DNA of 12,525 bases from Candidatus Altiarchaeota archaeon (GTDB lineage: Archaea; Altiarchaeota; Altiarchaeia; IMC4; SCGC-AAA252-I15): contig JBDRLL010000004.1 in assembly GCA_043813075.1 (NCBI GenBank), forward strand, positions 1 to 12,525. The letters run 5' to 3'. A program made the position numbers and the translations under genes. The notes beneath the pieces are model-generated. The model was not told the DNA's origin. It saw only the letters and a program-made list of their open reading frames with translations, and ran no database searches. This document shows positions 1 through 12,525 of the stretch, in pieces (position 1 is the first letter of the stretch; each line of letters starts with the position of its first letter).

Positions 1-1
1 A

Positions 2-58
2 ACAACCACCACACTCGAGGAGACGACCACAACCACAGTAGAGACGACCACGACACTC
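2..58 (+). repeat. Thr-rich low-complexity linker repeats (TTTTLEE/TTTTTVE/TTTTL) within the protease CDS
   Basis: Direct translation of frame 2 shows runs of ACN codons. Confidence 0.8.
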
Positions 59-2245
59 CAAGCCTTCACCCTCAGTGAAGAATCCTCGCGGAAGGCGGGC
101 TCTAGGCTGTTGGAGGAGCTTGGGGCTATGGGGGAGGATGATGAGGCGAGGATTGTGGTGAGGCTGAGGGATGACGCGAAATTGGGGAAAGAGCTTGCGG
201 GAATCAATGCAGGGGGCAGAGAGCTGGTTCAGGAGAAGAGGCTGGCGGCGATGCAGAAGGCTTACGGCAGAATCCAGTCTAACGTGCTATCCCGTATGGA
301 GGGAGAGGAGTTCAAGGCCAAACACATGTTCTACACTGCAAACGCGATGTCAGGCACAGCCAACAGGAGGGGCGTACTCAAACTCCTTGCGGACCCGAAC
401 GTGGAGTCAGTATCCCTTGACGAGCAGGCCACACTGGCCTTGGATGATAGTGTGCCTGTGATAAATGGGACAACACCCTGGAGCCAGAGCTATCTGGGTG
501 CGGGCTACACTGGGAAACACGAGACCGTGTGCGTCATCGACACTGGGATAAGGTACACGCACGACAACCTGGGGGACGGGTGGGGTAACAGAGTTTTGAC
601 AGGGTATGATTTCGGCGACTTGGACACAGACCCAAACGACCCCAACAGCCACGGCACCCACTGCGCTGGCATCGTAGCCTCAGACCACGCGACGTGGAAG
701 GGTGTTGCCCCTGAAGCCAACCTGATAGCAGCCAAGATACTTATGGCAGACACGTGGATCTGGATGAGCGACATCCAGGCTGCAGTGGAATGGTGCACCG
801 CGAACGCGACCAAATACAATATCTCGGTGATAACCATGAGCCTGAGTTCGACCACGAGATTCGACCATGAATGCGATGGGGGCAGTGAAGACGCGTGGGT
901 CCAGAACATGCGTGACGCGGTGAACGCGGCCTACGATGTAGGCATATTCGTCGTAGCCGCATCTGGTAACGACGCGGACCTGACTTCAACTGGCTCACCA
1001 GCATGCCACGATAATGTGACTGCTGTGGGAGCGACGTACGATGAGGACTTGGGTAGGCAGCCGAGCAGCGGGACTTACACGTGCGGGTGCTATGACGCGG
1101 ACGCGACGGTGGATAGCGTGGCCTGCTACTCCAACAGGCCCAGCTTCATTGACGTGTGGGCTCCGGGCAGCAGCATATACTCTTGCGGCATAAGCAGTGA
1201 CACGTCGTTCGTGTCGAAGGGGGGGACTTCCATGGCCACGCCGCATGTGGCGGGCGCCGCGGCAGTATTGCAGCAGTACAGCAGGGTGAGGAGGGGTGTG
1301 CCTCTCACTCCCGATGAGATTAAACAGCATTTGATTGCGTCAGGCAAGTCGGTGACCCGTGACGTGACGAAGCCGAGGATTGACGAGTGGAAGGCGATGC
1401 TTGACTTGGGGAACACCGCGCCTGTGCTTAACGAGACGAGCATCATGTTCGCCGCGTGCCAGGAGTATTATCTTAACGTGACGTACACTGACGCTGAGAA
1501 CAACACGCCGGAATTCATGAGAGTGGACATAGACGGCACCCAGTATGATATGACGGAGATGGATGCGAGCGACGTGGACAAGACAGATGGGAAGGGGTAT
1601 TATTATGACGCGAGCGTCACTTATGCGAGCCACGACTTATTCTTCACAGCGGGCGACGGATTCCTGAACGACACTACCGCAACATACAGCTTCAACATGA
1701 ATCCGACGTCATACCTCTCCAGCCCCTCATTCACGCCTGCCATGGCGGAGAGCTCTAAGACTTTCACATTCACGGTAACGTACACTGACTTGTGCGACCG
1801 CCCTAAGAACAGCATCAACGTCACCATAAACGGGGTCAGGTACGCTATGACAGAGTCCGACGCCGGCGACACGGACAATACGGACGGCAAGGACTATGAA
1901 CTGGACTTGACTGGGCTTGCAGTCGGCACTAAATCCCACTTCTACAGGTCTGTGAACGACCAGGGCATCGTGAATACGACCGGAGTCACCGTAGGCCCGC
2001 GTGTTAACGGTTCTTCCTCTTGCACGGGCGATAGTCCGCCTGGCGTTGGGAGTGCGCTGGACTGGACTGTGGGTCAGGAGACCATGTGTGTTGACTGCGC
2101 GTTCATACCGTCGACTAGCGGTTTGAGCGTGGTCCAGGACAGGCTGGTGCTCACTTCCGCTACAGTGTATTCGGAGCATGAGGTGGTCAGGCTGGATGGC
2201 GGGGCTGTGGTGTTGAATAATAGCGTGTTGGAGTTCATCGCGTGA
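2..2245 (+). CDS. S8 family (subtilisin-like) serine protease, probably secreted/surface glycoprotein; 5'-truncated at window edge
   Basis: The frame is open from base 2 (TTTTLEETTTTTVETTTTLQAFTLSEESSRKAGSRLLEELGAM...), so the ORF-track start at 110 is not the true start. Catalytic motifs: Asp VCVIDTGI, His HGTHCAGIV, oxyanion Asn ASGND, Ser GTSMATPHVAGAAA. A propeptide-like segment precedes the catalytic domain (…LLADPNVESVSLD) and beta-rich extra domains follow it. Confidence 0.93.
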   Translation, partial: TTTTLEETTTTTVETTTTLQAFTLSEESSRKAGSRLLEELGAMGEDDEARIVVRLRDDAKLGKELAGINAGGRELVQEKRLAAMQKAYGRIQSNVLSRMEGEEFKAKHMFYTANAMSGTANRRGVLKLLADPNVESVSLDEQATLALDDSVPVINGTTPWSQSYLGAGYTGKHETVCVIDTGIRYTHDNLGDGWGNRVLTGYDFGDLDTDPNDPNSHGTHCAGIVASDHATWKGVAPEANLIAAKILMADTWIWMSDIQAAVEWCTANATKYNISVITMSLSSTTRFDHECDGGSEDAWVQNMRDAVNAAYDVGIFVVAASGNDADLTSTGSPACHDNVTAVGATYDEDLGRQPSSGTYTCGCYDADATVDSVACYSNRPSFIDVWAPGSSIYSCGISSDTSFVSKGGTSMATPHVAGAAAVLQQYSRVRRGVPLTPDEIKQHLIASGKSVTRDVTKPRIDEWKAMLDLGNTAPVLNETSIMFAACQEYYLNVTYTDAENNTPEFMRVDIDGTQYDMTEMDASDVDKTDGKGYYYDASVTYASHDLFFTAGDGFLNDTTATYSFNMNPTSYLSSPSFTPAMAESSKTFTFTVTYTDLCDRPKNSINVTINGVRYAMTESDAGDTDNTDGKDYELDLTGLAVGTKSHFYRSVNDQGIVNTTGVTVGPRVNGSSSCTGDSPPGVGSALDWTVGQETMCVDCAFIPSTSGLSVVQDRLVLTSATVYSEHEVVRLDGGAVVLNNSVLEFIA
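1466..1903 (+). repeat. Two copies of a ~47-aa conserved core in the protease C-terminal region (about 1466-1609 and 1763-1903)
   Basis: YYLNVTYTDAENNTPEFMRVDIDGTQYDMTEMDASDVDKTDGKGY versus FTFTVTYTDLCDRPKNSINVTINGVRYAMTESDAGDTDNTDGKDY. Shared pattern VTYTD..V.I.G..Y.MTE.DA.D.D.TDGK.Y. Confidence 0.85.
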
Positions 2246-2256
2246 AGCTTTTATAG
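2245..2256 (+). promoter_or_regulatory. Putative archaeal TATA box for the 2280 ORF
   Basis: AAGCTTTTATAG ends 23 nt before ATG 2280, matching the spacing seen at other genes in this window. Confidence 0.5.
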
Positions 2257-2279
2257 GATAATCTGTAATATTTGTGAAA

Positions 2280-2552
2280 ATGTTTGAACTACAGCAGCCG
2301 TATATCCCGGTGTGTCTTATGACTGCCGCTGTGATGGGCACGGAGTACTACTATCACCTGCATACGATAAGGAGTTTCAGGGACAGGGTCATGCTCGGGC
2401 GGATGGGTGTTGCGGGCGGGCTTCTCGCCGACGTGTATTATAGTCTGAGCGAGCTGTCGTCCGACTTCGTGCACACCAACAGGTTCGTGAAGAAGCTGGT
2501 GCTCCACGGGATAGTCAGGCCTTTAGGACACGTGTTGGGGAAGCTGCTTTGA
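2280..2552 (+). CDS. Small stand-alone CFI-box-CTERM-like protein (90 aa; alternative GTG start at 2274)
   Basis: CLMTAAVMGTE...HLHTIRSFRDRVM...G.LLADVYYSLS..SSDFVHTNRFVKKLV...IVRPL resembles the CFIATAAYG...LR.FRD..L...G..FV..YY..SP...N..L...L.PL pattern of CFI-box-CTERM domains (recognised by eye). It has an upstream TATA and a downstream T-tract. Confidence 0.72.
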   Translation: MFELQQPYIPVCLMTAAVMGTEYYYHLHTIRSFRDRVMLGRMGVAGGLLADVYYSLSELSSDFVHTNRFVKKLVLHGIVRPLGHVLGKLL

Positions 2553-2566
2553 ATCAGGGGGCTTCC

Positions 2567-2574
2567 TTTTTTTT
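2567..2574 (+). terminator. Oligo-T (T8) archaeal-type terminator
   Basis: TTTTTTTT lies 14 nt after the TGA at 2552, in the gap between convergent genes. Confidence 0.6.
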
Positions 2575-2575
2575 A

Positions 2576-4096
2576 TTACTGTTTCTCTAACGCTTCTGTG
2601 ATGACTTTCCCGTCCATGTCCGGCTTGATGCCGAACATGTCGAGTACTGTGGGCGCCACGTCAACCAGGTCGGCTCTTATGACGTCAATATTCTTTCTTA
2701 CGCCAGGGCCGCTCATTATGAGCATGCCGTCTATCCTGTGCTCTCCGGTGTCCCGCCAGACGGGCTCCACCAGCTTGTAGTAGTTTAGGCCCCCCACTAT
2801 CCAGTAGTTTCCGTTGGGGACGATTATCACGTCTGGAGCCAGTTTGACTTGGCTGCCCTTGTATATGTCTTCGCGGCGGTAGATTTCCTTTATGACTTTC
2901 TCGCCGGTCCCAGGGTCTCTGAGGGTCTCGAGTTCTGCAATGAGCCTCTCCCTCTGCTTGTGGTATTCCTCCTCAGAGAGCTTCGGGTTCATGTATAGTT
3001 GGCCTGTGTAGTATCCGCACGTGAATACCGGTGTCTTGTCTGGGGAGTAGTCGATTTCGACTTTGGGTGGCTGCATGTCCGCCTTCTCCCCCTTGAAGAA
3101 TCTCACCAGTACTTTCCGTATGATCTCTGATATCCCGCTCTCCTTCATGAATCCTGACAGCCTGATAGTCCACATCGCCTTCTTGTTCTCCCACGTGTCT
3201 TCAGGTGTCATGAATCCCTTCTCTATGAGCCAGTGGTTTATGTGGACCCTGCTGTCCTGCCTGCCGAACCCGTGGTCTGAGAGCAGTATGACTGTGGTGT
3301 CTTCGCCGGCGGCGTCCACCATCTGCCCGACCAGCTTGTCGACGTGCTTGTAGTATTCTTCTATCGCGTTACCGAACTGGGGGTGCTTGTCTTCCATGTC
3401 GCCCCACAGGTAGTGTTGGATCCGGTCCGTGCCGGACACGAGTATCATGAAGAACTCCCAGTCAGGCTCCTTCTCCATCAGCTTTACTGCGACGTCAACC
3501 CGCTTGTCGGTGGTCTCGTAGAGGCTCTCCAGGAATTCCGGCTTCTCAGTGTTCATGAAGCCCTTCCCCTCCACTATGTATCCCTCATCCTCAAGCCAGC
3601 TCTTGTACTTGTAGGGTTTGACTGCTATGCCGGGGGACAGCAGGTCGCCGATGATCACTCCGTTAACGTCTTCGAGCGGGTAGGTCATGAGCACGTTCAT
3701 CACTATGACCTTCTTTTTGTTGTCTGACAGTATCCTCCAAAGCGTCTTCCCGTGCACGTCGTTGGCCATCGGGATGTATGGCTTGTATTCGCCGACATGG
3801 CACTGCTGGAATCCGTAGACCCCGTGCTGTCCAGGATAGTTTCCTGTCATGAAGGAGCTCCATGCCACGGGGGACACGTATGGTATCACGGAATGGAGTC
3901 TTCCCACAACCCCCTTGTCAGCCAGCTTCTTGATGTTCGGCAGCTTCCCCTGCTCCATCCAGGGTATCATGGTGTCGAGTGTCGCACCATCCAGCCCGAT
4001 CACGAGAACCCGCTTTTTAGGTGTTTTATTCTCCTTCACCGCACCCACGCTCGCAACAAGTGTGAATACCACTAGTACTGTTAGTAGCCTCTTCAT
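2576..4096 (-). CDS. Alkaline phosphatase superfamily protein (type I phosphodiesterase/nucleotide pyrophosphatase-like, COG3379-like) with N-terminal signal peptide
   Basis: Metal-site motifs IGLDGA, DRIQHYLW, LSDHG, GEHRIDG; putative Ser nucleophile in PYVSPVAWSS; C-terminal DVAPTVL…DGKV. The N-terminus MKRLLTVLVVFTLVASVGA looks like a Sec signal. There is no CxPxR sulfatase motif. Confidence 0.88.
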   Translation of the reverse strand: MKRLLTVLVVFTLVASVGAVKENKTPKKRVLVIGLDGATLDTMIPWMEQGKLPNIKKLADKGVVGRLHSVIPYVSPVAWSSFMTGNYPGQHGVYGFQQCHVGEYKPYIPMANDVHGKTLWRILSDNKKKVIVMNVLMTYPLEDVNGVIIGDLLSPGIAVKPYKYKSWLEDEGYIVEGKGFMNTEKPEFLESLYETTDKRVDVAVKLMEKEPDWEFFMILVSGTDRIQHYLWGDMEDKHPQFGNAIEEYYKHVDKLVGQMVDAAGEDTTVILLSDHGFGRQDSRVHINHWLIEKGFMTPEDTWENKKAMWTIRLSGFMKESGISEIIRKVLVRFFKGEKADMQPPKVEIDYSPDKTPVFTCGYYTGQLYMNPKLSEEEYHKQRERLIAELETLRDPGTGEKVIKEIYRREDIYKGSQVKLAPDVIIVPNGNYWIVGGLNYYKLVEPVWRDTGEHRIDGMLIMSGPGVRKNIDVIRADLVDVAPTVLDMFGIKPDMDGKVITEALEKQ

Positions 4097-4110
4097 CTTA
4101 TGTTTTCATA

Positions 4111-4138
4111 GTATATAAGTTCGGGGTTTATATACGTT
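4111..4138 (-). promoter_or_regulatory. Putative promoter (two TATA-like boxes) for the 506-aa AlkP gene
   Basis: The minus strand reads AACGTATATAAA (4138-4127) and CTTATATAC (4119-4111) in the AT-rich gap. Confidence 0.55.
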
Positions 4139-4142
4139 GAGG

Positions 4143-5396
4143 TTACCTGCTGGTCCTGTACTTCAACGCCAGCATCAGGAACATGACTGTGTATGATATC
4201 GTGCTCGTCCACGCGGCCGCGACTATCCCGTATTTGGGGAGCCACATCATGTTGAGTCCCACGTTGACTGACAGCCCGACGAGTGGCGTGAAGACGACGT
4301 ACAACGGCATCTGCTTGGAGGCGAAGTAGTTCATCAGCAGGACTTCTATGGAGATGAAGAATATCCCCGGTATCAGCCATATGAAGGGCTCCACAGACCC
4401 GGCGTATTCTTGCCCGAACAATGCGAGGAGTATGGGCTGGGCTGTGAAGTAGAGGAACAGGCACATGAACAGCATGAAGACCCCTATCACGAGGAGTACT
4501 TTGTTGGCGAACGGCTTCGCCTTGTCCTTGAGTGCCGTCGCCCTCGGGAAGAATATGAGCGCCACAGTCTCGGGGATGAGCTTCACCATGTCCGCCATCT
4601 TGGAGGACACGCTGTATATCCCGGCCTGGTAGGAGCCGAGGTAGTAGTTCACCATGATTATGTCGAACTTCAACACAAGGTATGTGAGCTGGGTGGCAAG
4701 GTAGACTTTGAATCCGTAGCCCACCATCTTCTTGAGGAATTCCGCGTCTATGGTGAAGCTGAACTTCTCCTTCAAGTATACGACTCCCCCATACGTGGCT
4801 GCGAACAGTACTTCGACTGCCACCAGGAAGAGTATCAGCTCCAGCACTCCGCCGCCGAGGAACATGAGTATGACCACGACACCCCCGACGAGGACGACAG
4901 CCCTCGCGAAAATCAGCAGGTTGTATTTCACGATGTCTTCGACCGCCAACAGCATGCCCTGGAAGAGCATGGTGAGTAGCGAGAACGGCAGGCTCGCCGC
5001 ATAGAATGCTATCAGGAGGAGCGTTATGTCAGGAAACAGGGAGGGTGATATGAGGTATACTCCAACCAGCATCGCCGCCATCAGCAGGCCCAGCACGCTC
5101 CCTATCGCTAGGCTGTTGCCCGCCGCCTGCCGGTAGAGGCTCCTGTCTGCGCCGACGAACCGGATGTTGCTGGCGTACAGCCCGAGGTTCCCGAACTGTA
5201 TCGCTATGGTTATCATCGCCACCAGCGTCGCGACTATGCCCTGGCCGCTGGGTCCGAGCGTACGGGCGACGACGATGAACATGAAGCCCATTATGAAGAC
5301 CGCGAACAGCCTGTTGAAGACTGTTAGGCCGCTGGATAGTGAGAACTTCTTGTTGAACTGGTCTATGAACGCGGGTATCTTTGACGTCATGCTCAT
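4143..5396 (-). CDS. Oligosaccharide flippase (Wzx/RfbX, polysaccharide biosynthesis protein family)
   Basis: 417 aa with about 12 hydrophobic segments. Family-type motifs ARTLGPSGQG, FGNLGL, KFDIIMVNYYLG…AGIYS, LFGQEY, LNMMWLPKYGIVAAAW. Confidence 0.88.
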   Translation of the reverse strand: MSMTSKIPAFIDQFNKKFSLSSGLTVFNRLFAVFIMGFMFIVVARTLGPSGQGIVATLVAMITIAIQFGNLGLYASNIRFVGADRSLYRQAAGNSLAIGSVLGLLMAAMLVGVYLISPSLFPDITLLLIAFYAASLPFSLLTMLFQGMLLAVEDIVKYNLLIFARAVVLVGGVVVILMFLGGGVLELILFLVAVEVLFAATYGGVVYLKEKFSFTIDAEFLKKMVGYGFKVYLATQLTYLVLKFDIIMVNYYLGSYQAGIYSVSSKMADMVKLIPETVALIFFPRATALKDKAKPFANKVLLVIGVFMLFMCLFLYFTAQPILLALFGQEYAGSVEPFIWLIPGIFFISIEVLLMNYFASKQMPLYVVFTPLVGLSVNVGLNMMWLPKYGIVAAAWTSTISYTVMFLMLALKYRTSR

Positions 5397-5399
5397 GTT

Positions 5400-6101
5400 C
5401 TAACCCCAGCCTCGGATTATGCCGTGGAAGTCTGTTATCTTCGGGTGGTCGAGGCCTGCCTTGTGGTTGAGGCTCCAGAATCCGTGGGTGCTGTGGTCTC
5501 CGAAGCGGCCGACCGCCTGCATCCCGTGGTCTGAGATCACAAGCATCTTTTCCGCCTTGCCGGCGGTGGTCTTCGCGAGGTCGTTGAATTCCTCGTAGAT
5601 TATCCTCATCTTGGATTCTATGCCGAAGCTCAGGTGGCCGATAACGTCTCCGGCTCCGAAGTATCCCATCACGATGTCGTAGTCCCCGTCCAACGCATCC
5701 AGGTATTGCTGTTTGATTTTCCTGTAGTGGGCGTAGACTATCTCGTCGAATTCCTCGACCGTGATCTTCTTGCTGAAGTAGTCTTTCATGCCCTGCCTCT
5801 CCCTCTTGTGCTGGTCGAGGTCTGAGTTGAATCCGGGCACGTCGAAAGCCACGTACTTCTTGCCATTGAAGAAGGTGTCGTCTTCACCGAGCTTGAAGCC
5901 CCACATCCTCTCCTTCCCCAGGTCGAGTATCTCCTTCTCACGGTTCCGGCCGGACAGGAATGAGCTCCATATGACTATGGTCCTCGGCTCCTCGAACTCG
6001 CTTATGTCCGTCATCCCGTAGGACTCCTGCATCAGATTCTTCAGACCGAATTTCGTAACGTAATCGTGTTCCAGCCCGTCGATGCCGAGTATCACGTCCA
6101 T
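5400..6101 (-). CDS. Short (233 aa) alkaline phosphatase superfamily protein, no signal peptide
   Basis: The true start is likely ATG 6101 (MDVILGIDGLE), with a TATA 22 nt upstream; the longer ORF-track start overlaps the SGNH gene. Motifs ILGIDG, putative Thr nucleophile PRTIVIWSSFLSG, DVIGH, ISDHG, GDHS. Confidence 0.82.
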   Translation of the reverse strand: MDVILGIDGLEHDYVTKFGLKNLMQESYGMTDISEFEEPRTIVIWSSFLSGRNREKEILDLGKERMWGFKLGEDDTFFNGKKYVAFDVPGFNSDLDQHKRERQGMKDYFSKKITVEEFDEIVYAHYRKIKQQYLDALDGDYDIVMGYFGAGDVIGHLSFGIESKMRIIYEEFNDLAKTTAGKAEKMLVISDHGMQAVGRFGDHSTHGFWSLNHKAGLDHPKITDFHGIIRGWG

Positions 6102-6123
6102 TCTTGAAATATTCGTTTCACCG

Positions 6124-6135
6124 TTTATAACCGTT
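6124..6135 (-). promoter_or_regulatory. Putative TATA promoter for short AlkP-flippase unit
   Basis: The minus strand reads AACGGTTATAAA, ending exactly 22 nt before ATG 6101. Confidence 0.62.
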
Positions 6136-7117
6136 AGGAGGTCATGCTGCAGGCCTTGAAGTATTCCGCCAGGTATTCCCCAACATACTTGTTGCCGTCT
6201 GGAGTCCAGTGGCCGTCCAGCGGCCGGTATGTCGTCCTCACGCCCTCTGATTCCTTCTCCAGCAGATGCTCTGCGACACCGGGTATGCAGGCCATATCCG
6301 CGGCCCTGCATATCTCCTCCTCCCTCCAAGTCATATTGTCTGTGCTGAAGAGGTATATTGGCGTGTCTCCCACCCTCTCGCGGACCATCATCATTATCCT
6401 CAGCGTGGTGTTGAATGCGTCGGCCTCTAGCTCGGGGCTTGCGGGGAGTATATCCTCTGCACCGCACCTCCTTGCCTGAACGTAGTTCTCGTACAGCCCG
6501 ACTATTGATTTGGCGGCCCTTGACTTCATCCTGACCCATGAAAGGGGTGTCGGATAACGGTATACTATGTCATCCCCCTCCAGGTAGGGTCTCGCATGCC
6601 TGTTGTTGCATGGATAGTATGCGGAGTCTAGCACGTGGTTGCTGTTCCTGTAGTCGTTCCCGCAGAACTGCCATAGTATCACGTCCGGTTTTATTGCATC
6701 ATAGTAGTCGTCTATGATAAGGTACTCCTGGAGTGGCCCGTATTCGGATGCGCCGAACACGAAGAATTCCATGTCATCGAATTCCTCCTCAAGATAGGCG
6801 TAGTATTCCTCCCCGTTCGGGGTCCACATCATGTGGGTGTAGGAGTCTCCGATGACGAGCATCTTCTTCCTGTCCGAATCCGGGTCGCCCCACCGTTTGA
6901 ATCCGCGGGTGGAGTATTCCACCGTGAAGTTGCGCACTACGCCTTCAGGATCCATGACGCTCCGTTTTTCACTGGTGTTTTCCTCGATGCCCCACCCGTA
7001 CCTGGTGACCGTAATCTCAGGCAGCATTATTCTGGCGGCGGCTTCGATCACTGCCAGACATATCAGTGAAGTCAAGGCCAGCAGGAGCATGTTCTTCCAG
7101 ACGCGCCTTGAAATCAT
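6134..7117 (-). CDS. Membrane-anchored SGNH/GDSL hydrolase family protein (AlgJ/AlgX-like esterase or acyltransferase)
   Basis: N-terminal TM helix ([22 protein letters not shown]), block I IGDSYT, block III FCGND, block V DGHW. The ATG overlaps the cysN stop (ATGA). Confidence 0.85.
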
Positions 7118-8337
7118 TCTACGATTATCCCGCCTGCAGCCACGTCGTAGCCTTGGACTATCACGAACCTGCCTAGCTCCGGGACTTCATTGAAGTTTTC
7201 CACCACTATTGGCCTGACGGTCTTTATGACCATCTCGCCGACCTCGTTCTCGTTGAGCTGTGGCGCATCCTCCTCAAGGACTTCTAGCGTGGATGAGTCC
7301 AGCCTCCGGTCTATGGATTCTATGCCGCAGTCTACTTCCTCGGTGGCGAGCTTGATTGTCACCCTGTCCGTCTTCTTCAGCGGCTGCTTGCCCATCCAGA
7401 AGACTTTCGCGCTGACGGTGTCGGTGACTTCAGGCAGCCTTCCGTCGCATATGATGCTGCCCCTGTCGAGGAACAGCTTGTCCTTTATGGTGACTCCGAT
7501 GCTCTCGCCAGCCTCAGCCTCCTTCTTGCCGTCGTCCATGAACACCTTGATTCCCGTTACCTTGGTCTTCCTGGGGTCTGGGAGCACGGTGACCTCCTGG
7601 CCTTCCCTTATCCTGCCGGACTCGACCCTGCCTGCGAACACCCGGTCCCCGCCCACCATATAGATGTCTTGGATGGGGTATCTCAACGGCTTCTCCGTGT
7701 GGCGTTCCGTGTTCACGAACGTGTCCAGTGACTCTAGTATGCTCATGCCGTCGAACCACGGCATCTTCTCGCTCTTCCTGGCCACATTGTCCCCCTCCTT
7801 CGCGGAGATGGGGATGACGTAGGTTGGCTTTATGTTGATGGCCTCGAGGAACTCGAGCAGGCTCGCCTTAACCTCCTCGAACCTCTCCTTCCCGTACCCT
7901 ACCTTGTCCATCTTGTTGAGGACCGCTATCACCTGCTTTAACCCCAGCATGCCTAGTATGTAGGCGTGCCTCTTGGTCTGCTCCTGGACGCCCTCCTCGG
8001 CGTCGACTATGAGTATGGCGGCCTCGGCCTGGCTGGCGCCGGTTATCATGTTCTTCACGAACTCCTTGTGGCCTGGCGCGTCTATTATCACGTACTCCCG
8101 CCTGCCGGTCTTGAAGAAGGTCTGGGCGGTGTCGATGGTGATGCTCTGCTCCCTCTCCTCCTGCAGATGGTCCATCACGTAAGCGAATTCTATGTCGCGG
8201 CCCAGCGCCTTGCACGTTCTTTCAATCTCCTGCATCTTCCCCTCCGGAAGGCTTCCCGTGTCGTAGAGGAGCCTCCCGATTAGGGTGCTCTTCCCGTGGT
8301 CTACGTGTCCTACTATAACCAGTTTCAAGTGTTCCAT
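7114..8337 (-). CDS. cysN: Sulfate adenylyltransferase subunit 1 (GTPase), no fused APS kinase
   Basis: [36 protein letters not shown] and a C-terminal LGRF…AGGII. It is in the same operon as cysD. AGGTGA lies 7 nt before ATG 8337; the alternative start 8343 is only 1 nt from it. Confidence 0.92.
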
Positions 8338-8353
8338 GCCCATTTCACCTTTT

Positions 8354-9196
8354 TTAGCCGATTAGGCTGTATATCGCGTAGGCCCCCAGGATGAGGGTGA
8401 CTACCCCTATCATGAGCCTCAGCTTATCGGTCTTGATTATCTTAACGGTGTAGGCTGATATCGGGACTGATAGTATCGCCCCCACCAGCAGGTAGGGCGC
8501 CAGCACCCAGTCTATCTGCACGCCGGTCACAAAGTACATGAAGACGCCGACCACGCACGTCAGCCCTTCAGCCAGCGAGGTTATGCCTATCGCATTCTTC
8601 TCGTCGACCCCTGACAGTATCTGGCCTCCCGTGACCACCGGACCGTATCCGCCGCCGCTGAGGCCCTTGTTGAATGACGCGAGTATGCTGAGCGCGGTTA
8701 TCTTCCTCCAGGAGAACGCGAACATCATGTTCCTGCTGGCGAGTATTACGGCCCCTATGAGTGTTATGAGCACTGCGATGTAGAGCTTCAGGTAGAATTT
8801 TGGTATGCTGACTGCTATGAGGACTGCGACCACAGTCCCTATTATGCTGCATGAGGCTATCAGCATGGTTATCTTCAGCGCCTTCGGCGCCTCCTCCCTG
8901 AACCCGTTCACGTACCCTATCTCGTGGAGCCTCCTGAGTATGTCCTTCACCTTCTTCTTGCGGGGGAAGAGCTCCACGTTCCCGAGCTCGTGGTGGGTGA
9001 AGCCGGCGAGTATTCCGGTGAACAGCTCCGACAACAGCACGGACGGCACTATCTGCATCGGCTGGAAGCCGAGTATCAGCAGTACGGGAGTGAGTATGGT
9101 CCCGTACCCCATCCCCAACGTCGAGTCCAGGTATTCGCAAACAAACGCTGTGGCGACTATCCCAAGACCAATCCATAAGGCCAGTTCAAATATCAC
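8354..9196 (-). CDS. Sulfite exporter TauE/SafE (TSUP/DUF81) family membrane protein, paralog 1
   Basis: Motifs [14 protein letters not shown] and [12 protein letters not shown] with multiple TM segments. The GTG start overlaps the upstream TGA and is preceded by GAGGTGA. Confidence 0.88.
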
Positions 9197-10032
9197 ATCA
9201 TCACCTCTATGAGAGTGTATGAGCCTAAGATTATCGTCAATACCCCGACCACCACCCTAAGCCTCTTGGTGGTTATCTTCTTCACAGTGTATGCTGACAA
9301 AGGCGTTGACATCACAGTGCCTATCAGCAGGTAGGGGAGCAGCGTCCAGTCTATGAAGTCGCGCGATACCAGGTACATCAGCACGCCGGCTACGCACGTT
9401 ATGGCCTCCGACAGCGTGGTTATGCTTATCGCATTCCTCTCGTTGACTCCCGAAATCAGCTGGCCGCTGGTTATGAGGGGGCCGTATCCGCCGGCGCTGA
9501 TGCCCTTGTTGAATGACGCGATCATGCTGAGTATCGTTATCTTCCCCCAGGAGAACTTGAACTTCTTGTTGAGTGTCGCGAGGATGAAGAAGCCTATGGC
9601 GAGCACCACGAATCCGATGTACATCTTCAGGTGGACGGTGGTTATGTGCGTCGCCACGAATACGGCTGAGACCGCGCCTAGTATCCCGCAGGCGGATATT
9701 ATGAGCGTCACCTTCAGGTTGTCTGGTATGTTCTGCCTGAAGCTCTCCGCGTACCCGATGTCCTTCAGCTGCTTGACCAGGCTCGTCATGCCATTGAGCT
9801 GGGGCTTGAAGTTCGCGTTACCCATCTTGTGGTGGAAGAATCCCGCGAGGAATCCTGCCACCAGCTGGGAGACGAGTAGGGGTGGGACTATCTGCAGTGG
9901 ATTGAATCCTATCGCCAGCAGGAGGGGCGTGAGGGCTGTGCCGTATCCCATGCCTGTCGTCGAATCCAGGTATTCCGCCACGAAGGCTATGATTATTATG
10001 GACACACCCAAAAGCAGCGCGAGTTCGAACAT
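9193..10032 (-). CDS. Sulfite exporter TauE/SafE (TSUP/DUF81) family membrane protein, paralog 2
   Basis: Motifs DSTTGMGYGTALTP and FNKGISAGGYGP. Colinear with paralog 1 over its full length, with GGGAGG RBS upstream. Confidence 0.88.
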   Translation of the reverse strand: MFELALLLGVSIIIIAFVAEYLDSTTGMGYGTALTPLLLAIGFNPLQIVPPLLVSQLVAGFLAGFFHHKMGNANFKPQLNGMTSLVKQLKDIGYAESFRQNIPDNLKVTLIISACGILGAVSAVFVATHITTVHLKMYIGFVVLAIGFFILATLNKKFKFSWGKITILSMIASFNKGISAGGYGPLITSGQLISGVNERNAISITTLSEAITCVAGVLMYLVSRDFIDWTLLPYLLIGTVMSTPLSAYTVKKITTKRLRVVVGVLTIILGSYTLIEVMM

Positions 10033-10038
10033 GCGTAT

Positions 10039-10044
10039 CCTCCC
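10039..10044 (-). promoter_or_regulatory. Shine-Dalgarno site (GGGAGG) for TauE paralog 2
   Basis: The minus strand reads TAA GGGAGG ATACGC ATG between the cysD stop and the ATG at 10032. Confidence 0.7.
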
Positions 10045-10848
10045 TTACATGTAGCCTAGGGCCCTCAGCTTCTGCATCATGTAGTCGGACTCCTTGTCCT
10101 GCGACCGTCCGGAGCGTTCCGCCACCGTAGTCGTCCTGAGTTCCTCGACTATCTTTTCGACGGTGTCTGCTTCGCTGTCTACTGGATGGCAGCATGGCTG
10201 GCATCCCAGACTCCTATACCTCTTCCCGTCCCTGGCCAGGTACATGGGGTTGATGGGTATCCCCTCCCTCAGTATGTACTCCCATATGTCGAGCTCAGTC
10301 CAGTGGAGTATCGGGTGGACTCTTATGTGCTGTTCCTCGTCGCTCCTGCTCTTGTACTGGTCCCAAAGCTCCGGAGGCTGGTCCTTATAATTCCACTTGA
10401 AGTCCTGGTTCCTCGGGCTGAAGTATCTTTCCTTCGCTCTTATTCCGTGCTCGTCCCGCCTGATGCCCAATAGTATGGCCTTGTACTTCTTCTCGTTGAT
10501 GAAGTCCCTGAGCGCCTGGGTCTTCAGTGCGGTGCAGCACTTCAACGCGCCCTGGTCGACGCACATTCCTTCAGCCAGCGCCTTATCGTTCCTCGCTATC
10601 TGCAGGTCGAGGTTCCACTCCTTCGCCCAGTGGTCTCTGAACTCGTACATCCGGGGGAACTTGTAGCTCGTGTCTATGTGTATGACAGGGAACGGCAGTC
10701 TCCCGTAGAATGCCTTCCTGCACAGCCACAGCAGGGTTGTGCTGTCTTTCCCTATCGACCATAGCATGCCGATGTCCTTGAACTGCTTGTAGGCCTCCCG
10801 TATCACGTAAATGCTCCTGCTCTCCAAATCATCCAAGTGGTCCATCAT
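10045..10848 (-). CDS. cysD: Sulfate adenylyltransferase subunit 2
   Basis: MMDHLDDLESRSIYVIREAY N-terminus, PP-loop WSIGKDS, HIDTSYKF, GIRRDEH..RAKER.FS.R, QPPELW, RVHP…WTELDIW, YRSLGC. The start at 10848 overlaps the RHH stop (ATGA). Confidence 0.95.
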   Translation of the reverse strand: MMDHLDDLESRSIYVIREAYKQFKDIGMLWSIGKDSTTLLWLCRKAFYGRLPFPVIHIDTSYKFPRMYEFRDHWAKEWNLDLQIARNDKALAEGMCVDQGALKCCTALKTQALRDFINEKKYKAILLGIRRDEHGIRAKERYFSPRNQDFKWNYKDQPPELWDQYKSRSDEEQHIRVHPILHWTELDIWEYILREGIPINPMYLARDGKRYRSLGCQPCCHPVDSEADTVEKIVEELRTTTVAERSGRSQDKESDYMMQKLRALGYM

Positions 10849-11054
10849 AGATACCCTAGTTTCCGTAGCTTCTCTATAACCTTGTCCTTCGCCTCCTCCG
10901 TGTTGTTCCACTCGTCTTTCGTGGAGACGATTTCCCTGAGGACGTAGGTGACGTAGTCTGACATTGACTTGAAGCCTGTCCCAGTTATCTGCCCCTTAAT
11001 CTTCCGGGCCAGGTCTTCGGGGATGCTCACTGTAGTGTATTTCGTGTCGTGCAT
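10845..11054 (-). CDS. Ribbon-helix-helix (CopG/MetJ/Arc-type) transcriptional regulator with acidic linker and LRKLGYL tail
   Basis: Beta strand YTTVSIP, helix EDLARKIKGQI, turn TGFKS, helix MSDYVTYVLREIV, then tail EEAKDKVIEKLRKLGYL. Translationally coupled to cysD. Confidence 0.85.
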   Translation of the reverse strand: MHDTKYTTVSIPEDLARKIKGQITGTGFKSMSDYVTYVLREIVSTKDEWNNTEEAKDKVIEKLRKLGYL

Positions 11055-11084
11055 GACAAAAACCCCTGCAGTACAATCACAGGC

Positions 11085-11126
11085 AATTAAAACAGTTTAA
11101 TTATAGGTAATTACTTATTTATAAAT
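11085..11126 (-). promoter_or_regulatory. AT-rich promoter/operator region of the RHH-cysD-tauE-tauE-cysN-SGNH operon, with palindromes
   Basis: TTTTAATT on the minus strand about 30 nt before ATG 11054. Dyads: AATTAAA-N4-TTTAATT (11085-11102), ATAGGTAATTACTTAT (11103-11118), ATTTATAAAT (11117-11126). Confidence 0.55.
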
Positions 11127-11136
11127 TAGTTTTTCT

Positions 11137-11283
11137 TTAATCCAGGTATCCGAGGCTCTTCAACCGGTCTTTAACCTTCTCCTCATCGGAGTTGGGCTTG
11201 ACCATCTCGGCCTCGTGTTTCGCAATCTCTTCCTGAGTCCGCCTTATCCCAAGCTTTATGAGCAGGGTGTTGAATAATCCCAT
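11137..11283 (-). CDS. Small 48-aa protein ending in the LxxLGY motif (not in the ORF track)
   Basis: MGLFNTLLIKLGIRRTQEEIAKHEAEMVKPNSDEEKVKDRLKSLGYLD*. The ORF is GC-richer than its AT-rich flanks and has a BRE-TATA (CGAAACGTATTTTAA) 22 nt upstream. Its tail matches the neighbouring RHH and CysD C-termini. Confidence 0.8.
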   Translation of the reverse strand: MGLFNTLLIKLGIRRTQEEIAKHEAEMVKPNSDEEKVKDRLKSLGYLD

Positions 11284-11305
11284 GGGAGATGAATAGGATT
11301 CACAA

Positions 11306-11320
11306 TTAAAATACGTTTCG
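11306..11320 (-). promoter_or_regulatory. BRE+TATA promoter of the 48-aa ORF
   Basis: The minus strand reads CGAAACGTATTTTAA, then 22 nt, then ATG. The 12-mer AACGTATTTTAA is identical in sequence and spacing to that before ATG 11701. Confidence 0.7.
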
Positions 11321-11324
11321 CGAA

Positions 11325-11591
11325 TCAGTAGGCGGTCTTCAAACGCTTCTCAGCCAGGTCATGCAGGAAAAACAAGTCCAAGGCCCTCCTCAGACTCTCG
11401 GGAGTCCTCAGCAAAGGATGCTTAGGCCTATGCAGCCTATGAATCCCCTCCATATCCTGCACCTCCCCAGACTTGAAGCGAACAGCCTTCAACTCCATGT
11501 TCTCATCAAGGATATACTCGGAGATAGCCTTACGGTTAAACTCCAAGCACCCTCCCCTCTCAACCAAAACCTTAAAATCAGACATCTTCAT
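11325..11591 (-). CDS. Hypothetical protein (88 aa)
   Basis: The ORF fills the gap between two AT-rich intergenic regions, has TTTTTATA upstream on the minus strand, and shows codon usage like its neighbours (GAG/AAG/AGG). No family recognised. Confidence 0.6.
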   Translation of the reverse strand: MKMSDFKVLVERGGCLEFNRKAISEYILDENMELKAVRFKSGEVQDMEGIHRLHRPKHPLLRTPESLRRALDLFFLHDLAEKRLKTAY

Positions 11592-11700
11592 ATAATATAT
11601 GACAAACTCATATAAAAATAAAAAAATAAGTTATATAATATAAGAAAAGGTTATGTTATATGGAATAACGTATTTTAAGGCGCATTATTAATGCTTAGGG
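11592..11700. promoter_or_regulatory. Divergent AT-rich promoter region
   Basis: Plus strand AACGTATTTTAA at 11667-11678, 22 nt before ATG 11701. Minus strand TTTTTATA at 11618-11611, before ATG 11591. Confidence 0.7.
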
Positions 11701-12525
11701 ATGGCCTACAAAATATTAGTCATAGAGGGGGACGGCATAGGCCCTGAAGTCACCAAAGCGGCTCTAACAGTCCTTGAGACGCTCCAAGACAAGCATGGCT
11801 TCAGCCTTGAATACGTGTACGAAAACTGCGGCGACGAGGTGAAGGAGAAGACTGGAACCGCAGTTCCTGAAGCAGCCATCAAGGCATTCAAGAAAGCTGA
11901 TGCCGCGTTGAAAGGCCCTGTCGGAGAGACAGTAGCAGACTTCATCATCGCATTCCGCCAGGCATTCGACCTGTACGTTAACATAAGGCCCGCATTCTCT
12001 TATCCGGCAATCAGTCCTCCTGCACTACGCCCAGACATTAATTTCGTGATCATCCGCGAGAACTCTGAGGGCTTCTACCGGACCGCGGAGCTTGACGCAA
12101 ACAAGTTCAAGGACGAACTCTTGGATGGTGGGGAGTCAGCGAAGCTGAAGAAACTCTTGGAGTCGATACTCTCAGAAGATTCCGGTGACGCGGTGCTTTC
12201 GACTGGAGTCTTCACCCAGCACGGCGCGAGGAGGATTGTGGACTTCGCGTTCGAGTACGAGAAGATGCGGGTGGAACAGGGCCTGTCATGCGGCTACCCT
12301 AGCTGGGACGAGAAAGAGAAGGAGGGTTACGTCAGGCTGGTGCACAAGAAGAACATATACCGTAAAGCCCACGACGTGTATGAGAAGGAATTCTTCGCCA
12401 AATCAAATGAGTACCCCAACGTTCACGCGGACGTCAGGTACATTGACGCCATGTGCATAGACTTGTTGCGGTGGCCCCATACTTTTTCCACTATAGTGAC
12501 CACAAACATGTTCGGCGACATCCTC
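11701..12525 (+). CDS. leuB: Isocitrate/isopropylmalate dehydrogenase family protein, most like archaeal 3-isopropylmalate dehydrogenase; 3'-truncated
   Basis: Open frame from ATG 11701 to the window end: MAYKILVIEGDGIGPEV, LKGPVGE, FDLYVNIRP, IIRENSEGFY, VHKKN, YIDAM, TTNMFGDIL. The family is secure; substrate (LeuB versus AksF/IDH) is less certain. Confidence 0.85.
   Translation, partial: MAYKILVIEGDGIGPEVTKAALTVLETLQDKHGFSLEYVYENCGDEVKEKTGTAVPEAAIKAFKKADAALKGPVGETVADFIIAFRQAFDLYVNIRPAFSYPAISPPALRPDINFVIIRENSEGFYRTAELDANKFKDELLDGGESAKLKKLLESILSEDSGDAVLSTGVFTQHGARRIVDFAFEYEKMRVEQGLSCGYPSWDEKEKEGYVRLVHKKNIYRKAHDVYEKEFFAKSNEYPNVHADVRYIDAMCIDLLRWPHTFSTIVTTNMFGDIL

Follow-up and report, generated by a model that had tools for sequence, protein, structure and literature searches.

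The window analysed here is a stretch of 12,525 nucleotides from the genome of a Candidatus Altiarchaeota archaeon. It carries a sulfate-activation operon on the minus strand, and several of the encoded proteins share a short hook-like element that ends in Gly-Tyr. The features are as follows.

7114..8343, minus strand: CysN, ATP sulfurylase GTPase subunit (TIGR02034, 366.2 bits, cut-off 336.1)
8354..9196, minus strand: TauE1, TauE/SafE family membrane protein (PF01925, 96.2 bits, cut-off 32.6)
8909..8941, minus strand: internal hook-like element of TauE1, in a basic loop insert (12.7 bits, rank 2 in the profile search described below)
9193..10032, minus strand: TauE2, TauE/SafE family membrane protein (PF01925, 91.4 bits, cut-off 32.6)
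9748..9780, minus strand: internal hook-like element of TauE2, LVKQLKDIGYA, in a loop insert (9.1 bits, rank 4)
10045..10848, minus strand: CysD, ATP sulfurylase small subunit, 267 aa (NF003587, 349.3 bits, cut-off 195; 1ZUN_A, E 1.6e-62)
10048..10080, minus strand: CysD tail MMQKLRALGYM before the stop, this lineage's form of an ending, ..M......GY[FM], found throughout the family
10845..11054, minus strand: RHH, 69-aa ribbon-helix-helix protein, probable autoregulator (NikR N-terminal match and family membership)
10848..10880, minus strand: RHH tail VIEKLRKLGYL before the stop, the family-defining C-terminal tail (15.0 bits, top non-sulfatase match)
11098..11113, no strand: TAATTA-N4-TAATTA pair, candidate RHH operator (-59/-49 from the RHH ATG)
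11116..11125, minus strand: TTTATAAATA, TATA-box-like element upstream of the RHH gene, read by eye
11137..11283, minus strand: putative coding 48-aa ORF ending ..SDEEKVKDRLKSLGYLD, a tail only, without an RHH core
11140..11175, minus strand: hook-like element of the 48-aa ORF, VKDRLKSLGYLD before the stop (12.6 bits, third-best non-sulfatase match)

The RHH gene opens the operon, and its stop codon overlaps the ATG of cysD (ATGA). The CysD ORF is listed as 10045-10911, and its likely ATG is at 10848. CysN has no kinase domain and no hook-like element; its C-terminus reads ..AAGGIIVE. In the two TauE proteins, a basic loop that connects membrane helices carries the element, and the Pfam match is split around the insert that bears it.

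The element is an amphipathic helix of three to four turns. Gly caps the helix, and an invariant Tyr and then a hydrophobic residue come next. The consensus is Phi-x-x-[KR]-L-[KR]-x-[LI]-G-Y-Phi. The usual position is 1-2 residues before the C-terminus, behind an acidic linker of variable make-up. The genome (1,798,969 bases) was cut into 31,404 stop-to-stop segments of at least 30 aa in six frames. The pattern L[KRHQ]x[LIVM]GY has 62 matches in these segments, and 19 of them lie no more than 3 residues from a stop. For the reversed motif there are 28 matches, with none near a stop. When the second position is slightly widened, 20 matches lie at most 4 residues from a stop. These are 16 Pfam Sulfatase-family proteins, three window proteins, and one 88-residue segment on C6 that is a putative ORF.

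A leave-family-out profile was built solely from the tails of the 17 sulfatase paralogues of the genome, with no window sequence included. Its top four non-sulfatase matches among the 31,404 segments are RHH (15.0 bits, E 0.037), the TauE1 loop (12.7 bits), the 48-aa ORF (12.6 bits), and the TauE2 loop (9.1 bits). All four cluster in one 3-kb stretch of the 12.5-kb window, within a 1.8-Mb genome. The CysD tail ranks 18th in this search (6.2 bits, E 27) and is not significant alone. By this search of the whole genome, the window elements are not chance. At the invariant positions, Leu is written with six codons and Gly with four, and third positions hold only some 0.1 bit of information. Since the synonymous sites vary freely, it is the peptide that is under selection.

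A preliminary description had placed five LxxLGY elements in the window, and all five are confirmed on the minus strand. Its view that the motif spans unrelated protein types is borne out by the leave-family-out profile and the codon variation, which point to a cross-family peptide motif under protein-level selection. The AlkP/sulfatase-like tails that it mentioned are real and are found in 114 of 120 homologues. In this genome, nearly all proteins that bear the motif belong to families whose names relate to sulfate. The carriers are 17 of the 22 Pfam Sulfatase proteins, all nine ASST-like proteins that have an N-terminus, CysD, the RHH of the cysD operon, and the two TauE proteins of that operon. 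At the RHH loci, none of about 637 unrelated neighbour ORFs bears the tail, and two complete Thermoplasmatales chromosomes carry it on RHH and on no other protein. Because of these chromosomes, the RHH tail cannot generally act through other tails or through CysN. The motif is linked to sulfate genes, yet it is no locus-specific wiring code.

The window RHH matches no Pfam family at E <= 0.01, RHH models included. Against the NCBIfam NikR subfamily model, only its N-terminal part aligns (E 7.3e-4, 19.7 bits, below the cut-off of 119). Its relatives are named as CopG or Arc-MetJ type by their sources, and the clusters that neighbour it in the atlas are CopG, at 0.91-0.92. The AF2 monomer has no helix in residues 1-12, after which come helices 13-23 and 31-49, with a core pLDDT of 84-87. 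The predicted core is composed of a strand segment and two helices in about 45 residues, and the N-terminal segment YTTVSIP is invariant in the family alignment. The tail is predicted as a helix (53-66) that ends ahead of G67, and its pLDDT is only 61-67. This low value is as expected if the tail needs a partner chain.

The RHH tail is kept in 120 of 120 homologues, with L63, L66, G67, and Y68 invariant and 1-2 residues following the Tyr. The tail is fixed, whereas the strongly acidic linker ahead of it varies in length and sequence. In related genomes, the tail is present at 18 of 18 RHH places, in 15 of 41 genomes. The RHH profile retrieved 1571 cluster representatives at E <= 0.001. Among the best 150 representatives, 134 keep the tail, 14 have no tail match and look truncated or frameshifted, and two carry Ala or Ser for the Tyr. 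These searches show an archaea-wide family of about 70 aa with the tail as its hallmark, each member heading an ATP-sulfurylase or PAPS operon. The small DNA-binding regulators that bear this tail thus form a family that is widespread and has gone unstudied.

Immediately downstream on the same strand, 54 of 83 RHH genes have Sat and nine have CysD, mostly with gaps of -23 to +51 nt. Frequent neighbours across 80 RHH loci are Sat (64), APS kinase (56), DHH (50), sulfotransferase (43), and a Na/sulfate symporter (32). Besides RHH, no gene family is common to the window operon and these frequent neighbours. The promoter of the window RHH has its TAATTA-N4-TAATTA pair just downstream of the TATA-like box. 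This is the only such pair in the genome, which has 156 single TAATTA sites. An exact TAATTA-N4-5-TAATTA lies upstream of 37 of 62 type-1 RHH genes elsewhere, and a loose form lies upstream of 59 of the 62. Among 670 other ORFs, just 15 have the exact pair in their upstream regions, and among the 207 AT-rich ones 11 do. By eye, RHH promoters have 2 to 5 TAATTA copies with a period of 10-11 nt, and this spacing suggests adjacent dimers on one DNA face.

The five window copies arose by different routes. As the alignments show, CysD proteins universally end in G-Y-[FM], and the window tail is a form of this ending particular to its lineage. M258, G265, and Y266 are invariant in 17 CysD sequences from two clades, the tail aligns with ..MEEKKRQGY at the end of Pseudomonas syringae CysD (1ZUN_A), and Thermoplasmatota CysD proteins that adjoin the same RHH family end in ..MEDRKKEGYF. 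The TauE elements, by the same kind of comparison, belong to a species-level loop insert and are no feature of the TauE/SafE family; the insert is missing in four of five aligned orthologues and is replaced by an unrelated insert in the fifth. The 48-aa ORF is probably the linker and tail of a truncated second (type-2) RHH paralogue. It shares 50% identity over 36 aa with the C-terminal half of type-2 RHH proteins from relatives, and no RHH-core remnant was found in other frames upstream. A tail-only small ORF occurs at two of 98 RHH loci, with an analogue only in locus L006 and none in locus L002 of the same genus. The TauE loop elements and the small ORF, unconserved even in close relatives, may be neutral. 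The preliminary description had proposed a candidate motif-wired module of five consecutive proteins. A common design of this kind is not supported, given the unconserved TauE inserts and small ORF and the weak CysD match. The conservation in orthologues that it had named as a check holds for the RHH tail and fails for the TauE loop and the small ORF.

Outside the window, the Tyr position of 114 sulfatase tails is Tyr in 113 and His in one, never Phe or Trp. The 113 Tyr are followed by two residues in 74 tails and by three in 17. The invariant positions of the sulfatase and RHH tails are hydrophobic plus G-Y, and sulfatase tails often have Glu or Gln in place of the basic residue at -4. AF2 predicts a sulfatase tail helix at residues 428-436 (block pLDDT 80-85) behind a linker of pLDDT 85-90. 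The tail-bearing sulfatases have N-terminal anchors or lipobox-like signals, as judged by eye.

Though these tail-bearing paralogues have the sulfatase fold (Z 35-40), they were rejected as canonical formylglycine sulfatases. The C/S-x-P-x-R signature is absent, and W-T-R-P-S-M stands where 6HHM has I-C-A-P-S-R, with Thr and Met in place of the Cys and Arg of C-x-P-x-R. Across 74 sulfatase homologues, T81 is invariant, P83 is nearly so (90% or more), and there is no conserved Arg. Only their family name ties the paralogues to sulfate.

The ASST element may be of another kind. It is found in 105 of 120 homologues with a search pattern that itself required Tyr, mostly as L-K-S-L-P-Y (P 91, G 13, Q 1). 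It stands about 10-25 residues past the last membrane helix and is followed by more conserved sequence. CysC proteins (APS kinases) also end in this helix-cap pattern, but their cap residue varies. The endings of 54 CysC proteins are GY in 15, GL in five, NI in five, GI in three, GF in two, and others. This variation indicates that a purely structural cap is enough to give rise to an ending of this type.

The reading that is tentatively favoured is that the element is a protein-docking peptide used by an autoregulator. Its hydrophobic face and Tyr hydroxyl would fit a pocket. In favour of this reading are the selection on the peptide, the retention of the tail across the RHH family, the operator pairs, the hydrophobic and G-Y make-up of the invariant positions, the Tyr that is never Phe or Trp, the AF2 tail helices, and the lack of such endings on unrelated proteins. 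On the exported sulfatase-like enzymes, it would dock in cis or between subunits. On RHH, it would join neighbouring DNA-bound dimers or capture a putative partner, and this action would set the repression of the sulfate-activation operon. In this lineage, the repressor tail could be tethered or titrated by the further copies borne by CysD, by the TauE loops, and by the tail-only peptide, so that expression of the operon would be tied to how much pathway protein is present. This last step is the least supported, and it can hold only in this lineage, as most RHH-bearing genomes have no other tail carrier. Several points count against docking. The exported enzymes and the cytoplasmic RHH and CysD cannot share one receptor, and the CysC caps, the weak CysD match, the unconserved TauE and small-ORF copies, and the possibly distinct ASST element were also counted against it.

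A somewhat less probable account is that the elements are independent structural caps, in which each family ends its own amphipathic helix with Gly (or Pro) and staples it with an aromatic residue, for the sake of its own fold or oligomer. The likeness between families would then be convergence on one way of capping a helix, and the clustering in the window would reflect no shared function. The continuum of CysC endings fits this account, as do the predicted ordering of the sulfatase tail on its own domain, the old and family-wide G-Y of CysD, the family-intrinsic ASST element with its Pro in 91 of 105 carriers, and the unconserved TauE loops and small ORF. However, the four best non-sulfatase matches of a profile made from sulfatases alone all fall in a single 3-kb stretch of the genome. 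No unrelated protein with such an ending was found in this genome, the 98 loci, or the two complete chromosomes. Moreover, the G and Y that vary in CysC are invariant in the RHH and sulfatase tails, which argues for a constraint beyond capping, and the tails come after variable acidic linkers rather than as the last helix of a compact fold.

It is unlikely that the tail is an effector sensor, in which the RHH tail, and perhaps the CysD and CysC tails, would contact the sulfuryl group of sulfate, APS, or PAPS. By this doubtful account, the regulator would read the pathway product, and in the enzymes the tail would close over the active site like a lid. The RHH operons start with Sat or CysD, which are unrelated and share a substrate and product rather than a fold; the Tyr is never Phe, which suggests that the hydroxyl matters; and a flexible C-terminal tail of APS reductase, which like CysD matches Pfam PAPS_reduct, is reported to carry the residue that attacks the sulfonucleotide (bioRxiv 10.64898/2026.09.04.749436). 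Against this, the conserved positions are hydrophobic, and the -4 position of sulfatase tails is often acidic or Gln. In addition, the C-terminus of a helix is a poor anion site.

Modification of the Tyr is improbable. The residue would be O-sulfated or adenylylated, in line with the tyrosine-carrier option of the preliminary description. It would switch the regulator and the transporter loops, or it would relay sulfuryl groups in the exported ASST-like and sulfatase-like enzymes. ASST enzymes move sulfuryl groups between phenols. The Tyr is kept in 113 of 114 sulfatase tails, 120 of 120 RHH tails, and, under a pattern requiring it, 105 ASST proteins. All carrier families have sulfate-related names, and 43 of the 80 RHH loci have a sulfotransferase gene. 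However, no APS kinase (PF01583) or PF13469 sulfotransferase match was found in the genome, which is 89% complete, though other RHH loci do hold CysC and sulfotransferase. The Tyr is also flanked by basic rather than acidic residues, the motif is found on both membrane sides, and the 'sulfatases' lack the formylglycine signature.

A membrane-surface anchor, in which the helix and an interfacial Tyr would lie on lipid, holding exoenzymes flat outside, forming a juxtamembrane helix in TauE and ASST, and recruiting CysD and RHH to the inner face, is very improbable: it would explain use on both sides without a protein receptor and suits the ASST position, the basic TauE loop, and the anchors or lipobox-like signals of the sulfatases, but membrane-targeting helices keep character rather than sequence while L, L, G, and Y are invariant here, the linker is strongly acidic, AF2 places the sulfatase linker and tail confidently on the domain, and the restriction to sulfate-related families is given no reason.

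Several known systems resemble parts of the docking peptide. Repressors of the Arc, Mnt, and CopG type bind adjacent operator sites cooperatively, and in Mnt the cooperativity comes from a C-terminal helical tetramerisation tail. RHH is likewise small, is encoded by the first gene of its operon, and has short promoter repeats one helical turn apart. Like Mnt, the window protein has a predicted C-terminal helix beyond the RHH core, and the 10-11 nt operator spacing would be in line with a Mnt-like joining of adjacent dimers. Unlike these repressors, RHH has a tail of about 14 residues with an invariant L-G-Y and is missed by Pfam RHH models at E <= 0.01.

In type II toxin-antitoxin pairs, the RHH antitoxin has a disordered C-terminal tail that becomes folded on binding the protein encoded by the overlapping gene downstream. 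The window RHH gene also overlaps the next gene (ATGA), as its relatives overlap or abut theirs (-23 to +51 nt), and it too encodes an RHH core, a flexible linker, and a short C-terminal helix. However, the downstream gene encodes no toxin but an ATP sulfurylase, which has one of two unrelated folds. The invariance of the tail across Sat and CysD loci argues against a fold-specific partner.

A Schellman-type helix C-cap with a hydrophobic staple looks like L-x-x-L-G-aromatic, and AF2 stops the sulfatase and RHH tail helices just ahead of the Gly. Unlike a plain cap, the RHH and sulfatase tails are intolerant of variation, whereas CysC endings tolerate it. The HbYX tail of proteasome activators, in which a hydrophobic residue precedes the Tyr and a single residue ends the chain, was rejected as a model. 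The residue before the Tyr is Gly throughout, the sulfatase Tyr is mostly followed by 2-3 residues and the RHH Tyr by 1-2, and the motif is also internal and on exported proteins.

The flexible, catalytic C-terminal tail of APS/PAPS reductases is reported to meet the sulfonucleotide (bioRxiv 10.64898/2026.09.04.749436; PMC1175818). CysD belongs to the same family (PF01507) and has its invariant G-Y at the same end, but the reductase tail described there carries a nucleophilic Cys, unlike the Tyr end of CysD.

In the cysteine synthase complex, CysE places its flexible C-terminal tail in the active site of CysK, and the toxin CdiA-CT copies this tail (PMC6829319). The CysE tail described there is extended with a ..GDGI end, whereas the element here is a capped helix with an invariant Tyr and is also found on exported enzymes and inside loops. 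The two systems are alike in having a short C-terminal peptide on sulfur-assimilation proteins, a chain end that matters, and look-alike tails on unrelated proteins. The RHH tail also follows a variable linker and is modelled as a helix of low pLDDT (61-67) in the monomer. The CysE tail acts by docking and not by catalysis, and by analogy the same may be proposed for the element. CysE/CysK with CdiA-CT is a precedent for tail docking and mimicry in sulfur assimilation.

The LxxLGY element, a short helix-Gly-Tyr motif here termed the hook (or LGY tail), is a real motif, constrained at the peptide level. Its five copies in the window are of mixed origins, and one of them belongs to a family of ribbon-helix-helix (RHH) regulators that is defined by this tail and has a characteristic operon position. 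The carriers are minus-strand genes in the order 48-aa ORF, RHH, CysD, TauE2 and TauE1, followed by CysN, with the RHH stop codon and the cysD ATG overlapping as ATGA. The coordinates and sequences first reported for these elements are correct.

Hook-bearing genes of the window and associated features (CysD, TauE2, TauE1 and CysN assigned by Pfam/NCBIfam)
11137-11283, minus strand: 48-aa ORF, C-terminus ..VKDRLKSLGYLD at the stop codon
11098-11113: candidate operator, a TAATTA pair at -59/-49 from the RHH ATG, directly after the TTTATAAATA box
10845-11054, minus strand: RHH protein, 69 aa, C-terminus ..VIEKLRKLGYL at the stop codon
10045-10848, minus strand: CysD, C-terminus ..MMQKLRALGYM at the stop codon
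9193-10032, minus strand: TauE2, with LVKQLKDIGYA inside the chain
8354-9196, minus strand: TauE1, with an internal LGY-type element
7114-8343, minus strand: CysN

Upstream of the 48-aa ORF lies an 88-aa ORF (11325-11591, minus strand) that has no Pfam match and ends in ..LAEKRLKTAY. This end loosely resembles the hook, except that Ala replaces Gly and the chain stops at the Tyr. Downstream, the operon has a pair of AlkP genes of the Phosphodiest type, one gene with weak SGNH similarity and a Wzx-like flippase. The window's genome (G000) encodes CysD and CysN; APS kinase (PF01583) and a PF13469 sulfotransferase were not found in this assembly, which is 89% complete. For the APS that the operon makes, no onward route to PAPS is visible. 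The window also holds a subtilase (PF00082; 2-2245, plus strand) that is not related to the hook; its Thr-rich N-terminal stretch runs off the contig end and its C-terminal domains are repeated.

Across G000 (1.8 Mb, 41 contigs, one of which is the window in full), 31,404 stop-to-stop segments were scanned. The pattern L[KRHQ]x[LIVM]GY occurs 62 times, 19 of them within three residues of a stop, compared to 28 occurrences and none near a stop for the reversed motif used as a control. When the second position is widened, there are 20 frame-ending matches, comprising 16 Pfam Sulfatase-family proteins, three proteins of the window and a putative 88-residue segment on contig C6; a 17th Sulfatase-family protein has five residues after the Tyr. 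A leave-out profile was built from the 17 sulfatase tails of G000 only. Its top four non-sulfatase matches in the genome are the RHH tail (15.0 bits, E 0.037), the TauE1 loop (12.7 bits), the 48-aa ORF tail (12.6 bits) and the TauE2 loop (9.1 bits). The preliminary description had proposed a motif shared by five consecutive proteins of a sulfate-activation locus; this profile recovers four of them, but the CysD tail ranks 18th at 6.2 bits, amid noise. The best match in a protein without a visible sulfate link, an internal ERLRELGYI in a 1101-residue protein, scores 7.5 bits, which is noise level. In this protein (contig C10, 50771-54073, minus strand) the internal stretch reads SVERLRELGYIKDY.

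Six Leu codons and four Gly codons are in use at the invariant hook positions, and this free codon choice indicates selection on the peptide. A DNA or RNA element underlying the hook is ruled out because synonymous positions vary freely. Nor did the copies arise when a single tail-coding segment of the window was recently duplicated, since the RHH, ORF and CysD tail codons differ at nearly all synonymous sites. The hook is not a generic protein ending in G000, in the 98 loci or in two complete chromosomes, and the RHH and sulfatase tails do not qualify as HbYX-type tails.

Within G000, the hook is found in 17 of 22 PF00884 genes and in 9 of 9 ASST-like proteins with an available N-terminus, where it lies directly past the membrane anchor. 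It is also present in 2 of 4 TauE genes, both in the window, and there the insert splits the Pfam match. The preliminary description named similar tails on many AlkP/sulfatase-like proteins, and 114 of 120 homologues of the 'sulfatases' indeed carry one, spanning many bacterial phyla and archaea and including some TPR fusions. At the aromatic position these tails have Tyr (113) or, once, His, never Phe or Trp; in 74 of them the chain ends exactly two residues later. A related L-K-S-L-[P/G]-Y-[LV]-x-W occurs in 105 of 120 ASST homologues (Pro 91, Gly 13, Gln 1). The tail-bearing 'sulfatases' fold like sulfatases (Z 35-40) and possess Thr and Met in place of the Cys and Arg of C-x-P-x-R, which makes sulfatase activity doubtful. 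Judged by these residues, the 17 proteins (e.g., at locus L024) are probably Thr-nucleophile AlkP-superfamily hydrolases or transferases rather than sulfatases. The sulfate link of the largest carrier group thus rests on a family name. In the AlphaFold2 model of a sulfatase-like protein (mean pLDDT 91.2), the tail helix (428-436) is at 80-85 and the linker before it at 85-90. In its best three PDB alignments by sequence, the match gives out around residue 355 of 441. Fold comparison with most solved sulfatases covers residues 31 to ~420, so that the tail is scarcely compared.

The RHH tail is kept at 18 of 18 places, found in 15 of 41 related genomes, and in all 120 homologues listed. An RHH profile matched 1571 cluster representatives at E ≤ 0.001. 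Among the best 150 of these, 134 have the tail, 14 without a tail match look truncated or frameshifted, and two have Ala or Ser for Tyr. In an unselected alignment of 24 sequences, L63, L66, G67 and Y68 show the same invariance as the YTTVSIP strand; the 14-residue tail is as conserved as the DNA-binding strand. By name, the carriers belong to Thermoplasmatota, Thermoproteota (Desulfurococcales, Thermofilaceae), Nitrososphaerales, Bathyarchaeota and Altiarchaeota, and the closest relatives of the window are named Altiarchaeota/Altiarchaeales. MAGs labelled Aciduliprofundum, Staphylothermus and Nitrososphaerales are among those with the family. Within 6 kb of the best 80 of 337 genomic places, whose mutual relatedness makes the counts overstate independence, neighbors include Sat (64), APS kinase (56), DHH phosphoesterase (50), sulfotransferase (43), Na/sulfate symporter (32), CysD (9) and CysN (8). 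Of 83 RHH genes, 63 are directly followed on the same strand by an ATP sulfurylase gene (Sat 54, CysD 9), mostly at a gap of -23 to +51 nt. The most frequent orders are RHH-Sat-DHH-CysC-ST-symporter (15) and RHH-CysD-CysN-DHH-CysC-ST (8).

A longer architecture of ~210 aa, which begins with a different type of RHH, continues with a middle domain (IPF..EF..WFE) and closes with an LGY-tailed RHH, recurs in the representatives P0373, P0389, P0394, P0395, P0429, P0489 and P0509 and at locus L012. In two loci of relatives (L010, L013), the order is RHH, 253-aa AlkP-like protein and then a short PAPS_reduct-like protein ending in ..MRRLRDMGYF.

By eye, TAATTA hexamers with a 10-11 nt period lie upstream of RHH genes; Thermoproteota have two copies, Thermoplasmatota four or five. 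Exact TAATTA-N4-5-TAATTA is present upstream of 37 of 62 RHH genes and a loose form upstream of 59. Among 670 regions upstream of other ORFs, only 15 contain the exact pair, as do 11 of the 207 that are AT-rich. On this pattern, the RHH is very probably a dedicated autoregulator binding as adjacent dimers. The exact pair at 11098-11113 is the only one in G000; for this strict form, the scan speaks against an RHH regulon that takes in sulfatase or ASST genes.

The remaining window copies have other histories. The window's CysD ending aligns with the end of its P. syringae counterpart (..MEEKKRQGY); two clades keep M258, G265 and Y266 without exception, RHH-adjacent CysD of Thermoplasmatota ends in ..AMEDRKKEGYF, and the MQKLRxLGYM ending occurs only in CysD of the window's clade. 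Passages of PMC5770160 and PMC4373884 make no mention of a role for the CysD tail in CysD-CysN. The TauE loop insert is absent in four of five aligned orthologues of relatives, and the fifth (L120, genome G020) has an unrelated Tyr/Lys-rich insert, ..KTHKYYKYYKFPYIPK.., at the same position. The same-genus genome G001 has RHH-CysD-(71-aa membrane ORF)-CysN and lacks the TauE pair and the small ORF. This membrane-like ORF (locus L002, 485-697, minus strand) takes the place of the TauE pair.

In alignment, the 48-aa ORF matches a second RHH type from the last part of helix 2 through the linker to the tail; this type is seen by eye in relatives and at least 13 other loci. No RHH-core remnant was found upstream of it, and a comparable tail-only ORF occurs only at L006, giving 2 of 98 loci. 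A search for matching RNA datasets listed none; two DNA datasets had word shares of 0.27 and 0.10. Conservation of the motif in orthologues thus holds for the RHH (120/120 listed) but not for the TauE loop (0/5) or the small ORF (2/98 loci). The second RHH type is divergent, carries a ..EEKVKERLRALGYLD tail and shares loci with the first, so that two RHH families have one tail; it is present in L039, L049, L052, L055, L057, L072, L075, L079, L089, L092, L098, L104 and L111.

The conserved hook positions are hydrophobic plus Gly-Tyr, and the hydroxyl does not appear dispensable, which would suit a docking helix; a docking peptide is the reading we tentatively favor. In most carriers the RHH is the sole tailed protein, so the general partner must be the RHH itself, a tail-less protein or a small molecule. 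If it is the RHH, the tail could bridge adjacent dimers. The AlphaFold2 monomer of the RHH has a core at pLDDT 84-87 and a tail helix (53-66) that ends before G67 and has pLDDT 61-67; no PDB sequence matched at E ≤ 1, and a complex prediction for four copies of residues 40-69 (alignment A1), run without controls, scored 0.10 against a pass mark of 0.42 and weighs neither way. The additional copies in the window's lineage could serve to tether the repressor or to titrate it; they may also be neutral.

That the hooks are independent structural caps is somewhat unlikely. APS kinase C-termini have the same helix-cap pattern with a variable cap (GY 15, GL 5, NI 5, GI 3, GF 2, others; n=54), which shows what a structural cap without constraint looks like. 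Effector sensing by the tail, with a small molecule among the possible partners, is unlikely. Modification of the near-invariant Tyr is improbable. There is similarly little probability that the hook is a sulfation-specific interaction or relay code, in which Tyr would accept or pass on a sulfuryl group, or be read by one hook-binding module on each side of the membrane. Such a code would join the sulfatase-like and ASST-like exoenzymes, the TauE pair, ATP sulfurylase and the RHH repressor in one regulated unit, much as in the motif-wired sulfation module first proposed, with the 48-aa tail-only peptide as decoy or carrier. Membrane anchoring by the hook is very improbable.

No description of the hook motif or this RHH family was found in the open-access papers searched, where a search for a regulator of archaeal sulfate activation turned up only an unrelated cell-cycle RHH. 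To our knowledge, no regulator of archaeal sulfate activation has been described. With 1571 representatives (E ≤ 0.001), a set gene position and a candidate TAATTA operator, this family is a candidate for one and a testable handle on archaeal control of PAPS synthesis and sulfation. The same tail is also the C-terminus of exported sulfatase-fold enzymes that form a very large clade in bacteria and archaea. If one function covers the RHH and these exoenzymes, the hook would be a rare prokaryotic short linear motif that spans domains of life as well as cell compartments. Otherwise the window still gives a clear example in which a tail already present was recruited, within one lineage, to transporter loops and a micro-ORF. 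Near precedents for the RHH are the Arc/Mnt-type repressors, which act cooperatively, and RHH antitoxins. For the tail, they are the C-terminal tail of APS/PAPS reductases, which is reported to be catalytic, and the CysE tail that sits in CysK, with its CdiA-CT mimic (PMC6829319).

Follow-up and report, generated by a model that had tools for sequence, protein, structure and literature searches.

In eukaryotes, microProteins such as LITTLE ZIPPER and the Id-type HLH proteins are small paralogues that retain just one part of a transcription factor, its interaction or effector module, and do not bind DNA. Among RHH proteins, the Mnt repressor combines the RHH domain with a C-terminal tail used for partner binding or tetramerisation. 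Two further terminal elements serve here as terms of comparison: the membrane-targeting helix of the MinD/FtsA type, characterised by a high hydrophobic moment with one hydrophobic and one basic face, and the HbYX motif of proteasome activators, in which the last three residues are a hydrophobic residue, a tyrosine and any residue.

Examination of an entire archaeal contig of 12.5 kb (12,525 nucleotides, hereafter the window), which belongs to a genome of 1.8 Mb in 41 contigs that is 89% complete (G000), revealed a microprotein resembling the first of these systems. It is a small relative of a presumed regulator that keeps a putative interaction module without the DNA-binding domain (48 aa, linker and tail present, RHH domain absent) and, as in the eukaryotic cases, it lies beside its presumed target or may be co-regulated with it. 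It differs from them in its prokaryotic host and in the module retained, a 16-residue tail instead of a folded dimerisation domain, and the heteromer is here only proposed. The microprotein is a concrete candidate for a prokaryotic microProtein, that is, a truncated paralogue of a transcription factor selected only for its effector tail. The features of the locus are the following:

11137 to 11283, minus strand: coding sequence of the microprotein, 48 aa, with an ATG start and its stop codon at 11137-11139 (from the ORF listing)
11239 to 11283, minus strand: codons 1-15 of the microprotein, MGLFNTLLIKLGIRR, a short hydrophobic segment and then a dibasic pair
11188 to 11238, minus strand: codons 16-32, the charged variable linker TQEEIAKHEAEMVKPNS
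11140 to 11187, minus strand: codons 33-48, the tail DEEKVKDRLKSLGYLD
11306 to 11320, minus strand: promoter-like element read from the sequence, made of TATTTTAA (11306-11313) with CGAAA 5' of it (11316-11320)
11325 to 11591, minus strand: gene of 88 aa, the upstream neighbour, a synteny marker with orthologues in 7 of the 49 genomes of the order
10845 to 11054, minus strand: RHH-plus-tail protein of 69 aa ending in KVIEKLRKLGYL, likely operon regulator and candidate partner of the microprotein
10045 to 10848, minus strand: cysD, sulfate adenylyltransferase subunit 2, ending in MMQKLRALGYM (PAPS_reduct, E 2e-42; NF003587, 349 bits; 1zun_A, E 5e-63)

The encoded protein reads MGLFNTLLIKLGIRRTQEEIAKHEAEMVKPNSDEEKVKDRLKSLGYLD, exactly as in the initial annotation, including the quoted N-terminus and tail and the charged linker between them; the ORF had also been described there as uncalled, a statement that is not confirmed, the identical 48-aa protein being already a called protein in a public collection (source NCBI). 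No in-frame ATG, GTG or TTG occurs 5' of the start within the open frame. The coding log-odds amount to +0.36 per codon, versus -1.08 and -1.09 when the strand is read in its two other frames, a value above that of 99.9% of off-frame pieces of 49 codons and at the 20th percentile among in-frame pieces. The GC content of the ORF is 0.50, with flanks at 0.27 and 0.37, its GC3 is 0.69 for a genome mean of 0.65, and its codon usage matches that of the genome. The spacer of 41 nt separating it from the upstream gene contains CGAAA at -37..-33 and TATTTTAA at -30..-23 relative to the ATG. Across 908 long ORFs of this genome, the stretch at -36..-25 from the ATG is where AT content and TATA-like hexamers reach their maximum; its genes therefore appear to be mostly leaderless, and the box of the microprotein sits at the expected spot, in agreement with the BRE-TATA at leaderless spacing that had been proposed for it. 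A homologue in a genome of the same genus (G001) has a TATTTAA box at -34..-28. These signals, together with the homologues described below, make the ORF very probably a translated gene.

A scan of the microprotein against Pfam and NCBIfam assigned it to 0 families, a search for homologous proteins returned the query alone and a protein atlas search gave no usable match. An exhaustive phmmer search over 1.84 billion representatives yielded four proteins at E 0.001 or better, namely the query, the metagenomic protein P0122, a 185-aa multi-RHH protein and a peptidoglycan-binding repeat protein. The matches found in relatives are proteins of 67-80 aa with an RHH N-terminus (..KYTTVSIP..L.EKI...I.GTGF.SVSDYVTFVLRE..), an acidic linker and a C-terminus of the form ...EDEEKVK[DE]RL[KR][AS]LGYL[DE]. 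This family is widespread: one query retrieved 251 clusters at E 0.001 or better, named in their sources as CopG family or RHH domain proteins and originating from Thermoplasmata, Altiarchaeales, Thermococcus, Archaeoglobus, Ferroglobus, Loki- and Thorarchaeota and an actinobacterial MAG; haloarchaea, Patescibacteria and a gammaproteobacterial MAG contribute additional members. No Pfam or NCBIfam model recognises the RHH-plus-tail family above cut-off, the weak Pfam matches of the tail being PG_binding_2 and POTRA, and an open-access literature search for the motif strings gave nothing relevant on the family or the motif. The sole invariant columns in an alignment of 27 sequences are the L, L, G and Y of the tail; in an alignment of 61 sequences, the P, T and F of the RHH domain are invariant as well.

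A profile built from 61 family members, with the microproteins excluded, aligned to four microproteins over the linker and tail alone (model from 47/52 to 76, 31-35 bits, 32.9 for the microprotein of the window), leaving their first 15-18 residues unmatched; the N-terminus of the microprotein has no similarity to the RHH domain by this profile. With the tail profile, a search of 31,327 genome frames gave the microprotein at E 2.3e-10 and the neighbouring RHH protein at 6.3e-7, and nothing else below 0.01. The acidic linker and the C-terminal tail with its invariant L..LGY are thus found in the microprotein, and an RHH domain (beta-strand ..TVSIP.., helix A, G-T-G-F turn, helix B) is not. Compared with the CopG/RHH proteins of about 70 aa ending in ...EDEEKVKERLRALGYLD, it has in common the linker, the tail and the position at the head of a sulfate-activation operon, and lacks the beta-strand and both RHH helices. 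It is well supported that the microprotein is a tail-only relative of this family which would have lost the RHH domain and kept linker and tail, and equally that its short, hydrophobic, dibasic N-terminus is new relative to the family. The N-terminus was also considered as a remnant of RHH helix A or B and this was rejected: MAFFT placed the N-termini of the G000 and G001 proteins under different helices, and the independent profile stops short of them. The HbYX motif does not apply, the microprotein ending in G-Y-L-D with the tyrosine third from the end after a glycine.

The AlphaFold model of the 69-aa RHH protein next to the microprotein has helices at residues 13-23, 31-45 and 53-66 (mean pLDDT 75.5). 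A fold search of the PDB with this model gave no match at E 0.001 or better, and its weak matches were to NikR, ParD, Arc and omega (best E 0.19). ParD/RelB-type antitoxins and Mnt share with the RHH-plus-tail family an N-terminal RHH domain, a C-terminal contact helix and the position of first gene in an operon; unlike the antitoxins, the family has no toxin partner, and its fold matches are weak (E 0.2 or worse).

The microprotein is the first gene of a minus-strand cluster that continues with the RHH-plus-tail gene, cysD, two TauE permeases, cysN and glycan and phosphodiesterase-like genes, so that it stands upstream of sulfate-activation genes on the same strand; the homologue in G015, a genome of another genus of the same family, is placed likewise with respect to these genes, and that in G001 is not. 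The TGA stop of the RHH gene overlaps the start of cysD (ATGATG at 10843-10848; ATGA), as in translationally coupled genes, and the GTG at 10911 given in the ORF listing is probably not the real start of cysD.

RHH-plus-tail loci were compiled from the window (10845-11054, minus strand) and from loci L005, L028, L033, L034, L038-L043, L046 and L058-L137. The RHH gene abuts cysD in all 7 loci of the window's own family. In the metagenomes, the first same-strand downstream ORF is a sulfate-activation or sulfation gene in 31 of 34 loci (Sat in 19, a PF01663 phosphodiesterase-like gene in five, CysD in four, a sulfotransferase in two, APS kinase in one, the other three being unassigned); loci L064, L091, L093 and L118 were left out of this downstream Pfam call as they looked the same as loci already included, and the CysD loci L111, L115, L127 and L130 were identified separately from it. 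Among 17 genome loci, Sat, CysD or PF01663 lies directly downstream in 10; in one of the others an APS kinase is convergent, and six show neither arrangement. The RHH gene thus heads such genes in 31/34 metagenome, 10/17 genome and 7/7 own-family loci, and we infer that the family consists of leader genes of sulfate-activation and sulfation operons. Judged from this gene order, it is most plausibly a regulator of these operons, and a candidate regulator of PAPS synthesis. Open-access literature on RHH proteins, sulfate adenylyltransferase and archaea contained no archaeal regulator of sulfate activation or sulfation, the sole match being an unrelated RHH protein of Sulfolobales. A widespread unnamed family is thereby singled out as probably regulating archaeal sulfate activation and PAPS-dependent sulfation, and the link of the tail to this specific RHH family goes beyond what had initially been read from the sequence.

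In contrast to ParD-type proteins, the tail probably has a partner other than the downstream enzyme, because that enzyme varies (Sat, CysD, PF01663) while the tail is nearly invariant, and because CysD was not found in three of the five searched genomes that carry an RHH-plus-tail gene (60-84% complete). Self-association, a common ligand or a common factor are possible instead.

Comparison with relatives shows where the microprotein is constrained. The homologue in G001 is an ORF of 51 aa, MCLIGKLKSCLGLKKK...DEEKVKDRLKSLGYLD, with a tail identical at 16 of 16 residues. All 8 changes between the tail codons of the two genes are synonymous (8 of about 9.5 such sites; dS saturated), whereas 0 of the 38.5 non-synonymous sites have changed, and in a simulation of 8 random substitutions in the tail none of 200,000 sets was all-synonymous. 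By this measure, the tail of the microprotein is under purifying selection. The head of the ORF is much freer than the tail (pN 0.43 against G001, with indels), and the linker shows indels and low identity among the homologues. P0122, a metagenomic protein of 44 aa, is 73% identical over its full length (E 8.6e-9) and retains 12 of the first 15 and 15 of the last 16 residues with a shortened linker. In G015, a tail-only ORF of 34 aa, MCSEGEDGKGKEKKLSKKDEEEIKRRLRALGYLD, is located directly 5' of the RHH-cysD pair. The search for syntenic small ORFs upstream of RHH-cysD that had been suggested was therefore rewarded in G015, selection on the tail and the P0122 homologue speak for a conserved small gene, and no frame disruption was seen in G001, in P0122 or in X2, an independent run. 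The latter provides a 251-nt contig over 11022-11272 at a depth of 2.5 with a single listed change, 11224 A>G, which converts ATT to ATC and is synonymous by our reading. Contigs from X1 match short parts of the region alone, with less than 90% likeness.

Tail-only ORFs are rare: they precede the RHH-cysD pair in two of the seven such loci of the family (G000 and G015), occur in 3 of 61 genomes of the class and were not seen in the 80 metagenome loci kept, save three truncated by contig ends. In G001, the microprotein homologue follows the 88-aa orthologue at a distance of 2.7 kb, both being on one strand of one contig, the immediate neighbours of the homologue are an epimerase gene and an LPG_synthase_TM gene, and RHH-cysD is not adjacent. 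Synteny between G001 and the window is partial, by way of the 88-aa gene. Epimerase genes stand beside both the G001 and the G015 homologues, but by eye they seemed to belong to different subfamilies and were not taken as a sign of shared synteny. A C-terminal tail on the 88-aa upstream protein itself (...AEKRLKTAY) was also considered and rejected, as the orthologues end differently.

The distribution of the two RHH types gives an indication of the origin of the microprotein. G000, G001 and G015 each encode a cysD-linked RHH protein ending in LGYL and a tail-only ORF ending in LGYLD, and no full-length RHH of the LGYLD type was seen in these three genomes. Both full-length types occur in G002, 4 kb apart on one strand, and tandem tail-bearing RHH genes precede cysD in L111, L115, L123, L127 and L130, which suggests that the two types work together. 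P0123 (185 aa, ENA, on a contig of 1,025 bp) consists of an RHH domain, then an RHH with an LGYL tail, then an RHH with an LGYLD tail; it represents a natural fusion of the tandem genes or else a read-through in gene calling. Between the tails of the microprotein and of the adjacent RHH gene, 14 of 36 bases are different, so the microprotein would be an old paralogue and not a recent copy; the tail-only ORF of G015 differs from its adjacent RHH tail at 15 of 36 bases and keeps RLRALGYL. Most simply, the second member of an RHH pair would have shed its DNA-binding domain and acquired a short new N-terminus, the tail being held by selection throughout.

Taken together with the coding statistics, the promoter position and the profile that aligns to linker and tail alone, the purifying selection on the tail, the 44-aa homologue and the G015 ORF 5' of RHH-cysD argue for a microProtein-like paralogue, reduced to the tail, that would compete or form joint assemblies with its neighbour, the RHH regulator of the cysD operon. 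The ties of the RHH-plus-tail family to sulfate-activation genes, the absence of an LGYLD-type RHH from the three genomes and the tandem RHH genes point in the same direction, and we give this reading a probability of about 0.4. The tail of the full-length RHH proteins would be an effector or assembly element making a protein contact, and the microprotein would offer that element without DNA binding. It could then pair with the neighbouring RHH tail, or compete for its partner, and the expression of the cysD-cysN sulfation operon would be tuned as a result. This agrees with the idea, put forward in the initial annotation, of a motif presented in trans, for instance by an inhibitor. Prediction of a complex of two RHH-plus-tail chains and two microprotein chains gave a score of 0.02 for a mark of 0.32, which is evidence neither way. 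Several observations weigh against a microProtein-like competitor: the N-terminus, conserved at 12 of 15 positions between G000 and P0122, hints at a second function that a pure competitor would not need, the same segment is absent in G015 and much changed in G001 so that the family is not uniform, the G001 homologue lies away from RHH-cysD, and tail-only ORFs are as scarce as the counts above indicate.

An unlikely alternative, in line with the initial annotation, is a membrane-tethered adaptor, which would explain the conserved hydrophobic N-terminus. This dibasic segment would associate with the membrane, within it or at its surface, and the tail would bring a partner that binds it close to the TauE permeases of the cluster. 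The partner would be the RHH regulator or the CysD-CysN complex, with the regulator sequestered or sulfate activation localised as the effect. The first 15 residues are kept at 12 positions in P0122 even though the linker diverges, and the mean hydrophobicity of residues 2-13 is 0.57 in the microprotein, with a range of 0.51-0.57. However, the hydrophobic run comprises about 12 residues before RR, with a helical moment of 0.04-0.26, and the helical hydrophobic moment (Eisenberg) of residues 1-15 is 0.19 in G000, 0.11 in P0122 and 0.04 in G001, 0.04-0.22 across the four homologues, with none of the 11-residue windows in residues 1-7 above 0.5. Such values correspond neither to a transmembrane helix nor to a classical amphipathic anchor and fall short of the high moment of a MinD/FtsA-type helix; the N-terminus, first described as amphipathic, is better described as a short hydrophobic stretch with RR. 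Its counterpart in G001 moreover shows little similarity, and in the G015 homologue a hydrophobic N-terminus is missing altogether. The adaptor would gain from the DUF2061 membrane protein of a similar operon in L111, L115 and L130, which bears an added C-terminal ...GVIKKL[KR]DLGYI, an addition missing from the DUF2061 proteins that adjoin cysD in G001 and G015, and from the fact that DUF2061 was not found in G000 (genome 89% complete). Against this, the DUF2061 tails score 5-6 bits with the tail profile. The PF09834 (DUF2061) profile matches neither the microprotein nor anything in G000.

The operons just mentioned extend the tail to other proteins. In L111 (3485-6861), L115 (516-3889) and L130 (12-3319) the order is a double-RHH gene (ending in KLRKLGYL), an RHH gene (RLRSLGYLD), CysD (LRSLGYM), DUF2061 (...KKLKDLGYI), a HIT-family protein and CysN, and the C-terminal motif is common to four consecutive genes. 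One could imagine a portable docking peptide of about 16 residues that ties sulfate activation and sulfation together in archaea and certain bacteria, grafted onto two kinds of RHH protein, the DUF2061 membrane protein and the nearly free microprotein, and resembling the CysD C-terminus, with all of these competing for or assembling on one putative receptor or each other and the microprotein acting as a free, possibly membrane-held competitor that sets a threshold; we regard so broad a scheme as improbable. CysD (1zun chain A) does finish in a helix whose last residues are LGY plus one more (or GYF), its gene lies in the same operon, and the CysD end ...MQKLRALGYM is a family-wide trait, 1zun_A aligning with ...MEEKKRQGY and bacterial-type CysDs ending in ...KKEGYF. 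Unlike the microprotein tail, this segment forms part of an enzyme of 270 aa, and the likeness spans 8-9 residues with a profile E of 0.15-5, which is not significant. In the proteome-wide search with the tail profile, CysD reached E 0.8 and sulfatase-like proteins E 4-38. Over all comparisons with this profile, the CysD, DUF2061 and sulfatase-like tails scored 5-12 bits. Of the single LGY tail shared by all these proteins that had been put forward, the RHH-family part stands (microprotein E 2e-10, RHH protein 6e-7), and its extension to CysD and the sulfatase-like proteins is weakly backed. As far as profiles can tell, the similarity to the C-termini of CysD, DUF2061 and the sulfatase-like proteins is positional and statistically weak, and up to four genes per operon sharing an extreme C-terminal motif, striking as it is, would be no proof of a common function.

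Seven proteins of G000 were assigned as sulfatase-like from sequence motifs. They measure 435-503 aa, carry a membrane anchor at the N-terminus and have L[KR].LGY[VIL]D or something close to it as their last residues, and two pairs of them are arranged in tandem; their loci are C10 107141-109814, C11 14404-17331, C12 6075-7457 and 44796-46151, and C36 27114-28547.

It is far less probable than the microProtein-like reading that the shared C-terminus is a recognition tag, a degron or a modification site at the invariant tyrosine, by which one factor would read several sulfation-pathway proteins (the regulator, CysD, DUF2061) with the microprotein as a decoy buffering that factor. Four operon genes in L111, L115 and L130 ending in [KR]L[KR]xLGY[LIM](D) would fit such a tag, as would the 20 of 15,856 G000 ORFs of at least 30 aa that end in LGY plus 0-3 residues, three of them consecutive in the window and seven being the sulfatase-like paralogues. 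Most RHH-plus-tail operons nevertheless rely on Sat, an enzyme devoid of such a tail, three of the five genomes searched gave no CysD as stated above, and the tails of CysD, DUF2061 and the sulfatase-like proteins resemble the RHH tail weakly by profile (E 0.15 to 38). The sulfatase-like proteins, to judge from their N-terminal membrane anchors, are probably outside the cell. The string RL.SLGY is likewise present within unrelated proteins and among peptidoglycan-binding repeats (P0124), and given the weak profile scores the helix-Leu-Gly-Tyr ending may also be a generic structural cap.

Finally, a non-functional leftover, that is, a partial duplicate of the 3' end of an RHH-plus-tail gene still open and perhaps translated without a role of its own, would account for the narrow distribution (3 of 61 genomes and one metagenomic protein), for the fast-evolving head with its indels and for the lack of a Pfam or NCBIfam model, but it is unlikely in view of a tail with 0 non-synonymous against 8 synonymous changes at saturated dS, an ORF that survives the rearrangement of both flanks in G001, a divergence of 14 of 36 bases from the adjacent RHH tail that excludes a recent copy, and a TATA box of its own at the genome-typical distance in both G000 and G001.

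The surroundings of the locus deserve some remarks of their own. In L052, L053 and L054 the 88-aa gene abuts a subtilase gene, whereas the two are separated in the window by some 9 kb of genes for sulfation and glycans. This intervening segment (2576-11283, minus strand; flanks 110-2245, plus strand, and 11325-11591, minus strand) contains two PF01663-like genes, a flippase, a GDSL-like gene, cysN, two TauE genes, cysD, the RHH gene and the microprotein, and it looks like an inserted or rearranged cluster. A second copy, 100% identical, of the first 16 codons of the 88-aa gene is found at the end of another contig of G000 (C7, 3-50, minus strand) and may be an assembly overlap or a repeat. Within the cluster, an ORF of 379 aa (5400-6539, minus strand) has an Arg/Gly-rich stretch of 130 N-terminal residues without family match and a PF01663-like part from about residue 226, and its true start probably lies further downstream.
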